NCBI GenBank assembly: GCA_963666515.2 | Contig: OY762897.2 | Coordinates: 864,001 to 928,000, forward strand | Length of the DNA: 64,000 bases | Direction of reading: 5' to 3' | Source of the DNA: Candidatus Binatia bacterium | GTDB taxonomy: Bacteria; Desulfobacterota; Binatia; UBA9968; JAJDTQ01 | Shown here: positions 1 through 64,000 of the stretch, piece after piece | Layout of the letters: each line of letters opens with the position of its first letter | Position numbering within the stretch: position 1 is the first letter of the stretch | Translations under genes and position numbers: made by a program | The notes under the pieces: generated by a model | The model's database searches: none | The model's input: the letters and a program-made list of their open reading frames with translations, nothing else | Told to the model about the DNA's origin: nothing

Positions 1-1
1 C

Positions 2-1006
2 CTGAGCGGCGGCAGCGAGTCGGAGACCACCATGCGCCGCAACCGGCTGGCGCTGGATTCGCTGGCGTTGCGTCCGCGGGTGCTGGTGGACGTCTCCGAG
101 GTGGACACCTCCACCACCGTGCTCGGCCACAAGCTGCGCATCCCCGTCATGCTGGCCCCCATCGGCTCGCTCCAGCAGATCACCCCGGAGGGGGCCGTGG
201 CCGCGGCCAGGGCCGCCAACGAGTTCGGCACCGTCAACTTCGTCAGCTCCGTGACCCAGCCCGCCCTTGAAGAGACCGCGGCCGCCACCCCGTCGGACAA
301 GATATTCCAGCTCTACATCCGCGGCGGCCTGGACTGGGTCGAGGAGATCCTGGGACGGGTCAAGCAGTCCGGCTACAAGGCCCTGTGCCTCACAGTGGAT
401 TCCGCCCACTACAGCAACCGGGAGCGGCAGTTGATGAACCGCTGGCTGCCGCCCAGCAAGCGGCGCGAAGCCGCCAACCAGGACCGGCTGTGGCAGGCCA
501 AGCTCACCTGGAAGACCATGGACGCCATCAAGGAGATCGGCGGCATGCCGTTCATCCTCAAGGGCGTGGCCACCGCGGAGGACGCGCGCATCGCGCTCGA
601 CCACGGCGTGGACGTCATCTACATCTCCAACCACGGCGGTCGCCAGCTCGACCACGGGCAGGGGACCATGGACATGCTGCCGGAGATCGTCCAGGCCGTG
701 GGCGGCAAGGCCGAGATCATCATCGACGGCGGCTTCCTGAGAGGCACCGACGTGCTCAAGGCCGTGGCCCTGGGCGCCAAGGCCGTGACCATCGGCAAGC
801 TCCAGGGCTGGGCGCTGGGGGCGGGGGATCACGAGGGTCTGGTGCGCGCCCTGCAGCTCCTGGAGAACGAGATCGTCATCGCCATGGGCCTCCTGGGCGT
901 GACCAGAATCGATCAGATCACTCCGGCCCACGTCTGCAAGGCGCAGGCTACGGCCATGCCCCACGAGATGAGCACCTTCGTCAATCTGCCGGAGCGGTTG
1001 CGGTAG
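2..1006 (+). CDS. FMN-dependent alpha-hydroxy-acid oxidase/dehydrogenase (lactate/mandelate/glycolate oxidase family), 5'-partial
   Basis: SNHGGRQLD, DGG.RG.D and LTVD motifs. The frame stays open to the window edge (LSGGSESETTMRRN), so the true start is upstream of the window. Confidence 0.92.
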   Translation: MSGGSESETTMRRNRLALDSLALRPRVLVDVSEVDTSTTVLGHKLRIPVMLAPIGSLQQITPEGAVAAARAANEFGTVNFVSSVTQPALEETAAATPSDKIFQLYIRGGLDWVEEILGRVKQSGYKALCLTVDSAHYSNRERQLMNRWLPPSKRREAANQDRLWQAKLTWKTMDAIKEIGGMPFILKGVATAEDARIALDHGVDVIYISNHGGRQLDHGQGTMDMLPEIVQAVGGKAEIIIDGGFLRGTDVLKAVALGAKAVTIGKLQGWALGAGDHEGLVRALQLLENEIVIAMGLLGVTRIDQITPAHVCKAQATAMPHEMSTFVNLPERLR

Positions 1007-1037
1007 CCGCGAGACTCCGAACGGATCAGCCACCCCG

Positions 1038-1069
1038 CCTGGACCCCGGATCAAGCCCGGGGTGACGGG
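1038..1069 (-). repeat. REP-like palindromic element, CGTC class (copy 1)
   Basis: Reverse complement CCCGTCACCCCGGGCTTGATCCGGGGTCCAGG matches 51244-51275 with 1 mismatch and contains the MFS stop codon. Confidence 0.75.
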
Positions 1070-2481
1070 TGGTTGGCCCCCCGCAGCAGCGAGCACGCCA
1101 CCGCGGCCAGGGCGATGCCGGTGGTGACCAGGAACGTGTCCTGAAGCGCGAGCACGAAATGAGCCCGGTCCGCGGCTGCTGGCAGCGCGTCGGGATTGCC
1201 GGAGTGCATGCGGAAGGCCACGGTCATGAGGAAGTTGCCCACGGTGACGCCGAAGACGTTTCCCAGGCCGAACATGGTGTAGAGGGTGCCGGTGGCCACG
1301 CCCCGGTGCTCCAACGGCACGGACGATATCAGCGCGGTGTGGTTGGGCGGGAAGAAGAGCGCGCTGCCCAGTCCCACCAGCACCAGCGCCAGCGTCGGCA
1401 CCATCCAGTGCGAACCCGCCGCGAACCAGACCCCCAGGAAGGATGCTCCGGCGTACAGCGCGGCGCCCGCGGTGGCCGGTATGCGCGGTCCTACCTTGTC
1501 GGCGATGATGCCGCCCACCGGCGACAGCGCGGCGGCGAAGATAGGCGCGCTGAGGAACAGGATACCCATGAACGAGGGAGTCAGCCCCAGCACGTCCTGC
1601 AGGTAGAACGGCAGCAGGTAGACGTGCAGGGTGTTGACGATGGAGACCAGCAGCATCGCCACCGTGCTGAAGGCGAACATGCGGATCCGGAACAGCGCCA
1701 GGCTCAGGATGGGGCTCGCCGCCCGGCTTTCGCGCCACAGGAACCCCGCGGCCAATGCCGCCAAGGCCGCAACCGCGCCCGCTCGCCAGGCCGGCGTGAA
1801 GGATTCCATGATCTGGCGGTCGAGGACGCCCATTAACGCCAAGGTGACGCCCACCAGCAGTGCGGCGCCGAGATAGTCGATGGCCGGGCGTCCGTTCTCC
1901 GTGCGCTCGGTGGCATCGCTCCCCTGGCTCCGGCGAAAGCCCAGAGCCAGGGCGGTGGCGACGGCTCCCAAGGGGACGAGGAAGAAGAAGACGCCGCGCC
2001 AGTGGACGTACTGGATGATGAACCCGCCCAGGCCCGGACCGACCAGAAAGCCGCTGTGATGCGCCGTGGTCATGAATCCCTGCACGCGCCCTTTGGACTC
2101 CTCGGTGGAGGCGTCCATGGCCAGGGCCCGCCCCTGGGCCTGCATCATGGCCGCGCCGACGCCCTGGAGCACGCGGTAGAAGATCAACTGCGCGATGTCC
2201 CCGGACAGCCCGCACAACAGCGAGCTGACGGTGAAGAGCACGATGCCCCAGATGTAGACGGTCTGGCGCCCGTACACGTCCCCCACGCGCCCGAAGACCA
2301 GCGACAGTGCGGCGGTGGCAAGCTGGAAGGAAATGAGCGCCCACGATATGCCCACCATGTCGGTCTCCAGACCGGTGGCCACGGTCGGCAGCGAGATGGC
2401 GAAGATGCGGCTGGCGGTCCCGGTCGTGAAGGTGACGAGCAGGGCGGTGGCCAGGAGCAGGGCGTTGGCGCGCGATGTCAT
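1051..2481 (-). CDS. MFS transporter, DHA2/EmrB-QacA-like
   Basis: Many hydrophobic helices; motif A-like GRVGDVYGRQ; RVLQGVGAA; GPGLGG; WRGVFF. Confidence 0.9.
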   Translation of the reverse strand: MTSRANALLLATALLVTFTTGTASRIFAISLPTVATGLETDMVGISWALISFQLATAALSLVFGRVGDVYGRQTVYIWGIVLFTVSSLLCGLSGDIAQLIFYRVLQGVGAAMMQAQGRALAMDASTEESKGRVQGFMTTAHHSGFLVGPGLGGFIIQYVHWRGVFFFLVPLGAVATALALGFRRSQGSDATERTENGRPAIDYLGAALLVGVTLALMGVLDRQIMESFTPAWRAGAVAALAALAAGFLWRESRAASPILSLALFRIRMFAFSTVAMLLVSIVNTLHVYLLPFYLQDVLGLTPSFMGILFLSAPIFAAALSPVGGIIADKVGPRIPATAGAALYAGASFLGVWFAAGSHWMVPTLALVLVGLGSALFFPPNHTALISSVPLEHRGVATGTLYTMFGLGNVFGVTVGNFLMTVAFRMHSGNPDALPAAADRAHFVLALQDTFLVTTGIALAAVACSLLRGANHPSPRA

Positions 2482-2549
2482 CTTGAATCGTGGGCGAGTG
2501 GTAAAGTAAGAAGTAATGCAGGAAACAGGACAGTAGCTACCAGATCGAC

Positions 2550-5303
2550 ATGAAATTCCTACCCTTGACCCTGATCGTGGCCGTTGCGATGGCCGTGTGG
2601 GCCGCGCCGCCGGGCTTCGGCCAGACGCCTCCCGGCGTCGCGGAGACCCCGGAGGCGGCGCAGAGCATCGATTTCGAAGAAGAAGTGCTCGACGACCGCA
2701 TCGCGTTCATCCAGAGGCGCCTGACCGAGACCGGCTCCCGGGTGGTCAGCCTGCTTATGACCCTCGAGCTGGAGGTGCTGAAGGTCCAGAAGGAAACCCT
2801 TGCGCTCCGCCGGGAGCTGGAGCGGGTGCGCGCCGAGCTGGCGGAGCAGGAACGGCTCACGGCCCAGGACCTGCGCAACAAGGAACGGCTCGTGGACCTG
2901 GTGGAGCGTTACGGCGCCGGCGACTGGGTGGCCCGTCACATCAAGGTGGAACTGGAGAAGTTCCGCCACCGGGGCCAACGGGGCCCCGCCCGCTCCACGG
3001 ATGAAGAGTCGCTGCGGCAGCGCCTTCGAGAGCACCGGCAGGCGTTGTTCGAGCTGGGCACGCTGCTGTTCCGCGCGGATTCCGACGCCACGGGCTACGC
3101 CCGGGCGCTGGCCGCGGAGGGGAGGCCGTCGCCCGCGGTCAGCGGCCGGCTCGGCGACATCGTCAGGGACCGCAAGGAGGCGTTGCAGGCTCAGGAGAAC
3201 GTTCTCAACGAGCTGGCGGATGCGGCCACGCGCCTGGCGGACCTGAAGCGCCAGAGGGAAGACCAGATCGAGAGCCTCTACGCGTTCGTCCTGGGCCGGA
3301 TGCTGTGGCTGCGCAACCGCGAACCCGTGGGCCTGTTCCCTCCCAACTGGGCGCTTGTCGGGCAGGCCGCGGACGGCGCCGCGACCTTGCTGGGGCGCCT
3401 CTACGAGCTGTCCCACCTGGAACGTCAGGTCGCCCAGATCCGCTTCGCGGCGTCGACGTGGCCGTGGGTTGCGGCCGTGCTGGTGTTCGGGCTGTTGCCG
3501 TTGCTTGCGCTGAGAGCCCGCCGCTTCCTCCGGGAGCGGGTGGCGGCCACGATGGCCCGCGGGCAGGCGGCGCCGGCGCATCGGGTGGCGCTGCTGCTCG
3601 CTGGCCGCGCCGCGGTATGGCCGGCCTGGGTCGTGCTCGTCACGCTGGCGCTGCCGCAGTTCGGACTGTCCCAGAACGATTCTCTCGGTCCGGTGTTGGC
3701 GGGGGCGTTGCAGCTCGCCGCGCTGGTGCTCTGGATCGGATCGTTCGGCGACGCCGTGTTCCGTCCGGACGGCCACGGCGAGCGCCGCTGGGGGCTCACG
3801 CCGGAGGCGGGCCGGGTGCTTCGGACCGCGGTGGTGGCGGTGAGCGTGGCCGCAGTGGCGCTGATCGTCCCGCGCTACGTGGCGCTGAACGCTCCGGGCG
3901 ACGACGTGGCCGCGAGCCTGGCGCTGGCCCGCCTGCTGATGATCGCTTTCGCCCTGGTGGTGCTGGTGCTGGCAACGCTCGGATGCAGGCGGCGGGGGAC
4001 GCTCATGCAGGCGGTCCTGCGGCACAGCCGTTCGCAGGACGGCTTCCTGTGGTCGGTATGGCCCCTGGTCCACCTGCTGGTCTTCGCCGTGTTGGCAGGC
4101 ATCGTCGTCCTGAACCTGGCGGGCTACCAGTACGCGTCGCAGTTCGTGTGGCAACGGGTCACGGGCTCCGCACTCCTGCTGCTGGCCGCGCTCATCCTGT
4201 CCTTCTACGTCAAGAGCGCGGTCCGGGCGGTGTGGAAGAGGGTCCTGGCCGGACAGGGCGGGCTCGGACCGGAGGGCGGCCGGGCCGCGGACGAGCGCGC
4301 CGGCCTGTTGCGCACGCTGGTGGACCTGCCGCTGGCGGTCGTGGCCGCGGCCGTCCTGCTGGAGATATGGGGCGTTTCCGTGGTGGATTTCCTGAGCACG
4401 CCCGCGGGTGAGACGATGCTGGTGAGGACGGCGTTGATCACGCTGGTGATCGTGGCCGGGTTGGCCATCATACGGCTCAGCAACGCCACGGTGCTTTCGC
4501 TGCTTCGTCCCCGGATCCTGGACCGGGTGCGCAGCCGGGAGGCCGGGAGGAAGCTCCAGACCCTGGCGCCGCTGGCGCAGACGTCGGTCAAGCTGCTGGT
4601 GGTGCTGGTGGGCGCTCTGCTCGTCCTCCAGCTCGTGGGCGTCGAGACCGGGCCGCTCCTGGCGGGCGTCGGCATCTTCGGACTGGCCGTGGGCTTCGCC
4701 GCCCAGTCGCTCATCAAGGACATCATCAACGGCCTCTTCATCCTCACCGAAGGCAGCGTGGGCGCCGGCGACGTGGTGGACGTGGGCGGCGTCACCGGCG
4801 TGGTGGAGAAGGTGACCCTGCGCTCCGTGCGCATCCGCGACCTGAGCGGCAACGTGCACTTCGTACCCAACAGCACCATCGAGCACGTGGAGAACATGAC
4901 CAAGGACTACTCCCGCTACCTGCTGGACGTGGGGGTGGGCTACCGCGAGGACACCGACGAAGTGGTGGCGGTCATGAAGGAGGTGGACGAAGCCATGCGC
5001 GGAGACCCGGAGTTCCGCCGGGACATGCTGGAGCCCATCGAGATCATGGGCGTGGACCGGTTCGAGGACTCCGCGGTGATCGTGCGCGCGCGGCTCAAGA
5101 CCCGCCCGAGCCAGCAGTGGGGCATCGGCCGCGAGTACAACCGCCGCCTCAAGAAGGCGTTCGACGAGCGCGGCATCGAGATACCGTTCCCGCACCGCAC
5201 CGTCTACTGGGGCGAGACCAAGCAGGGACAGATTCCGCTGCAGGTGGAAGCGAAGGAAAAGGAGGAGACCCTTGGCACGAAGCAGCTCAAGACTGAGCCT
5301 TGA
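2550..5303 (+). CDS. Large mechanosensitive channel, MscS/MscK-like
   Basis: Signal peptide, coiled-coil N-terminus, multiple TM helices, and C-terminal MscS motifs GLAVGFAAQSLIKD, GVVEKVTLRS, VPNS, GIEIPFP. Confidence 0.9.
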   Translation: MKFLPLTLIVAVAMAVWAAPPGFGQTPPGVAETPEAAQSIDFEEEVLDDRIAFIQRRLTETGSRVVSLLMTLELEVLKVQKETLALRRELERVRAELAEQERLTAQDLRNKERLVDLVERYGAGDWVARHIKVELEKFRHRGQRGPARSTDEESLRQRLREHRQALFELGTLLFRADSDATGYARALAAEGRPSPAVSGRLGDIVRDRKEALQAQENVLNELADAATRLADLKRQREDQIESLYAFVLGRMLWLRNREPVGLFPPNWALVGQAADGAATLLGRLYELSHLERQVAQIRFAASTWPWVAAVLVFGLLPLLALRARRFLRERVAATMARGQAAPAHRVALLLAGRAAVWPAWVVLVTLALPQFGLSQNDSLGPVLAGALQLAALVLWIGSFGDAVFRPDGHGERRWGLTPEAGRVLRTAVVAVSVAAVALIVPRYVALNAPGDDVAASLALARLLMIAFALVVLVLATLGCRRRGTLMQAVLRHSRSQDGFLWSVWPLVHLLVFAVLAGIVVLNLAGYQYASQFVWQRVTGSALLLLAALILSFYVKSAVRAVWKRVLAGQGGLGPEGGRAADERAGLLRTLVDLPLAVVAAAVLLEIWGVSVVDFLSTPAGETMLVRTALITLVIVAGLAIIRLSNATVLSLLRPRILDRVRSREAGRKLQTLAPLAQTSVKLLVVLVGALLVLQLVGVETGPLLAGVGIFGLAVGFAAQSLIKDIINGLFILTEGSVGAGDVVDVGGVTGVVEKVTLRSVRIRDLSGNVHFVPNSTIEHVENMTKDYSRYLLDVGVGYREDTDEVVAVMKEVDEAMRGDPEFRRDMLEPIEIMGVDRFEDSAVIVRARLKTRPSQQWGIGREYNRRLKKAFDERGIEIPFPHRTVYWGETKQGQIPLQVEAKEKEETLGTKQLKTEP

Positions 5304-5709
5304 AAGGGCCGCGATCATCGTCGACGAGACCCTTGCCGAAGCCCGCCGGCTGGACCTCAGGCCCATGTGCGTGGCCGTCCTCGACGACGGCGGCCACCTC
5401 AAGGCCCTCAAGCGCGAGGACGGCGCCAGCATCCTGCGCCCCCAGGTCGCCATCGGCAAGGCCTGGGGTTCCCTGGGCATGGGCGGCTCCAGCCGCTCCA
5501 TCGCCGACCGCCTCAACGAGCGCCCGACCTTCCTCGCCGCCCTCACGGCACTGGCCGACGGCAAGGTGGTCCCCGCGGCCGGCGGCCTGCTCATCCGCGA
5601 CGGCGACGACGTGGTGGGCGCCGTGGGCGTCAGCGGCGGCACCTCCGACGAAGACGAGGACATCGCCCGGGTGGGAGTCGCGGCCGCCGGGCTGGAGTGC
5701 TTCGACTGA
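5272..5709 (+). CDS. GlcG/HbpS family heme-binding protein
   Basis: VAVLDDGG, A.GKA, GG..I...VVGAVGVSGG..DED motifs; TTG start preceded by GGAG; overlaps the end of the MscS gene. Confidence 0.88.
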   Translation: MARSSSRLSLERAAIIVDETLAEARRLDLRPMCVAVLDDGGHLKALKREDGASILRPQVAIGKAWGSLGMGGSSRSIADRLNERPTFLAALTALADGKVVPAAGGLLIRDGDDVVGAVGVSGGTSDEDEDIARVGVAAAGLECFD

Positions 5710-5742
5710 TCCGGCACGGGGCTCTCCACGGAAGGATCGGGG

Positions 5743-6828
5743 ATGCGAGCGGTGGTGCTGACGGGCCATGGCGGCCTCGACCGGCTGAGCTTTCGGGACG
5801 ACTGGCCCAAGCCCTGTCCGGGACCCGGCCAAGCCCTCATCCGAGTGGGTGCATGCGGGTTGAACAACACCGACGTCAACACCCGCACGGCGTGGTACTC
5901 GGCCAGCGTCGCCGGCGGTACCACGGGTGACGCGCTGGATGACGCTGCCGAGGTGGACGCGACCTGGGGCGGCAAGCCGATCACCTTTCCCCGTATTCAG
6001 GGCGCGGACGTATGCGGACGGGTGGTTGCTCTCGGCGCCGGTTGCGACGCCGCGCTCCTGGGCAGGCGAGTGCTGGTGGACCCCTGGCTGCGCGACTGGA
6101 GCGATCCGCTGGATCGCGAGAAATGCGGTTACTTCGGCTCCGAATGCGACGGCGGCTTCGCCGACTACACCCTGGCTGATGTCCGGAACGTCCATGCGGT
6201 GGGCAGCGACCTCTCCCACGCCGAGTTGGCAACCTTTGCCACGTCCTACCTGACCGCGGAGAACATGTTGAACCGCGCCGGGGTAGGGGAGGATGACCGC
6301 ATCCTGATTTCCGGCGCCTCCGGCGGCGTCGGCTCCGCCCTGATCCAGCTCGCCCTGCGCCGGGGCGCCGAGACCGTTGCGCTCTGCGGCGAGGACAAGG
6401 CCGAGGCGGTCAGGGCCCTGGGCGCGGATCACGTGCTGCCGCGCGCCCCGGAAAACCTGAGGACAGCCCTCGGGATGGCAACCGGCGCCGAAGAGGTGAC
6501 AGTGGTCGCGGACGTGGTGGGCGGCCCGTTCTGGCCCCGGCTGATTTCGGTCCTGTCGCGGGGTGGCCGGTATACGTGCGCCGGCGCCATTGCCGGGCCG
6601 ATGGTGAGGTTCGATCTGAGAATGTTCTACCTGCGCGACCTTGTGTTTACCGGCGCCACGGTGCCCCCGCCGGGGGTCTTCGGCGACCTCGTGGGCTACA
6701 TCGAGCGTAACGAGATCAAGCCGGTACTGGCGGCCACCTACCCCTTGCGGGAGCTGGTGGCCGCCCAGCAGGCATTCATCGCCAAGCGCCACGTAGGCAA
6801 CATCGTGGTTACGATGAATGAGGCGTGA
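5743..6828 (+). CDS. Zinc-binding alcohol dehydrogenase / MDR family oxidoreductase
   Basis: PRIQGAD.CG, GGFADY, Rossmann GASGGVGS, GNIVV C-terminus. Confidence 0.9.
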   Translation: MRAVVLTGHGGLDRLSFRDDWPKPCPGPGQALIRVGACGLNNTDVNTRTAWYSASVAGGTTGDALDDAAEVDATWGGKPITFPRIQGADVCGRVVALGAGCDAALLGRRVLVDPWLRDWSDPLDREKCGYFGSECDGGFADYTLADVRNVHAVGSDLSHAELATFATSYLTAENMLNRAGVGEDDRILISGASGGVGSALIQLALRRGAETVALCGEDKAEAVRALGADHVLPRAPENLRTALGMATGAEEVTVVADVVGGPFWPRLISVLSRGGRYTCAGAIAGPMVRFDLRMFYLRDLVFTGATVPPPGVFGDLVGYIERNEIKPVLAATYPLRELVAAQQAFIAKRHVGNIVVTMNEA

Positions 6829-7163
6829 CGATCCACCCGCATTGACAAAGCACGTGTACGGAGGCAGGTTGTTTGGTGAGGCGCAATCCTGTATTGCCCT
6901 CCTTCCGAGGCTCGCGCTCCGGCGCGAGCTTTCGTGTTTCTGGAGGCCCATCCGGCCCTGTGGGAAAAGAAGGGTCCAGCCTCTACACTACGACCAGCGT
7001 GATCTGGTATTCGGAACTCCGCAGGTCTACGAGCCGGATGTTCAGCAAGATCGAGCGGCTGGGCGGCTTCGTATTCTACGAGGGGATCAGGAAGTCGACG
7101 GCACCGCCCCACCGAAGAATCGGAAAGATTGGGACTATCTGAAACGCCAAGAGGATCCAAATC

Positions 7164-7499
7164 ATGAAACGTGACCCTAGCTATATGCGAGAAATCCTCC
7201 TCGAATACGAGGCGTCAACTTCCAGTGATGTGATGGAACGAGACTTTCTTGGGATGAGGGGAAGCGATCAAAAACGTTTTCACCATGTTCAACTGCTTTG
7301 CGATGCCGGTCTTCTAGAAAGAATCAGCCAGTCGGTGTTCCGTCTAACCAATCAGGGCCATGACTTCCTTGATTCGATCCGGGACGAAGGGCGGTGGAAG
7401 AAGGTAATGGATAGAATCGCAGAGCACGGAGGGGACTGGACGATGGAGGTGCTCAAGACAGTGGCTCTCAATATTTTCAAGGAAACTTTTTCAAACTGA
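7164..7499 (+). CDS. DUF2513 family winged-helix protein
   Basis: MKRD...REILL, H..LL.DAGL and LT..GHDFLDSIR..W pattern; lower GC than its neighbours. Confidence 0.8.
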   Translation: MKRDPSYMREILLEYEASTSSDVMERDFLGMRGSDQKRFHHVQLLCDAGLLERISQSVFRLTNQGHDFLDSIRDEGRWKKVMDRIAEHGGDWTMEVLKTVALNIFKETFSN

Positions 7500-7603
7500 G
7501 ACAAGATCAAAGGCCACCGCTGGCCCCTTCTTGGTTCAGAGTGCACGCCGTACCTTGCGCACCCGTACACTGAACCGCCCCGGGTCCACGAGGCTCAATA
7601 ACC

Positions 7604-8026
7604 CTATCGGGCTTTTCGGAGATTCAGAAAGACCGCTGGTCTCAGGATCGGTATGTTCTGAAACGGGTACATCTCCAGGAGGTCCCGGTCTCCCGTGACC
7701 AAGCAATCCGCTTCACCCATCAGGGCCGTCTCGAGCAGTTTGTCGTCATCCGGGTCACGGCACCCCAGCTTGGCGCCGGCTATCGACACCCATTCCGAGA
7801 CCGCTTCGAGTTGCGCCAGATAGACCGCCCTGCCTTCCCGGCTGATGTAACGGTCGAACCTCGGAAGGTGGAGACGGCTTCGAAGCTCGTCCAACGTCTC
7901 GTCCGAGAACAGCAATACGCCATTGTCCGACCGCACCGCGTCCACAACCGCGCGTGGCGCCCCTTCCGGTCGAAGCGCCGCGCTGATCAGGACGTTGGTG
8001 TCGAGAACGACACGCTCAGCTTTCAT
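7604..8026 (-). CDS. PIN-domain toxin (VapC-like, TIGR00305 type)
   Basis: VVLDTNVLISA, CRDPDDDK, LVTGDRDLL. Confidence 0.92.
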   Translation of the reverse strand: MKAERVVLDTNVLISAALRPEGAPRAVVDAVRSDNGVLLFSDETLDELRSRLHLPRFDRYISREGRAVYLAQLEAVSEWVSIAGAKLGCRDPDDDKLLETALMGEADCLVTGDRDLLEMYPFQNIPILRPAVFLNLRKAR

Positions 8027-8267
8027 CGGCCAGTAGCGCTTCGAGCCCGGCCTCTGTCAATCCTCTCGCCGATGCTTCCCTGCCCAGAGCGTCCATCGTC
8101 GTCGTCAGACGCTCCCATGCGGCGCCACGAAGCCGTTCATATTGCTGCACCGACATCATGACGCCGACCGACCTGCCGTTCCTGGTCACGCGTACAGGCG
8201 CGCTCTGGGCAGCGTCGAGCAAACGGCCAAAACGATTCTTGGCGTCTTTGGCTGCCATTTCCTTCAT
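8016..8267 (-). CDS. Phd/YefM family antitoxin
   Basis: AKDAKNRFGRLLD..Q..PV.VTRNGR; overlaps the PIN start; ATG 8267 is preferred because ATG 8276 overlaps the -10 box. Confidence 0.9.
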   Translation of the reverse strand: MKEMAAKDAKNRFGRLLDAAQSAPVRVTRNGRSVGVMMSVQQYERLRGAAWERLTTTMDALGREASARGLTEAGLEALLADES

Positions 8268-8274
8268 GGGAGCC

Positions 8275-8303
8275 ATAGTAGCTAAGATGGTCCCATCTCA
8301 CAA
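8275..8303 (-). promoter_or_regulatory. Sigma70-like promoter with palindromic operator for the Phd-PIN operon
   Basis: Minus strand TTGTGA-17 nt-TACTAT; palindrome AGATGG-TC-CCATCT at 8285-8298, essentially in the spacer. Confidence 0.55.
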
Positions 8304-8378
8304 TGACCGTGTATGGAGTCCTTCCGCGATTGCAGCCCGTGGTCGTTGGCCGTGACGACGTGGCAGGCGCCGTGGGCG

Positions 8379-10841
8379 TCAGCGGAGTTTCCGGCGCTTG
8401 CGTATTTTTTCAAGGCCGATCCGGGCCATTTCGAGGGTTGGGTCCAGGGCGAGCGCGCGCTCGAGGCTTTGGCGGGCGTCGTCGAGCCGGTCGAGGTAGA
8501 ACAGGGTAGCGCCCAGGTTGGCGTGGTTCTGGGCGCTGTCGGGCCGGATCTCCAGCAGGGTCCGGTACAGGCGAAGCGCCTCGCGGTAGCGCTTCTGTCC
8601 GAAACGCAGCATGGCGAAGCGATCCATGGCCTCGGCGTTGCGCGGGTCGATCTCCAGGGCGCGCTCGTAGTGATTCGCCGCTTCCCCGGGCCGCGCAAGC
8701 TCCTGCAGGACACGGCCCGCGAGAAGGTGAAGGGAGCCCGCCATCCGCAGGTCCGGCTCGATGGTGAGGGCTCGGGTCAGGGACGCCGCCGCCTCCTCGT
8801 ATCGTTTCATACGGAACAGCGTGTCACCCAATCCGGCGTGGGCCAGCGCGTACTGCGGGTCGACGTCCAGGGCAGCGCGGTAAGCCTCGATAGATTCGGC
8901 GTACCGCCCCTGCTTCCTGAGCGCCTCGGCCGCGTTCTGGAGGACCGCCGGATCCTGTGAATTGAGATCCCGGGCGCGGTTCAGGTATTCGTCCGCCTCT
9001 TCGGTGCGTCCCTGCGCAATTCGCAGGTTGGCCAGGGTCACGAGCGGCTGCGCTTCACTCTGATCCAGTTCCACGGCGCGATGAAGGTGTTCCGCCGCGG
9101 CTTCGAGCCGTCCAAGCCGTTTCAGCGCCTTGCCCAGGAGGAAATGGAGCACTGCGGTAACCTCCGGGTCCGTGCCCAGCGAGATGGCCTCGGTCAGGGA
9201 TTCGACGGCCTCTTCGTATCGTTCGAGACTGAGCAGCGCATCGCCGAGTCCGGCATGGGCGAGCGCGTAACCGCGGTCCAGTTCGAGCACCCTGTGGTAC
9301 GCCTCCACCGCGGCTTCATGGCGCTTCTGTTTCCTGAACGTCTCGGCCATGTTCTGGCGTGCGTCGCGGTTGCGGGGGTCGAGTTCCAGGGCGCGGCGCA
9401 GGCTCTCCTGCGCTTCGTCCAACCGGTCGAGATGCATGAGCGCGTTGCCGAGGTTGGAATACCCTGCGGCCATATCCGGGCGTTGCTCTACGGCCGTCCG
9501 TGCCGCGGCCACGGCTTCGTCCGGGCGGTCCGCCTCGATCAGCTCGTTGGCCAAGTTGAGGTGGGCGTCACGGGCGTCGGGGTTGTGGGCGATGATATGG
9601 CTGAAGAACGTGATCCCGTCCCGGTAGATGCCCGTCTGGCGCCACGTCAAGGCGCCGAGGACCACCAGGACCGCGGCCACGAAGTACGGCGCGCTCTTCC
9701 GGACGGCGTCCGGCAGCCTGCTGGCGGCCTCGGCCGCGCCGCCGACGAGCACCGCCATGACCGCGATACCCGCCAGATACTGAAAGCGGTCGGCCACGAA
9801 AGCGAACTGCATGTAGCCGTAGTCCACGAAGCCCAGCACCGGCGACAGGGTGACCGCGTAGAACAGCGCTCCGGCCAGGGGTCCCGGGCCGAACCGGCGC
9901 CGTCCGAACCAGAGGAACGCCGCCAGCACAATCGCGCCCAGGAGATAAGCCCAGGCCAGCGGATCGTCGGCGCGGATGTCCCAGAGCGGATAGATCACGG
10001 CCAGGTCCGCGGGCCACAGGAGCTTGCCTACGTAGAACCACAAGGCGCGCGCGGCGATCAGCATCCGTTCCACCAGCGAGTAGCCCAGGGAAAGGGGCTC
10101 ACGGGAGGTGTAGAACGAGAGGTCGCCCAAGGCGATGCCCAGTCCCACCGCGAAGAACGGCGCCAGCCGCAGCAGGTCCGTGGAAGTCACGCGCTCCCGC
10201 TTCCACACGTGCCAGATGAGCAGCGCCGCGGGCAGGGTCACCACCACCGACTTGGAAAGCATCCCCGCGGCGAAGAGCGCCAAGCTGAGGACGTAGCGCC
10301 CCCACCCGGGTGTCTCCACGAACCGGATCCAGGTCAGCGCCGCGGTGAGGTAGAACAGCGCCGACAGCAGGTCCTTGCGCTCGATCACCCAGGCCACCGA
10401 CTCGACGTGCAGGGGATGCACCGCGAACACCGCGGCCGCCACCCACGCTCCGGGCACGGCCAGCCGCAGCAGCAGGCGCCAGACCAGCACCGAATTGACC
10501 AGGTGCAGCAGCACGTTGACGAGGTGATAGCCCAGCGGCGCCAGTCCCCACAGCTTGTGCTCCAGCCAGAAGCTCGTGTAGACGACGGGCCAGTAGTGAC
10601 CTTCCTTCTTGATGTCCGACGGCGAGAACCAGATGTTCCACAGGCCGGAGGCCCTGTGGATCACCGGCTCCTCGACGACGATCAGGTCGTCCCAGACAAA
10701 GCCGCCCCACAGCGCGGGGAGGTAGCTCACCACCACCATGAGACCCAGGGCCACGGAGGCGAGCGCCTCCCGGCGTGAGAAGTGGAGGGGAAACGCCGCG
10801 GGCGCGGCAGGTGTGCGTGTCGGTGTATCGCTCGCCGGCAT
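8379..10841 (-). CDS. TMTC-like membrane glycosyltransferase (GT-C) with C-terminal TPR array
   Basis: GFVWDD, HPLHVESVAWV.ERKD, L.SK and ADRFQY motifs in a multi-TM N-half, followed by about 12 TPR-like repeats. Start codon uncertain. Confidence 0.85.
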   Translation of the reverse strand: MPASDTPTRTPAAPAAFPLHFSRREALASVALGLMVVVSYLPALWGGFVWDDLIVVEEPVIHRASGLWNIWFSPSDIKKEGHYWPVVYTSFWLEHKLWGLAPLGYHLVNVLLHLVNSVLVWRLLLRLAVPGAWVAAAVFAVHPLHVESVAWVIERKDLLSALFYLTAALTWIRFVETPGWGRYVLSLALFAAGMLSKSVVVTLPAALLIWHVWKRERVTSTDLLRLAPFFAVGLGIALGDLSFYTSREPLSLGYSLVERMLIAARALWFYVGKLLWPADLAVIYPLWDIRADDPLAWAYLLGAIVLAAFLWFGRRRFGPGPLAGALFYAVTLSPVLGFVDYGYMQFAFVADRFQYLAGIAVMAVLVGGAAEAASRLPDAVRKSAPYFVAAVLVVLGALTWRQTGIYRDGITFFSHIIAHNPDARDAHLNLANELIEADRPDEAVAAARTAVEQRPDMAAGYSNLGNALMHLDRLDEAQESLRRALELDPRNRDARQNMAETFRKQKRHEAAVEAYHRVLELDRGYALAHAGLGDALLSLERYEEAVESLTEAISLGTDPEVTAVLHFLLGKALKRLGRLEAAAEHLHRAVELDQSEAQPLVTLANLRIAQGRTEEADEYLNRARDLNSQDPAVLQNAAEALRKQGRYAESIEAYRAALDVDPQYALAHAGLGDTLFRMKRYEEAAASLTRALTIEPDLRMAGSLHLLAGRVLQELARPGEAANHYERALEIDPRNAEAMDRFAMLRFGQKRYREALRLYRTLLEIRPDSAQNHANLGATLFYLDRLDDARQSLERALALDPTLEMARIGLEKIRKRRKLR

Positions 10842-11005
10842 CAGCCAAATCCCCGGCTCTTTGTAACGTGTGTTCGGCCCCGGCGACAAACGGCCCCGGT
10901 CCGCCGCGGGTTGTTTCCGACGCTGGACGCTCCCGCGTCTATTGTCTATATTGGCTGACTCACCACGCGGAGTCGGTTCACCATACATTTCAGGGAGGCA
11001 CCTTT

Positions 11006-12202
11006 ATGGCTGGCAACGGAAAAGAGAAATGGCAGGAGCCCACGGGCGAGATGCAGAAGGCGGGCTACGGGAAGTTCCTTCGTCCCAACACCGCCTACGA
11101 CACCTTCATGGAAGAGCAGGAGATCCCCATCTACCGGGACATCGGGGTGGAGAAGGTTCAGAACCTGCCCAGGAAGATGTGGAAGCGGCTCGGAGGCCAC
11201 GCCAGCTTCATCCAGCTTCTGGGGACCGAGGGGCTTTGGGGCTCTTACGTGGTCGAGGTTCCCGGCGCCGGCGCGCTGAACGAGGAGAAGCACCTTTACG
11301 AAGAGCAGTATTTCGTGGTGGAGGGGCGCGGCACCACCGAGGTGTGGGCCGAGGGCAGCAGCAAGAAGCATACCTTCGAGTGGCAGCAGGGGTCGCTGTT
11401 CGCGATTCCGATGAACGCCAGCCACCGCATCGTCAACGCCACTTCCAGCCCGGCGCTGCTGCTGGCCGGCACCACGGCGCCCAACATCATGAACCTGTTC
11501 AACAACACGGACTTCATCTTCAACTGTCCCTACACCTTCACCGACCGCTACAAGGAGACCGAGGACTACTACAAGCCCAACGAGGAGATCGAGCCGGATC
11601 CGGTGCGCGGGCTGGCCATGCGCCAGACCAACATCATCCCGGACATCGTCGCCTGCGAGCTGCCGCTGGACAACCGCCGATCCCCCGGCTACCGGCGCAT
11701 CGAGCCGCACATGGTGGGCAACAGCTTCTACCTGTGGATCGGCCAGCACGAGACCGGCCGCTACTCCAAGGCTCACGCCCACGGCTCCGCCGCCGTGCTG
11801 ATCTGCGTCAAGGGCAAGGGCTACACCTACACCTGGCCCTCCACCCTGGGTCCGACCCCGTGGAAGGACGGCAAGGCCGAAGGGGTGAGGCGGCAGGACT
11901 ACGAGCCCGTCGGCATGGTGAGCGCGGCGCCCATGGGCGGCAACTGGTTCCACGCCCACTTCGGCGTGAGCGCGGAGCCGCTGCGGCTGTCGGCGTGGTT
12001 CGGCCCCAACGCCCCCGGCCGCGAGCGCGGCCGGCCCGGCGAGAAGGCCATCGACTACGGCGCCATCGAGATCAAGGACGGCGGCACCGCCATCGCCTAC
12101 CGGGACGAGGACCCGTTCCTGCGCAAGGAGTTCGAGGAGACCCTGGCCAAGGAGGGGATGAAGTCCAAGATGCCCGCCGAGATCTATCAGCCGGAAGCCT
12201 AG
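11006..12202 (+). CDS. Bicupin protein (distantly gentisate-1,2-dioxygenase-like)
   Basis: GGAGG RBS before ATG 11006; two cupin motifs, EKHLYEEQYFVVEGRG...H and KAHAHGSAAVL.CVKGKG...WFHAHF. Confidence 0.85.
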   Translation: MAGNGKEKWQEPTGEMQKAGYGKFLRPNTAYDTFMEEQEIPIYRDIGVEKVQNLPRKMWKRLGGHASFIQLLGTEGLWGSYVVEVPGAGALNEEKHLYEEQYFVVEGRGTTEVWAEGSSKKHTFEWQQGSLFAIPMNASHRIVNATSSPALLLAGTTAPNIMNLFNNTDFIFNCPYTFTDRYKETEDYYKPNEEIEPDPVRGLAMRQTNIIPDIVACELPLDNRRSPGYRRIEPHMVGNSFYLWIGQHETGRYSKAHAHGSAAVLICVKGKGYTYTWPSTLGPTPWKDGKAEGVRRQDYEPVGMVSAAPMGGNWFHAHFGVSAEPLRLSAWFGPNAPGRERGRPGEKAIDYGAIEIKDGGTAIAYRDEDPFLRKEFEETLAKEGMKSKMPAEIYQPEA

Positions 12203-12211
12203 GGACCGCTC

Positions 12212-13708
12212 GTGGCCGATACAGGATCCCTCGGTTTCACCGGTTCCGGCAGGCACATCGTTGACGAAGACGAGATCAAGCTCACCAGCGTGGGCGTGGA
12301 CATCGGCTCGTCCACGTCCCACCTAGTGTTCTCGCGCCTGGAACTGAGTCAGGAAGGCACCCGCTACGTCGTCAAGAAGCGCACCGTGCTGAGCGAATCG
12401 GAGATTCTGCTCACGCCGTACACCGACGACCTGACCATCGACACGGAGCGTCTGGGCCGGTTCATCAACCAGCAGTACGAGCACGCGCAGCTCAAGCGGG
12501 AGGACGTCGACACCGGCGCGCTGATCCTCACCGGCGTGGCGGTGCGGCGGCGCAACTCCCGCGCCATCGCCGAGCTGTTCGCCGAGGAGGCGGGCCGGTT
12601 CGTGTCGGTCACCGCGGGCGACGGGTTGGAGACCACCATGGCGGCCCACGGCTCCGGCGCGGTGGCGCGCTCCGGCCGGGAGGACGCGGTGGTGCTGAAC
12701 ATCGACGTGGGCGGCGGCACCAGCAAGATCGCGGTGTGCGCCGGCGGCAGGGTACGCGAGGTCACGGCCATCGACGTGGGCGCCCGGCTGCTGGCCATGG
12801 ACGGCGGCAACGCGGTGGTGCGGGTGGAAGAGGCCGGGCGGCGCCACGGCGGCAAGGTGGGCGTCGAGCTGGAGCTGGGCCAGCTCATGAACGAGGACAC
12901 CCTGCAGGCCATCGCGTCGGAGATGGCGGACCGCCTGTTCGAGGTGGTCAACCAGCAGGATCTCACCGAGGATACCCGTGAGTTGCTGCGCCTTCCGCCG
13001 TTGTCGTACCGGGGCAAGGTCGACGCCGTCACCTTTTCGGGCGGGGTCTCCGAGTTCATCTACGGCCATGCCGACAACGGCTACGGCGACATGGGGGCGG
13101 TCCTGGGCCGGGAGATCCGCCGGCGCGTGGAAGGCATGGGGGTCCCCATCCTGGAGCCCTCGGCCCGCATCCGCGCCACCGTCATCGGCGCGTCGCAGTA
13201 CACCATCCAGGTGAGCGGCAGCACCATCTTCATCTCGCCGCCCGACGCCGTTCCGGTCAGGAACGTGCCGGTGGTGAGCGTCGATTTCCAGTGGGACGAC
13301 GACATTGACCCCGCCAAGGTCATCGGCGCCATCGACAACGCGCTCCGGCGCCTGGATCTGCAAGCCGGCCGTCAGCCGGTGGCGCTGGCGTTCCACTGGC
13401 AGGGGTCGGCCACCTTCGCCCGCCTGCAGGCCTTCTGCGGCGCAGTGGCGGAGGGCCTTAAGCAGGTGCTGGACAAGGGCCACCCGCTCATCCTGGTGAA
13501 CGACGGCGACATCGGCGGCATCCTGGGGCTTCACTTCAAGGAAGAGATGAAGCTCGACAAGCCCATCATCTCGGTGGACGGCATCGTGCTGCAGGAGTTC
13601 GACTACATCGACGTCGGCGCCCTGATCCCGTCATCGGGCGCCGTGCCCGTGGTCATCAAATCGCTCGTTTTCCCAAGCGCGGAGCAGAACGCGGCCATCC
13701 GGCAGTAG
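12212..13708 (+). CDS. eutA: EutA-like ASKHA ATPase (ethanolamine ammonia-lyase reactivase family)
   Basis: [42 protein letters not shown] and C-terminal [10 protein letters not shown] are EutA-family motifs. Confidence 0.85.
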
Positions 13709-13739
13709 GCGGTGCTCCGTCGGGAGTAGAGGACGGTTC

Positions 13740-15110
<1,371 letters not shown>

Positions 15111-15375
15111 AGCCGAAATTCCCTCGCCAGCCGTCGCGCCTCAGGCTCGGCGCAATCTCTCTCCGTTTCAGCAGGACTTGCAGCAGAAGACGTAGTTGTC
15201 GAAAGAACCCGTGATTTTGTCAATCATGATGACATTATACGGGGATCTTTTGGCGAAACCGCCAAGGCATGAGTACTCAGGCTTTGAAATTGTCCTTTTT
15301 GCATGGTTCTTAGCCATATGGCCTTCAACAAATCGCATCTTGGAGTTATTTCGATATCGTGTTATTTTGATGGTT

Positions 15376-16218
15376 ATGAGCCATCAAAGAACCCCGCGTC
15401 TGAAACCGCTGCTGGATACCGTCCCCCCCGGCTTCATGGTGGATACGCCGTGGCTCAAGGCCCAAGGCATCGACCCCAAGTCCATCCACGGCTACGTCGC
15501 CCGCGGGTGGCTTGAGCGCGTCGTCCGGGGGGTGTATCGCCGCCCCCTGCCGGAAGGCGCACAAGGCGCCTGGGGGGAGTCCTGGGAAATTCCGCTTCTC
15601 TCGCTCCAACGGCTCATGAGGTACGCCGTGCATCTGGGTGGGGAGAGCGCCCTCGACGTGGTCGGCTACACGCATTACTTGAACCTCGGAGGAAAGCCCC
15701 GTGTCCGGTTCTACGGGGAGGCGCCGTCTTGGCTGAGGCGGCTGCCCATGCGGACCCAGATCGTCGTGCGCCGGCGGACGCTCTTCGGCGAGGATCCGCT
15801 CGGCATCGACGACGTCGGTTTAGAGGCCGGAGTGGGAGGATCCGCAGTCGGCGTGTGGCGCTGGCCCCTCAAGGCATCTTCTCCCGAACGAGCTATCTTC
15901 GAGGCCCTTGACGAGTTGCCGCGGGACGCGAGCTTCGAGAACCTGGACAAGGTCTTCGAGGGACTGGCATTGCTGCGGCCCAAGAGGCTCATGGCGCTGT
16001 TGACGGCCTGCCGGAGCGTGAAGGTGCGCAGGCTGTTCTTTGTCTTCGCGGACAGGCACGGGCACGCATGGCGCAAGCATCTGGACACTTCGAGGATCGA
16101 CCTCGGGTCGGGACCGCGGGCCCTCGTGAAGGGCGGCAGGCTCCACCCGGCCTACCGCATCTACGTGCCCCGGGCGTTCGTGCCCGAGAAGCCTTCAGTG
16201 GCGGCCGGCGATGCTTGA
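15376..16218 (+). CDS. Type IV TA antitoxin AbiEi
   Basis: N-terminal wHTH (Y..RGWLE..RGVY), SSPERA.FE.L and C.SVKV.RLF motifs; overlaps the AbiEii start. Confidence 0.88.
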   Translation: MSHQRTPRLKPLLDTVPPGFMVDTPWLKAQGIDPKSIHGYVARGWLERVVRGVYRRPLPEGAQGAWGESWEIPLLSLQRLMRYAVHLGGESALDVVGYTHYLNLGGKPRVRFYGEAPSWLRRLPMRTQIVVRRRTLFGEDPLGIDDVGLEAGVGGSAVGVWRWPLKASSPERAIFEALDELPRDASFENLDKVFEGLALLRPKRLMALLTACRSVKVRRLFFVFADRHGHAWRKHLDTSRIDLGSGPRALVKGGRLHPAYRIYVPRAFVPEKPSVAAGDA

Positions 16219-17125
16219 CAGGTACGTAGCGCAGGTCGGCCTGCTGCTGAGCGCGTTGCCCGACATCGCGAGGGAGACCGTGTTCGCGCTCAAGGGCGGC
16301 ACCGCGATCAACCTGTTCTACAGGGACATGCCGAGGCTGTCGGTGGATATCGACCTGACCTACCTGCCGGTGGCGGACCGCCGGTCGTCGCTTGAGGAAA
16401 TCGACGGCGCGCTCGACCGCATCGTCACGGCGGTCAACGCCCGCAGCCCGCGGCTCAGGGCGCGCCGTATCGCGGGCCGCGGGGACAGCGACACGCGCAT
16501 CATGGTGAGCGACGGCCGGGTGCGGATAAAGATCGAGACTTCCCCGGTGCTGCGAGGGGCGGTGCATCCGGCGAGGCGGATGGCTGTGTCCGATAGGGTC
16601 ACGGAGCAGTTCGGCTTCGTCGAGACGAGCGTGCTGGCCTTCGAGGATCTGTACGGCGGGAAGCTCCATGCGGCGCTCGATTGTCAGCACCCGCGTGACT
16701 TCTTTGATGTGAAGCTCCTGTACGACAACGAAGGCGTGACGGACGACCTCTTCCGCACTTTCATGGTCTATGTGGCGAGCTCGAACCGTCCGATGCATGA
16801 GCTCCTGGCTCCCTCTGCGCCCCCCGAAGAGGACCTGTATTATGAAGAATTCGTCGGGATGACCCGCGAGGCGGTATCCAGGGATGATCTGGCCGGCACG
16901 CGCCGCCGTCTTCACGCCGACATCGGATCGCGGTTGAAAGGAGACATCGCGGCGTTCCTGCTCTCCCTCCACGATGCGGAGCCCGACTTCGGCCTGATCG
17001 GTTTGCCCGAGGCCGCGGATATGCCGGCTGTTCGCTGGAAGTTGGTAAACTTGGAGAAGCTCAAGCGCGAAAATCCCGACAAGCACGCGGTTGAGCGCGA
17101 GGCGCTCGAAAGCCTTTTCCGCTAA
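16211..17125 (+). CDS. Type IV TA toxin AbiEii/AbiGii nucleotidyltransferase
   Basis: FALKGGTAINLF.R.MPRLSVDIDL; GKL.AALD.QHPRD.FD. Confidence 0.92.
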   Translation: MLDRYVAQVGLLLSALPDIARETVFALKGGTAINLFYRDMPRLSVDIDLTYLPVADRRSSLEEIDGALDRIVTAVNARSPRLRARRIAGRGDSDTRIMVSDGRVRIKIETSPVLRGAVHPARRMAVSDRVTEQFGFVETSVLAFEDLYGGKLHAALDCQHPRDFFDVKLLYDNEGVTDDLFRTFMVYVASSNRPMHELLAPSAPPEEDLYYEEFVGMTREAVSRDDLAGTRRRLHADIGSRLKGDIAAFLLSLHDAEPDFGLIGLPEAADMPAVRWKLVNLEKLKRENPDKHAVEREALESLFR

Positions 17126-17169
17126 CGGCGAAGCCCGCTTGGTGGAGGACGGCGGTCAAGGTTCGGGCA

Positions 17170-17298
17170 TTCGGGCTGCATCCCTTGAAGGGCGACCGCG
17201 GGGGCCAGTGGAGCGTCGGCGTTTCCGGCAACTGGCGCGTGGTATTCCGCTTCGGGGACGGCGAGGCCGTGGACGTGGATCTGATCGATTATCACTGA
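17170..17298 (+). pseudogene. higB: 5'-truncated HigB (RelE-family killer) toxin
   Basis: In-frame FGLHPLKGDRGGQWSVGVSGNWRVVFRFGDGEAVDVDLIDYH-stop is the HigB C-half. No N-half and no in-frame ATG/GTG upstream; sits directly before higA. Confidence 0.85.
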
Positions 17299-17317
17299 CC
17301 GAAGAGGAGAGCTGACC

Positions 17318-17632
17318 ATGAACGGCATTACGAGCGATCGCGTCGGCCCGATGATGAACCCGCCGCATCTAGGCGAACTGATCCGCGAGAGCATGGACGA
17401 GGTGGGTTGGAACGTGACCGAGACCGCGGCGCGTCTCGGCTGCGAGCGCGGAACACTGTCTCGTCTGCTGAACGGCAAGGCGGGCGTGTCAGCGAACATG
17501 GCGCTGGCGCTGGAGGATATCGGCTGGGGCACCGCCGATCACTGGATGCGGATGCAGGCGAGCTACGAGCTTGCGCAGGCGCGCCGGGACCGGGCCGCTG
17601 CCGAGCGGCGCACAGGCGCATTGCACACATGA
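17318..17632 (+). CDS. higA: HigA family antitoxin (XRE HTH)
   Basis: NPPHLGELIRE, LSRLLNGKAGVS..MAL, W.RMQ..Y.L; GAGGAG RBS. Confidence 0.92.
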   Translation: MNGITSDRVGPMMNPPHLGELIRESMDEVGWNVTETAARLGCERGTLSRLLNGKAGVSANMALALEDIGWGTADHWMRMQASYELAQARRDRAAAERRTGALHT

Positions 17633-17755
17633 TCCGGTCTGTCGCCTTCGCCAAGGCCATTTAATTTACGTAAGCCCCGAAGTCCGAAAGCGAGGGACTT
17701 ACCTTGGAAGCACCGTGCGCCAGCACTCCGGCAAGGGTTCTTCTGTCACGGGACA

Positions 17756-19540
17756 CTACGCCTCCGGCGCGAACTGCAACGAAGCCAGCCGCGCGTACAG
17801 GCCGCCGCCGCCCATCAGTTCCTCGTGGGTGCCGGTGGCGACGATGCGGCCCTGGTCGATGACGACGATGCGGTCGGCCTTGAGGACGGTGGCGAGGCGG
17901 TGGGCGATGATGAGGGTGGTGCGGTTGGCCATGAGGCGGTCCAGGGCCTCGTGCACCAGGTGCTCGCTTTCGGCGTCCAGGGAGCTGGTGGCCTCGTCCA
18001 GCAGCATGACCGCGGGGTCCCTGAGGATGGCCCGGGCGATGGCGATGCGCTGGCGCTGGCCGATGGAGAGGCGCAGGCCCTTTTCGCCCAGGAAGGTGTC
18101 GTAGCGCTCCGGCAGGCTCTGGATGAAGTCGTCGGCGAAGGCGGCCCCCGCGGCGACCGTCACTTCCGCGTCGGTGGCGGAAGGGCGCCCGTAACGGATG
18201 TTCTCCCTGGCGTCGGCGGAGAAGATGACCGTTTCCTGGGGTACGAGGCCGATGCGGCTTCGCACGGCCTGGGGGTCCGCGTTCCGCAGGTCCACGCCGT
18301 CGAGCCGGATGCACCCTCCAGCGGGGTCGTAGAATCGCAGCAGCAGCTTGAACACGGTGCTCTTGCCCGCCCCGGAGGGGCCTACCAGGGCCACGGTTTC
18401 GCCGGGTTCGATGGCCAGGGAGAACGCGTCCAGCGCCCGTTCGCCGGGGCGGGAAGGGTACCCGAACTCCACCGAGTCGAGAACGACGCTGCCCCGCGGC
18501 GGTTCGGGCAGGGGCCGGGGCGCCGCCGGCGGGGTGACGGCCGGCCGGGCCTCCAGCAGCTCCATCAAACGTTCCGTGGCGCCCGCGGCCCGCTGCACCT
18601 CGCCCCACACCTGGCTCAGGCTCGCGGCCGATCCCGCCACGAAGATCGCGTAGAAGACGAACTGGATCAGGACGCCGGCGGACATGCGGCCGCTCAGCAC
18701 CGCCTCGGCCCCAAGCCACAGCACGCCCACCACGCCGCCGAACATGAGCGTGATGACCAGGAAGATGAGCAGCGCCCGGTTGCGGATCCTCACAAGCGCG
18801 GCGTCGTAGGCCGCCTCGGTGGCATCGCCGAAACGGTCCTTCTCGGTGCTCTCCTGGGTGAACGCCTGCACCGTCTCCACCGCGTCGAGGTTCTCGCCGG
18901 CCAGGGCGCTGGTGTCCGCTATCCGGTCCTGGCTCACCCGCGACAGCCGCCGCACCCGCCGGCCCAGCACCAGGATGGGCAGCAGCACCAGCGGGATCAA
19001 CACCAGCACCGCGCCCATGAGCTGCGGGCTGGTGACGATCAGCATGACGAAGCCGCCCGCGAAGATCAGCAGGTTGCGCAAGGCCATGGACGCGCCCGAG
19101 CCGATGACCGTCTGGATCAGCGTGGTGTCGGTGGTGAGGCGCGAGAGGATCTCGCCGGTGCGGGTCACCTCGAAGAAGGTGGGGTTCATGCCCAGCACGT
19201 GGCCGTGGATCTGCTTGCGGATGTCCGCCACCACGCGCTCGCCGATCCGGGCGACGAAATAGAAACGGCCGGCTGACGCCACCGCGAGGACCGCGATGAT
19301 GCCGAGCAGAAGCTGGAAGCGCTGGCCGATGAGCGCGCGGTTTTCCTCGGTGAACCCGGTCTCCAGAATCTGGCGGGCGGCGATGGGAAGGACGAGGGTC
19401 ACCAGCGCGGCGGTGAGCAGGGACACGACGGTCAGGACCAGCAGCCACGGGTACGGCTTCAGGTACCGGACGAGGTGGCGCAGGGGCCGCAGGTCCCGGC
19501 CGGCGGGCCGGGAGTGGAGGACATTTCCGGGCGCTTGCAT
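17756..19540 (-). CDS. ABC exporter, fused permease/ATPase (MsbA-related)
   Basis: TM domain plus GPSGAGKST, LSIGQRQR and LLDEATS; start could be 19540 or 19576. Confidence 0.92.
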   Translation of the reverse strand: MQAPGNVLHSRPAGRDLRPLRHLVRYLKPYPWLLVLTVVSLLTAALVTLVLPIAARQILETGFTEENRALIGQRFQLLLGIIAVLAVASAGRFYFVARIGERVVADIRKQIHGHVLGMNPTFFEVTRTGEILSRLTTDTTLIQTVIGSGASMALRNLLIFAGGFVMLIVTSPQLMGAVLVLIPLVLLPILVLGRRVRRLSRVSQDRIADTSALAGENLDAVETVQAFTQESTEKDRFGDATEAAYDAALVRIRNRALLIFLVITLMFGGVVGVLWLGAEAVLSGRMSAGVLIQFVFYAIFVAGSAASLSQVWGEVQRAAGATERLMELLEARPAVTPPAAPRPLPEPPRGSVVLDSVEFGYPSRPGERALDAFSLAIEPGETVALVGPSGAGKSTVFKLLLRFYDPAGGCIRLDGVDLRNADPQAVRSRIGLVPQETVIFSADARENIRYGRPSATDAEVTVAAGAAFADDFIQSLPERYDTFLGEKGLRLSIGQRQRIAIARAILRDPAVMLLDEATSSLDAESEHLVHEALDRLMANRTTLIIAHRLATVLKADRIVVIDQGRIVATGTHEELMGGGGLYARLASLQFAPEA

Positions 19541-19564
19541 GTGCTCAGTGCGCGTCCACACCAA

Positions 19565-19599
19565 AACGGGTGCCACCGTTGCTCACAGTGGCACCCGTT
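19565..19599 (-). terminator. Hairpin/putative intrinsic terminator downstream of the aldehyde dehydrogenase
   Basis: 12-bp inverted repeat AACGGGTGCCAC/GTGGCACCCGTT ending in a short T run on the minus strand. Confidence 0.45.
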
Positions 19600-19622
19600 C
19601 AATGGCTTCGGGCTCGTCCCGC

Positions 19623-21080
19623 CTACACGTTGACCACCACCACGCCCTTGGGCTCCAGGTAGTAGTCCAGCGCCTCGGGGCCGTGCTCGCGGCCCACGCC
19701 GCTGGACTTGACCCCGCCGAAGGGCAGCTCGTCGTAGCCGTAGTGGAGCGAATTGACCCACACGTTGCCCGCCTCGAGCCGGTCGATGGCCTTGTTGGCG
19801 TAGTTCATGTTGCTGGTCCAGATGGACGAGCCCAGGCCGAATTCGGAGGCGTTGGCCCGCTCGATGGCCTCGTCGATGTCCTTGAAGGTGAACACCGGCA
19901 GGGCCGGGCCGAAGCACTCCTCGGTGGCGATGCGGGCGTCGTCGGGCACGTCCGTGAGCAGCGTCGGCAGGTAGAAGTGGCCGTTCTTGAACTCGTCGCC
20001 CTCGGGCCGGGCGCCGCCCGCCACCGCCTTGGCACCGCGCGCCTTGGCGTCCTCCACCTGCTCCTCCACCTCGGTGCGCTGGTAGTCCACGTGGAGCGGC
20101 CCCATGCGGCTTTCCTTCTTCATGCCGTCGCCCACCGCCTTCTTCTGCAGGCCCGCGGCGAGCTTGCCGACGAAGTCCTCGGCGACGGATTCGTGCACGA
20201 AGAGCCGCTTCACCCCCAGGCACATCTGGCCGCAGTTGAAGTACCGTCCGATGTCGGCCATCTTCACCGCCATGTCGACGTTGGCGTCCTCCATGACGAT
20301 CATGGGGTCGCTGCCGCCCAGCTCCAGGGTCACGCGCTTGATCTCCCTCCCGGCCACCTCCATGACGTGGCGCCCGATGGGGGTGGAGCCGGTGAAGGCG
20401 ATGCGGCGGATGCGGGGGTTGCTGAGCAGCTCCTCGCCCACCGAACCGCCCGGTCCGCTGACGAAGTTCACCGCGCCCTTGGGCAGGCTCTTCTTGCCGC
20501 CGGCGTAGGTGGCCTGGGCGATCAACTCCATGCACAGCGCCGTGGCCAGCGGCGTGGTGGAGGCGGGCTTCACGATGATGGTGTTGCCGGCCGCCAGCGC
20601 CGGGCCCACCTTGGTGCCCATGAGCGTCAGCGGGAAGTTCCACGGCACAATGGCGCCGCACACGCCGATGGGCTGGCGCACCACCATGCCGTAGGCGTTC
20701 TTCTGCGGCAGCGGCACGTGGGAGCCCCGCACCTTGGAGGCCAGCCCGGCGTAGAATTCCAGGCCGTGGATCAGGTGGTGGATCTCCAGCCCGGCCTCGA
20801 ACAGGGTCTTGCCCTGCTCCTGGGTCAGCAGCGCCGCGATGTCCTTGCTGCGCTCCTGGATCAGCTCGCAGGCGCTCTCCAGCGCCTTGCCGCGGTCCTC
20901 GGGAGTGGTGTCGGACCACTCCTTGAACGCCTCTTCCGCGGCGTCCACTGCCTGCCGGACGTCCTCCTCCGAGCCCTTGGCGGCGTGGTCCACGACCTGG
21001 CCGGTGGCCGGGTTGCGCACTTCGTAGGTTTCCTTCTTCACGGCGTCGACGAGCTCGCCGCCGATCAACAGCTTGGACAT
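19623..21080 (-). CDS. NAD(P)-dependent aldehyde dehydrogenase
   Basis: PWNFP, FTGST, LELGG, NCGQMC, EECFGP, PFGGVKSSG. Confidence 0.95.
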   Translation of the reverse strand: MSKLLIGGELVDAVKKETYEVRNPATGQVVDHAAKGSEEDVRQAVDAAEEAFKEWSDTTPEDRGKALESACELIQERSKDIAALLTQEQGKTLFEAGLEIHHLIHGLEFYAGLASKVRGSHVPLPQKNAYGMVVRQPIGVCGAIVPWNFPLTLMGTKVGPALAAGNTIIVKPASTTPLATALCMELIAQATYAGGKKSLPKGAVNFVSGPGGSVGEELLSNPRIRRIAFTGSTPIGRHVMEVAGREIKRVTLELGGSDPMIVMEDANVDMAVKMADIGRYFNCGQMCLGVKRLFVHESVAEDFVGKLAAGLQKKAVGDGMKKESRMGPLHVDYQRTEVEEQVEDAKARGAKAVAGGARPEGDEFKNGHFYLPTLLTDVPDDARIATEECFGPALPVFTFKDIDEAIERANASEFGLGSSIWTSNMNYANKAIDRLEAGNVWVNSLHYGYDELPFGGVKSSGVGREHGPEALDYYLEPKGVVVVNV

Positions 21081-21172
21081 TCTTTACCTCCGGATTGTGA
21101 ACCTGATGAGATGTTCGGCGTGAAGCCCCGGCCCGGGCCGCGCGGCGGGGGGGCTTCGAACCGCCGTTCCGT

Positions 21173-21961
21173 CTACTGGCCCTTGAACTTGGCCGTCCGC
21201 TTCTCCAGGTAGGCCTGGACGCCTTCGTTGCCGTCGTCGCTGGCGAAGGTCTGGGTGAGTACTTCGCGCTCGAACGCCAGGCCCTCGGGCAGCGAGGTCT
21301 CGATGCCCGCGTGGACGGCGCGCTTGATCTTGCCCACGGCCATGCTGGCCTTGTTGGGGGGCACGAACTGCCTGGCGTAGTCCATGACGTCCTGCATGAA
21401 GCTGTCGCGCTCGTAGATGTAGTGGAGGAGCCCCATGTCGTGGGCCTCGTCGAAGGCCACCTGCTTGCCGGTGGCGCACAACTCCAGGGCCTTGGCGCGG
21501 CCCACCAGGCGCGGCAGCCGCTGGGTGCCGCCCATGCCCGGCATGACGCCCAGGTTCACCTCCGCCAACCCCATGCGGCCGCCGTCCTTCTTGCCGATGC
21601 GGATGTCCGCGGCCATGGAGATCTCCAGGCCGCCGCCGATGGCGTGGCCGTTGACCGCGGCGATGACCAGCTTGGGGGTGTTCTCCATGCGCATCAGCAC
21701 CTCGTGGCCGTGCAGCGCGAAGTTGGACTTGTAGGAAAGGTTCTGGGTGCCGAGCATGTTGATGTCGGCGCCGGCCGAGAAGAACTTCTCGCCCTTGCCG
21801 GTGATCACGATCACGTGGATGCCGTCGTCGAAGCGGGCGGCCAGGAGCGCATCGTCGAGTTCGCGCAACATCTCGTGGGTGTAGGAATTGACCGGCGGGT
21901 GATTCAGCTCGATGAGGGAGATGCCGCCTTCGTTGGTCTGGTCGATGCTGCCGTCTGCCAT
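21173..21961 (-). CDS. Enoyl-CoA hydratase/isomerase (crotonase) family protein
   Basis: [38 protein letters not shown]; AGGAGG RBS before ATG 21961. Confidence 0.93.
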
Positions 21962-22113
21962 TTGTGCCTCCTGAAGTAGCGGGAAAAAGGACTCTGTAAC
22001 GGGGGGCTGCCGGTGCTCGCCGGTTCCCATCTGAATTAGCGGGCAGGGCCGGACAAGTCAACCGTTGACGGGCTCCGTTGGAAAACCCGCTGCCGTATGG
22101 CAAGAGTAACACG

Positions 22114-23280
22114 ATGGCCAGTCAGAACACGCGACAGAAAACCCTCCGAAGCGGCCTGAAAGCGCTTCGCAACGAAGGGCTGGAGACGGAATCGCCGGAT
22201 GCAGCCACGGTGGAACCGCTGCTCCAGCGGTTCGGAGCCGATCCTGTGGTTTCCCTGGCCGTGGCGCACGTGCTGGGCCGTGTCCGGGACGCCGCCTCGG
22301 TGAGCGCGCTCAAGGACCTGGAGCAACGGGCGGGGAGCAAGGAAGTCCGCCGGGAGATCCGGCGGTCGCTGTTCAAGCTGGCTCAGGGGGGCCTTTCGTC
22401 CGACAAGCCGGGAGCGGCGGCGGGGGAGGGCGGGGCCAATTTCAGCCTCGCGCCGGAGATCGAAGGGTACCTGTCGTCGGTCACGGGCGGCGGCTCGCGC
22501 ATGGTCATCCTCACGCGGCCGCAGCCCGGCGGCGGGCTTCTGGTCATGCAGGCGGCCGTCAACGACCGCCGCGGCCTCGAAAGGCTGGCAGGCAACGTCA
22601 TCCGCCGCAAGGAACTGCGGCAGATGATGGACGACATGAAGACCCGGTTGGATGTCTCCCTGACTCCCGTGCCTTGGGAGTATGCCGACTGGCTGATGCA
22701 CGACGCTTACGGAAAGGTGAAGGATTCACCCGGCGAGGGGGTGTCGGACTATCCCCGGCTGCGGACCCACCTGACCGGCGCCAAGCCCGCGCAGCGCGCC
22801 CACCCGGTCTACGATCTCGTGGACGCCGCCGGCATCGGCTCCACCGCCCTGTCCGAGACATCGGAGAAGCTCCTGGAGGAGCCGGAGTTCCGCACCTGGT
22901 TCGTGGAGAAGGACCTGCTGGAGCCCTACCTGCAGCGCCTGGAGGAGGCCGAGCAGAGCCGCATCGTGCTCAACCCGATGCAGAAGGAAGAGCGGTTCCG
23001 CAGCATCGTCCGGGAAGCCGTCGAGGGTATCTTCCTCGGAGCGGAAACGCGCGCGGTCTTCGAGGGACGACTCGAAGACGCCGCGCTCCATCTCCACGTC
23101 TCCGGCCAGGAAGAGAAGGCGAGGGATATCCTGGGCGTCGCCCTGGCCATTCGCCGCGGCGACCTCGGGCGCCTGGGAGTCCCGTTGCTCGAAGCCCTCG
23201 TCATGCGGAGCCTCGGCCTGCACGAGGCGCAGGAGAAGCAGGAAGCCGAGGAAGAGCCGTCGCTGATCGTCAAGCCGTAG
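22114..23280 (+). CDS. Hypothetical protein with N-terminal HEAT-like helices
   Basis: Codon usage like the core genes; HEAT-like AVAHVLG...ALKDL...KEVRREIRRSLFKL; no catalytic motif recognised. Confidence 0.75.
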   Translation: MASQNTRQKTLRSGLKALRNEGLETESPDAATVEPLLQRFGADPVVSLAVAHVLGRVRDAASVSALKDLEQRAGSKEVRREIRRSLFKLAQGGLSSDKPGAAAGEGGANFSLAPEIEGYLSSVTGGGSRMVILTRPQPGGGLLVMQAAVNDRRGLERLAGNVIRRKELRQMMDDMKTRLDVSLTPVPWEYADWLMHDAYGKVKDSPGEGVSDYPRLRTHLTGAKPAQRAHPVYDLVDAAGIGSTALSETSEKLLEEPEFRTWFVEKDLLEPYLQRLEEAEQSRIVLNPMQKEERFRSIVREAVEGIFLGAETRAVFEGRLEDAALHLHVSGQEEKARDILGVALAIRRGDLGRLGVPLLEALVMRSLGLHEAQEKQEAEEEPSLIVKP

Positions 23281-24683
23281 CGTGAGAAACCGCAAGCATA
23301 CGGCATCCACCTACAGCAGTCCGTTTAGTGCTTTGAAGGCTTGCTCGAAACGATCAAGTTCCTGTTCACTCAGTCGAGCCACCAACGCCCCGACTTCGCT
23401 GGCGAAATAGCGAGCTGGTGCGTAGTGGTTGAATTTGGCGTTTTTCGGAAGCGGATTGTCTTTGATGTGGCGCTCAAGACGGCGGAGGATTCGAGGAGGG
23501 TTCTTGGGCAAATCTGCCAAAGCAACTGATGAACCGAAGGTCCCGTTCACCAACTCCAGGTAGAAGTTGGGCTCGAACATGTCCTCAATATCGGCTTCGC
23601 TTTTGCCCACATAGTCTGCATATGTCAGGACCTTTTGCTTCTTGAGTAGTTTTCTCTTGTAGAGGTTCTCAAGGGTCTGTTTATCCTTTTTCTGGAAGTC
23701 GAGGAGAACGGCCATCTTAAGACGTGTCTGGGCGCCAATCAGCGCGACGAAGGTTGAGACCTTGTCGGAGCCACCGACTGGAGTGATAGTCCAATCGCTA
23801 CTCAGGCCCACCCTGCCTTTTTCCTGGAGAATGGTCGAGATTGTTTGGATGTAAAGTAGGTCGGATACGCCTTCAACAACGAGGCAGTTTGGGCCGACGA
23901 ACAGTGTCTGGTAGATCTCGTAGCCGAGAGCACCTTGGAGGGGGAAGAGGCTATCCGGTGTTGCATCGAGGACTTCCGTTATGACCTTCGTGCCTTCTTC
24001 GTCTTCCGCGAGATCGTTAGCATCTGGTTCGAGGCTCCTGTCCTGGACGATGCGGACGCGATCAAAATGTGTCGGATCGACCATGAACGGTGAATGGGTT
24101 GTGTAGATGAGTTGGTGATACGGTTTCAGTTCCACCTCAAAGTAACGAAGGAGGTCTTCCTGGGCTTTCGCGTGAAGAGAGAGGCCAGGTTCATCTAGAA
24201 GGAGGATAAGGTTCTCCTTCTTTGCTCGGAGTTGAGAATACCATGCAAGAAAGGAAAAGAACCAGATGAAACCGCGAGAGCGAGTGCCCAACGCTGTGCT
24301 TACCATGTGCTTCGTGTCATGTACACGGCCCCAGATATTCATTCCGTTGGTCATGCCGGGCGGGTCCTGGGATTGACCCGGACGGATATCAAACTTCAAT
24401 CTGAGGTGGCGGTTTTGGGACCAGTATTTTAGCACCTTCTGCGTAAGCTGATTTTCGGCAGCTTCGAGCTTGGCTAGTAAGCTTTCAGTTCTGTCTGGTG
24501 CGAGTATCTGTTGCAAGTTCAACCCAGCAAGAGCAATTAGCCCGAGGAGTGGGTGATCCCGCTCTTCAAGCTCATTGCGATCGACACGGCTCACGAGAGC
24601 GTCAAGATTATCGTGGCCCTTCATCAAGTAGTACTCGTCGAAGTATACCCGATTGTTGCAAAAACCACGGCTGAATTTGAGAG

Positions 24684-26061
24684 TCAGGCGCGGGGCGTGA
24701 GGACTGCGAGAGCATGACGCATCTCAGCTTCGAGTTTGGGATTGGTGTTCATCGACAGGATGAGTTTGCCGGCGGGGCGAATGATACGCCCGGCCCGTTG
24801 AATGAGGGTACGGCGAAGGGTTCCGATTTCGCGAAAGCACCAAAGGGCGGAGCGTTTTGCCGTGGTCGAACGCTCACGCGGGTGGATTCGCATCTGGAGT
24901 TCGCGGGTGAGGTTGTGAGCGAGGATGCTGGCGAACATGTACAACTGGTTCCCCACGCGGGTTTTGACGGGCACCGTAGCCCATTTGGCAGTGGGTCTTC
25001 AACTCGGCGAAGATGCCCTCTTGGGAGCCCCGGCCTTCATGGAAGAGAGCGACCTTGCGTGGGCGGATTCTCTTGTTGGTAACGATGACCTTGAACTCGT
25101 ACCCATAGGAGACGGGCTTGAAGAGGTCGAGTTGGATTTCGTCCTTGTTCTGGTGTCGGACGGGTTTTCTGATGAAGACGAAGCGATAGCGGGTGTTCCA
25201 GGACTTGGGCTTCCAGCGGCTCTCGAAGTAGCCGAGTCCATCCCCCATGGGCCACCATTGTCGTCTGCCCTGGACCATCCCCTTCAGTTCGGCCAAGCGC
25301 TCGAAGGGCACCGAGACGGTGAAGGTGACGCCCAGGGAGTGAAGTCGATCGATGATGTCCCGGTTGAAGAAGGCGCTGTCCATGCGCACCTCGATCCTGG
25401 CCCGGGGCAGGCTCGCGCGCACGATGCACACACAGCGCTCGATGAAGGCGTCGGCGCCCTTGGAGTCGTGGACGTTTCCCGGCCGATGGTGCACGTCGAG
25501 CACCTGGTCGGTCTGGGCGACGGTGCAAAACAGGGGGTAGTAGCTGCGCGCCCCTTTCTTCTTCTTGTTGAACCCCACCGCGGTGCCCTCGGCGTGACGC
25601 CCGGTGCTCAGGACCGAGCCGTCGAAGTCCAGGGTGATGGTCGCGAACCCTTCGGCCACCAGGCGCTCGATGACCACCGTTCTCGACTCGGCGCGGACGT
25701 TGTCGACGCTGCGCACGTCGGCACTCTTCAGCGAGCGGCTCATGGTAGACACCCCCGGCAAGCGTTTCAGCCCAAGCAACCCCTTGACCAGTTCATCATC
25801 CCGGTAGTACGCCAAGTCTTGCAACCGTCGGTGTCCGATGATCAGATGCACCACCAGCAGGAGCAGCACCACGTGGTGACCGTAGATCGGGTTGGCTTTC
25901 AGGTGGCGGAAGCACCGCCGCAGCCGCTCCTTGAGGCCCAGGTGGGAAAAGAAGTGCTGAAAGAGGATGAGCCCCGAATACGATGTCAGTTTCTGCGGCT
26001 CGAATCGAACATCCATGCCCAGCGTGGCTTTACCTCGAACCGCGGTTCTGCTAAGTTTCAT
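24684..26061 (-). pseudogene. IS1380-family DDE transposase with a +1 frameshift near 24975
   Basis: TLDFDGS, YYPL, RPGN, VRMDSAF, RG.QE.IF.ELK. An extra base in tac-g-gtg-ccc shifts GY-VPVKTRVGNQ into the 24684-24974 frame. Confidence 0.85.
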
Positions 26062-26094
26062 TTCGTGGTCTCCGTTTCATCGGGTATTGGGATT

Positions 26095-27357
26095 CACTGC
26101 TGTCCCACAAACTTTAGGTACCCGGGAGGGGGAGTTGGGGTGGCGGGGGAGCCGGGGGCGGCGGGTAGAGGAGGGAAAGGAGCGGGCGGCGGTCGAAGAG
26201 GTTGAGTTGGAGGAGGCGGAGGATGTGGTAGAGGGAGAGGGAGATACGATTGAGGAACTTGATGTAAGCGATGAGGAGATAGACACAGAGGGCGATCCAG
26301 AGTTGAGTGAGGACGGCGTTGCGGGAGGTTCCGAGGAAGCTTTTGACTTTGAGGTGCTGCTTGATCCACTTGAAGAAGAGTTCGACTTGCCAGCGGTCTT
26401 TGTAGATGTCGGCGATGGTTTTGGGGGCCAGGGAGAAGTGGTTGGTGAGGAAGTCGTAGAACTGGCCGGTGGCGGCATCGACATAGCCGACGCGGCGGAG
26501 GGGGCGGGGATACTTGGAATGGCTGGAAGTGAGTTCGATGGTTTGATCGCAGATCACGCCCTGTTCGGGGTGGACGGGCCGGCTTTCACAGACGCGGTAG
26601 CAGGCGCCTCTTTTGAGGCGGGTGACCAGGAAAATCCCTTGTGAATACAGGTGGTTGAGCCAACTGAAGTCCACGTAGCCCCGGTCCGCCACCAGGATGC
26701 TGCCCTGGGGCAGGGTGAGTGCCCGCGCTCCTTTGATGTCGGAGGTCTTGCCGTCGGTGAGGTTGACGAAGGTGGGCAGATAACCGTCATGGTCCAATCC
26801 CAGGTGCACCTTCACCGCTCCCTTGGTGGTACGGAACTTTGCCCACGGAAACAGCGACAGACACAAGTCGATGGTGCTCCCATCCAACGAGTAAAGCTTG
26901 TTCTTGAAGCGAAACTTGTGCCCCGGCGCCTGACTCCGACAGCGGCCCAGCAACTTGCCGAACACCGCCTCGTATAACGTATACGGCTGCTTCTCGTTCA
27001 CCCGCGCCAACGACGATCGGCTCACCCGCTTCACCCCAAGGTGATACTGCTTGTCCGCTTGCACGTCCAGATTCCCCACGATGTCCCGCAGACTGCTCCG
27101 CCCCGCCAATTGCCCCAGCACCATCGCCACGAACTGCCCCCACCGCGTCATCTTCCGCAGCCGCCGCCCCTCGTGGTGCTCCCGCGCCTCCCTCTCAAAT
27201 TCATGTCTCGGCACCAGCTTGAGTATTTGCCCCAATACGGTATGATTATACGCCATGGACCTGAACCTCCCTGTTGATGGGGTTTTTGCTTGTTCCATCT
27301 TAACACAGGCGAGCTCTTCAGGTCCTCCCCCGTTCGTATTTTTGTGGGACAGCAGTG
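26095..27357 (-). mobile_element. IS4-family insertion sequence (1263 bp) nested in the IS1380
   Basis: Perfect 17-bp IRs CACTGCTGTCCCACAAA; 9-bp TSD ATTGGGATT at 26086-26094 and 27358-27366. Confidence 0.95.
26114..27256 (-). CDS. IS4-family transposase (DUF4372 + DDE)
   Basis: LDGSTIDLC, ADRGY and the YREK-type motif Y..RWQVELFFKWIKQHL; ORF intact. Confidence 0.95.
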   Translation of the reverse strand: MAYNHTVLGQILKLVPRHEFEREAREHHEGRRLRKMTRWGQFVAMVLGQLAGRSSLRDIVGNLDVQADKQYHLGVKRVSRSSLARVNEKQPYTLYEAVFGKLLGRCRSQAPGHKFRFKNKLYSLDGSTIDLCLSLFPWAKFRTTKGAVKVHLGLDHDGYLPTFVNLTDGKTSDIKGARALTLPQGSILVADRGYVDFSWLNHLYSQGIFLVTRLKRGACYRVCESRPVHPEQGVICDQTIELTSSHSKYPRPLRRVGYVDAATGQFYDFLTNHFSLAPKTIADIYKDRWQVELFFKWIKQHLKVKSFLGTSRNAVLTQLWIALCVYLLIAYIKFLNRISLSLYHILRLLQLNLFDRRPLLSLLYPPPPAPPPPQLPLPGT

Positions 27358-28225
27358 ATTGGGATTATACCAACGATGATTATAGCAGTTTCGGAGACCA
27401 CATCCTCTAGATCACCTCGTTTTGTTCGCAAAAAAACGTCGCAACAACCCCCCTCGATTTTAACTCACGGGCGGCTGTGGCTTAGCTTCACAGATGGTGA
27501 GCCTGAGCTACTTGCCCGCACGAACCGGAAACCCTATGTAGGACGGCTTCAGCGGGTTCTTCAAGTCAGTTTTTTTGCAACTGACGGGTATAGGAAGTTC
27601 GGTATACGGGCGCGGAGCACCGAATTGTAGACTACATGGGGAAGGTCGTTGTCTGTTATCTCGCTAAGCCTTGAGGTGAGTTGTTGGACGGCTTCGGTCT
27701 GCTCAGCATTGCGCAATGCCTCTATCATGTCTTCGAGTTTCAGACGGCTTATCTCTGAGGCCAGCGGTTGGGAAAGCCCTGCGGCCTTTATCAAATGCTT
27801 TATGGTTTCTTGCTGGTTGACATTCAGGTTAGAGAATGTACATTTGTTTGTATACCCTTTGCGGAGGGTGACGGTTGGGTTGGTCTCTGTGAGACAACGA
27901 GGACCAAAGACCCTCTTCACTTCTTCTACATCGGGTGGTTCGAGGGTGTACGTGGCTTGCACTACTTGTGCAGGCGGTCGCTGTCCAGCTTCCACATCGG
28001 TTTGGTAGTCGGTTACGGATTGACGAGGATAGTCGTCGGTTACATCAAAGTTCCCTGCTCCATCAACTATTGGGTTTAGTCGGTACAATGCCTTAAGCAG
28101 CGCAGTTTTGCCCGCTTCATTCTTTCCAACTAGGCATGTGACGTCACCGATAACGAACTCAGTGGAGTCGGTTATGCTTTGGAACTGCGTGATATGTACA
28201 TTCGTGAGTCTCATACCCTCTCCAA

Positions 28226-28570
28226 GGGAATTACATACATAGCAGTTTACCCCACCTCGCTCGTCAGTGGGGCTTGTTCTTGTGGTAGCGCCAATCACTC
28301 TCGGGCTTCGAGGGTTTCTTTCTACATGATGGCTTTCGCCACGGTTTCTGGCGGAGTGTCAATGCGGACGGTTTCCTGATACTTCGGTTTCTCCAGGCGA
28401 CCGCTTTTCATCTGTGGATTGCATCAGCCATCACGCGGTTCGCCTCGCGATCGTTCACTACCGACCACGGCGGTCTTGCCCAAGGCCTCGGGTTCAGCCC
28501 TCAGCTTCTTGGAGCCGTGCTTATTCTTCTCCTTGCCGCCCATGTAGGTCTTGTCTACTTCAATTGGTCT
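28226..28570 (-). mobile_element. Degenerate IS1595-family element relic
   Basis: Minus-strand fragment PIEVDKTYMGGKEKNKH..KL....GKTAVVG resembles the IS1595 EVDETY.GG motif. It is followed by a broken small ORF (28264-28411) and a candidate terminal IR GGGAATTACATACATAG at 28226. Confidence 0.65.
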
Positions 28571-28922
28571 CTGATGCGCCCTGGCCCAGGAGCACGGCCA
28601 GTTTCTCCAGCACCTCCGCCATCACCTGCGACGGCGCCTGAGCCTCGAAACGGGTTCCCCGTGCTCGCCAGTCCATGCTCTTGACCTGGTCAGCCAAAAC
28701 GACTCCCGTGACGGCGTCTCCCGGTGGGAGGGGAACCTCAAAGGGATAGCCCTTGACCCTGGAAGTGATGGGGCAGAGCAGCGCCAAGCTCGTCTTTCCG
28801 TTGTAGCCTCGTGGGCTGAGGATCAGCGCGGGCCGGCGTCCGGCTTGTTCGTGCCCGGCCTGGGGACTGAAGGTGAGCCAGACGATGTCCCCTGCGTCGG
28901 GGACATACCGGCGCTCTACCAT
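28560..28922 (-). CDS. mazF: MazF/PemK endoribonuclease toxin
   Basis: YVPDAGDIVWL.F.PQAGHEQAGRRPA..LSP..YN, CPITS..KGYPFEV, DQVKS.DW.AR. Confidence 0.95.
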   Translation of the reverse strand: MVERRYVPDAGDIVWLTFSPQAGHEQAGRRPALILSPRGYNGKTSLALLCPITSRVKGYPFEVPLPPGDAVTGVVLADQVKSMDWRARGTRFEAQAPSQVMAEVLEKLAVLLGQGASETN

Positions 28923-29155
28923 TCCTCGTTGCCTTGTGGTGGCCCGGTGTCCACTTCCGGATGGAGGTTGTCGTCCGAAATCTCGGCGAGCATGTCGGCG
29001 AGGTTATAGGTTTCCTTGCGCATCACGAGCCGGTCGCCGCGCGAAACCATTTCGATAGCGGAGCCTTCTTGTACACCCCATTGCTCGGCAATGGGCTTGG
29101 GGATACGGATGGCCAAACTGGTGCCCCATTTGGCGATATGCGACTTGGCGCCCAT
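28916..29155 (-). CDS. mazE: MazE/AbrB-fold antitoxin
   Basis: KWGTSLAIRIPK, Y.L..ML..I...NLHPE.D.G...G.E.W; overlaps mazF. Confidence 0.93.
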   Translation of the reverse strand: MGAKSHIAKWGTSLAIRIPKPIAEQWGVQEGSAIEMVSRGDRLVMRKETYNLADMLAEISDDNLHPEVDTGPPQGNEEW

Positions 29156-29164
29156 AACGACGAT

Positions 29165-29206
29165 CCTCCTCGAAATCTATAATATATAGTTAGAGGAGGT
29201 TTGCAA
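29165..29206 (-). promoter_or_regulatory. mazEF promoter/operator
   Basis: Minus strand TTGCAA-16 nt-TATTAT overlapping nested inverted repeats CCTCCTC...CTATA-ATA-TATAG...GAGGAGG; one arm doubles as the RBS. Confidence 0.6.
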
Positions 29207-29232
29207 GAACAGTGCGTGACCGTGTCGGCCTG

Positions 29233-29625
29233 TCAATCCGCTAGCACCGCGATCGCCTCGATCTCCACCAGGAAGTCCGCGTTGGCCAGGCCGGCGCAGA
29301 CTACCAGGGTGCTGGACGGCGGGTTGTCGCCCATGTACTTGAGGCGCGCCGGGTTGATGTCGTCCCGGTAGCGCGGGTCGGTGATGTAGGTGGTGATCTT
29401 GACCAGGTCGGCGAAGCTGGCGCCGGCCTCGTCGAGCACCGCCTTCATGTTCTTGAGCACCTGCTCGGCCTGGGCCGCGGCGTCGCCCTTGCCGACGACG
29501 TTGCCGTCGGCGTCCACCGCGGTCTGGCCGGCGATGAAGAGCAGGCGTTTCCCTTCGGCCAGGATGCCCTGCGAGTAGCGCGGCCGGGGGTCCGGAAGGC
29601 TCTTGGGTTGCAGCACCTTTCTCAT
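29233..29625 (-). CDS. RidA/YjgF/UK114 family protein
   Basis: YSQG, LFIAGQ, VK.TTY, PP.STLV, LVEIEAIA. Confidence 0.92.
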   Translation of the reverse strand: MRKVLQPKSLPDPRPRYSQGILAEGKRLLFIAGQTAVDADGNVVGKGDAAAQAEQVLKNMKAVLDEAGASFADLVKITTYITDPRYRDDINPARLKYMGDNPPSSTLVVCAGLANADFLVEIEAIAVLAD

Positions 29626-29657
29626 GGCTTCCTCCTGGGCTGGATACGACCAGCGGG

Positions 29658-32147
29658 TTACCGGTACAGGCGCGGGTCGTCCACGGACGACCTCGGCTTG
29701 CGGATCTGGGGCGTGAGCGACGGCAGGCCCGGACGGGCGCGCAGCATGAAGTCCACCGGAATGAAGTCCTTCAGCAACGGAATCGGCATGCGCACGCCGG
29801 CGTAGGGGCTGGCGGCGTCGTTGCCCACCACCAGTTCGTCCGCCAGGAACGACTTCGGCGCGTCCGCGCGCACGCTGACTCCCGAGGCGGTGACGCTGCC
29901 GCGCACGGTGGGCAGCCCGAGGGCCTTGTGGGGATCGGTTTCCCTGGCGCTCAGAAGCTGGTGGTCGAGAATCGGCGAGCGCGGGTCCGCGTTCCGGCCG
30001 GTGCGCCGGATGAACCGGAGGTCCGCGTCATTGGAGGTGCGGTCCCTTGCCTCGACCTGCATGAGACGGGACGGGAACTCACTGAGCCCGTCGCCGCGGG
30101 TCCGCTCCCGCTTGTCCGCGTCCAGCGCCGCAAGCTCGTAGTGTTTCTCCCGCAGCAGGGTTTCCAGGTTCTCGATGCGACGCTCGGCCACCGGGTAGGT
30201 GCGGGTCTGAACGCCCCACGGGGTGTCGTAGTGCAACATCACCGCGTCGCGGCCCAGGACGTTGAGCCCCTTTTCGGCCAGCTCCACGTTGTCGGACCTG
30301 CCGTCGAACAGCACGGCCTTGAGGCCGAGCCCGCGAGGCCCGTGGAGTTGAGGGTTCTCGGCGAGAAACTGCTTGCTGAGCCTGAGGCCCCGGTTCTCCG
30401 CAGCCGCCAGCCGCGCCAGCAGGCCCTTGGCCTGCTTTCCCGCCGGCGTCTCCGGGTAGTGCTGGATGAGGGCGGCGTACAGGGTCCGTTGCTGCGCCTT
30501 GGAGCCGCTCTTCTCCGCGGCCTTCAGGAGCGTGCGGCCGGCCTTTTCCTCCAGTTCCCGCATTTCGTCCGCCGACAGCTTTCCCGACAGCCGGTAGTAG
30601 TACAGGGCCTTGTGGAGGTGGCCCTTGCCCTCGTAGGCTTTCCCCAGCACTTGGTAGACGTCGCCGGTTTCCTCCGAGTCCGACCGGAAACGGACGTGCC
30701 GGGCGGCGGCGTCCATGACCGTCTGATCCGACACCGGATTGCCGCTGAGCATCTCCAGCAGGTTGCTGCTCACCATCAGGACGTTGGCGGTGCCGAGGGT
30801 GGCGGCTCCGGCAACGCCGTGGGTGATCAACGGCGCGGCGCCGATCAATACGTTCTTTTCCAGGAAATTCCGCCCGAGCAACACGAAGCGTACCTGCTCC
30901 AGGCGATGGCGCGCGCGGGTGCGGTCCAGGACTCCCAGGAGGTTGTACTCCGGGCTGTCCAGCAGGATCCGGGCGCGCTTCTGCTGGCGCTCGGTTGAAC
31001 CGGTGCGGGCGATCTCACCGAGGGTGCGCTTGGCCTCTCCGTGCCGGCCGTTCAGTTCCTGGGCCGCGGCCCGCACGTCCTTGGCCAGGGTGCCCAGGGG
31101 CTCGCCGGCGTAACGCCGCTCCATGTCGCGGGCCCGCTCCGCGGCTCCGGCCGCGTCTCCCCCGGCCAGCGCGTAGAGCAGCGCCCGGACGTCCTTCGAC
31201 TCTTGCGGACCGGGTTCGTAGAGGCCGTCGGCGTCCGCTACCGAGAGTTGCCGGCGCCGCGTTTCCTCGCGCGCCGTCCTGGCGGCGTCGATCTCCCGCA
31301 ATTGCTCGTCAACCTCCCGCGCCTGCGGATCGACGGCGGCTGCCAGTTGCGCATGGAACTCCGCCTCCTCGAGCCGGCCCTCGTCCAGCGCCTGCCCGGC
31401 CTTCTCCACGTGCCGGTGAATCCAGATGCCCTTTCGATCCGCCTCCAGCGCCGTCACCTTCCCGGCTACTTCGCCGCTTCTCGGGTCGTTCGGGAAACGC
31501 TCGACGAAGCGTTTGTAGAACGCCAGGGCCTTGCGTTCGGCCTCCGGCATGCGCGGCGCGCGCGTCCGTTGCACTTCCGTGAAGGCGGTTTCCACCGCCG
31601 CGGTGACGTAGGAACCCGACGCCAGCGTTATCAGGTCCACGGAGGCGAGCAGCCGGTTCAGCAGTGCGTTCCATCGCCCGATGCGGTGCTCGGCCACCAG
31701 CGCCTCGGCCTGTTCCAGCTCGTCTTGGCGCAGGCGGGCGCGGATCAGCCGTTGCGCGGCGTCCGTCGGGGCCTTGGCCAGGGCCTCTTGCTGTGCGTCG
31801 CGGTACGTTTCGCGGTCGGCCACGTTGCCGTGGTGCAGTTCCCGTACGTGGTGGGTCAATCCGCTCGCGTTGCCGCCGCCGGCGACTCTCTCGTCGTCCT
31901 TGTCCTCGAAGTAGCGCACGTGTCCACGCAGCCGCTCCGTGCGATGGGTCAGGGCGTCGACGATGGCCACGCGCACGCGTTGCTCCAGCTCGTCGGGGAA
32001 GTAGCGCTCGGCCGTGGCCGGCGCCTCGAAGGGATCGAAGTCGCGCAGGGGGTCCAGCATCCGCTCGTTCGCCGTCCGCACCGACTGCGCCAGCGCCGAA
32101 GCCGGCAGCACCAGGAGCAGGCAGAGCAGCAACGCACCGGTCTTCAT
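29658..32147 (-). CDS. Large secreted hypothetical protein (829 aa) with TPR-like helices
   Basis: Signal peptide MKTGALLLCLLLVLPASALA; TPR-type motifs FVERFPND and LIQHYPET; ATGA overlap with the upstream gene. Confidence 0.78.
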   Translation of the reverse strand: MKTGALLLCLLLVLPASALAQSVRTANERMLDPLRDFDPFEAPATAERYFPDELEQRVRVAIVDALTHRTERLRGHVRYFEDKDDERVAGGGNASGLTHHVRELHHGNVADRETYRDAQQEALAKAPTDAAQRLIRARLRQDELEQAEALVAEHRIGRWNALLNRLLASVDLITLASGSYVTAAVETAFTEVQRTRAPRMPEAERKALAFYKRFVERFPNDPRSGEVAGKVTALEADRKGIWIHRHVEKAGQALDEGRLEEAEFHAQLAAAVDPQAREVDEQLREIDAARTAREETRRRQLSVADADGLYEPGPQESKDVRALLYALAGGDAAGAAERARDMERRYAGEPLGTLAKDVRAAAQELNGRHGEAKRTLGEIARTGSTERQQKRARILLDSPEYNLLGVLDRTRARHRLEQVRFVLLGRNFLEKNVLIGAAPLITHGVAGAATLGTANVLMVSSNLLEMLSGNPVSDQTVMDAAARHVRFRSDSEETGDVYQVLGKAYEGKGHLHKALYYYRLSGKLSADEMRELEEKAGRTLLKAAEKSGSKAQQRTLYAALIQHYPETPAGKQAKGLLARLAAAENRGLRLSKQFLAENPQLHGPRGLGLKAVLFDGRSDNVELAEKGLNVLGRDAVMLHYDTPWGVQTRTYPVAERRIENLETLLREKHYELAALDADKRERTRGDGLSEFPSRLMQVEARDRTSNDADLRFIRRTGRNADPRSPILDHQLLSARETDPHKALGLPTVRGSVTASGVSVRADAPKSFLADELVVGNDAASPYAGVRMPIPLLKDFIPVDFMLRARPGLPSLTPQIRKPRSSVDDPRLYR

Positions 32148-33067
32148 CGGTTGAGCCTCCTCGTTCGTTCCATGAGCCCCTTCAGGCCTTCGAGCCTGGC
32201 GCCGGCCTCGAGCTTCTCGATCGCGCCGTCCTGCTGAGCCACTTCGGCGTAGAGCTTCATGGCGGACCGGGCGAACCCGTCGAAGGTCTCGATGTCGAAG
32301 TCGAGGCCCTGCGGGTCGTTCCGAAGAGCGTACTCCCTGGCCAAGCTCACGTAGTAGTCGCCGAAGTCCAGCAGGTAGCGGTGGTAGTTCCTGCTGCGCA
32401 CGTGTCGCGACAGGAGCTGGCTGTAGCCGAGCGCCACCAGTTCGTTGCCCTGGTTCAGCCGATGGCGGTTCAGCTCCACGAACGCCACCTTGGCGCGGTC
32501 GATGGCCTCCGCTTCCACCCGCGCCAGGTATTCCAGCGAAGTTCCCTCGTGTTCCCGGACCAACGCGTTCCAGGCCAGGACCACGTCGTCCAGGACTTTC
32601 ATGTACTCGAACGGGTCCTCTTTGGGAAGGGCCGTGCGGGAAATTCGTCGAAACGTCTCCAGCGCTTCGACCCGGCGTTGCGCCGGGTCCGCCAGCTCGC
32701 CGCCGCCGCGCGTCACGTTGCGGTAGTGGCGGATGGCCCGGCCGTAGTCCCGGAGACGCTCGTAGGCGGCGGCCCGGGTGAACTCCACGATGTCGTTGTA
32801 GCCGCTTCCGTGCCTGCGCTGGTAGTCCTCCAGGCGCAGCAGCGTGGCCTTCAGGATGTTGGTGCCGGTCACGTCCTTGGGGACGTCGAACCGGTAGACG
32901 TCCTCGCGCGAGAGCCTTTGGAACTCGTTGATGATTTCCAGCAGGTTCGCCGGTTGCACGTAGCGCGGGTCGGGCGCTTCCGTGCGCGTGCACCCGGCGG
33001 CGCCGAGAAGCAGCAGCGCCCACAGCCAGATCGCGGCTACCGTTTTGTGGTGATGAGCGAATAGCAC
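32144..33067 (-). CDS. Putative TPR-like lipoprotein
   Basis: Hydrophobic stretch and lipobox-like LLLLGAAG-C; helical repeats (AYERLRDYGRAIRHY). GTG start uncertain. Confidence 0.72.
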   Translation of the reverse strand: MLFAHHHKTVAAIWLWALLLLGAAGCTRTEAPDPRYVQPANLLEIINEFQRLSREDVYRFDVPKDVTGTNILKATLLRLEDYQRRHGSGYNDIVEFTRAAAYERLRDYGRAIRHYRNVTRGGGELADPAQRRVEALETFRRISRTALPKEDPFEYMKVLDDVVLAWNALVREHEGTSLEYLARVEAEAIDRAKVAFVELNRHRLNQGNELVALGYSQLLSRHVRSRNYHRYLLDFGDYYVSLAREYALRNDPQGLDFDIETFDGFARSAMKLYAEVAQQDGAIEKLEAGARLEGLKGLMERTRRLNR

Positions 33068-33393
33068 AGGACCAGCTCGCCCTCTTCGGCCGCGAAGTCG
33101 TGGGGGACGCCCCTGGGAATGTGGCAGAGCATGCCGGGGCCGAGCCGGGTGACCTCTCCGGCGGCGCGCAGCCGGCCCCGCCCCCGCAGCACGTGGCAGA
33201 CCACGTCCTTGTCGTCGTGGACGATCTGTCTGGGGTCGGCGGCGGCGGTGGCGCTGAACGAAACCAGGCCGACGTTGAAGCCGTCGCCTTCGATGCATCC
33301 CTTGTGGCGGATCTCCGAGTTGATCTCGGCCAGCTCCGCCAGGGCTTCGTCGACGTTCACGATCGTTGGACCGGACGGTGCATCGCTGGACAC
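33037..33393 (-). CDS. Single-domain cupin protein
   Basis: H....VVCHVLRGRG...LGPG....IPRGVPH; GTG start with GAGGG RBS. Confidence 0.8.
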   Translation of the reverse strand: MSSDAPSGPTIVNVDEALAELAEINSEIRHKGCIEGDGFNVGLVSFSATAAADPRQIVHDDKDVVCHVLRGRGRLRAAGEVTRLGPGMLCHIPRGVPHDFAAEEGELVLCYSLITTKR

Positions 33394-33422
33394 GGCAACC
33401 CTCTGCTTCCTCCGGCCGCGGC

Positions 33423-34361
33423 CTACGCCGCCGGTTCCGAGATGTGGCGCAGGATCGCGTCGACCGCTCGCCCGGCTTCGCCGTCCGGCACCCTGCACGA
33501 CCCCACCACCCGGTGGCCGCCGCCGCCGTAGCGGCTCAGCAGGTCGCCGACGTTGACCGTGGAGGTGGTGTTGAAGATGTTGTACCCCACCGAGATGGCG
33601 GTGGTGCGGGCGCGCTGCGGGTCGCGGGAGATCTTCATGGAGATGTTCCCGTCCGGGAACAGCGTATAGAGCAGGAACCGGTTGGCGTCGGTCAGGTCTT
33701 CGGTATCCCGCAGATCGAGGTAGATGACGTTTCCCCGCAACTCGGCGCGCTCCAGCAGTTGCCGCCGCAGCCGTTCCTGGAGGCTCAGGACGCGGTCGCA
33801 GCGCGCGCGTACCTCCGGGTCGTCCAGGACCTCGTCCAGGGTGCGGTCGCGAACGAGGTCGATGAGGCGGCGCCAGTAGGGCTCCTCGGCGCTTTCCTTG
33901 CCGTAGATGGTCATGGAGACCAGCACGTAGCCCGCGGGATGGAGCACGTCGTCGCGGGTCAGGGTGCCGCCGTCGATCTTGTCGGTGTCCCGCAGCAGCT
34001 CGGTCACGCGGCCGGTGCGCATCATGCCCAGGCCCGACTCGTAGCGCGGCGAGCCGCCGGGCACTTGGGTATAGTACTCGTACACCACCCGGGCCGCGCT
34101 CGGCGCCATGCGGAAGGCGCCGCGCCCGGCCACCACCGGGCGGTCGAAGCCGGCGGCGCCGTTGGTGAAGTGGTGGTCGAACCACAGCGTGCAGGCCGGA
34201 TGATAGGGGAGGTTGGCGATGATGTCGCCCTCGCGTATGTCCACGGCGCCGTCCTGCATGAACTTGGGCTCCACGAACAGGTAGGAGTCGATGTCCTCCA
34301 GCGCGGTGATGAGGGCGCCGCAGACGATGCCGTCGAAGTCGGGTCGCGTGACCAGCCTCAT
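33423..34361 (-). CDS. DHH-family phosphoesterase (exopolyphosphatase/nanoRNase-like)
   Basis: RLVTRPDFDG, EPK.MQDG, FDHH, PSAARV and GGGGH motifs; ATGA overlap with ald. Confidence 0.88.
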   Translation of the reverse strand: MRLVTRPDFDGIVCGALITALEDIDSYLFVEPKFMQDGAVDIREGDIIANLPYHPACTLWFDHHFTNGAAGFDRPVVAGRGAFRMAPSAARVVYEYYTQVPGGSPRYESGLGMMRTGRVTELLRDTDKIDGGTLTRDDVLHPAGYVLVSMTIYGKESAEEPYWRRLIDLVRDRTLDEVLDDPEVRARCDRVLSLQERLRRQLLERAELRGNVIYLDLRDTEDLTDANRFLLYTLFPDGNISMKISRDPQRARTTAISVGYNIFNTTSTVNVGDLLSRYGGGGHRVVGSCRVPDGEAGRAVDAILRHISEPAA

Positions 34362-35476
34362 GCGCAGAGGACCTCGTCCACCGGCTTGAGCGGCACCTGC
34401 AACGCGCTGGCGACGCCGGCGTGGGTCACCCGCCCGTCGTGGACGTTGAGCCCCCGCGCCAGCGCCCGGTTCTCCTGCATGGCGCGCCGGAGCCCGTTGT
34501 CGGCGATGGCGAGGCCGTAGGACAGCGTGGCGTTGGTCAGGGCGTAGGTGGCGGTGTGGGGCACCAGCGCCGGCATGTTGGTGACGCAGTAGTGCACCAC
34601 CCGCTCCTCGACGTAGACGGGGTCGCGGTGGGTGGTGGGCCGGGAGGTCTCGGCGAAGCCCCCCTGGTCGATGGAGACGTCGACGATGGCGGCGCCCCGC
34701 TTCATCCGTCTGACGCGGTCCCTCCCCAGCAGCATGGGGGTCCGGTCCCCGGTAATGAGCACGGAGCCGATCAGCAGGTCCGCGCCGACGATCTCCTCCT
34801 CCAGGTTGGCCTGGTTGGACATGAGGGTGGTCAGCCGCCCGCCGAGGATGTCGTGGATGTAGCGCAGCCGGGCGGGGTTCACGTCCAGCACGCTCACGTC
34901 GGCGCCCATGCCGGCGGCGACCTGGCATGCCGAGGCCCCCACGCTCCCCGCTCCCAGCACCACCACCTTCCCCGGCCGGACCCCGGAGGCGCCGCCCAGC
35001 AGCACCCCCCGGCCGCCGTTCTCCGATTGCAGGCACCAAGCCCCCACCTGGAGCGACAGCCGCCCGGCGATCTCGCTCATGGGCGTCAGGAGCGGCAGGG
35101 AGCCGTCGTCGAACGCGATGGTCTCGTAGCCGACCGCGGTGACGCCCGTCTGGCACAGCGTCGTGGCCAGCTCCGGCAGCGCCGCGAGGTGGAGATAGGT
35201 GAAGAGCGTCAAGTCCGGCCTCAGGTGGCCGAACTCCTCGGGCACCGGCTCCTTGACCTTCATGACCAGGTCGGACCGGCTCCAGACCTCTCCGGCGCGG
35301 TCCACCACCGTGGCGCCGGTGGCCGTGTAGGCCCGGTTGGGGATGTGGCTGCCGCGGCCGGCGTTGCGTTCCACCAGCACCTGGTGGCCGTGGGCGATGA
35401 AGGCCGCGGCTCCCGCGGGCGTTAGCGCGACCCTGTTTTCCTCGATTTTCAACTCTTTGGGCACGCCTACGACCAT
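34358..35476 (-). CDS. ald: Alanine dehydrogenase
   Basis: GVPKE.K..ENRV.LTP, KVKEP, FTYLHLAA, LPLL.PMSEIAGR, DVSIDQGG, HYCV.NMP. Confidence 0.95.
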   Translation of the reverse strand: MVVGVPKELKIEENRVALTPAGAAAFIAHGHQVLVERNAGRGSHIPNRAYTATGATVVDRAGEVWSRSDLVMKVKEPVPEEFGHLRPDLTLFTYLHLAALPELATTLCQTGVTAVGYETIAFDDGSLPLLTPMSEIAGRLSLQVGAWCLQSENGGRGVLLGGASGVRPGKVVVLGAGSVGASACQVAAGMGADVSVLDVNPARLRYIHDILGGRLTTLMSNQANLEEEIVGADLLIGSVLITGDRTPMLLGRDRVRRMKRGAAIVDVSIDQGGFAETSRPTTHRDPVYVEERVVHYCVTNMPALVPHTATYALTNATLSYGLAIADNGLRRAMQENRALARGLNVHDGRVTHAGVASALQVPLKPVDEVLCA

Positions 35477-35608
35477 GGATTCATTGGTACGTGAGCGCCC
35501 ATGGAGTGTCAAGAAGGCCCCGGCGGCTCGATGACCTCGCAACTTCATTGACCTTGCAACCCCGGCGTGTTAACCGGAAATTTGACACCCTGACGGGAGC
35601 GCAACACG

Positions 35609-36454
35609 ATGATCATAGACGGCAAGGCGGTGGCGAAGCAGGTGCGCGACGAGGTGCGGGAGGAGACGGAGCGGCTGCGGAACGCTCACGGCGTCGTCCC
35701 CGGTCTCGGCGTGGTGCTGGTGGGGGACGACCCCGCCTCCCGCATCTACGTGCGGAACAAGGAGAAGGCGTGCGCCGAGGTGGGCATCCGCTCGGTGGAG
35801 CACCTGCTCCCGGCCTCCGTGACCCAGCACGAGCTGCTCGACCTGATCGGCCGTCTCAACGAGGATCCGGCCATACACGGCATTCTTGTCCAGTTGCCCC
35901 TGCCCGAACACATCGCCGCCGGCCGCATTCTGGAGGCGGTCTCTCCGCGCAAGGACGTGGACGGCTTTCACCCGGTCAACCAGGGGCTGCTGCTCTCCGG
36001 CGGCGCCGGTTTCAGGCCCTGCACGCCCCTGGGGATCATGAGGATGCTGGATTCCGTGGGCTGCGAGTTGAAGGGCAAGAACGCGGTCGTGGTGGGCCGC
36101 AGCAACATCGTCGGCAAGCCCGTGGCCCTCATGCTGCTGGAGCGCCACGCCACCGTGACCCTGTGCCATTCGCGGACCGCGGACCTGGCCGCGGAGGTGG
36201 GCCGCGCGGACGTGGTGGTGGCCGCGGTGGGCAAGGCCCACGCCATTCGCGGCGAGTGGATCAAGCCCGGCGCGGTAGTCATCGACGTCGGCATCAACCG
36301 GCTGTCCACCGGCAAGCTGGTGGGCGACGTGGAGTTCGAGCCGGCCCGGGAGCGCGCGTCATGGATCTCGCCGGTGCCGGGGGGCGTCGGACCCATGACT
36401 ATCTGCATGCTGCTGTCCAACACCCTGCTGTCGGCGCAACGATCTCTGGAATAG
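35609..36454 (+). CDS. folD: Bifunctional methylenetetrahydrofolate dehydrogenase/cyclohydrolase
   Basis: [40 protein letters not shown]. Confidence 0.97.
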
Positions 36455-36459
36455 CTGTC

Positions 36460-37548
36460 ATGGCCGCGGAAGCGGAGACGCAAGCGCTCAGGAGAACTCC
36501 CGTCCACGCCCGCCACGTGGCTCTCGGAGCCCGCATGGTGGAGTTCGCGGGATGGGAGATGCCGGTCCAGTACCGGGGCATCCAGGCCGAGCACGCTGCG
36601 GTGCGGTCACGGGCCGGGCTCTTCGACGTGAGCCACATGGGCGAGATCGAGGTGTCGGGCGCCGGCGCCTCGCGGTTCTGCCAGCATGTCACCACCAACG
36701 ACGTCCGGCGCCTCGACCCATCGCAGGCGCAGTACACGCTGTTGCTGAACGACCGCGCCGGGGTCATCGACGACCTGGTGATCTTCCGGCTGGAGGCCGA
36801 GCGCTACCTGCTGTGCGTCAACGCCTCCCGGCGGGAGGTGGACTTCGAGTGGCTGGCAGGCCACGCAGGGGACGGCGTGACGGTGCGCGACGTGAGCGAT
36901 TCCTATGCGCTGCTGGCGCTCCAGGGACCGGCAACGGAGGATATCCTCCAGCCCCTGACCGCGGCGGAGCTGTCCGCGGTGAAGCCGTTCAACTTCGTCA
37001 CGGCCGAGGTGAGCGGGGTGCGCTGCATGGTTTCGCGCACGGGGTACACCGGCGAGGACGGCTTCGAGCTGTACTGCCCGGCCGAAGACGGAGCCCGGTT
37101 GTGGGACGCCCTGGTGGATGCCGGCGAAGTGGAGCCCGCCGGTCTGGGCGCCAGGGACACGCTCCGGCTCGAGAAAGGGTTCGCGCTCTACGGCCACGAG
37201 ATCGACGAGACCACCACCCCGCCGGAAGCCCGGCTCGGGTGGGTCGCCAAGCTGGACAAGGGTCCGTTCATCGGGTCGGACGTGCTGTCCCGGAAGGAGC
37301 CGTTGCAGCGCCGGCTGGCGGGCCTGGAGATGGCGGACGCGGGCATCGCCCGGCAGGGCTACCGGATATTCCAGGACGACCGCGAGGTCGGACGGGTCAC
37401 CAGCGGGACGCTGTCTCCCACCCTGGGCAAGGCCATCGCCCTGGGGTACGTGCCGGCCGACGCCGCGGCGGTCGGCGCCGAGGTGCGGGTGGAGATCCGC
37501 CGCCGCCGGGTCCCGGCCCGTATCGTCCGCGTGCCTTTCGTGCGATAG
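36460..37548 (+). CDS. gcvT: Glycine cleavage system T protein (aminomethyltransferase)
   Basis: [40 protein letters not shown]. Confidence 0.96.
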
Positions 37549-37580
37549 TGGCGGAAGGGCTCGCCGCCAAGGAGGAACAG

Positions 37581-37988
37581 ATGGAGTACCCGAAGGGTCT
37601 GAGGTATTCGAGGGAGCACGAGTGGGTGTCGGTGGAGGACGGCGACAGCGGGATCATCGGCATCACGGACTTCGCCCAGAACGAACTGGGCGACGTGGTC
37701 TACGTGGAGGCGCCGGAGGTCGGGGAGAAGATCAGCAAGGACGACCCGTTCGGCGCGGTGGAGTCGGTGAAGGCGGTGTCGGACCTCTACGCCCCGGTGA
37801 GCGGCACCGTGACCGAGGTCAACGACGCGCTCCCCGACACGCCGGAACTCATCAACGAAGACCCCTACGGGGAAGGCTGGATCATCAAGGTCACGCTGTC
37901 GGATCCCGACGAGCTGGACGATCTGATGACGCCGGAGGAATACACGGAGTACTGCGAAGGCGAGCAGGATGACGACGACGGCGACTGA
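37581..37988 (+). CDS. gcvH: Glycine cleavage system H protein
   Basis: HEWV, GITDFAQ..LGDVVYV, lipoyl motif [17 protein letters not shown]; AGGAGG RBS. Confidence 0.96.
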
Positions 37989-38008
37989 CTCCTGCTGAGG
38001 AGCATGCC

Positions 38009-40900
38009 GTGGATCACGCGGATCACAGGAAATCGTTTCGGGAGCTGTTCTCGTCGCGGCACATCGGCCCGAGCGCGGCCGAGATCCGGGAGATGCTCGC
38101 GGCCCTGGGCCTGGAGTCCCTGGAAGAGCTGGTGGACCGCGCGGTGCCGGAAAGCATCCGGTTTTCGGGCGGCCTGGACCTGCCCGCGCCCCTGACCGAG
38201 GAACAGCTCCTGCGCGAGGCCCGGGGCTTGGCCGGCGCCAACCGCCCCGCCCGGTCGTACATCGGCATGGGCTACTACGACTGCTACACGCCCGCGGTCA
38301 TCCTCCGCAACATCCTGGAGAACCCGGGCTGGTACACCGCCTACACGCCCTACCAGCCGGAGATCGCGCAGGGCCGCCTGGAGGCCCTGCTGAACTTCCA
38401 GACCATGGTCACCGACTTGACGGCCATGGACATCGCCAACGCCTCCCTGCTGGACGAAGGGACCGCGGCCGCGGAGGCCGTGTTCCTGGCCTTCAACCTG
38501 GAACACGGACGCGCGCGCGGCGCCGCTCCGCGCTGCAAGCTGTTCGTCTGCGAGGACTCCTTCCCCCAGACCCTGGAGGTGGTGGGCACCCGCGCCGCGC
38601 CCATCGGCGTGGAACTGGTGACGGACGCCGCGGGCCCGGAGCCGCCGGACGACGCCTTCGCCGGGTTCATCCAGTATCCGGCCGCCAGCGGGGCGATACC
38701 GGACCTGGACGCGTTCGTCCGCGGCTGCCGCGAGCGCGGCATGGCCGCCATCGTGGCCACCGACCTGCTGAGCCTGTGCCTGCTGACCCCTCCGGGGGAA
38801 GTCGGCGCGGACATCGTTGTCGGCAGCGCGCAGCGCTTCGGCGTCCCCATGGGTTTCGGCGGCCCCCACGCCGGCTTTCTCGCCACCCGCGACGAGCACA
38901 AGCGCATGATGCCCGGACGGCTGGTGGGCGTGTCCAGGGACGCCCATGGGGAGCGGGCCCTGCGGCTGGCCTTGCAGACCCGCGAGCAGCATATCCGCCG
39001 CGAGAAGGCCACCAGCAACATCTGCACCGCGCAGGTGCTGCTGGGGGTGATGGCTTCCATGTACGCGGTCTACCACGGCCCTTCCGGACTGCGGAACATC
39101 GCCGAGCGGGTTCATGGCTACACGGCGTTCCTGGCGGAACGGCTGCGGCAGGGCGGGTTCGCGCCCGCGGCGGACGCCTTCTTCGACACCGTGCGGGTGG
39201 CCGTGGACGCGGAGCGGGCCGACGAGATACAGCGTTCGGCCGCGGAGCAGGGCATCAATCTCGGACGGCCGTCCCGCGGACAGTTGCACGTCTCGCTGGA
39301 CGAGACCACCGGCGCGGACGACGTCCGGGACCTCCTGCGGGTGTTCGGCGCGCCGTTGGAGGACGGGGACCCGGCGGTCATGGCGCGGGAAGCGAAGCCG
39401 CACATCCCGGAACGGTGCGTGCGCCGGAGCGGCTACCTGGAGGAGGAGGTGTTCAACCGGCACCACTCCGAGACCCAGATGCTGCGCTACATGGCGCAGC
39501 TCCAGGCCAAGGACCTGAGCTTGGTTCACTCCATGATCCCGCTGGGGTCGTGCACCATGAAGCTCAACGCCACCACCGAGATGATCCCCGTGACCTGGCC
39601 GGAATTCGCCCGGATGCACCCCTTCGCTCCCGCGGACCAGACCCGCGGCTATCGCCGGCTGATCGCGCGGCTGGAGGAGTGGCTGGCCGCCATCACCGGC
39701 TTTGCCGGGGTGTCGGTGCAGCCCAACGCCGGCTCCCAGGGCGAGTACTCGGGGCTGCTGGTGATCCGCAAGCATCACGCCGCCAACGGCCAGGGGGAAC
39801 GGGACATCTGCCTCATACCCGCCTCCGCCCACGGCACCAACCCGGCCAGCGCGGTGCTGGCGGGCATGAGCGTGGTGGTGGTGGACTGCGATGACGACGG
39901 CAACATCGACCTGGACGACCTGCGCGCCAAAGCCGACCGGTCCGCCGGCCGTCTCGCCGCGCTGATGGTCACCTATCCGTCCACCCACGGCGTGTTCGAG
40001 GAAGGCATCACGGACATCTGCCGCGTCATCCACGAACGAGGCGGCCAAGTCTACCTGGACGGCGCCAACCTGAACGCGCTCGTGGGCGTGTGCCGGCCGG
40101 GGCGCATCGGCCCGGACGTCTGCCACCTGAACCTGCACAAGACGTTCTGCATCCCGCACGGAGGCGGCGGCCCCGGCGTCGGGCCGCTGGCGGTGGGCGA
40201 GCACCTCGTGAAGTTCCTGCCCGCGCACGGAGTGGTGCCCGAGTGCGGCCCCGCCGAGGGCATCACCGCAGTCTCCTCCGCGCCCTGGGGCAGCGCCGGC
40301 ATCCTGCCGATCTCGTGGGCGTACATCGCCATGATGGGCCCTGCGGGCCTGACCCGGGCCACCCAGGTGGCGGTGCTCAACGCCAACTACATCGCGCACC
40401 GGCTGTCGTCGGACTACCGGGTCCTCTACCGCGGCAAGAACGGCATGGTGGCCCACGAGTGCATCGTCGACGTGCGCCCGTTCAAGGCATCCGCCAACGT
40501 GACCGTGGACGACGTGGCCAAGCGGCTCATGGACTACGGGTTCCATGCGCCGACCATGTCGTTTCCGGTGGCGGGCACGCTGATGATCGAGCCGACGGAA
40601 AGCGAATCGCTGGAGGAGCTGGACCGCTTCTGCGACGCCATGCTCGCCATCCGCGAGGAGATACGGGAGATCGAGGCGGGGGAGGCCGACCCCGGCGACA
40701 ACGTGCTCAAGAACGCGCCGCACAGCGCCGGCCACCTGCTTTCCGACGACTGGCGGCATCCCTATTCGCGGGACAAGGCGGCCTTCCCGCGGGAGTGGGT
40801 GAGGGAGCGCAAGTTCTGGCTTCCGGTGGGCCGGGTGGACAACGCCTACGGCGACCGGAACCTGGTCTGCACCTGTGCGCCGGTGTCGGCCTACGCCTGA
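38009..40900 (+). CDS. gcvP: Glycine dehydrogenase (decarboxylating), single-chain P protein
   Basis: [57 protein letters not shown]. Confidence 0.97.
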
Positions 40901-40949
40901 AGGCCGTCCACGTCTGTCAATGTCGCCTCTTTTGGGTTAGAGTGACCTC

Positions 40950-41144
40950 ATGTTTGGCCTCGGTATATGGGAACTGCTGATCATCCTGGTGATCATTCTC
41001 GTGCTCTTCAGTCGCAGGCTTCCGGAGCTCGGCCAGGGGCTCGGCAAGGGGATCAAGGGTTTCCGCAAGTCCCTGAACGAGCCGGACGAGATCGACGTAA
41101 CCGCCTCCGACAAGGGCGAAGGCGAGGGGTCCAAAAAGGAATGA
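40950..41144 (+). CDS. tatA: Twin-arginine translocase TatA/E
   Basis: MFGLG..EL.II...LF...LPE.G..LGKGI..FRK. Confidence 0.92.
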
Positions 41145-41163
41145 GCGGAGGGCCGGCGCGGGA

Positions 41164-42198
41164 CTACGCGGCGGCTTCCGCGGAGAGAACCCGGCAACTG
41201 AAGGATTCCACCGCCGCCTCCGGCTTGGGAAAGACGATCGTGAAGCTCGCCGATTCGTTGGCGGGAATCCGGTAGGCGCTCTGGGGCTTGAGGCTCTGCA
41301 GCAGCTCGATCTCCCGAAACGTCATGTCCTGAATGATCCTGGCCGAGATCGCGTTCCCTACGAACGTGACCTGCCGGCCCACCTCCTTGCCTTCCGCATC
41401 GAAGAGGCGAGCCTCGATACGGACGCCGTGGACGCTCCGGTCGTTGCGGTTCACCAGCTTGCCGGAAACGACGAACACCTCCGTCTGGTTCATCACCGGC
41501 TGCACTCCCGACGCCAGCGACTCGAACACCAGGGTCTTCTTGAAGTGCCGGTTGTCGAACAGGGCGCCGCCGTACCACGGGATTCGTTGCAGCAGTGAAT
41601 CCAGCGGTTGCGGGTTGACCTGGTAGATCAGCGTCACCAGAACGAAGGCGGACACCGCCAGGGCCACGACGCTCACCACCGGTACGAAGGAACCCCTGGA
41701 CGAGGTCCGCACGGGCGGCGGCGGCTCGGCCTCCTGCCTGGGCGGGATCAGGAAATCATCGTCAATCTCGAAGTCGGGCTGCGAAAGCCGGGCGTCGTCA
41801 TTGTCTTGGGCCGTTGCCGTCTCGCCCGCTTCATGGGTTGCCGGCTCGGCTTCGGCGTCCGGCAACTTCAGAACCCCCTGGCCCGTTTCGAGGTCCGGCG
41901 GCGCCGGCTCCTCCTCCAGGGCCGCGCTCTCGAGGGTATCCTCACGGTCTTGATCGGGCGGGTCCTCGCTCACAACGAAGGCGTCACCGGCATCCGGGTC
42001 GCCGCCGGCCGCACTCGTCTCGGGTGCCGGGTCGCCGGCGTCGGGGTTCAGGTCGGGGTCCGCGTCCTGCAACTGCAGGCGCACCTCGAAGGTGAAAACG
42101 TGCTTGCAGCGCGAGCAACGGAAAGTGGGGTTGGGCGCGTCGAAAACGCTGCCGTCCACCTTGTAGGTCGTGGAACAGCTTGGACAGCGGATGATCAT
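41164..42198 (-). CDS. Zinc-ribbon (MJ0042-type) / DUF3426 membrane protein
   Basis: N-terminal CPSC...RCSRC, acidic linker, a single TM helix and a beta-rich C-terminal domain. Confidence 0.85.
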   Translation of the reverse strand: MIIRCPSCSTTYKVDGSVFDAPNPTFRCSRCKHVFTFEVRLQLQDADPDLNPDAGDPAPETSAAGGDPDAGDAFVVSEDPPDQDREDTLESAALEEEPAPPDLETGQGVLKLPDAEAEPATHEAGETATAQDNDDARLSQPDFEIDDDFLIPPRQEAEPPPPVRTSSRGSFVPVVSVVALAVSAFVLVTLIYQVNPQPLDSLLQRIPWYGGALFDNRHFKKTLVFESLASGVQPVMNQTEVFVVSGKLVNRNDRSVHGVRIEARLFDAEGKEVGRQVTFVGNAISARIIQDMTFREIELLQSLKPQSAYRIPANESASFTIVFPKPEAAVESFSCRVLSAEAAA

Positions 42199-42211
42199 CG
42201 TCGTAGAAGTT

Positions 42212-43210
42212 CTATATCGAGAAGTTCCGGTCGCCGACGTCGAGGTTTTCCTGCCATGCGGTCCAGAGGTTCGTCGTCATGTACCGGCTGCCGAAGTCGG
42301 GGAACACCGTGACCACGGTGCCGTGAGATAACCGGCGGGCGACCTGCAATGCCGCGTGCATGGCGGCGCCCGAAGACTGGCCCACCAGCAGCCCTTCTTC
42401 CCGGCCCAGGCGGTAGACCATGTCGTAGCCGTCCTCGGTGGACACGGGGATTTTAAGGTCCAGCTCCTCTTCGTGATAGATCCCGGGGACGATGGAGCTG
42501 GCCATGTGCTTCAGCCCCTCCAGCCCGTGCAGCGCCGCATCCGGCTCCGCGGCGATGACCCGGATCCCGGGGTTCCGTTCCTTCAGGTAGCGCCCGGTGC
42601 CCATGACGGTGCCGCCGGTGCCGATCCCGGCCACGAAGTGGGTGACGCTCCCCTCGGTTTGCCGATAGATTTCCGGGCCCGTGGTCTCGTAGTGGGCCTG
42701 GCTGTTCATGGGGTTGAAGTACTGGTCGGGCTTGAAATAGGCTTCCGGGTCTTCGGCGACGATCTCGCGGCAGAGTCGGATGGCCCCGTCGGAGCCTTCC
42801 ATCGGATCGCTGTACACGGTCTCCGCGCCGAAGAACCGGATGATGCCCTTGCGTTCCTCGCTGACGTTGGCCGGCAGCACTAGGCGCACCGGGTAGCCCA
42901 GCGCCGCGCCGATCATGGCGACGGCGATGCCGGTGTTCCCCGAGGTCGAATCGATGATGGTCCGGCCCGGTCGAAGCCGGCCCGTGCGGATCGCCTCCCG
43001 GATCATCCTCAGCGCCGGCCGGTCCTTCACCGAGCCGCCGGGATTGAAGCCTTCGAGCTTGGCCAGGACCCTTACGGCCGGTGAAAGGCCACGGGTGACG
43101 TTGCTGATCTCCAGCAGCGGCGTATTGCCGATAAGCTCGGTAACGGCTTCGGCTTTCCCGGGAGCGCGCGCCGCGGCCGGCGGCGCCGGTTTCCTCAATG
43201 CGGCGAGCAT
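42212..43210 (-). CDS. PLP-dependent cysteine synthase family protein (CysM/CysK-like)
   Basis: KLE..NPGGSVKDR, TSGNTG, GTGGT, GQSSGA. Confidence 0.92.
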   Translation of the reverse strand: MLAALRKPAPPAAARAPGKAEAVTELIGNTPLLEISNVTRGLSPAVRVLAKLEGFNPGGSVKDRPALRMIREAIRTGRLRPGRTIIDSTSGNTGIAVAMIGAALGYPVRLVLPANVSEERKGIIRFFGAETVYSDPMEGSDGAIRLCREIVAEDPEAYFKPDQYFNPMNSQAHYETTGPEIYRQTEGSVTHFVAGIGTGGTVMGTGRYLKERNPGIRVIAAEPDAALHGLEGLKHMASSIVPGIYHEEELDLKIPVSTEDGYDMVYRLGREEGLLVGQSSGAAMHAALQVARRLSHGTVVTVFPDFGSRYMTTNLWTAWQENLDVGDRNFSI

Positions 43211-43218
43211 GGAACCGG

Positions 43219-43497
43219 CTACGCACCTCCGGCGATGGCCGGCACGATGGAGATGCTGTCGCCGTCCTTCAACGCGGTGTCCACGTTCTTGAGAAAGCGG
43301 ATGTCGTCCCCGTTCACGTAGACGTTCACGAACCGCCGGACCTTGCCGGCGTCGTCCATGACGCGCTCCTTGATGCCGGGGTGGTTCTGCTCCAGGTCCT
43401 CGAACATGGCCAGGATGGTGTCGCCGCTGGCATCGACCTCATCCGAGCCCTGGGTGAATTTTCGCAACGGTGTAGGGACGCGTACTCGAACACTCAT
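43219..43497 (-). CDS. Ubiquitin-like sulfur carrier protein (MoaD/ThiS/CysO family)
   Basis: V.VPTPLR, FVNVYVNG.DIRF and C-terminal PAIAGG-A. Confidence 0.93.
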   Translation of the reverse strand: MSVRVRVPTPLRKFTQGSDEVDASGDTILAMFEDLEQNHPGIKERVMDDAGKVRRFVNVYVNGDDIRFLKNVDTALKDGDSISIVPAIAGGA

Positions 43498-43606
43498 GAG
43501 AGACCTCCGTTCCGTATCAGGATAGACCCTGGACACGGGCTTTTCAACTTTTCGATGCGGGAGAGGCCTCGCGGCGGCCCTGCTACCCGCTCCGCCGGCG
43601 CCCCGG

Positions 43607-44872
43607 TCAGACTGCCTTTGCCTTCTCCTGCGGTTCCTGCGACAGCTCGCCGTACAGCGCGTCGAACGTGCCCAGGGCCGCGTCGATGCTGTAGGGCCGG
43701 TCGATGATGTGGGCCACGGTCTCCACGGTCTTGTAGCCGTTACCGGTGATGGAGATGACGATGGACTCGTCCCGCGGAATGCGGCCCTGCTCGATGAGCT
43801 TTTTCGTCACCGCCACCTCCGTGCCTCCCGCCGGCTCGGTGAAGATGCCCTCGGTGGACGCCAGCAGCCTGATGCCGTCGAGAATCTCGTCGTCCGTGAC
43901 GTTCTCGCCCCAGCCGCCGGACTCCTTGACGGTCTGGATCACGTAGTACCCGTCGGCCGGGTTGCCGATGGCGATGGAGGTGGCGATGGTGTCGGGCTTC
44001 ACCGGATCCACCACGTCGGTGCCCTTCTTCAGGGCGTCGATGATGGGCGAGCAGCCCGCGGCCTGGGCCGAGTAGATGGCGCAGGGCTCGTCCGGGTCCA
44101 CCAGCCCCACCTTCCGAAGCTCCTTGAACGCCTTGCCCAGCTTGGGAAGGATGGTCCCGCCCGCGGAGCCCACGACGATGTGGCGCGGCAGCTTCCAGCC
44201 GAGCTGTTCGGCCACCTCGAAGGCGTGGGTCTTGGCGCCCTCGGAGTAGTAGGGCCTGAGGTTCACGTTGACGAAGGCCCACTGGTACTTGTCGCCGATC
44301 TCGCTGCACAGGCGGTTCACGTCGTCGTAGGTCCCCTTGATGGCGACGGTGCGCGGGCCGTAGATGGCCGAGCCGACGATCTTCGCCTCCTCCAGCCCCT
44401 CGGGGATGAAGACGTAGCAGTTGAGCCCGGCGCTGGCGGCGTGGGCCGAGACCGAGTTGGCCAGATTGCCGGTGGAGGCGCACGACACGGTCTCGTAGCC
44501 GAACTCGACGGCCTTGGAGATGGCCACCGACACCACCCGGTCCTTGTAGGAGAAGGTCGGGTGGTTCACCGAGTCGTCCTTGAGGTACAGTTCGTCCACG
44601 CCCAGCGCCTCGCCCAGCCGGTGCGCCCGGATGAGCGGCGTGAACCCCGAGTAGAGGCCCACCCGGGGCTCACCCTCGATGGGCAGCATCTCGCGGTAGC
44701 GCCACAGGTTGCGCGCCCGGGAGGCGATTTTCTCCCGGCTGACGCTCTTGCGGATGCCGTCGTAGTCGTACTCCACCTCGAGCGGGCCGAAGCAGTCCTC
44801 GCACACGTGGAGGGGCGCGATGGGATACTCCCGCAGGCACTCCCGGCATTTCAGTCCCTGGACGAAGCTCAT
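43607..44872 (-). CDS. Threonine-synthase-like PLP enzyme (second paralog; candidate sulfur-carrier-dependent homocysteine synthase)
   Basis: N-terminal CxxC/CxxC, NHPTFSYKDR, CASTGNLA and ITGNG.K motifs; context between moeB and a sulfur carrier, downstream of SAM-I. Confidence 0.88.
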   Translation of the reverse strand: MSFVQGLKCRECLREYPIAPLHVCEDCFGPLEVEYDYDGIRKSVSREKIASRARNLWRYREMLPIEGEPRVGLYSGFTPLIRAHRLGEALGVDELYLKDDSVNHPTFSYKDRVVSVAISKAVEFGYETVSCASTGNLANSVSAHAASAGLNCYVFIPEGLEEAKIVGSAIYGPRTVAIKGTYDDVNRLCSEIGDKYQWAFVNVNLRPYYSEGAKTHAFEVAEQLGWKLPRHIVVGSAGGTILPKLGKAFKELRKVGLVDPDEPCAIYSAQAAGCSPIIDALKKGTDVVDPVKPDTIATSIAIGNPADGYYVIQTVKESGGWGENVTDDEILDGIRLLASTEGIFTEPAGGTEVAVTKKLIEQGRIPRDESIVISITGNGYKTVETVAHIIDRPYSIDAALGTFDALYGELSQEPQEKAKAV

Positions 44873-45657
44873 GCGTGACTCCTTTGGGAAGCCGGCGCCC
44901 CGACGAATGCGCCGCAGGCCTTGCAGCGGGGGTTGGGCGGCACCGGCACGTTGCGTATTTCCATGGTCTTGGCGTCGTAGGTCAGCAGGCGGTTCACCAG
45001 CAGGTGCTCCTCCAGGCCGACGATGTACTTGATGGCCTCGGTGGCCTGGATGGAGCCGATGGTTCCCGCCACCGCGCCCAGGATGCCCGCCTGCTGGCAG
45101 CCCAGCACCTCGCCCGGCGCCGGCGGCTCCTCGAACAGGCAGCGGTAGCAGGCGCTGTCGGGCGGCGTCACCGTCATGGTCTGGCCCTGCAGGCGGACGA
45201 TCCCCGCGTGGGAGAAGGGCTTGCCCAGGGAGACGGCCACGTCGTTAACCAGGAACTTGGTGTCGAAGTTGTCGCTGCCGTCGATGATGAAGTCGTAGGG
45301 CTCCATCAGCTCTGCGGCGTTGTCCCCGGTCAGGCGCACGTCGTGGACCTCCACGTCCACCTCGGCGTTGAGTTCGCGCAGCCGGGACCTGGCCGATTCC
45401 ACCTTGTGGCGTCCCCGGTCCGCGGTGGTGTGGAGGATCTGCCGCTGCAGGTTGGAAAGGTCCACCGTGTCGCCGTCCACGATGCCGAGCCGTCCGAGGC
45501 CGGCGGCGGCCAGATAGAACGCCGCGGGGCTGCCCAGGCCGCCGGCGCCCACCACCAGCACGCTCGCCTGCCGCAGGCGGATCTGCCCGCCGCCCCCGAT
45601 GTCGGGGACCATGATCTGGCGGCTGTACCGCTCGACTTGCTCAGGCGTAAGACGCAT
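44869..45657 (-). CDS. moeB: ThiF/MoeB/HesA family adenylyltransferase (no rhodanese domain)
   Basis: RYSRQI, GAGGLGSP, SNLQRQILH, DGSDNF.TK, CYRCLF and C-terminal CxxC. Confidence 0.92.
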   Translation of the reverse strand: MRLTPEQVERYSRQIMVPDIGGGGQIRLRQASVLVVGAGGLGSPAAFYLAAAGLGRLGIVDGDTVDLSNLQRQILHTTADRGRHKVESARSRLRELNAEVDVEVHDVRLTGDNAAELMEPYDFIIDGSDNFDTKFLVNDVAVSLGKPFSHAGIVRLQGQTMTVTPPDSACYRCLFEEPPAPGEVLGCQQAGILGAVAGTIGSIQATEAIKYIVGLEEHLLVNRLLTYDAKTMEIRNVPVPPNPRCKACGAFVGAPASQRSHA

Positions 45658-45697
45658 CGCCGTGTGCTCCGGGCGAAGATTCAACGACACTCAAACG

Positions 45698-45731
45698 AAA
45701 AAAAACCTCTTCCAAGATGAGAAGAGGTTTT
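45698..45731 (-). terminator. Intrinsic terminator (riboswitch expression platform)
   Basis: Minus strand AAAACCTCTTC-TCATCTTG-GAAGAGGTTTT continuing into an 8-T run, immediately after the aptamer. Confidence 0.85.
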
Positions 45732-45736
45732 CTCCT

Positions 45737-45842
45737 CACCTTATCTGTCCCTTGCGGGCCGGAATTAGCACCTGTGTCCCCTCCGGGAACACGGTTGCTG
45801 TGGCTTCGACGGGCCTGTCCCTCCACCACTCTGGATAAGGTG
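45737..45842 (-). ncRNA. SAM-I (S-box) riboswitch
   Basis: Minus strand CACCTTATCCAGAGTGGTGGAGGGACAGGCCCGTCGAAGCCACAGCAACC...GGTGCTAATTCC...CAGATAAGGTG matches the S-box consensus, with a 9-bp P1 (CACCTTATC/GATAAGGTG). Confidence 0.95.
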
Positions 45843-45945
45843 TCCAGTTCTTTGCAAGGATTCTACACGGTTTTTCCCGATTGCGCAATTTCCCTTGTGC
45901 TTCGCATGGAGGGGACCTGAAGGCCGCTCGCTGCTTCTCTCCAGT

Positions 45946-46965
45946 TTATTTGTCGGAGGCCGACAGACTATCCTTGAGGGCTTGAAACCGGGATTCGTCG
46001 AGCCCTGTCGCCGTTTCGATCACATCCCAGGCCACTCCCGCCCTCAACATACCTTCAACCGCCTTCAACGTGCCCTGCCGTTCCCCCTCTTCCCGACCTC
46101 CCCGCCAACCTTCCTGACGACCTTCCTGACGACCTTCCTGGCGGCCTTCCTGACGGCCTTCCTGGCGGCCTTCCTGTCTGCCTTCTTGCAGGAGTTGTTG
46201 GGCATACGACATGATCTCACCTCCTTGCTCTCGACCATGGCGCCGTAGCGCTTCACCGAACGCCTCCACCACCTCGCGCTCCTGGGTCGCCATCACATAC
46301 CTGATGAAGACCCTTACATAGTTCATCCCGCCTGCCATCGGCAACGACGATGCCAGCCGCGCCGCCTGCTCCAGAGCCTCCCGCAAATGGCGGTCGAACG
46401 CCGCCATCATCAACAACTGCGCCACGCGACCCCTCTCCCCGCCTCCCACTCCCCCGGGCTCCAGCCCCGTCGCGTCCAGCAGCAGGTGCTCGAACCGCGG
46501 CACCCACGGCCACCGCCGCAACCCCGCCGGGAACAGGTCCGCAAACTCCCTCGAATGCCGCCACCCGTCACGCCCCTGGTAGAATACCAACGGCACGATG
46601 GGACGTAACCCCGGCTCTCCCGTCGAAGTCTCTCCCTCCCGAAGACTCGCGTCCCATATCCGGCAGCAGTACTTCAGCAGCCGAAACCGCATCCACCCAT
46701 CCGGCGTCGATTGATGCTCCAGCAGCACGTACAGCCACACCCGCTCCCCACTCCCCGCGTGCTCCACCTCGTACAACAGGTCCGATTCGCTCTCCCGCAG
46801 GGTGTCGTCCAGGAACGTCCCCTCCAGCAGCGTCAGCGTCTCCCAGTCCAGTTCCTCCCGTAGCGCCGGCGGCAGAGCCGTCTGCATCAGACTCCCGGCC
46901 TCCGCAGCATCCGAGAACACCGCGCGAAACAGCTTGTCGTGGGGATTGCGGACTTCGTCGGCCAT
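45946..46965 (-). CDS. Rpn/YhgA-like recombination-promoting nuclease (PD-(D/E)xK)
   Basis: NPHDKLFR, ESDLLYEV, YVLLEHQS..D.WM..RLL.Y, P.VFY.G...W; C-terminal QEGR repeats. Confidence 0.93.
   Translation of the reverse strand: MADEVRNPHDKLFRAVFSDAAEAGSLMQTALPPALREELDWETLTLLEGTFLDDTLRESESDLLYEVEHAGSGERVWLYVLLEHQSTPDGWMRFRLLKYCCRIWDASLREGETSTGEPGLRPIVPLVFYQGRDGWRHSREFADLFPAGLRRWPWVPRFEHLLLDATGLEPGGVGGGERGRVAQLLMMAAFDRHLREALEQAARLASSLPMAGGMNYVRVFIRYVMATQEREVVEAFGEALRRHGREQGGEIMSYAQQLLQEGRQEGRQEGRQEGRQEGRQEGRQEGWRGGREEGERQGTLKAVEGMLRAGVAWDVIETATGLDESRFQALKDSLSASDK
46109..46188 (-). repeat. 12-bp tandem repeat encoding (QEGR)n in the Rpn C-terminus
   Basis: Six CCTTCCTGnnnn units plus a partial unit on the + strand. 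Confidence 0.9.
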
Positions 46966-46992
46966 CCCTTGTTCTCCACCTCTTCTCCACCT

Positions 46993-47214
46993 CTAGTCCA
47001 TGGAGCACGCTCCCGGTCCCCGCGGGTCGCCGCAGCTTCCGCAGGCGCCAGCCACGGGCATCGGATCGTCCCCGCCGCCGTTGACCGCGAACACCGAAAG
47101 CAGCCGCTCTAGCTGTTGGCTGTTGCAGGAAGGGCAGGCCGGGTTGGCGGCGCCCAGGACCAGATCCTCGAACTCGTGGCCGCAACCCTTGCACTGGAAT
47201 TCATATAGGGGCAT
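46993..47214 (-). CDS. FmdB-family zinc-ribbon protein
   Basis: MPLYEFQC..CG..FE...CPSC.S..LERLLS.F. Confidence 0.9.
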   Translation of the reverse strand: MPLYEFQCKGCGHEFEDLVLGAANPACPSCNSQQLERLLSVFAVNGGGDDPMPVAGACGSCGDPRGPGACSMD

Positions 47215-47303
47215 GACTGTTCTCCTTCCGCCGGCCCGATACGCCGCGCGTCACGTTGTAGCAGTATACTCTGCCGACAGCCGGTGTAAAACAAGGAGAG
47301 CCC

Positions 47304-48404
47304 ATGCTGTTCCTGAACAACGACGATGTAGCCCGCGTCATCGACATGCCGCTGTGCCTGGACTCCCTGGAGAGGCTCTTTCAGGAGTTGGCCAAGGGGG
47401 ACGCCGTAGGCATGGGGCGCATGGACATGTACGTGCCGTCGGAGCAGGAGGCCCCCTACCACCGCCTCGCTCTGATGGTCGGGGGCAGCCGGAACGACGG
47501 CTACGCGTGCATCCGCATCATCTCCGACATGGTGAGCTGGCCCCTGGTGCACGGCCACCGGAGGGAGAACAAGTACGCCCGCGAGCCCGGCACTTGGTGC
47601 GGCCTGCTGCTGCTCTTCAGCACCCGCGATGCCACTCCCGTGGCCATCATGAACGACGGCCGGCTCCAGCACGACCGCGTCGGCGCCGGGGCGGGACTCG
47701 GGGCCAAGTACCTGGCGCGGGAGGACAGCCATACCGTGGCGATGATCGGCTCCGGCGGCATGGCCCGGAGCTATCTCGACGCGCTCTGCCACGTGCGGCC
47801 CATCGACAGGGTCAAGGTCTTCAGCCTGAATCCGGCCAACGCGCGGCAGTATGCCGAGGAGATGAGGGCGCGGCACGAGATCGACGTGGAAGTGGCCCCG
47901 GACCCGCGGGCGGCGGTGCGCGGAGCCGACATCGTGTGCTGTTGCGCCTCGGCCATCGAGCCGGTGTTCTTCATCGACTGGCTGGAGCCGGGCATGACCG
48001 TCATCGACGTCAACCGCAACTCGGTGGAGCCGGGCTTCCTTCAAGCGGTGGACATCGCGGTCCGTCCCGGCGACGCCACGCCCTACCTGGAGAAGCTTCC
48101 GCCGGAGGCTTTCTACGCGCGGGGAGGCTACCTCGGCTACGTGGCGGGTCAGGAGGACGAGCGGGCGCTGGTGCCGCGGGTGAACCTGACGCCCGAAATC
48201 GTGGACATCTCCAAGCTGCCCGATCTCATGAGCGGCCGCATCCCGGGGCGGACCAGCCCGGAACAGACCACGTGGTTCATGAACATCGGCGCCATCGGCC
48301 CCCAGTTCTGCGCCGTCACCGCGGCCGTCTACGAACGCGCGCGCGAGCAGGGGCTCGGCCGGGAGATTCCCACCGACCTGTTCCTGGGGAATATCCGCGC
48401 CTGA
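47304..48404 (+). CDS. Ornithine cyclodeaminase / mu-crystallin family protein
   Basis: LF...D.TP.AI.NDG.LQH.RVGA, IGSGGMAR and GADIV motifs; AGGAG RBS. Confidence 0.88.
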   Translation: MLFLNNDDVARVIDMPLCLDSLERLFQELAKGDAVGMGRMDMYVPSEQEAPYHRLALMVGGSRNDGYACIRIISDMVSWPLVHGHRRENKYAREPGTWCGLLLLFSTRDATPVAIMNDGRLQHDRVGAGAGLGAKYLAREDSHTVAMIGSGGMARSYLDALCHVRPIDRVKVFSLNPANARQYAEEMRARHEIDVEVAPDPRAAVRGADIVCCCASAIEPVFFIDWLEPGMTVIDVNRNSVEPGFLQAVDIAVRPGDATPYLEKLPPEAFYARGGYLGYVAGQEDERALVPRVNLTPEIVDISKLPDLMSGRIPGRTSPEQTTWFMNIGAIGPQFCAVTAAVYERAREQGLGREIPTDLFLGNIRA

Positions 48405-48445
48405 CCGCCCGATTTCCGGCCATGCCGTTGCGCCCGCGGGTATGT

Positions 48446-48472
48446 CGTGCAGGGGCGGGTTCAGACCCGCCC
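48446..48472 (+). repeat. REP-like palindrome, GTAG/GCAG class (copy 1)
   Basis: CGTGCAGGGGCGGGTTCAGACCCGCCC between convergent genes; a similar copy lies at 50643-50670. Confidence 0.65.
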
Positions 48473-48502
48473 ACGCCCTCCCCTCGACGCGCGCGCGGAC
48501 GG

Positions 48503-49375
48503 CTACGAAGGCTTCGTCAAGGCGTCCTCCAGCTCCAGGAACTCGTCCATGCGCAGCACTTCGTGGTATTCCGCCAGCGACGCCATACGGTCCCGGCGGC
48601 TCCGGGTGGTCCCTTCCTGCCGCAGGGCGGCCAGGGCGTCGCTTACCGCCCTCACCAGGGTGTAACGGACGGTTCCCGGGAACAGCGCCAGCTTGTAGCC
48701 TTCCGCGGCCATTTCGGGAACCGTCAGGGCGGACGCGGGGATGGCTTCGTCCATGTTGACCACCAGGGGACCCGGGATGCCGTTGCGTATTTCACGGAGT
48801 TCATCGAGAGTGCCCGGCGCCTGCACGAAGATCGCATCGGCGCCGGCCTCGTGGTAGGCGCACCCGCGCCGGACGGCCTCGCCCAAGCCGCCCGAGGACC
48901 AAGCCAGGGTGCGCGCGACGATGACGGTGTCCGGGTCGGTTCGGGCTGCCGTGGCGGCGCGAACTTTCTCCACCATCTCGGTTGCGGGAACCAGCGGGTG
49001 TCCGCCTTCGAGCAAACCGCATCGCTTGGCCGGCGCCTGGTCCTCGATCTGGATCGCCGCCGCGCCCGCGCGCTCCAATGCCGCTACGGTCCGGTGCACC
49101 TGCAGCGGGCCGCCGAAGCCGGTGTCGGCGTCCACCACCAGGGGAATGCGCAGCACCCGGCAGATGTTCCCCACGTGCGCGATGAGCGCGTCGGCGGACA
49201 GGAAACCCAGGTCCGGAAGCCCCAGGATGCTGGCCGTGGCGGCGTTGCCGCCGAGCAGGGCAACGCGGAAACCGGCCCGCTCCGCGAGCAGCGCCGTCAA
49301 GGCGTCGTGAACGCCGGGCGCTGCAAGGCAGCCGTCCCCGGCCATTGCATCCCGCAACCGTGAGGCGCTAGTCAT
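48503..49375 (-). CDS. Isocitrate lyase/PEP mutase family enzyme (PrpB-like)
   Basis: G.PD.G, D.DTGFG, IEDQ...KRCG, ART, AGADAIF. Confidence 0.92.
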   Translation of the reverse strand: MTSASRLRDAMAGDGCLAAPGVHDALTALLAERAGFRVALLGGNAATASILGLPDLGFLSADALIAHVGNICRVLRIPLVVDADTGFGGPLQVHRTVAALERAGAAAIQIEDQAPAKRCGLLEGGHPLVPATEMVEKVRAATAARTDPDTVIVARTLAWSSGGLGEAVRRGCAYHEAGADAIFVQAPGTLDELREIRNGIPGPLVVNMDEAIPASALTVPEMAAEGYKLALFPGTVRYTLVRAVSDALAALRQEGTTRSRRDRMASLAEYHEVLRMDEFLELEDALTKPS

Positions 49376-49499
49376 GGTGTATCCTCCCTGACCGTTCGAC
49401 CAACCGGGTGGTTGTGGGTATCATTCAGTAGCCCGGGGCCGGCCGCAAGGCAACGCGTGGCCCCGGGAGGTTGAGCCGGGCGGCAGGCCGCCAAGTCCC

Positions 49500-50603
49500 A
49501 TGAGAATCACCGGCATCGACATCCATCCCCTGCGGATTCCCCTGAAGGGGGTTTTCCGCAACGCCCATGACACCAAGACCCGGCAGGACAGCATCGTGGT
49601 GCGGGTGCGCACGGACGAGGGCGCCGCGGGTCTGGGCAACGTCGACCCCGACCCCGGCCACTCCGAGGAGAGCTTCGGCGAGACCCTGAAGGCGGTGCGG
49701 GCGCTGGCGCCGAGTCTCACCGGCCGCGACCCGCTGAACGTCTCGGCCGCGCTGGAGATCATGGACCGCTGCCTGCCGCGCCACCTGGACGCCAAGGCGG
49801 CTCTGGAAATGGCGCTCTTTGACCTCAAGGGCAGGGTCATGGACCAGCCGGTGCACGCGCTCCTGGGCGGGAAGCTCAGGGATGAGGTACGGCTCAACGG
49901 CTGGATCGGCATGTTGGAGCCGGACGAGGCCGCGCGGGAGGCACTGGGCTGGCGCGACGCCGGCTTCGGCTCGGTGAAGATCAAGTTGGGCTCCGGCGTC
50001 GAGTCCGACCGTGACCGGGTGGCGGCGGTGCGCGGAACGGTAGGCGGCAGTCTGAAACTGCGGGTGGATGCCAACGAGGCCTACGGCGTAGATGACGCCA
50101 TCCGTCTGGGCAGGGCGCTGGCGCCGCTGGACGTGGCGCTGCTGGAGCAGCCGGTGGCCCGCGCCGACTACGCGGGCCTGGCGCGGGTGCGGCGCAGCAT
50201 CGACATCCCGGTGATGGCCGACGAAGCCATCGTCGGGCCGGAGACCCTGGTGGAGGTCATTCGGAAGGAAGCCGCGGACATCGTCAAGGTGAAGGTGATG
50301 AAACAGGGCGGGATCACCCGCACCGTCCGCATGGTCCACATGGCCGAGGCCGCCGGCGTCCAGTGCGTCATCGGCCACGGGTTCGGTCTCGCCATCAACA
50401 CGCTGGCGGAGATTCACGTGGCCGCGAGCTGCGCCAACGTCATGGACGGCTGCGAGTCCGTGGGTCCGCTCAAGATGGGCGGCGACGTGGTGGAGCAGCC
50501 ACTGGACCTGCGAGAAGGGCGGGTGCCGGTCCCCAACGGCCCGGGGCTCGGCGCAGAGCTGGCGGAGTCGGAACTGCGGCGCTGGGCAATGCCGGCGCCC
50601 TGA
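49500..50603 (+). CDS. Enolase superfamily protein (muconate cycloisomerase / dipeptide epimerase subgroup)
   Basis: KIKLG, VDANE, EQP, ADE, KVMKQGG, PGLG. Confidence 0.9.
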   Translation: MRITGIDIHPLRIPLKGVFRNAHDTKTRQDSIVVRVRTDEGAAGLGNVDPDPGHSEESFGETLKAVRALAPSLTGRDPLNVSAALEIMDRCLPRHLDAKAALEMALFDLKGRVMDQPVHALLGGKLRDEVRLNGWIGMLEPDEAAREALGWRDAGFGSVKIKLGSGVESDRDRVAAVRGTVGGSLKLRVDANEAYGVDDAIRLGRALAPLDVALLEQPVARADYAGLARVRRSIDIPVMADEAIVGPETLVEVIRKEAADIVKVKVMKQGGITRTVRMVHMAEAAGVQCVIGHGFGLAINTLAEIHVAASCANVMDGCESVGPLKMGGDVVEQPLDLREGRVPVPNGPGLGAELAESELRRWAMPAP

Positions 50604-50642
50604 TCCACAGGTAGCAACAGTCAACCCGCGCGGCGCAAGCAA

Positions 50643-50670
50643 CGTGCAGGGGCGGGTTTCAAACTTGCCC
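50643..50670 (+). repeat. REP-like palindrome, GTAG/GCAG class (copy 2)
   Basis: CGTGCAGGGGCGGGTTTCAAACTTGCCC. Confidence 0.6.
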
Positions 50671-50715
50671 GTGCCCGGTTCTTGCCATCGTCGCGGCACT
50701 CCAGGGAGGCACATC

Positions 50716-51222
50716 ATGAATCAGACCGTAGGCGCGAAGTTTCCGGATCTGGCCCTCAAGGACCACACGGGCCAGGAGGCGGCATTGTCGGGGATCACGG
50801 AGGGCAGGTTCCCCCTCATCGTGGCGTTCTATCGCGGCTACTGGTGAGGGAAGTGCGTGGTGCAGTTGCGCCACTTGGTCACCCTCCAGGAGGAGCTTCC
50901 CTCCGCCTATTGCCGGGTCGCCGTCGTCAGCGTGGACCCGCCGCCGGTGAACGGTGCGCTCAGGAACGGCCTCGGGGCGACGTTCCCGTTCCTGAGCGAC
51001 CACGAGCACAAGGCCATCGAGGCCCTGGACATCGTCGACACCTCGGACAAGAAGCACGGGACCATCGCGATTCCGTACGCCTTCTCGTTGCTGCCCGACC
51101 TCACGGTCCATCGCATCTACAATGGCTGGTACTACGTGGGCCGGCCCACCAACGAGGAGCTGCGGGCCGACATGCGGGCCATGATCCAGCAATGCCGGAA
51201 AGACTACGACCCGCAGGCATGA
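50716..51222 (+). CDS. AhpC/TSA (peroxiredoxin-like) redoxin, predicted selenoprotein (UxxC)
   Basis: GGAGG RBS, ATG 50716; in-frame TGA 50845-50847 in FYRGYW-U-GKC, at the position of the family WCPxC cysteine; the two ORF-track halves are in one frame; FPFLSD motif downstream. Confidence 0.85.
50857..50874 (+). promoter_or_regulatory. Candidate bacterial SECIS element
   Basis: Stem GTGGTGC/GCGCCAC with AGTT loop starting 16 nt after the UGA; lower pairing GGTGA/TCACC. Confidence 0.65.
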
Positions 51223-51243
51223 GCTTGGAGTGGGAGACCGCTT

Positions 51244-51275
51244 CCCGTCACCCCGGGCTTGACCCGGGGTCCAGG
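51244..51275 (+). repeat. REP-like palindromic element, CGTC class (copy 2)
   Basis: CCCGTCACCCCGGGCTTGACCCGGGGTCCAGG; 31/32 identical to the reverse complement of 1038-1069. Confidence 0.75.
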
Positions 51276-51343
51276 GGGCTGGGGGCGGGGCCAAGCCCCG
51301 TCCCCGGTGGTCCGCCCGCCGGTTTTGTGCTAATTCCAGCCCC

Positions 51344-51601
51344 ATGATTCAGCCACAAGAGATCGAGGATACGCTGGGGCGGGTGTTCCCGGGCTGTCTG
51401 GTGCCGATGATCAAGGACCTGACCGGCGGGGGAGACCACTACCAGGTGGTCATCGTGCACGATTCCTTCGCCGGCAAGGGTCTCATCGACCAGCACAAGA
51501 TGGTCTACGAGGCTCTGAAAGACGAGCTTGGCGACGAACGCATACACGCGCTTTCGTTGAAGACCTTCTCTCCCGAGCAGTGGGAGAAATACGGCGCGTG
51601 A
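51344..51601 (+). CDS. bolA: BolA/IbaG family protein
   Basis: GDHYQV.IV...F.GK..I.QH.MVY.AL...IHALSLKT..P. Confidence 0.92.
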   Translation: MIQPQEIEDTLGRVFPGCLVPMIKDLTGGGDHYQVVIVHDSFAGKGLIDQHKMVYEALKDELGDERIHALSLKTFSPEQWEKYGA

Positions 51602-51697
51602 CGTCCACGGGAACGGCATAGCGCCTGGAGCGCTCGCCGGCGTCTCTTTCTTTCCGCCGCTCGGCGGAAGAACTTCAACGGCCTTCCGGGAGGTAAC

Positions 51698-52851
51698 ATG
51701 CTGACCATCGACTCCGACGGCCACCTGCACGAGCCGTTCGACCTGTTCGACCGCTACATCGAGAAGGAGTTCCACGCCGTCCGTCCGCGCGTCGTGGACC
51801 TGCGCGACGAGCCCCGGGACCAGGGCCGCTGGGTGGCCGAGGGGCGCGTGGTGCCGCGGATTCCCTTTTCCCGGGGCGTGGGCGGCGGCGGTTTCAACTA
51901 CCCCACGCCGCGGCACAAGCAGATGAAGGCCCGGGACAACTCCCTGGATGACGTCCCCGGCCGTCTCGAGGACCTGGACCTGATGGGCGTGGACTACCAG
52001 GTGGTGTTTCCCACGGCGCTGGTGTGGGTGTTCGACCTGGAGAACGCGGAGTTGGCGGGCGCCGTGTGCCGCGCCTACAACAACTACGTGGCCGAGCAGT
52101 GCTCCCTGGCCCCCAAGCGGCTCAACGCCATCGCAATGGTGCCGATCCAGGACCCGGCCGGAGCCGCGGAGGAGGCGAGAAGGGCGGTGAAGGAGTTGGG
52201 TCTGGCCGGGGTGCTGTTGCCCGGGATGGTCGGCAACCGGCCTTTGCACGACCCTGAATACGAGCCGTTCTTCGCCGCGGTCGACGACCTCGATACCCCC
52301 ATCGGCTTCCACGCCGTGACTGGCATGCACGACACGCCGTGGGCCGACTGCTTCACGGACTTCTTCTCCACCCACGTCACCGCCATGCCCTTCTCCATGA
52401 TGGTGGGCATGATGTCGGTGGTTCGCATGGGCATCCTGGCCCGCTATCCCAACCTCCGTTGCGCCTTCCTGGAGATCGGCGCCACTTGGTTTCCGTACTG
52501 GGCTTGGTGGGTGGGCAAGCACATCGAGCACGTCCGGGGACCTCGCGGCGACGGACGCCACGAGGGCAACTGGGGCAGGGCGCCCTACACCCTGCCGGAG
52601 ACCATCCGGGAACCCATGGAGGACATCCTGACCGGACGGATACTCTCGGGCTTCGAGGACGACGAGAACCTGAGGGCCGTCATCGACCAAGTGGGCGCCG
52701 GATCGCTGATGTACGCCAGCGACTACCCCCACAGCGACATGGACTGGGGCCGCGTCGATGCCATCAAGAGCAACGATTCGATTACGCAGGAAGAGAAGGA
52801 CGCCCTTCTGGGCGGCAACGCCCTGCGGTTCTACAAGCTGGAGTTGGGATG
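51698..52851 (+). CDS. Amidohydrolase family protein (Amidohydro_2)
   Basis: IDSDGH, AYNNY, FLE.G..W, YASDYPHSD, LGGNA.RFY; GGAGG RBS. Confidence 0.92.
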
Positions 52852-52894
52852 ATCCCCACCGGCGCTTTCACCGGACGGAGCGCCGGGACCGCGC

Positions 52895-53620
52895 TCACGC
52901 CGCCAGGCTGCCCATCAACCGCCCATAGCCCGTCACTGCCTCCCTTATGCGGATCAGTTTGAGCGCGTACCAGATGTAGGCCTGGCAACTGGTCACCACC
53001 GGCTTGCCGATCTCCTGCTCCAAAAGTTCCACGTCCTCGATGGTGGGCCAGCGAGGGCAGGGGATGAAGATGCCGTCGGCCTCGGGCGCCTTCTCGTAGA
53101 GGCGCTTGGCGATCTTGTACGAGGCGTGCACCGGCAGGTCGGAGATGGCGGAGTTCTTTCGCACCCCGTAACCCTCGATCTGCAGCACCTCGAAGCCGGA
53201 AGCTTCCAGAAACGCCTTCATGCGGACGTTCAGTTCGTCCTCGTGCGGGGTAGCCACCACGAGGCTGCGGAGTCCCATGGCCTTGAGCGCCTCCACCTCG
53301 CCGGTGATGCCCGCGGTGATGGGCACCCCGGTCTTCTCCGTGAGCCGCTGCCCCATTTCGGTGTCGCTGCCGTGCCCCAGCTTGGTGAAGAGCGGCGAGC
53401 CGCCGAGGATGATCACGTCGCAGCCGTTGTCCACCAGATCCAGCGCCGCCTCCTCGATGCGCTCGAGCTGCCGCTCGAAGTCGGCGTCCACCAGTTGCCG
53501 GATGGTGCCGGTGCTGTTGAGCAACTGGAACCCCTCGGGCAGCATCCGATAGAACTCGTAGACTAAGGTGTCTCCGCGGGACGGGGCCACATGACCGACA
53601 CGCGCTCGCCAACCGTACAT
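52895..53620 (-). CDS. Maleate isomerase / arylmalonate decarboxylase / Asp-Glu racemase family protein
   Basis: MYGWRAR.G...PS, VATP, DGIFIPC, E..IGKPVVTS.QA. Confidence 0.88.
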   Translation of the reverse strand: MYGWRARVGHVAPSRGDTLVYEFYRMLPEGFQLLNSTGTIRQLVDADFERQLERIEEAALDLVDNGCDVIILGGSPLFTKLGHGSDTEMGQRLTEKTGVPITAGITGEVEALKAMGLRSLVVATPHEDELNVRMKAFLEASGFEVLQIEGYGVRKNSAISDLPVHASYKIAKRLYEKAPEADGIFIPCPRWPTIEDVELLEQEIGKPVVTSCQAYIWYALKLIRIREAVTGYGRLMGSLAA

Positions 53621-53650
53621 GATGAGCCTCCTCCGGTTTGTCGCGTGTCC

Positions 53651-54253
53651 TCAGAGCGAAGTCGTTGCCGGAAGGTCCAGGCAGCGCTCGATCTCCGTGA
53701 ACACCTCGTTGAAATGCATGATGCGGGTTACGTCGGGATGCGAGAAATGGCGGTTGTATGGATGGTGCGGCATCAGCACCCGCGCATCGGTGCGCTCGGC
53801 GACATCCTGGCAGTTTTCGTAGTTGTCGTCGACGAATAGCGCTACTCCGAGCTTCTGCACCACCGCGGATTTCTCGTTCTCGACCAGGTGCACGTCGGGG
53901 TTGGTGATGCCGTGCCGCCGGAACCACTCCGAAGTGACCGCATGAATATCCCAGCTTTCGTGGCCCCTCCGGTGCGTGATGAACGAAAGCCGGCCGGATT
54001 GGCTAAGGTGTTCCAGCCGCCGCCACTGTTCGGGGCCCAGCAGCGAATCTAGCCCGTCCCAGAACCCTGGGTCCTGCCGCGCGGCTTCGGCGCACTCCCT
54101 AACCGCTTCCTCGGTCAACGCCGGATGCGCCGAAAGGCGGACGCTCCGGAGCGATTCCGCCGGTATCGGCCCTTTGCCGATGCGCTTTTCGAGACGAAGC
54201 AGGAAGGGAGAAAGAAAGTCGGCCACCACGCCGTCGATGTCCAGCCCCACCAT
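53651..54253 (-). CDS. HAD-superfamily hydrolase (5'-nucleotidase-like)
   Basis: GLDIDGVVAD, FIT.R, FVDD, P.HPYN; start uncertain. Confidence 0.85.
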   Translation of the reverse strand: MVGLDIDGVVADFLSPFLLRLEKRIGKGPIPAESLRSVRLSAHPALTEEAVRECAEAARQDPGFWDGLDSLLGPEQWRRLEHLSQSGRLSFITHRRGHESWDIHAVTSEWFRRHGITNPDVHLVENEKSAVVQKLGVALFVDDNYENCQDVAERTDARVLMPHHPYNRHFSHPDVTRIMHFNEVFTEIERCLDLPATTSL

Positions 54254-54389
54254 TTCGGCGTCCAGCTTACGCAATCGCGGGGTGCACCGCAACGCGCCAG
54301 TACGATTATCAAGGATCTCACCGACGGTCAGGGTTGACAAGCGTCAGTTATTTCGTCATTTTTACCGTAAAAATAACGGAATCACCGAC

Positions 54390-55553
54390 ATGTATTCCAG
54401 GATACTCGATCTGCCCGAAAAGAGTTTCTTCCTGTTCGGCCCGCGTGGCACCGGGAAATCCGTGTGGCTGGAGCAACGTCTCAGCCACGCAGACCTGAGC
54501 ATCAATCTCCTGAAGTCCCGCGAGTATCTTCGATACAAGCGGGACCCCTCCCTTCTCGCTCAGGAAGCAGCCGCGTTGCCCAACCCGCGGCCCTGGATCA
54601 TTATCGACGAGGTGCAAAAGCTGCCGGAGCTGCTCGACGAGGTGCACGCGCTCCTGTTCGAGAGCGGACAGGGCTATCGGTTTGCACTGTCCGGGTCCAG
54701 CGCCCGGAAGCTCAAGCGGTCCCATGCCAACATGCTTGCGGGCCGCGCCCTTTTGAAACGGATGTTTCCGCTCAGCATGCTTGAAGTCGGTGAGGACTTC
54801 AGCCTGCCGGACGTTCTGCGTTACGGACAGTTGCCCTTGAGCGTGACATCGGTCTCCCGAACCGAGAAGGTCGAGTTCCTGGATGCCTACGTCGAGACCT
54901 ATCTGAAGGAAGAGATTCAGCAGGAAGCTCTGGTCAGGAACCTTGACAGTTTTTACCGGTTCCTGTCAGTCGCCGGCGTGATGAGCGGACAGTTGCTGAA
55001 CATCACCAATATCGCCCGGGATGTGGGCGTCGCCAGGTCCACCGTCCAGGGTTATTTCGGCATCCTGGAAGACACATTGCTGGGCTGGTACCTGCCCGCC
55101 TACCGCAACAAGGCCAAGGTCAAGGAGGTGGCCCACCCCAAGTTCTACCTGTTCGATTGCGGCGCGCAGCGTGCCCTGATGGGGAGGCACCGGGACGAAC
55201 CCTCGGCGGTCGAGACGGGTGCCTTGTTCGAGGCCTTCGTTCTGAATGAGTTCAGGGCGCTCAACGCGTGGCGGTCTCACGGCGCGCAGTTCTTCTACTG
55301 GCGCACGGAAGCAGGCAACGAAGTGGACCTGATCTGGAAGAGAGGAGAGCAGGCCGCGGGCTTTGAAATCAAGTCGTCCAATATCTGGCAGGAGAAATTC
55401 AACAAGGGATTGAACGTCCTGTTGCAGACCGGTGACATCGGGCATGCTTTCGGCGTGTATCGCGGCGAACGGGTTCTGAAGGTCGGGAAGGTGACCGTGC
55501 TCCCCTACAAGAAGGCCATGGAGATGGCCCTGGAAGGGAGCTTCGTTCCTTGA
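54390..55553 (+). CDS. AAA+ ATPase with DUF4143 (PD-(D/E)xK-like) C-terminus
   Basis: LFGPRGTGKS, IDEVQK, SGSSARKL, K.YLFDCG, YWRT..G.EVD, FEIK. Confidence 0.92.
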   Translation: MYSRILDLPEKSFFLFGPRGTGKSVWLEQRLSHADLSINLLKSREYLRYKRDPSLLAQEAAALPNPRPWIIIDEVQKLPELLDEVHALLFESGQGYRFALSGSSARKLKRSHANMLAGRALLKRMFPLSMLEVGEDFSLPDVLRYGQLPLSVTSVSRTEKVEFLDAYVETYLKEEIQQEALVRNLDSFYRFLSVAGVMSGQLLNITNIARDVGVARSTVQGYFGILEDTLLGWYLPAYRNKAKVKEVAHPKFYLFDCGAQRALMGRHRDEPSAVETGALFEAFVLNEFRALNAWRSHGAQFFYWRTEAGNEVDLIWKRGEQAAGFEIKSSNIWQEKFNKGLNVLLQTGDIGHAFGVYRGERVLKVGKVTVLPYKKAMEMALEGSFVP

Positions 55554-55760
55554 CGAACCGCAACCGGTCGGATACAAAAGATTTTTCTTCAGGCACACCG
55601 CAACACCCGCCCGCTCTTTCTCTGAATCAACCGGAGCTGTAAGCGCAGGACCATCGGGTCGTCGGTGGCGGCGCATGGCACAAGCCACCCGCCGCGCACA
55701 ACGCGCTCACCGGGGCATGAATGATCGTGAGCGGTTGCGTTCAACAAGTCAGGAGACGTC

Positions 55761-56765
55761 ATGGCCAGAGTCGGTTTCGCACTTGGATACGGAAAGTTCA
55801 CCAACGTCCGGGAGATCGCCCATCTCATGCGGCGCGCGGAGGAGCGGGGCTTCGAGATGGGGTTCTTCTCCGAGACCATCGAGCTGATGCGCGACTCGGT
55901 CTCGGCGCTGTCGGCCATGGGCCTGGCCACCTCCAAGGTCACGCTGGGAGCGACGCAGATCGTCCGCCTGCGCACGCCCATCTGCATGGCGCAGTCGCTG
56001 ATGACGCTGGACGAACTGACCGGCGGGCGCATCACGCTGGCGCCGGGCGCCTGCACCCGCAGCCACGCCCGGGTCCATGCGATGGAGCACCAGGATCCTC
56101 CTCAGGTGCTCAGGGAGTACATCGAGTCCATGCGGCTGCTCTTCACCGGCGAGAAGGTGGACTACGAAGGACAGTTCGTCAAGTTCAAGAACGTCGGCAT
56201 CGGCTGGAAGCCGTTGCGCACCCACATCCCGCTCTACATCCCCGCCACCGCGCGGCCCGGCCTGAAGCTGGCCGGCCAGATCGGCGACGGCGTGGTGCTG
56301 AACGCGGTCTGCTCGCCCGAGTACACCGCCAACGCCCTCAAGATCATCAAGGACGCCGCGGAGGAGGCGGGGCGCGACTTCTCCAAGTTCGAGGTCGCGC
56401 AGTTGATCAACTGCTCCATCGCCGACGACCACCAGAAGGCGCTGGACGCCATCCGCTGGGAGGTGGCCACCAAGCTCGACCCCATCCAGCTCCCGTTCAT
56501 CGCCCGCCCCAAGATGAAGGTGGGCGAGCCCTACATCCACGAGGAAGACATCCCGACGTTCGAGAAGGCCCATGCCGAGGGCGGCATGGAGGCCCTCATC
56601 AAGGCCATCCCCGACTCCTACGTGGAAGGCATGACCGCCAGCGGCACCCCCGACGAGGTCAAGGCGCGGGTGCAGCAGTACCGCGACGCGGGCGTCAAGA
56701 TCCCGCTCTTGCGGCCGGCCGCGGCGGACCAGACCGACGCCCTGATGGACCTGTTCGCGCAGTAA
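55761..56765 (+). CDS. LLM-class (luciferase-like) flavin/F420-dependent oxidoreductase
   Basis: AE..GF, TLDEL.GGR..L, IPLYI, AG.I.DGV.LN, GTPDEV. Confidence 0.9.
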   Translation: MARVGFALGYGKFTNVREIAHLMRRAEERGFEMGFFSETIELMRDSVSALSAMGLATSKVTLGATQIVRLRTPICMAQSLMTLDELTGGRITLAPGACTRSHARVHAMEHQDPPQVLREYIESMRLLFTGEKVDYEGQFVKFKNVGIGWKPLRTHIPLYIPATARPGLKLAGQIGDGVVLNAVCSPEYTANALKIIKDAAEEAGRDFSKFEVAQLINCSIADDHQKALDAIRWEVATKLDPIQLPFIARPKMKVGEPYIHEEDIPTFEKAHAEGGMEALIKAIPDSYVEGMTASGTPDEVKARVQQYRDAGVKIPLLRPAAADQTDALMDLFAQ

Positions 56766-56768
56766 TCC

Positions 56769-58844
56769 ATGTATCGCGTCGGCGTTGACATCGGCGGGAC
56801 CTTCACGGATCTGCTGCTGGTGGCGGATGACGGCACTTCCTTCATCGGCAAGACCCTGACCACCCACGGCGATCCGAGCGTGGCGGTGGAGACCGCCATG
56901 CGGGAGGGCCTGGAGACGGGCATCGTGGACCGCGCCCAACCGGGCACGGTGGTGCACGGCACCACGCTGGTCACCAACGCCCTGATCGAGCGCAAGGGCG
57001 CGCTCACCGCGCTCCTCACCACCAAGGGATTCCGGGACGCCCTGGAGATCGGCCGCGAGCACCGCTACGAGCTTTACGACCTCGACCTGGAGTTCCCCAG
57101 GCCGCTGGTGCCGCGCTACCTCCGGTTCGACGTGCCCGAGCGCGTGGCCGCGGACGGGAGCGTGTTCGAGCCGCTGGACGAGGACTACGTGCGGAGCCTG
57201 GTGGCGGAGCTTCGGGACAAGGGCGTCCGGGCCATCGCGGTGTGCTACCTCAACAGCTTCCGCAACCCCACCCATGAGCGCCGCACCCAGGAAATCATAG
57301 CCGAGGTGGCGCCGGACATCCGCGTGTCCGTGAGCGCCGACGTGGTGCCGGAGATCCGCGAGTTCCAGCGCACCAGCACCACCGCGGCCAACGTCTACGT
57401 GCAGGAGCGCGTCGCCGCCTATCTCCGGGAGCTTCAGCAACGGCTGGACGGCCTGCGGTTCAGCGGCAGCTTCTTCGTGATGCTCTCCAGCGGCGGCATC
57501 GGCACGCCGGAGACCGCCGCCCGGTTCCCGGTGCGGATGCTGGAGTCGGGTCCGGCCGCGGGTGCGCTGGCCGCAGCCGCGCTCGGACAGCGTGCGGGCT
57601 ATCCCGACCTGCTCTCCTTCGACATGGGCGGCACCACCGCCAAGCTGTGCGCGGTGGAGAACGGTTATCCGCTCAAGGCCCGCGAGTTCGAGGTGGACCG
57701 GGTCTACCGCTTCCGCAAGGGCAGCGGCCTGCCCATCAAGATACCCGTCATCGACATGATCGAGATCGGCGCCGGCGGCGGCAGCATCGCGCGGGTGGAC
57801 GCCCTGGGGCTCCTCAAGGTGGGCCCCGACAGCGCCGGGGCCGAGCCCGGCCCGGCCTGCTACGGCCGCGGCGGCACGGGCGCGACCGTGACCGACGCCA
57901 ACCTGATCCTCGGCTACTTCGATCCCGACTACTTCCTCGGCGGCGAGATGAAGCTCGACGTGGAAGCTGCACGGCAGGCCCTCGGCGCCGTCGCCGAAAA
58001 GCTCGGCATGCGGGTGGAGGAGGTGGCCTGGGGCATCCACCAGATCGTTAACGAGAACATGGCCAACGCCGCGCGCGCACACCTGGGAGAGCGCGGCAAG
58101 GACCCGCGGGAGTTGCCCATGTACGCCTTCGGCGGCGCCGGGCCGGTGCACGGCGGTCACGTGGCGGAGCTGCTGCGCCTGCCCACGCTGATCTCGCCCA
58201 TGGGAGCGGGGGTGGGCTCCACCTTCGGCCTTCTGGCGGCGCCCCTGGCCTTCGACTTCGTGCGCAGCGCCTACAGCCTGCTGGACGAGCTGGACTGGTC
58301 CTTCGTCAACGGCATGTTCGACGAAATGTGCGCCGAGGGGCGCGCCATCCTGGAGCAGTCGGGGCTGGCGCCGGACGAGATCGTCTACGAGCGCACCGCG
58401 GACATGCGCTACACCGGCCAGGGCCACGAGGTATCGGTGCCCATCCCCGACGGGGTGCTCGGCGCCGGCCATCTCGCCGCCATCACCGAAGCCTTCGAGC
58501 GCACCTACGAGCACATGTACGGTCGAACCGTCCCCGACGTGGTGGTGGAGGTGATCAACTGGCGCGTGGTGGCGCGCGGGCCGGAGCAGCCGCTCAACTT
58601 CTCGACCCGTGGCGCCAGGGCGGCGGGGACTGAGGCCCGGAAGGGGACGCGCCCGGTGTACTCGGCAGGCCGGGGCGAGTTCGTCGAGACCGCGGTCTAT
58701 GACCGCTACGCGCTGACGCCGGGCATGGCCTTCCCGGGGCCCGCCATCGTGGAGGAGCGGGAGTCCACCCTGGTCGTGACCGCCCGCAGCCGCGCCCGGG
58801 TTGACGATTATCTGAACGTGATCGTAGAGTTCGACTATGAGTAA
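56769..58844 (+). CDS. Hydantoinase/oxoprolinase family subunit A (ATP-binding)
   Basis: GVDIGGTFTD, HGTT..TNA, ESGPAAG, DMGGTT, IGAGGGSIA, FGGAGP.H. Confidence 0.95.
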   Translation: MYRVGVDIGGTFTDLLLVADDGTSFIGKTLTTHGDPSVAVETAMREGLETGIVDRAQPGTVVHGTTLVTNALIERKGALTALLTTKGFRDALEIGREHRYELYDLDLEFPRPLVPRYLRFDVPERVAADGSVFEPLDEDYVRSLVAELRDKGVRAIAVCYLNSFRNPTHERRTQEIIAEVAPDIRVSVSADVVPEIREFQRTSTTAANVYVQERVAAYLRELQQRLDGLRFSGSFFVMLSSGGIGTPETAARFPVRMLESGPAAGALAAAALGQRAGYPDLLSFDMGGTTAKLCAVENGYPLKAREFEVDRVYRFRKGSGLPIKIPVIDMIEIGAGGGSIARVDALGLLKVGPDSAGAEPGPACYGRGGTGATVTDANLILGYFDPDYFLGGEMKLDVEAARQALGAVAEKLGMRVEEVAWGIHQIVNENMANAARAHLGERGKDPRELPMYAFGGAGPVHGGHVAELLRLPTLISPMGAGVGSTFGLLAAPLAFDFVRSAYSLLDELDWSFVNGMFDEMCAEGRAILEQSGLAPDEIVYERTADMRYTGQGHEVSVPIPDGVLGAGHLAAITEAFERTYEHMYGRTVPDVVVEVINWRVVARGPEQPLNFSTRGARAAGTEARKGTRPVYSAGRGEFVETAVYDRYALTPGMAFPGPAIVEERESTLVVTARSRARVDDYLNVIVEFDYE

Positions 58845-60564
58845 GCCCGTCATCGACCCTGTAACTCTCGAGGTGATCTGGAACCGGCTCCTGTCGGTGG
58901 CCAACGAGCAGCAGGACGCGCTCATGCGCACGGCGTTCAGCACCATCGTGCGGGAGAGCCAGGACTTGGCCTGCGGCCTGTTCGACACCCAGGGACGCAT
59001 GGTGGCCCAGTCGGTCAGCGGCACGCCCGGACACATCAACGCCATGGCCACGTCCATGGGGCATTTCCTGCGGGAGTTCCCCGCGGAAACCCTGGTTCCG
59101 GGAGACGTGCTCATCACCAACGACCCGTGGCAGACCGCGGGACACGTCAACGACATCACCATCACCACGCCGATCTTCCGGTCCGGTCAGCTCGTGGCGT
59201 TTTTCGCCAACACCTGCCACGCCGCGGACATCGGCGGACGCATCCTTTCCGCGGAAGCGCGCGAGGTCTACGAAGAGGGCCTGCGTATCCCCATCATGAA
59301 GCTGTTCCACGGGGGCGAGCCCGATCCCATCCTGCTCAAGATGATCCGCGCCAACGTCCGCCTTCCCCACGAGGTGGTGAGCGACTTCTACGCCCAGTCG
59401 GCGTGCAACGACGCCGGCGGCCGGGCGCTCATCGAGACCATGGACGAGTTCGGCCTCGACAGCTTCGATCCCGTAGCCGAGGAGATCATCAGCCGCTCGG
59501 AGAAGGCCGTGCGCGCGGCCATCGCCGAGCTGGAAGACGGCGAGTGGGAAGGGGAGACCTGGAGCGACGGCTTCGAGGAGCCGATCCACATCAAGACGAA
59601 GCTCGCGGTGCGCGGCGACGAGATCTTCATCGACTTCACCGGCTCCTCGCCCCAGAGCCATCGCGGCATCAACGTGGTGATGAACTACACCCACGCCTAC
59701 GCCAGCTTCGCGGCCAAGGCGGCCATCTACCCCGACGTGCCCCACAACGAGGGCAGCTTCCGGCCGGTGCACGTGAGCGCGCCGGCGGGCTCCATCCTGA
59801 ACGCCAACGAGCCCGCGCCGGTAGCGGCGCGGCAGACCGTGGGCCACTTCGTGCCCACCGCGGTCTTCACCGCGCTGGCCAAGGCGCTGCCCGGAAAGCT
59901 CATGGCGCCGAGCGCGGACCCCATCTGGCTCAGCGTGTGGCGCGGCCAGGACCCGGCGTTCAACCTGACGGTCTTCCAGGTGGGCGGCACCGGCGCCCGG
60001 CCCACCAAGGACGGGCTCAGCGCGGTGGGGTTCCCCAGCGGCGTGGCCGGCGTGCCCGCGGAGGTCATCGAGAGCCTTTCGCCGCTGGTGATGCGCCGGC
60101 GCGAGCTGCGGGTGGATTCCGGCGGCGCCGGCACCTGGCGCGGCGGCCTGGGCCAGTTCACCGAGTTCGCCAACCGCGCCCATGGACAGTGGAGCGTCAA
60201 CGGCATCCTCGACCGCACCCGCTACGCCGCCCCCGGCATCATGGGCGGCGGCCCGGGCCTCCCCGGCGAGTTCATCCTCGACGGCGGCGAGCGCCCTAAC
60301 CCCAAGGCCCAGACCCACCTGGGCGGGGACCGCAGCGTCCAGTTGAACCACCCCGGAGGGGGCGGCTACGGCGAACCTTTCCAGCGCGACCCCGAACGCG
60401 TCCGCGACGACGTCGTCTACGGCTACATCAGCCCGGAGGCTGCCGAGCGGGAATACGGCGTGGTGGTGCGCTTCACCGGCCGCGATGACGAGAAGGTGCG
60501 TCTGCCCGATCAGTGGGTCATCGACGATGCCGCCACGAAAGGGTTGCGGGAGGAACGGAGTTGA
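58837..60564 (+). CDS. Hydantoinase B/oxoprolinase family subunit
   Basis: RTAFSTIVRES.D, GDV.ITNDP, H.ND, H.ADIGG, EEG..IP, PGGGGYG.P. Confidence 0.95.
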   Translation: MSKPVIDPVTLEVIWNRLLSVANEQQDALMRTAFSTIVRESQDLACGLFDTQGRMVAQSVSGTPGHINAMATSMGHFLREFPAETLVPGDVLITNDPWQTAGHVNDITITTPIFRSGQLVAFFANTCHAADIGGRILSAEAREVYEEGLRIPIMKLFHGGEPDPILLKMIRANVRLPHEVVSDFYAQSACNDAGGRALIETMDEFGLDSFDPVAEEIISRSEKAVRAAIAELEDGEWEGETWSDGFEEPIHIKTKLAVRGDEIFIDFTGSSPQSHRGINVVMNYTHAYASFAAKAAIYPDVPHNEGSFRPVHVSAPAGSILNANEPAPVAARQTVGHFVPTAVFTALAKALPGKLMAPSADPIWLSVWRGQDPAFNLTVFQVGGTGARPTKDGLSAVGFPSGVAGVPAEVIESLSPLVMRRRELRVDSGGAGTWRGGLGQFTEFANRAHGQWSVNGILDRTRYAAPGIMGGGPGLPGEFILDGGERPNPKAQTHLGGDRSVQLNHPGGGGYGEPFQRDPERVRDDVVYGYISPEAAEREYGVVVRFTGRDDEKVRLPDQWVIDDAATKGLREERS

Positions 60565-60597
60565 CAATCGGATTGAAAATCCGCCAATGCCCGAACC

Positions 60598-60760
60598 CGT
60601 CATTCCGGCGAAAGCCGGAATCCAGGCGGGGCGGGGAATCGCTGCCGTCGGCCCCTCCCACCCCCTGGATTCCGGCTTTCGCCGGAATGACGATTCGAGT
60701 GTCGTCGCCTTTCTGCACGCAGGACGGAGTTTTGGCACAGCCTGTTTCGCGGGAATGACG
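60598..60760. repeat. REP doublet (perfect 29-bp inverted pair) plus a partial third unit
   Basis: CGTCATTCCGGCGAAAGCCGGAATCCAGG (60598-60626) and its exact reverse complement (60664-60692); a partial unit ending TTCGCGGGAATGACG at 60760. Confidence 0.88.
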
Positions 60761-60841
60761 GAGGAGTCGCGGAAACCGGAAGCGGAACAGTGGTCATCCG
60801 GAAAGTTCGGTAGTGGTTATGGCGGATTGGATTTCGTCGGC

Positions 60842-61609
60842 ATGAAACTCGAGGAATGCATCGCACTCATCACCGGGGCAGCCACCGGCATCGGCAGGGC
60901 CACGGTTCTGGAGCTTGCTCGCGCCGGTGCCGCCGGCATCGCCATCAACTACCGTTCGGCCAGGGAGCAGGCGGAGAGCTTGGCGGAGGAGGTGCGGGAG
61001 CTGGGTGTGGAGGCCCTCTGCGTGCACGGCGACGTCCGGGACGACGGCCACGTGCGCGACATGGTCCGGCAGACGGTGGAGCGGTTCGGGCGCCTGGACA
61101 TCCTCGTGAACAACGCCGGCATCACTCGCTGGGTGCCGATAACGGACATGGAGGCGCTCACGGACGAGATATGGGACATGACCCTGGACGTCAACGTCAA
61201 GGGCGCGTACCGTTGCGCCCGCGCCGCGGCGCCGCACCTGAAGGCCGCCGGCGGGATGATCATCAACGTGTCGTCCATCTCCGGCGTCATCGCGCCCTCC
61301 ACCATGTCGTCGCTCGCCTACGGCACCGCCAAGGCCGGGCTCATCTACCTGACCCGCGGACTCGCCGTGGCCTTGGGCCCCGAGATCCGGGTCAACGCAG
61401 TGGCGCCGGCGTTCACCGACACCCAGTGGATGCGCGACCACTACGGCGCGGACTACGACGGCATCATCGAACGCGCCTCCGCCAACTACCCGCTCAAGCG
61501 CATTGCCAAGCCGGAGGAGGTGGCGGGCGCGGTCCTGGGCCTCATCACCGGCGGCGATTTCGTCACCGGCCAGACCCTGCTGGTGGACGGTGGCCTGAGC
61601 CTGAGCTAG
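60842..61609 (+). CDS. Short-chain dehydrogenase/reductase (SDR)
   Basis: TGAATGIG, NNAG, YGTAK, VNAVAP, TGQTL.VDGG. Confidence 0.94.
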   Translation: MKLEECIALITGAATGIGRATVLELARAGAAGIAINYRSAREQAESLAEEVRELGVEALCVHGDVRDDGHVRDMVRQTVERFGRLDILVNNAGITRWVPITDMEALTDEIWDMTLDVNVKGAYRCARAAAPHLKAAGGMIINVSSISGVIAPSTMSSLAYGTAKAGLIYLTRGLAVALGPEIRVNAVAPAFTDTQWMRDHYGADYDGIIERASANYPLKRIAKPEEVAGAVLGLITGGDFVTGQTLLVDGGLSLS

Positions 61610-61652
61610 CGCGCCCTTCCTCCGAATCCGCCGCACGCGAGAGAGACCTTCC

Positions 61653-62297
61653 ATGACCAAGACGGAGTTGATGACGGCCATGCAGGCGCACCGCCTGGTG
61701 GCGGTGATTCGTTCCAGGACCGCGGAAGAAGCGCTGGCCACCGCCAGGGCGGTGGGCGAGGCCGGCATCCGGTTCGTGGAAGTGACTTTCAGCGTGCCCG
61801 GCGCCGCCGAGGTGATTCGCACGCTGGCCGGGGAAGGCCAGGTGCACGTGGGCGCCGGCACCGTGCTTTCCGAGGAGCAGGCGCGCACGGGCATCGAGGC
61901 AGGCGCGCGGTTCATCGTCTCGCCCAGCCTGGAGCTGGACCTCGTGCCGCTCTGCCGTGAGGCCGGTGTGGCGTCCATCCCCGCGGGAGCGACGCCCACC
62001 GAGGTGGTCCGGGCGATCCGCGCCGGCGCCGACCTGGTGAAGATATTTCCCGCGGACTGCGTGGGCGGGCCGCACTTCATCCGCCAGATGCTGGGCCCGT
62101 TCCCGGATGCCCGCTTCATGGTCTCGGGCGGCGTCAACAAGGACAACGTGTCGGAGTACGTCACCCTGGGGGTGACGGGCATCGTGCTGGGCAGCGCCTT
62201 CCTGGCGGACGTGCTGGCCCGGGAAGGTCACGACGGGCTTGTGACGAAGGCGGGGGAGTTCGTGGCGTTGGTGGAGGAGGCGTTCGCGAGACTGTAG
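61653..62297 (+). CDS. eda: KDPG/KHG aldolase family protein
   Basis: VAVIR, EVT, GAGTV, F.VSP, TPTE, K.FPA, GGV. Confidence 0.9.
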   Translation: MTKTELMTAMQAHRLVAVIRSRTAEEALATARAVGEAGIRFVEVTFSVPGAAEVIRTLAGEGQVHVGAGTVLSEEQARTGIEAGARFIVSPSLELDLVPLCREAGVASIPAGATPTEVVRAIRAGADLVKIFPADCVGGPHFIRQMLGPFPDARFMVSGGVNKDNVSEYVTLGVTGIVLGSAFLADVLAREGHDGLVTKAGEFVALVEEAFARL

Positions 62298-62300
62298 AAA

Positions 62301-62352
62301 CGTCGTCCCGGACCCCGGGTCAGGCCCGGAGCAAGCTTGATCCGGGACCTGG
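62301..62352. repeat. Degenerate composite CGTC-class REP-like element
   Basis: CGTCGTCCCGGAC...CTTGATCCGGGACCTGG with an internal GACCCCGGGTCAGGCCCGG half-unit related to the copies at 1038 and 51244. Confidence 0.5.
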
Positions 62353-62387
62353 AGGAGGGGCCGCGAAAAGGTGATTTCGGGGGAATC

Positions 62388-63377
62388 ATGGCGAATATCG
62401 AACTGACGCTGGCATGTGAGGACTACGACCGCACCCGTGCGCTCAGGGACGGGCTGGTGAAGCCCGAGGGCATCGACCTCAACTACGTGGCGCTGCCGGT
62501 GGAGGAGATATTCTGGCGCATGCTCCATTTCCAGGAGTTCGACGCCGCCGAGATGTCCATGGGCGCGTACCACGTCGATGCCTCCCGCGGCCATCGTCCG
62601 TTCATCGCCATTCCGGTGTTCCCCTCCCGCATGTTCCGGCACCGCTGCATCTTCGTGAACACCGCTTCCGGCATCGAGAAGCCCGAGGACCTCAAGGGCC
62701 GGCGCGTGGGCGTGCCGGAGTACACCATGACGGCGTCGGTGTGGGTGCGCGGCATGTTGCAGCACGACTTCGGCGTCGAGGCCAGGGACGTCCACTGGAT
62801 CCAGGGCGGGGTGGAGCAGCCGGGACGCAAGGACCGCGTGCCCTTCGACGCCCCGGACGGGGTGGAGATCGACACCGAGGAGGAGCGGACCCTCGACGAC
62901 ATGCTGGAGAAGGGCGACATCGACGCGCTGGTGTCGGCGCGCATGCCTTCGTGCTTCGTGCGGCGCGCGCCCGGCATCACCCGCCTCTTCAGGGATTGCC
63001 GCGCCGCGGAGATGGACTATTTCCGCCGCACCGGTCTGTTCCCCATCATGCACTGCATCGTGGTGCGCCGGGAGATCTACGAGGCGCACCCGTGGGTGAC
63101 CCAGAACCTCTACAAGGCGTTCTGCCAGGCCAAGGACCTGTGCGTGTCGCAGATCTACGACACCAACGTGCTGCGCACGCACAACCTCTGGTATCTGTTC
63201 GAGTACGAGGAGACGGTGGATCTCATGGGCGAGGACTACTGGCCCTACGGCTTCGAGAGCAACCGCAAGACCCTGGAGACCTTCCACTCCTACCTGTTGG
63301 AGCAGGGCGTGATCAAGAACCCCGTGGACCTGGAGAGCCTGTACGCGTCCAACACCCGCGAAGCGTTCAAGATATAG
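62388..63377 (+). CDS. Periplasmic-binding-protein-fold protein, 4,5-dihydroxyphthalate decarboxylase-like
   Basis: LTLAC.DYDRT.AL, FD.AEMS, PVFPSR.FRH, EY.MTA.VW.RG.L, FPIMH, WPYG...NR; no signal peptide. Confidence 0.85.
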   Translation: MANIELTLACEDYDRTRALRDGLVKPEGIDLNYVALPVEEIFWRMLHFQEFDAAEMSMGAYHVDASRGHRPFIAIPVFPSRMFRHRCIFVNTASGIEKPEDLKGRRVGVPEYTMTASVWVRGMLQHDFGVEARDVHWIQGGVEQPGRKDRVPFDAPDGVEIDTEEERTLDDMLEKGDIDALVSARMPSCFVRRAPGITRLFRDCRAAEMDYFRRTGLFPIMHCIVVRREIYEAHPWVTQNLYKAFCQAKDLCVSQIYDTNVLRTHNLWYLFEYEETVDLMGEDYWPYGFESNRKTLETFHSYLLEQGVIKNPVDLESLYASNTREAFKI

Positions 63378-63380
63378 GGA

Positions 63381-64000
63381 TCATTGGAAGGGGACGCCGT
63401 AGGACGGCCGGACCCGGAAGTAGTCGCTGACGTACTCGTTGGCGGGGTGGCGCATCAGGCTCTCGGCGGTCCCCACCTGCTCCAGCCGGCCCTCGTGCAT
63501 CAGCGCGATGCGGTCCGCCAGCTCCAGGGCGTCCTCCAGGTTGTGGGTGACGAGAAGGGTGGTGAGGCGCTGCTCCTTGTGAAACGCGCGGATCTCGGCG
63601 CGGACCCGGCGGCGGTTGGGCGGGTCCAGGTTGCTGAGGGGTTCGTCCATGAGCATGATCTGCGGGTAGGTGGTCATGGCACGGGCCAGGGCCACGCGCT
63701 GCTGCTGGCCCGCGGAAAGCTCCGGGGGCTTGCGTTCGAACAGCCGCTCCTCGATGTTGAGGGCCTTGGCCAGCGGCCGAATGAGTTCGCGGATGGCGCC
63801 CACGGACCATTTCCGGATGCGTAGCGGCAGCGTCAGGTTGGCGTACTTGCGGTCGTCGAAGACGCGCATGTGCGGCCACAGCGCGTAGCTCTGGAAGATG
63901 AGCTGCACGTCCCGGCGGCCGGGCGGCACGTCGTTCACCGGCACCCCGCCGATGAGGACCTCGCCGGTGTCCGGGGTCTCCAGCCCGGCGATGATGCGCA
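63381..64000 (-). CDS. ABC importer ATP-binding subunit (MalK/PotA-like), 5'-partial
   Basis: RIIAGLE, FQSYALWPHM, LSAGQQQRVALARA, MDEPLSNLD; open to the window edge. Confidence 0.9.
   Translation of the reverse strand, partial: RIIAGLETPDTGEVLIGGVPVNDVPPGRRDVQLIFQSYALWPHMRVFDDRKYANLTLPLRIRKWSVGAIRELIRPLAKALNIEERLFERKPPELSAGQQQRVALARAMTTYPQIMLMDEPLSNLDPPNRRRVRAEIRAFHKEQRLTTLLVTHNLEDALELADRIALMHEGRLEQVGTAESLMRHPANEYVSDYFRVRPSYGVPFQ

Follow-up and report, generated by a model that had tools for sequence, protein, structure and literature searches.

A SAM-I-controlled operon of a Binatia-like genome with a MetM-like ThrC paralog, a CysO/MetO-type carrier and a CysM-type enzyme: a candidate module for protein-thiocarboxylate sulfur amino-acid synthesis

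On the minus strand of the window (the whole 64,000-nt stretch of DNA analyzed here), a SAM-I riboswitch precedes four genes, which encode an E1-like adenylyltransferase (MoeB), a ThrC-like protein, a small sulfur carrier and a CysM-type cysteine synthase (Table 1). Every element that a preliminary description of this DNA had placed in the operon was recovered at its position and in this orientation, down to the ATGA overlap between moeB and the thrC-like gene (4 nt, 44869-44872) and the spacing of carrier and cysteine synthase, which is indeed 8 nt (43211-43218). The four genes almost certainly form a single operon under control of the riboswitch. The membrane protein gene that follows is possibly co-transcribed with them and is left outside the pathway considered below; it adjoins the cluster within the genus and lies 0.03 to 2.8 kb away from it in other families.

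Table 1. Features of the operon and the second ThrC-family gene of the window.
Feature	Position	Strand	Details
Possible promoter	45860..45888	-	TTGCGC (45888-45883), 17 nt, TAGAAT (45865-45860); by eye
SAM-I riboswitch aptamer (RF00162)	45738..45841	-	82.6 bits, gathering score 44.4
Intrinsic terminator of expression platform	45698..45735	-	16-bp hairpin + U8 at 45705-45698
E1-like adenylyltransferase (MoeB/ThiF family), no rhodanese domain	44869..45657	-	Pfam ThiF 276 bits
MetM-like ThrC paralog, 421 aa	43607..44872	-	TIGR00260 about 281-282 bits
CysO/MetO-like sulfur-carrier protein, 92 aa	43219..43497	-	ThiS 62.8 bits
CysM-type cysteine synthase, 332 aa	42212..43210	-	TIGR01136 345.6 bits, cut-off 344.15
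Zinc-ribbon/DUF3426 membrane protein	41164..42198	-	13 nt 3' of cysM
Divergent long ThrC-family paralog	13740..15110	+	TIGR00260 223 bits

A covariance-model scan confirmed the SAM-I assignment made earlier, with the full RF00162 model covered (positions 1-108, E 5.8e-18), and this is the single SAM-I match in the whole genome. The terminator previously proposed after the aptamer is present in the minimum-energy fold of 45650-45845 (fold z -3.26 vs. shuffles) and by itself folds with -18.7 kcal/mol; the list returned by a simple terminator scan did not include this hairpin (45735-45698). A candidate anti-terminator of 12 bp, in which 45742-45731 pairs with 45725-45714, can be drawn by eye, although it is not the minimum-energy fold. 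The element is predicted from its sequence to be a transcription-terminating SAM-I “off” switch. Upstream of it we tentatively place a promoter, the -35 of which matches at 3 of 6 positions, at a site absent from the output of the promoter scan.

The MoeB-like ORF was called at 44869-45690, with ATG 45657 (preceded by GGAG) as the likely start, and GTG 45690 falling inside the terminator tail. Its product (262-273 aa, RYSRQ motif at the N-terminus) consists of a ThiF domain only, and aligns to 116-369 of the 387-position PRK08762 model, i.e., without the N-terminal rhodanese part. It thus has no C-terminal or fused rhodanese sulfurtransferase domain as in MoeZ; another E1 of the genome (C1:1602253-1603425) carries a rhodanese domain at its N-terminus. 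The carrier ORF was first called at 43219-43536, and the likely start is ATG 43497, from which the protein aligns from residue 1 with Mycobacterium tuberculosis CysO (3DWG chain C, 95.2 bits). This ThiS-fold protein has the C-terminal Gly-Gly of sulfur carriers followed by one Ala (...AIAGG-A), and in 16 of 18 relatives a single residue likewise follows the GG; because this residue varies among relatives, C-terminal trimming of the carrier is implied. No gene for a JAMM peptidase (Mec/HcyD) was found in the operon, and the genome has a stand-alone JAMM gene (C1:741674-742156, Prok-JAB 73.6 bits), which is the only match in this genome of each of the cluster-encoded JAMM proteins from six related loci. 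The carrier is the only one of CysO/MetO type in the genome, the other ThiS-family genes adjoining MoaE and ThiG. Actinobacteria have CysO and MetO as separate proteins, whereas a carrier tree (92 columns, weak support of 83/84) shows a single co-orthologous carrier here.

The ThrC-like protein, with a CxxC...CxxC zinc ribbon at its N-terminus, shares 48-57% identity with proteins of actinobacterial metM loci and 30-37.5% with its paralogs in this genome. In a tree of 73 rows, it falls within a 34-row clade (SH-aLRT 100) that includes seven actinobacterial metM-locus proteins, S. albulus MetM being represented there by its S. filamentosus and S. griseoincarnatus orthologs, as defined by synteny; the five other ThrC paralogs of the genome and five canonical actinobacterial ThrC sequences are outside this clade. 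The gene at 13740, which the preliminary description took for a canonical thrC, does belong to the ThrC family, but is a divergent long form and one of six paralogs. From its sequence it is likely the housekeeping threonine synthase: 32 of 41 relatives have a ThrC of this type, and five genomes without it carry a short canonical ThrC instead.

The MetM/MetO pathway named in the preliminary description is a real one. Hasebe et al. (2024, Appl Environ Microbiol 90:e0124724) reported it from Streptomyces albulus, work that we know through the available portions of two later articles (GapMind 2026, PMC13759103, Table 2 and S1D; PMC12172450). As portrayed there, MetM, MetO, Mec and MoeZ lead from O-phosphohomoserine to homocysteine, and the description of the locus matches the actinobacterial loci, where a SAM-I riboswitch precedes metM in 10 of the 11 tested and a carrier gene follows it in 47 of 80. 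The operon is similar to the Streptomyces system, so far as these portions describe it, in its same-clade ThrC-like enzyme, the adjoining CysO/MetO-type carrier directly 3', the SAM-I riboswitch 5', and a carrier needing C-terminal trimming. It differs in having an E1 inside the operon without the rhodanese domain that defines MoeZ, in having no JAMM gene, and in its lineage, which is Binatia-like rather than actinobacterial, judging by the names given to proteins with 79-81% identity. A CysM-type gene follows the carrier here, whereas neither CysM nor E1 is within 6 kb of any of the 80 actinobacterial metM loci.

In this genome (98.35% complete), neither MetA nor a DUF39/HcyBio enzyme was found, and the best matches to MetX (21.5 bits) and to PF01053 (MetB/C/Y/Z; 37.9 bits, partial) were low; MetH itself was found with 1643 bits. 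Among the genes suspected earlier to be missing, those for MetA, MetX, MetB and MetY were indeed not found, but CysE is there (240 bits). Across the genus, none of 25 genomes has a PF01053 enzyme (E<=1e-30), and each of the three near-complete relatives that lack an intact ThrC-like ortholog (G025, G028, and G035) has a PF01053 enzyme. A point against the proposed pathway is that no homoserine kinase exceeded its family cut-off in the genome (GHMP ThrB 33.9 bits; APH-type 119.5 vs. 255.9). The position in the MetM clade, the shared synteny, the absence of the other known routes searched for, the presence of MetH and the sole SAM-I riboswitch together lend good support to the homocysteine role proposed for the ThrC paralog, and homology indicates that the operon very probably carries out MetM/MetO-type homocysteine synthesis.

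For the cysteine half, the CysM-type protein scored higher with the cysM model (357 bits, cut-off 394.2) than with the cysK model (295 bits). It has the CysK/M fold, adjoins the carrier, and is sister to cysO-linked actinobacterial CysM (support 97/90, CysK and CBS apart) in a tree built without any E. coli-type CysM. Its C-terminal tail is conserved (...VG(N/D)(L/V/M)xFSI), and an alignment column with Arg in cysO-linked CysM, which we take to bear on the choice between O-phosphoserine and O-acetylserine, has a conserved Lys in the operon enzyme. The predicted complex of CysM and carrier had a median score of 0.49 (best control 0.00), which counts as weak support; a like complex has been solved (3DWG) and the model may have reproduced it from its training. 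Contact agreement between runs was at least 86% and partner pLDDT at least 87. Among reference pairs, 116 of 157 solved complexes and 2 of 215 mismatches passed the mark applied, but of these passes only 18 of the 157, and both mismatches, scored 0.60 or lower.

The neighborhood is conserved well beyond this genome, the four-gene arrangement being retained throughout the taxonomic order. The order moeB-thrC-like-carrier-cysM was seen in all 11 same-genus loci and in 12 of 14 loci from other families, the remaining two stopping at a contig edge, and 14 loci sampled in the phylum's other classes contained the carrier (14), E1 (13), CysM (11) and JAMM (8) in varying gene order. Seven of these 14 genomes have no CysE match. 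In five of the seven (G063, G105, G047, G175, and G142), the cluster CysM is moreover the sole CysK/M-family gene, so that O-acetylserine is unlikely to be the CysM substrate there, and the ThiS family is represented by a single match in G182 and by a single match above cut-off in G063.

Three further systems offer comparison. The cysteine pathway of M. tuberculosis (CysM/CysO/Mec/MoeZ) is classified as EC 2.5.1.113, with structures 3DWG and 3DKI (PMC12910592, available portion). Both loci place a CysM-type gene next to a CysO-like carrier and both CysM proteins have a C-terminal tail beyond the core fold, but the tails differ (FSI here vs. QLWA there), identity to cysO-linked CysM is as low as 39-42%, and here there is no neighboring mec, control is exerted by SAM and the carrier is proposed to be shared with a MetM-like enzyme. 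The mechanistic details of that pathway were reportedly given by Burns (2005), O'Leary (2008) and Agren (2008). In Wolinella succinogenes, a thiocarboxylate methionine pathway (HcyS/HcyF/HcyD/MetY) was reportedly described by Krishnamoorthy and Begley in 2011, a study cited in PMC5764234; the pathway shares with our proposal a ubiquitin-like carrier from which JAMM removes one additional residue at the C-terminus, a dedicated E1 and a homocysteine product, but uses a PF01053 O-acetylhomoserine sulfhydrylase, which was not found in this genome. Iyer, Burroughs and Aravind (2006) described Ubl-E1-JAB-cysteine synthase operons (classes 4c-4e; PMC1779556), in which, likewise outside actinobacteria, genes for a cysteine synthase, an E1 and a carrier of ThiS/MoaD type cluster together; in the available part of that article the E1s are fused to rhodanese, unlike here, and the terms “threonine synthase,” “ThrC” and “methionine” do not appear.

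Building on the RNA element, gene identities, clade memberships, synteny and genome gaps established here, with all of the chemistry carried over by homology, we consider a SAM-I “off” switch in front of an operon for protein-thiocarboxylate sulfur amino-acid synthesis the best overall explanation, and a reasonably likely one. Low SAM would allow read-through of the operon, and the carrier would be made as ...GG-Ala and trimmed to GG by the stand-alone JAMM peptidase. The rhodanese-less E1 would then adenylate the C-terminal Gly, and sulfur, perhaps from sulfide or a persulfide, would convert the adenylated carrier to carrier-COSH. The MetM-like paralog would combine this with O-phosphohomoserine into a carrier-homocysteine adduct, from which JAMM would free homocysteine for methylation to methionine by MetH, and the CysM-type enzyme would probably use the same carrier-COSH with O-phosphoserine to form cysteine, following the precedent of CysM and CysO in M. 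tuberculosis. The operon would thus probably join two pathways hitherto described separately in actinobacteria, with homocysteine very likely among its products and cysteine probably so.

That the same carrier also serves CysM has, judging from homology, slightly better than an even chance. Of the shared-carrier dual pathway put forward in the preliminary description, the homocysteine half has good support, and the cysteine half is plausible from synteny, the CysM tree, the CysE-less relatives and the single carrier; against it stands a bona fide CysK (TIGR01139 437 bits), encoded in the genome alongside CysE, which would make the CysM-type enzyme dispensable for cysteine here. A possible, although rather unlikely, alternative is that the carrier serves homocysteine synthesis alone. 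CysM would then be a conventional cysteine synthase B, taking sulfur from free sulfide or thiosulfate and using either O-acetylserine or O-phosphoserine, and would share the regulation because methionine synthesis is fed from the same pool of reduced sulfur. Consistent with this are the presence of CysE, the high E. coli-type cysM score (vs. 272-309 bits for the cysO-linked actinobacterial enzymes), the weak complex prediction, which may echo 3DWG, and the best solved relatives, which are O-acetylserine sulfhydrylases (plant enzymes, 247 bits; M. tuberculosis CysM, 210 bits). An ordinary CysM is harder to reconcile with its place 8 nt from the carrier, in a neighborhood kept across the phylum despite reordering and often with overlap to the JAMM gene, with its sister relationship to cysO-linked CysM, and with its being the sole CysK/M-family gene of five CysE-less related genomes.

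CysM could instead act upstream of the carrier, its cysteine (or a persulfide) supplying the sulfur for thiocarboxylation, as the lack of a rhodanese domain in the operon E1 might suggest and in agreement with Iyer et al. (2006; PMC1779556, available part), who interpreted the association of cysteine synthase with Ubl operons as coupling to cysteine, the sulfur donor of the cell. We regard this as very unlikely: it needs a cysteine desulfurase, which the operon does not encode, the M. tuberculosis precedent puts CysM downstream of the carrier (PMC12910592, available portion), and the CysM-JAMM adjacency of related loci fits the release of an amino-acid adduct. More improbable still is that the ThrC-like protein is a plain, possibly the main, threonine synthase, with carrier and E1 serving another thio-cofactor pathway. 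Its TIGR00260 score is the highest (282 bits) among the six paralogs, and for a cyanobacterial MetM homolog, activity as a threonine synthase has been reported (PMC12172450, available portion), so that a second activity is possible, and no short canonical ThrC was found in the genome; but control is by SAM rather than threonine, the protein lies within the MetM clade, other homocysteine routes were not found in genome or genus, the 13740-type ThrC is complementary in distribution to canonical ThrC among relatives, and separate genes for MoaD and ThiS are present elsewhere.

Returning to the dual pathway on one carrier, it is tempting to speculate, at somewhat less than even odds, that in this lineage and the wider phylum cysteine and homocysteine both receive their sulfur from one shared ubiquitin-like protein thiocarboxylate, which in several small genomes would be the sole donor, in a module set behind a SAM riboswitch, and that actinobacterial CysO and MetO arose by a later duplication and split. 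If true, the supply of cysteine would be gated by a methionine-derived signal, since the whole module lies behind the SAM riboswitch.

The operon is real, conserved and almost certainly SAM-controlled, and all of the elements listed in a preliminary description made from the sequence alone were recovered on the minus strand (as a Rfam SAM-I match, a fold and four open reading frames; see table). The RF00162 scan proposed there returned a match across the full model, the only one in the whole 4.67-Mb genome (98.35% complete). The minimum-energy fold of positions 45650-45845 forms the aptamer P1 and then the 16-bp hairpin (z-score of -3.26 against shuffles). A consensus promoter/terminator scan returned neither this riboswitch terminator nor the promoter recognized by eye, and because the terminator was still the minimum-energy fold once the P1 5' strand had been removed, an anti-terminator was not confirmed by folding. 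Two genes likely start inside their open reading frames: the E1 gene at ATG 45657, with GGAG upstream (the GTG at 45690 lies inside the terminator tail), and the carrier gene at ATG 43497, from which the alignment with Mycobacterium tuberculosis CysO begins at residue 1.

Features of the sulfur-carrier operon and of other genes in the window
Feature	Position	Strand	Remarks
SAM-I aptamer	45738-45841	-	Rfam SAM-I model, 82.6 bits (gathering score 44.4), full model
Terminator hairpin, 16 bp	45735-45698	-	ends in eight U (45705-45698); minimum-energy fold
E1-like ThiF/MoeB protein	44869-45690	-	open reading frame
ThrC-like PLP enzyme	43607-44872	-	open reading frame; ATGA overlap with E1 gene
ThiS/MoaD-family carrier	43219-43536	-	open reading frame
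CysK/M-type enzyme	42212-43210	-	open reading frame; start 8 nt past carrier stop
Rpn/YhgA-like putative transposase	45946-46965	-	QEGR repeat run at C-terminus
ThrC-family gene	13740-15110	+	TIGR00260, 223 bits
EutA-like ASKHA-fold protein	12212-13708	+	PF06277, 400 bits
AbiEi/AbiEii pair, AAA_21 ATPase, two DDE transposases (joint coordinates)	15196-17125; 23311-27298	+; -	
ORF of 1121 aa	29658-33023	-	no Pfam match at E ≤ 1e-6

Among the Logan contigs of one metatranscriptome library (X14), short ones (156-250 nt) covered parts of cysM, the carrier gene and the ThrC-like gene at 2-7 differing letters, one of them spanning the carrier/cysM junction (43099-43308) and one the cysM/zinc-ribbon junction (42090-42255); since the library may contain DNA and the contigs are no proof of transcripts, they were not counted as expression, and uncovered parts carry no meaning. 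The Rpn/YhgA-like gene sits just upstream of the riboswitch promoter region. An ornithine-cyclodeaminase-like gene found ~0.6 kb from moeB in same-genus loci is displaced here to 47304, so that the Rpn/YhgA-like gene looks like an insertion.

All 11 same-genus loci retained the order moeB, thrC-like, carrier, cysM, as did 12 of the 14 loci taken from two further families (the other two reach a contig edge just past the carrier); SAM-I was ahead of the operon in 11 of the 13 other-family loci searched. More broadly, an ortholog of the ThrC-like gene occurred in 27 of 151 sampled genomes of the phylum, and the 14 of these loci that were retrieved all had a carrier nearby, with an E1 in 13, a CysM in 11, a JAMM peptidase in 8 and SAM-I in 7 of the 11 searched. 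This shows that the joint cluster is widespread in the phylum sample. Gene order varies among these 14 loci, the JAMM gene being often abutted or overlapped by cysM. Four loci from small genomes (L177, L178, L185 and L186, from G063, G105, G175 and G142, respectively) hold extra unassigned genes at two places, one separating the carrier from the ThrC-like gene (by 1.3-1.6 kb) and the other separating it from cysM.

The ThrC-like gene is one of six ThrC-family genes in the genome and is 30-37.5% identical to the other five. A search of species genomes for characterised relatives, led by a Micromonosporaceae homolog in the query alignment, gave 80 actinobacterial loci, whose proteins were 48-57% identical to the operon copy. 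In 47 of these a carrier gene follows immediately downstream, no CysM-like or E1-like gene was found within 6 kb in any of the 80, and SAM-I was directly upstream in 10 of the 11 tested. The published metM-metO arrangement of Streptomyces albulus, as relayed in GapMind 2026 (PMC13759103) and PMC12172450, is the same as that of these actinobacterial loci (Hasebe et al., 2024). In each of five actinobacterial genomes the ThrC family had exactly two members, one at the metM locus and the other a short canonical ThrC. We built a 73-row tree from the six paralogs of the genome, 4 Binatia orthologs, 7 actinobacterial metM-locus proteins, 5 canonical actinobacterial ThrC and 51 other full-length sequences picked from 150 representatives. 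The operon protein and all seven metM-locus proteins fell inside one 34-row clade (SH-aLRT 100), and the other five paralogs and the canonical actinobacterial ThrC fell outside it. Such a phylogeny of the paralogs, suggested against MetM in the preliminary description and run here with metM-locus proteins, separates the operon copy from the one at 13740. Homologs are numerous (at least 8000 candidates at E ≤ 1e-30, 8000 of 8000 scored); every source-given functional name among the 120 homologs listed was “threonine synthase”, and cluster names for ten representatives comprised that name alone, plus one Micromonosporaceae label. The label is probably wrong for this widespread protein, and pathway tools lacking the MetM route would score genomes of this group as methionine auxotrophs.

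Whole-genome searches detected no MetA, no DUF39/HcyBio, no MetX (best match 21.5 bits) and no PF01053 enzyme of the MetB/C/Y/Z family (best match 37.9 bits, partial), and MetH is present (1643 bits). The set of genes suspected to be missing was thus largely absent, except that CysE is present. Among 40 relatives, 35 carry an intact ortholog of the ThrC-like gene (at least 71% identity); it is split in G027, interrupted by five stops in G025, and absent from G028, G035 and also G019 (76% complete). PF01053 enzymes, in turn, were found in G025, G028 and G035 alike and in no genome of the genus (0 of 25). This complementary pattern is consistent with the genus making its homocysteine through the operon, and we regard a function of the operon in homocysteine synthesis as likely. 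No homoserine kinase scored over its family cut-off in the genome (GHMP ThrB 33.9 bits; APH-type 119.5 against a cut-off of 255.9).

The ThrC at 13740, previously described as a separate canonical thrC, is a long-branched form in the 73-row tree. Its type is present in 32 of 41 relatives, and five of the nine without it carry instead a short ThrC scoring 307-323 bits, so that the 13740 gene is probably the housekeeping threonine synthase, judging from these gene distributions, and the earlier point about it holds in substance. The EutA-like gene ends 31 nt upstream of it; where this ThrC type occurs in other families of the order, its neighbor is a PF01053 enzyme instead. That the EutA-like protein might be the missing homoserine kinase is pure speculation. 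An AbiEi/AbiEii toxin-antitoxin pair immediately follows this ThrC, with an AAA_21 ATPase and two DDE transposase genes further on. Elsewhere in the genome, a second pair, a CysK-like gene (TIGR01139, 356 bits) with a ThrC-like gene 10 nt after it (C1:1175290-1177645; L026:6290-8645), is surrounded by UbiD-family decarboxylase, amidohydrolase and arylmalonate-decarboxylase-like genes, with no carrier nearby, and three more ThrC-like paralogs (loci L027, L028 and L029) have catabolic-looking surroundings.

The operon carrier matches M. tuberculosis CysO (3DWG chain C) at 95.2 bits and the carrier of 4N6E at 83.8 bits, and the remaining ThiS-family genes of the genome adjoin MoaE and ThiG. It ends in GG-Ala, and 16 of 18 relatives have one variable residue after GG, which implies that the carrier would be trimmed at its C-terminus. 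No JAMM peptidase is encoded in the operon. Six cluster-encoded JAMM proteins of related loci all match a single gene of this genome, the stand-alone JAMM gene at C1:741674-742156 (Prok-JAB 73.6 bits). The operon E1 has the RYSRQ N-terminus and no rhodanese domain, and a second E1 with an N-terminal rhodanese domain is encoded elsewhere. A lower third-position GC island (C1:3040709-3045179; L036:3709-8179) encodes a patatin-like phospholipase, an E1-JAB fusion, a prokaryotic E2 and a protein without Pfam match, and resembles a CBASS-type defence cassette.

The same carrier may also feed cysteine synthesis. In a 24-row tree (with rows for the window protein and for 8 out of 18 Binatia loci; CBS-like rows trimmed to 345 residues), the operon CysM of Binatia form the sister clade of the four cysO-linked actinobacterial CysM (support 97/90), with CysK, including the genome's own, and CBS apart. 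No CysE match was found in 7 of 14 phylum genomes, and in five of these (G063, G105, G047, G175 and G142; 98-100% complete) there is no CysK/M-family gene besides the cluster CysM, so that O-acetylserine should not be its substrate there. ThiS-family matches number one in all in G182 and one over cut-off in G063. On the other side, the genome of the window has both CysE and a bona fide CysK, its operon enzyme is nearer by score to the E. coli-type cysM model than are the cysO-linked enzymes, and its best solved relatives are O-acetylserine sulfhydrylases. An Arg of M. tuberculosis CysM, which we take to mark O-phosphoserine versus O-acetylserine use, was dropped as a marker, the equivalent position being basic in the operon enzyme too. 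Complex prediction weakly supported a CysM-carrier pair (partner pLDDT at least 87; at least 86% contact agreement between runs) at a median score of 0.49 (best control 0.00). Of the solved pairs, 116 of 157 reached the mark, as did 2 of 215 mismatched ones, and those that passed with 0.60 or less were 18 of the 157 and both of these mismatches; as the similar complex 3DWG is already solved, this score may reflect that known structure. The two carriers of actinobacteria, CysO from mec-cysO-cysM clusters and MetO from behind metM, form one group apart from the Binatia carriers in the carrier tree, where support was weak (83/84). From these comparisons, a single carrier common to the CysM-type and MetM-like enzymes appears slightly favored. 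Of the dual pathway first proposed, the homocysteine half is likely and the carrier-fed cysteine half plausible.

Both halves are of known kinds, MetM/MetO having been described in 2024 and CysM/CysO in 2005-2008. Here, in contrast, both are joined in one operon with a single carrier, a dedicated rhodanese-less E1 and one SAM-I riboswitch, in a lineage that is Binatia-like, judging by the names given to proteins 79-81% identical. Operons combining Ubl, E1, JAB and cysteine synthase outside actinobacteria have been reported, with no mention of ThrC or methionine (Iyer, Burroughs and Aravind, 2006; PMC1779556). A joint MetM and CysM operon was not described in the literature searched, which took in Hasebe et al. 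(2024) through later articles. The four genes plus one JAMM gene offer a compact set for an in vitro test of carrier sharing. Should both PLP enzymes draw on the carrier, organic sulfur assimilation in these bacteria would proceed via a protein thiocarboxylate rather than free sulfide, and cysteine synthesis would, unusually, be under SAM control.

Follow-up and report, generated by a model that had tools for sequence, protein, structure and literature searches.

Bacterial selenoproteins of the 'Prx-like protein' type, with a thioredoxin-like UxxC arrangement, were reported by Zhang, Fomenko and Gladyshev in 2005 (PMC1088965); a 2006 survey lists the class as 'Prx-like thiol:disulfide oxidoreductase' (PMC1794560), and a 2026 table entry reads 'PF00578; UxxC, UxxU; 1~2 Sec' (PMC13188914). 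The redoxin described here, encoded in a stretch of 64,000 nucleotides from a Candidatus Binatia genome (the window, C1:864001-928000), is a member of this class, to which we assign it by domain, motif and printed description. Such selenoproteins have been known for about 20 years. Our literature search found no paper joining Binatia with selenocysteine. Our reading, which we hold with considerable confidence from sequence comparison, is that positions 50716-51222 of the window encode one 168-residue PF00578 protein, and that the UGA at codon 44 is read as selenocysteine (Sec) by the organism's own SelA, SelB, SelD and tRNA-Sec, directed by a hairpin that follows it. As far as the comparative data speak, the gene is real and conserved, codes for a selenoprotein of a described class and is systematically mis-annotated; the known picture of bacterial Sec decoding is unchanged by it.

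A redoxin gene with an in-frame UGA

When genes are called with translation table 11, the locus is split into two open reading frames (50644-50847 and 50857-51222), which lie in one frame (offset 213, or 71 x 3), as an earlier note on this DNA had pointed out; the TGA that the note placed at codon 44, within FYRGYW-TGA-GKC, is found exactly there (Table 1). Read through this codon, the product has 168 residues (MNQTVGAKFPDL…FYRGYW-U-GKC…DYDPQA), and its orthologues are colinear with it over residues 1-168. AGGAGG-like sequences are also found 5' of the aligned ATG in most of these orthologues.

Table 1. Features at the redoxin locus (window positions)
Feature	Positions	Strand	Details
Putative ribosome-binding site GGGAGG	50704..50709	+	6 nt 5' of ATG
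Predicted selenoredoxin gene, AhpC/TSA fold	50716..51222	+	168 codons + TGA stop; read-through translation; start ATG 50716-50718, terminal stop TGA 51220-51222
Predicted Sec codon UGA, residue U44, first position of U-G-K-C	50845..50847	+	Codon 44; orthologue conservation
Possible lower stem around SECIS hairpin	50846..50903	+	50846-50854 with 50895-50903; MFE and centroid structures
Cys47 codon TGC, putative resolving residue of UxxC	50854..50856	+	TGC/TGT in 60, TGA in 6 of 66 Sec forms
SECIS hairpin	50857..50874	+	TGA, 9 nt, arms GTGGTGC (50857-50863) and GCGCCAC (50868-50874), 7 pairs, one G-U; loop AGTT (AGUU in RNA, 50864-50867), 16 nt past UGA
Terminator-like hairpin followed by TTTTGTG	51304..51322	+	Consensus pattern match, between redoxin gene and bolA
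bolA-family gene, 85 aa	51344..51601	+	PF01722, 64.8 bits

The host genome (4.67 Mb in 2 contigs, 98% complete) carries the whole machinery for Sec insertion, a search for which had been proposed in the earlier note: selA, selB, selC and selD were all found above curated cut-offs. The tRNA-Sec match reaches 73.1 bits (gathering score 47), with a TCA anticodon according to ARAGORN, and the matches for selA (586.9 bits), selB (370.9 bits) and selD (381.4 bits) lie adjacent to one another on the minus strand at C1:4043412-4047708, outside the window (loci L009, L010 and L018). Because the selD match itself holds one in-frame TGA, SelD is probably also a selenoprotein in this organism. We rejected an alternative genetic code with TGA as a sense codon genome-wide, as the enolase-superfamily gene upstream stops at a TGA (50601-50603) and the redoxin gene ends in one as well, which indicates that TGA serves here as a normal stop codon; moreover, the residue found in this column in homologues is Cys, and not Trp or Gly.

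Conservation of the UGA was assessed by a six-frame search of 41 genomes, namely the host (G000), 24 further species of its genus, and 16 members of two other families in the order. In 39 of them the gene was matched over its full length, with exactly one TGA (the host, 23 of the 24 genus species, and 15 of the 16 genomes from the other families), the exceptions being G019 (76% complete), which gave no match, and G031 (95% complete), which gave a weak paralogue-level match only. In all 39 orthologues, whose identity to the window protein falls to 56%, the TGA sits at codon 44 in the context F-Y-R-[G/A]-[Y/H]-W-TGA-[G/P/A]-K-C, the next residue being Gly (28 genes), Pro (10) or Ala (1), and no TGC or TGT was seen at this codon in any of these close homologues. 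More distant full-length homologues do carry Cys in the column, as was the case for all ten that were aligned out of the 13 full-length proteins among the 120 best database matches. The remaining 107 matches, of 113-127 aa, start past the TGA and span 64-72% of the query, which bears out the suspicion that standard pipelines would miss this gene.

To the wider family we applied a scan of one genome per species, which gave 308 relatives, of which the best 80 were kept (L061-L140) and 74 could be classified; the other six loci did not fit our motif patterns (L084, L089, L110, L134, L139, and L121, which runs off its contig). At the Sec column, 66 of the classified loci have TGA and eight have TGC/TGT, with 60 loci being UxxC (TGA…TGC/TGT), six U-P-K-U (TGA…TGA) and eight C-P-[KR]-[DE], and the C/U44 column is invariant in our 37-row alignment (A3). 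Following U, the Sec forms read GKC (28), PKC (28), PKU (6) or AKC (4). The U-G-K-C motif without Pro, which the earlier note had considered unusual, is real, but its Gly is a lineage variant at the level of the genus, with Pro or Ala in other lineages, and not a new kind of active site. Similarly, the expectation of WCPxC at the position of the TGA holds for the wider thioredoxin-like fold only, since the Cys forms of this redoxin family are C-P-[KR]-[DE].

Selection on the protein sequence is evident on either side of the UGA. Among 24 colinear genus sequences, dN/dS is 0.19 over codons 1-43 and 0.13 over codons 45-168, and the purifying selection on the former indicates that the stretch 5' of the UGA is protein-coding in the redoxin frame. 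These data bear on the idea that the TGA arose by nonsense mutation or through an error in sequencing, the locus being a pseudogene or a mis-assembled Cys gene. Such a view would account for the two fragments obtained by table-11 calling, and for the many database entries that consist of the 3' fragment alone; against it stand the same TGA in 39 independent assemblies down to 56% protein identity, the selection just described, the conserved hairpin 3' of the TGA and the Sec machinery of the host, and we regard it as highly improbable. Alternatively, the locus might yield two products, a 43-residue peptide ending at the TGA and a 121-residue protein starting at GTG 50857, a codon that does open a 121-aa ORF, as gene callers report. 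This GTG, however, is codon 48, is replaced by CTG in one genus sequence, and gives way to a codon for Q, R or E in more distant orthologues; no ribosome-binding site can be separated there from the conserved coding sequence, the Cys homologues are continuous proteins, and the 121-aa piece would be missing the active site and the opening strands of what is predicted to be one compact domain. We give this possibility next to no weight, and return to the single read-through protein.

The hairpin downstream of the UGA

The bacterial SECIS model given in PMC13188914 specifies a loop of 3-9 nt with a G in its first two positions, an upper stem of 4-16 bp, a distance from UGA to loop of 16-37 nt and a minimum free energy of -7.5 kcal/mol or below. 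The 7-bp stem with its AGTT loop 16 nt after the TGA, already recognized in the earlier note, is present at 50857-50874 with one G-U pair, and lies within these limits (4-nt loop, G in second position, 7-bp stem, 16-nt spacing), the spacing being equal to the lower limit of the published range. The energy of the hairpin is -12.2 kcal/mol for loci with the exact sequence of the window, and -11.9 kcal/mol for most genus loci. The 60 nt from the TGA onward fold at -29.3 kcal/mol, against -20.3 +/- 3.2 kcal/mol for shuffled sequences (z = -2.8; 3 of 200 shuffles equal).

Both the TGA and the hairpin recur in the 39 orthologues, and an alignment of 48 nt from the TGA, comprising 34 distinct sequences, was used for covariation analysis. 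Across these distinct sequences 91.2% of the cells of the 7-pair helix are paired, and pairing drops to only 15-60% when the partner is shifted by 1-3 columns. The two lowest pairs show compensatory changes (GC to CG or the reverse in 6 rows, and UA to AU or the reverse in 6), and the observed covariation score was reached by none of 500 shuffles. Across orthologues, little variation is seen in the five upper pairs or in the AGUU loop. Conservation of the hairpin at the nucleotide level stems in part from the conserved peptide V-Q-L-R that it encodes. In the 24 genus sequences, synonymous diversity is 0.131 over codons 45-54 versus 0.383 over codons 55-168, which is about threefold lower, and Leu51 is TTG in 24 of 24.

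We also scanned the family with our own no-bulge implementation of the published rules (PMC13188914). Fifty of the 66 Sec forms and none of the eight Cys forms passed, compared to a background of 455 of 8456 other codon positions in the same genes (5.4%). Some of the 16 Sec forms that fail this strict rule keep only the 5-bp core GGUGC/GCGCC; in the distant orthologues the two lowest stem pairs are unpaired in 8 and 7 of the 34 distinct rows, with the residual 5-bp core being worth about -8 kcal/mol. A further helix below the hairpin, with arms GAGGGAAGU and GCUUCCCUC, recurs in many genus sequences and is absent in distant orthologues; as it is predicted mainly within the genus, a role for this lower stem at the SECIS element is no more than suggested by the structure models. 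A different hairpin, GGAACUG-GUC-CAGUUCC, is found in a second clade of the family (Acidimicrobiia, Latescibacterota and others, including the UxxU forms), about 30 nt past the first UGA and, in the UxxU forms, 21 nt past the second. In the UxxU loci, this single conserved hairpin lies within the published spacing for both UGAs.

Taken together, the Sec machinery, the conserved TGA, the Cys found in its column and the hairpin support the interpretation of this gene as a 168-aa selenoprotein, which the earlier note had put forward.

Fold, active site and possible chemistry

The window protein matches AhpC-TSA (PF00578) with 59.4 bits against a cut-off of 26, and Redoxin (PF08534) with 48 bits. 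Among the NCBIfam models, none reached its cut-off for this protein or for six relatives that included UxxU, UxxC and Cys forms; the best match of the window protein was the SelL-related redox protein NF040769, with 25.3 bits against 120. On account of such scores, we do not file the redoxin under the SelL-related, ResA, TlpA, PrxQ, WAxxUGC or TUGYCR families (for NF041054, WAxxUGC_long, 19.2 bits against 300; for NF053656, redoxin_TUGYCR, 15.0 bits against 100).

The AlphaFold (AF2) model built from the 37-row alignment is a single domain (pLDDT 94.0, pTM 0.90), in which the fold starts at residue 8 and U44 directly precedes helix 45-64. The nearest solved folds according to Foldseek are Bcp4 (3hjp; TM 0.84/0.89), AhpE and ResA, and AhpE is also the best match among solved sequences (E = 4.8e-6). 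When the window protein is aligned to AhpE with HMMER, U44 comes to lie opposite the Thr of TxxC, and C47 opposite the peroxidatic Cys. The peroxiredoxin motif PxxxTxxC is lost, the corresponding residues being R40-G-Y-W-U44-G-K-C47, with Arg40 in place of Pro and Sec44 in place of Thr, and the peroxidatic position is occupied by Asp or Glu in all eight Cys forms among the classified loci. By alignment and model, Sec44 occupies the thioredoxin-type first position of UxxC, the nucleophile site, and not the position of the peroxidatic Cys; this first position is the invariant one of the family, as it is in CxxC motifs of the thioredoxin type. Membership in the peroxiredoxins was rejected on account of the active site, which has lost PxxxTxxC and, in the Cys forms, shows D/E at the peroxidatic position.

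With regard to chemistry, the selenolate of Sec44 would attack an oxidised substrate, for which a disulfide, either of a protein or of low molecular weight, is the most probable candidate; Cys47 would then resolve the intermediate to an intramolecular selenenylsulfide, and a thioredoxin-like reductant would recycle the enzyme. We lean, by a modest degree of belief, toward a disulfide as the substrate. It is conceivable, if rather doubtful, that Sec decoding occurs as proposed and the enzyme is instead a peroxidase, in which Sec44 would be oxidised to a selenenic acid by H2O2 or an organic peroxide, Cys47 would resolve it, and thioredoxin would recycle the protein. Glutathione peroxidase, which passes through such an acid, has its Sec at the same position of the fold as Sec44. 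In support of a peroxidase, the nearest Foldseek folds are of the BCP/PrxQ and AhpE type, AhpE being the best solved-sequence match, and the CPxD/E forms with their single active-site Cys resemble 1-Cys peroxidases more than CxxC reductases. The substitutions in PxxxTxxC (Arg40 for Pro, Sec44 for Thr) and the D/E of the Cys forms, however, argue against it, as does the NCBIfam thiol peroxidase model NF006960, which the window protein matches with 22.5 bits against a cut-off of 140, and disulfide reductases of the ResA type match the structural model about equally well (TM 0.83-0.87 on target length). As for the Cys forms, their lack of a second Cys (CPxD/E) would fit a one-cysteine mechanism better than classical CxxC exchange. 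Disulfide exchange by the Sec form remains the chemistry we favour.

Family history, neighbours and relation to described systems

A maximum-likelihood tree of the 74 classified proteins, with a midpoint root used for drawing only, requires at least two changes of the CxxD/E label and at least three of the UxxU label, both forced by well-supported branches. The association of Sec with C/U, and of Cys with D/E, at position +3 thus rests on about two independent events. One of the Cys clades, with a C-terminal cold-shock domain, groups with the Sec forms of Methylomirabilota, and the other one, made up of Actinomycetota sequences, forms the sister group of the second Sec clade. All Cys loci have D/E at +3 (L123, L128, L130, L133, L136, L137, L138 and L140), and so do the database proteins P0063, P0075, P0087, P0088, P0090, P0098, P0107, P0112, P0118 and P0119. 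Some of the Cys forms are longer, at 248-281 aa (P0070, P0075, P0087, P0107, P0111 and P0121; L123, L128, L133 and L140); most of them are C-terminal PF00313 cold-shock fusions, a statement from which the tails of L133 and L140 are excluded, and P0070 is listed without PF00313. The relatives with W-U-P-K-U, in which two in-frame TGAs are three codons apart, are L118, L119, L120, L122, L124 and L135.

Within the phylum, the order of the host is the only sampled one in which the orthologue was found, and its occurrence in other phyla is patchy, a distribution also indicated by the redoxin query having given no match at E <= 1e-30 in an even draw of 150 other genomes of the phylum. The near-identical relatives were deposited as MAGs under the names Candidatus Binatia, Thermodesulfobacteriota, Syntrophobacterales or Deltaproteobacteria. 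In genomes G025-G040, which belong to the same order, many weaker, paralogue-level matches to the redoxin (E 1e-3 to 1e-11) also hold exactly one in-frame TGA, and these genomes probably encode several further Sec redoxins.

Upstream of the redoxin gene are a PEP-mutase/isocitrate-lyase-family gene on the minus strand and a gene of the enolase superfamily (MR/MLE); downstream, bolA is followed by an amidohydrolase-2 gene and by an arylmalonate-decarboxylase-like gene on the minus strand. The terminator-like element that separates the redoxin gene from bolA is no more than a pattern match, from a consensus scan that returned 2 sites with 0.6 expected. At 39 of the 80 loci kept as the best of the 308 relatives, the redoxin gene has a BolA homologue downstream of it in the same orientation: all 23 genus loci, in three of which another ORF intervenes and bolA is about 1.3 kb off, and 16 more distant ones, where BolA is only 54-64% identical and the other neighbours differ. 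Among the same 80 loci, no bolA was found within the 1.5-kb flanks of those from Methylomirabilota, those of the second clade and those of the Cys form. When 54 ORFs flanking 14 loci outside the bolA-linked lineage were scanned with Pfam, no recurrent partner emerged; luciferase-like monooxygenases flank two of the 14, and nothing else repeats.

One could speculate that this branch is no plain redoxin in which Sec and Cys are interchangeable, that its motif changes as a whole from U-x-K-C/U to C-P-x-D/E or back, with different chemistry for selenium and sulfur, and that in the lineage of the host the Sec form is paired with the downstream BolA by analogy to monothiol glutaredoxins and theirs, the selenium lying at the contact and the pair acting in Fe-S cluster or redox signalling; we consider such a scenario a long shot. 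The conserved bolA neighbour is, at any rate, a testable lead to a partner or pathway, and Sec with a resolving Cys or Sec, versus Cys with Asp or Glu, represents a small natural experiment on the use of selenium. There is also a practical consequence. Given that the gene and hundreds of its relatives are stored as 113-127-aa fragments, and that no curated NCBIfam model catches them, selenoproteome counts are too low in soil and groundwater lineages, including MAGs labelled Candidatus Binatia, Methylomirabilota, Acidimicrobiia and others.

Compared with described systems, the redoxin shares with ResA and TlpA (1st9, 2h1b, 3c73) the thioredoxin fold, with the W-C-x-x-C of ResA at the start of helix 1, TM values of 0.83-0.87 on target length and weak sequence matches to the window protein, but it and its relatives score only 16-25 bits against NCBIfam cut-offs of 170-230. 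ResA and TlpA are membrane-anchored extracytoplasmic proteins; in the window protein, whose AF2 fold begins at residue 8, there is no N-terminal anchor or signal extension. With the BCP/PrxQ and AhpE peroxiredoxins (3hjp, 2cx3, 1xxu) it has the overall fold in common (TM 0.73-0.84 on query length), and differs from them in having no PxxxTxxC and a Sec at the position of the Thr.

The likeness to the SelL-related family (NF040769) consists in the Prx-like fold, in this model being the top NCBIfam match of the window protein and of five of the six relatives scanned (and second-best for L119), and in the U-P-K-U of six relatives. The scores of 19-42 bits against 120, however, set the redoxin apart, and the window protein is UxxC and not UxxU. 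Eukaryotic SelL is itself reportedly a UxxU protein, as Shchedrina et al. (2007, cited in PMC2398784) are said to have described.

The Prx-like thiol:disulfide oxidoreductases are the closest of these systems. The branch described here differs from the rest of the class by its signatures GLGAxFPFLSD and NGWxxVGRPT, by Gly or Ala often replacing the Pro after Sec, by Cys forms of the CPx(D/E) type, by bolA downstream, and by scores that reach no NCBIfam cut-off. In common with the class, the window protein exceeds the PF00578 gathering score and has a distant similarity to peroxiredoxins (identities to the listed peroxiredoxin structures are 12-24%), it carries UxxC instead of TxxU, with UxxU among its relatives, and its Sec forms outnumber the Cys forms, as they do in the Sargasso Sea table of PMC1088965.
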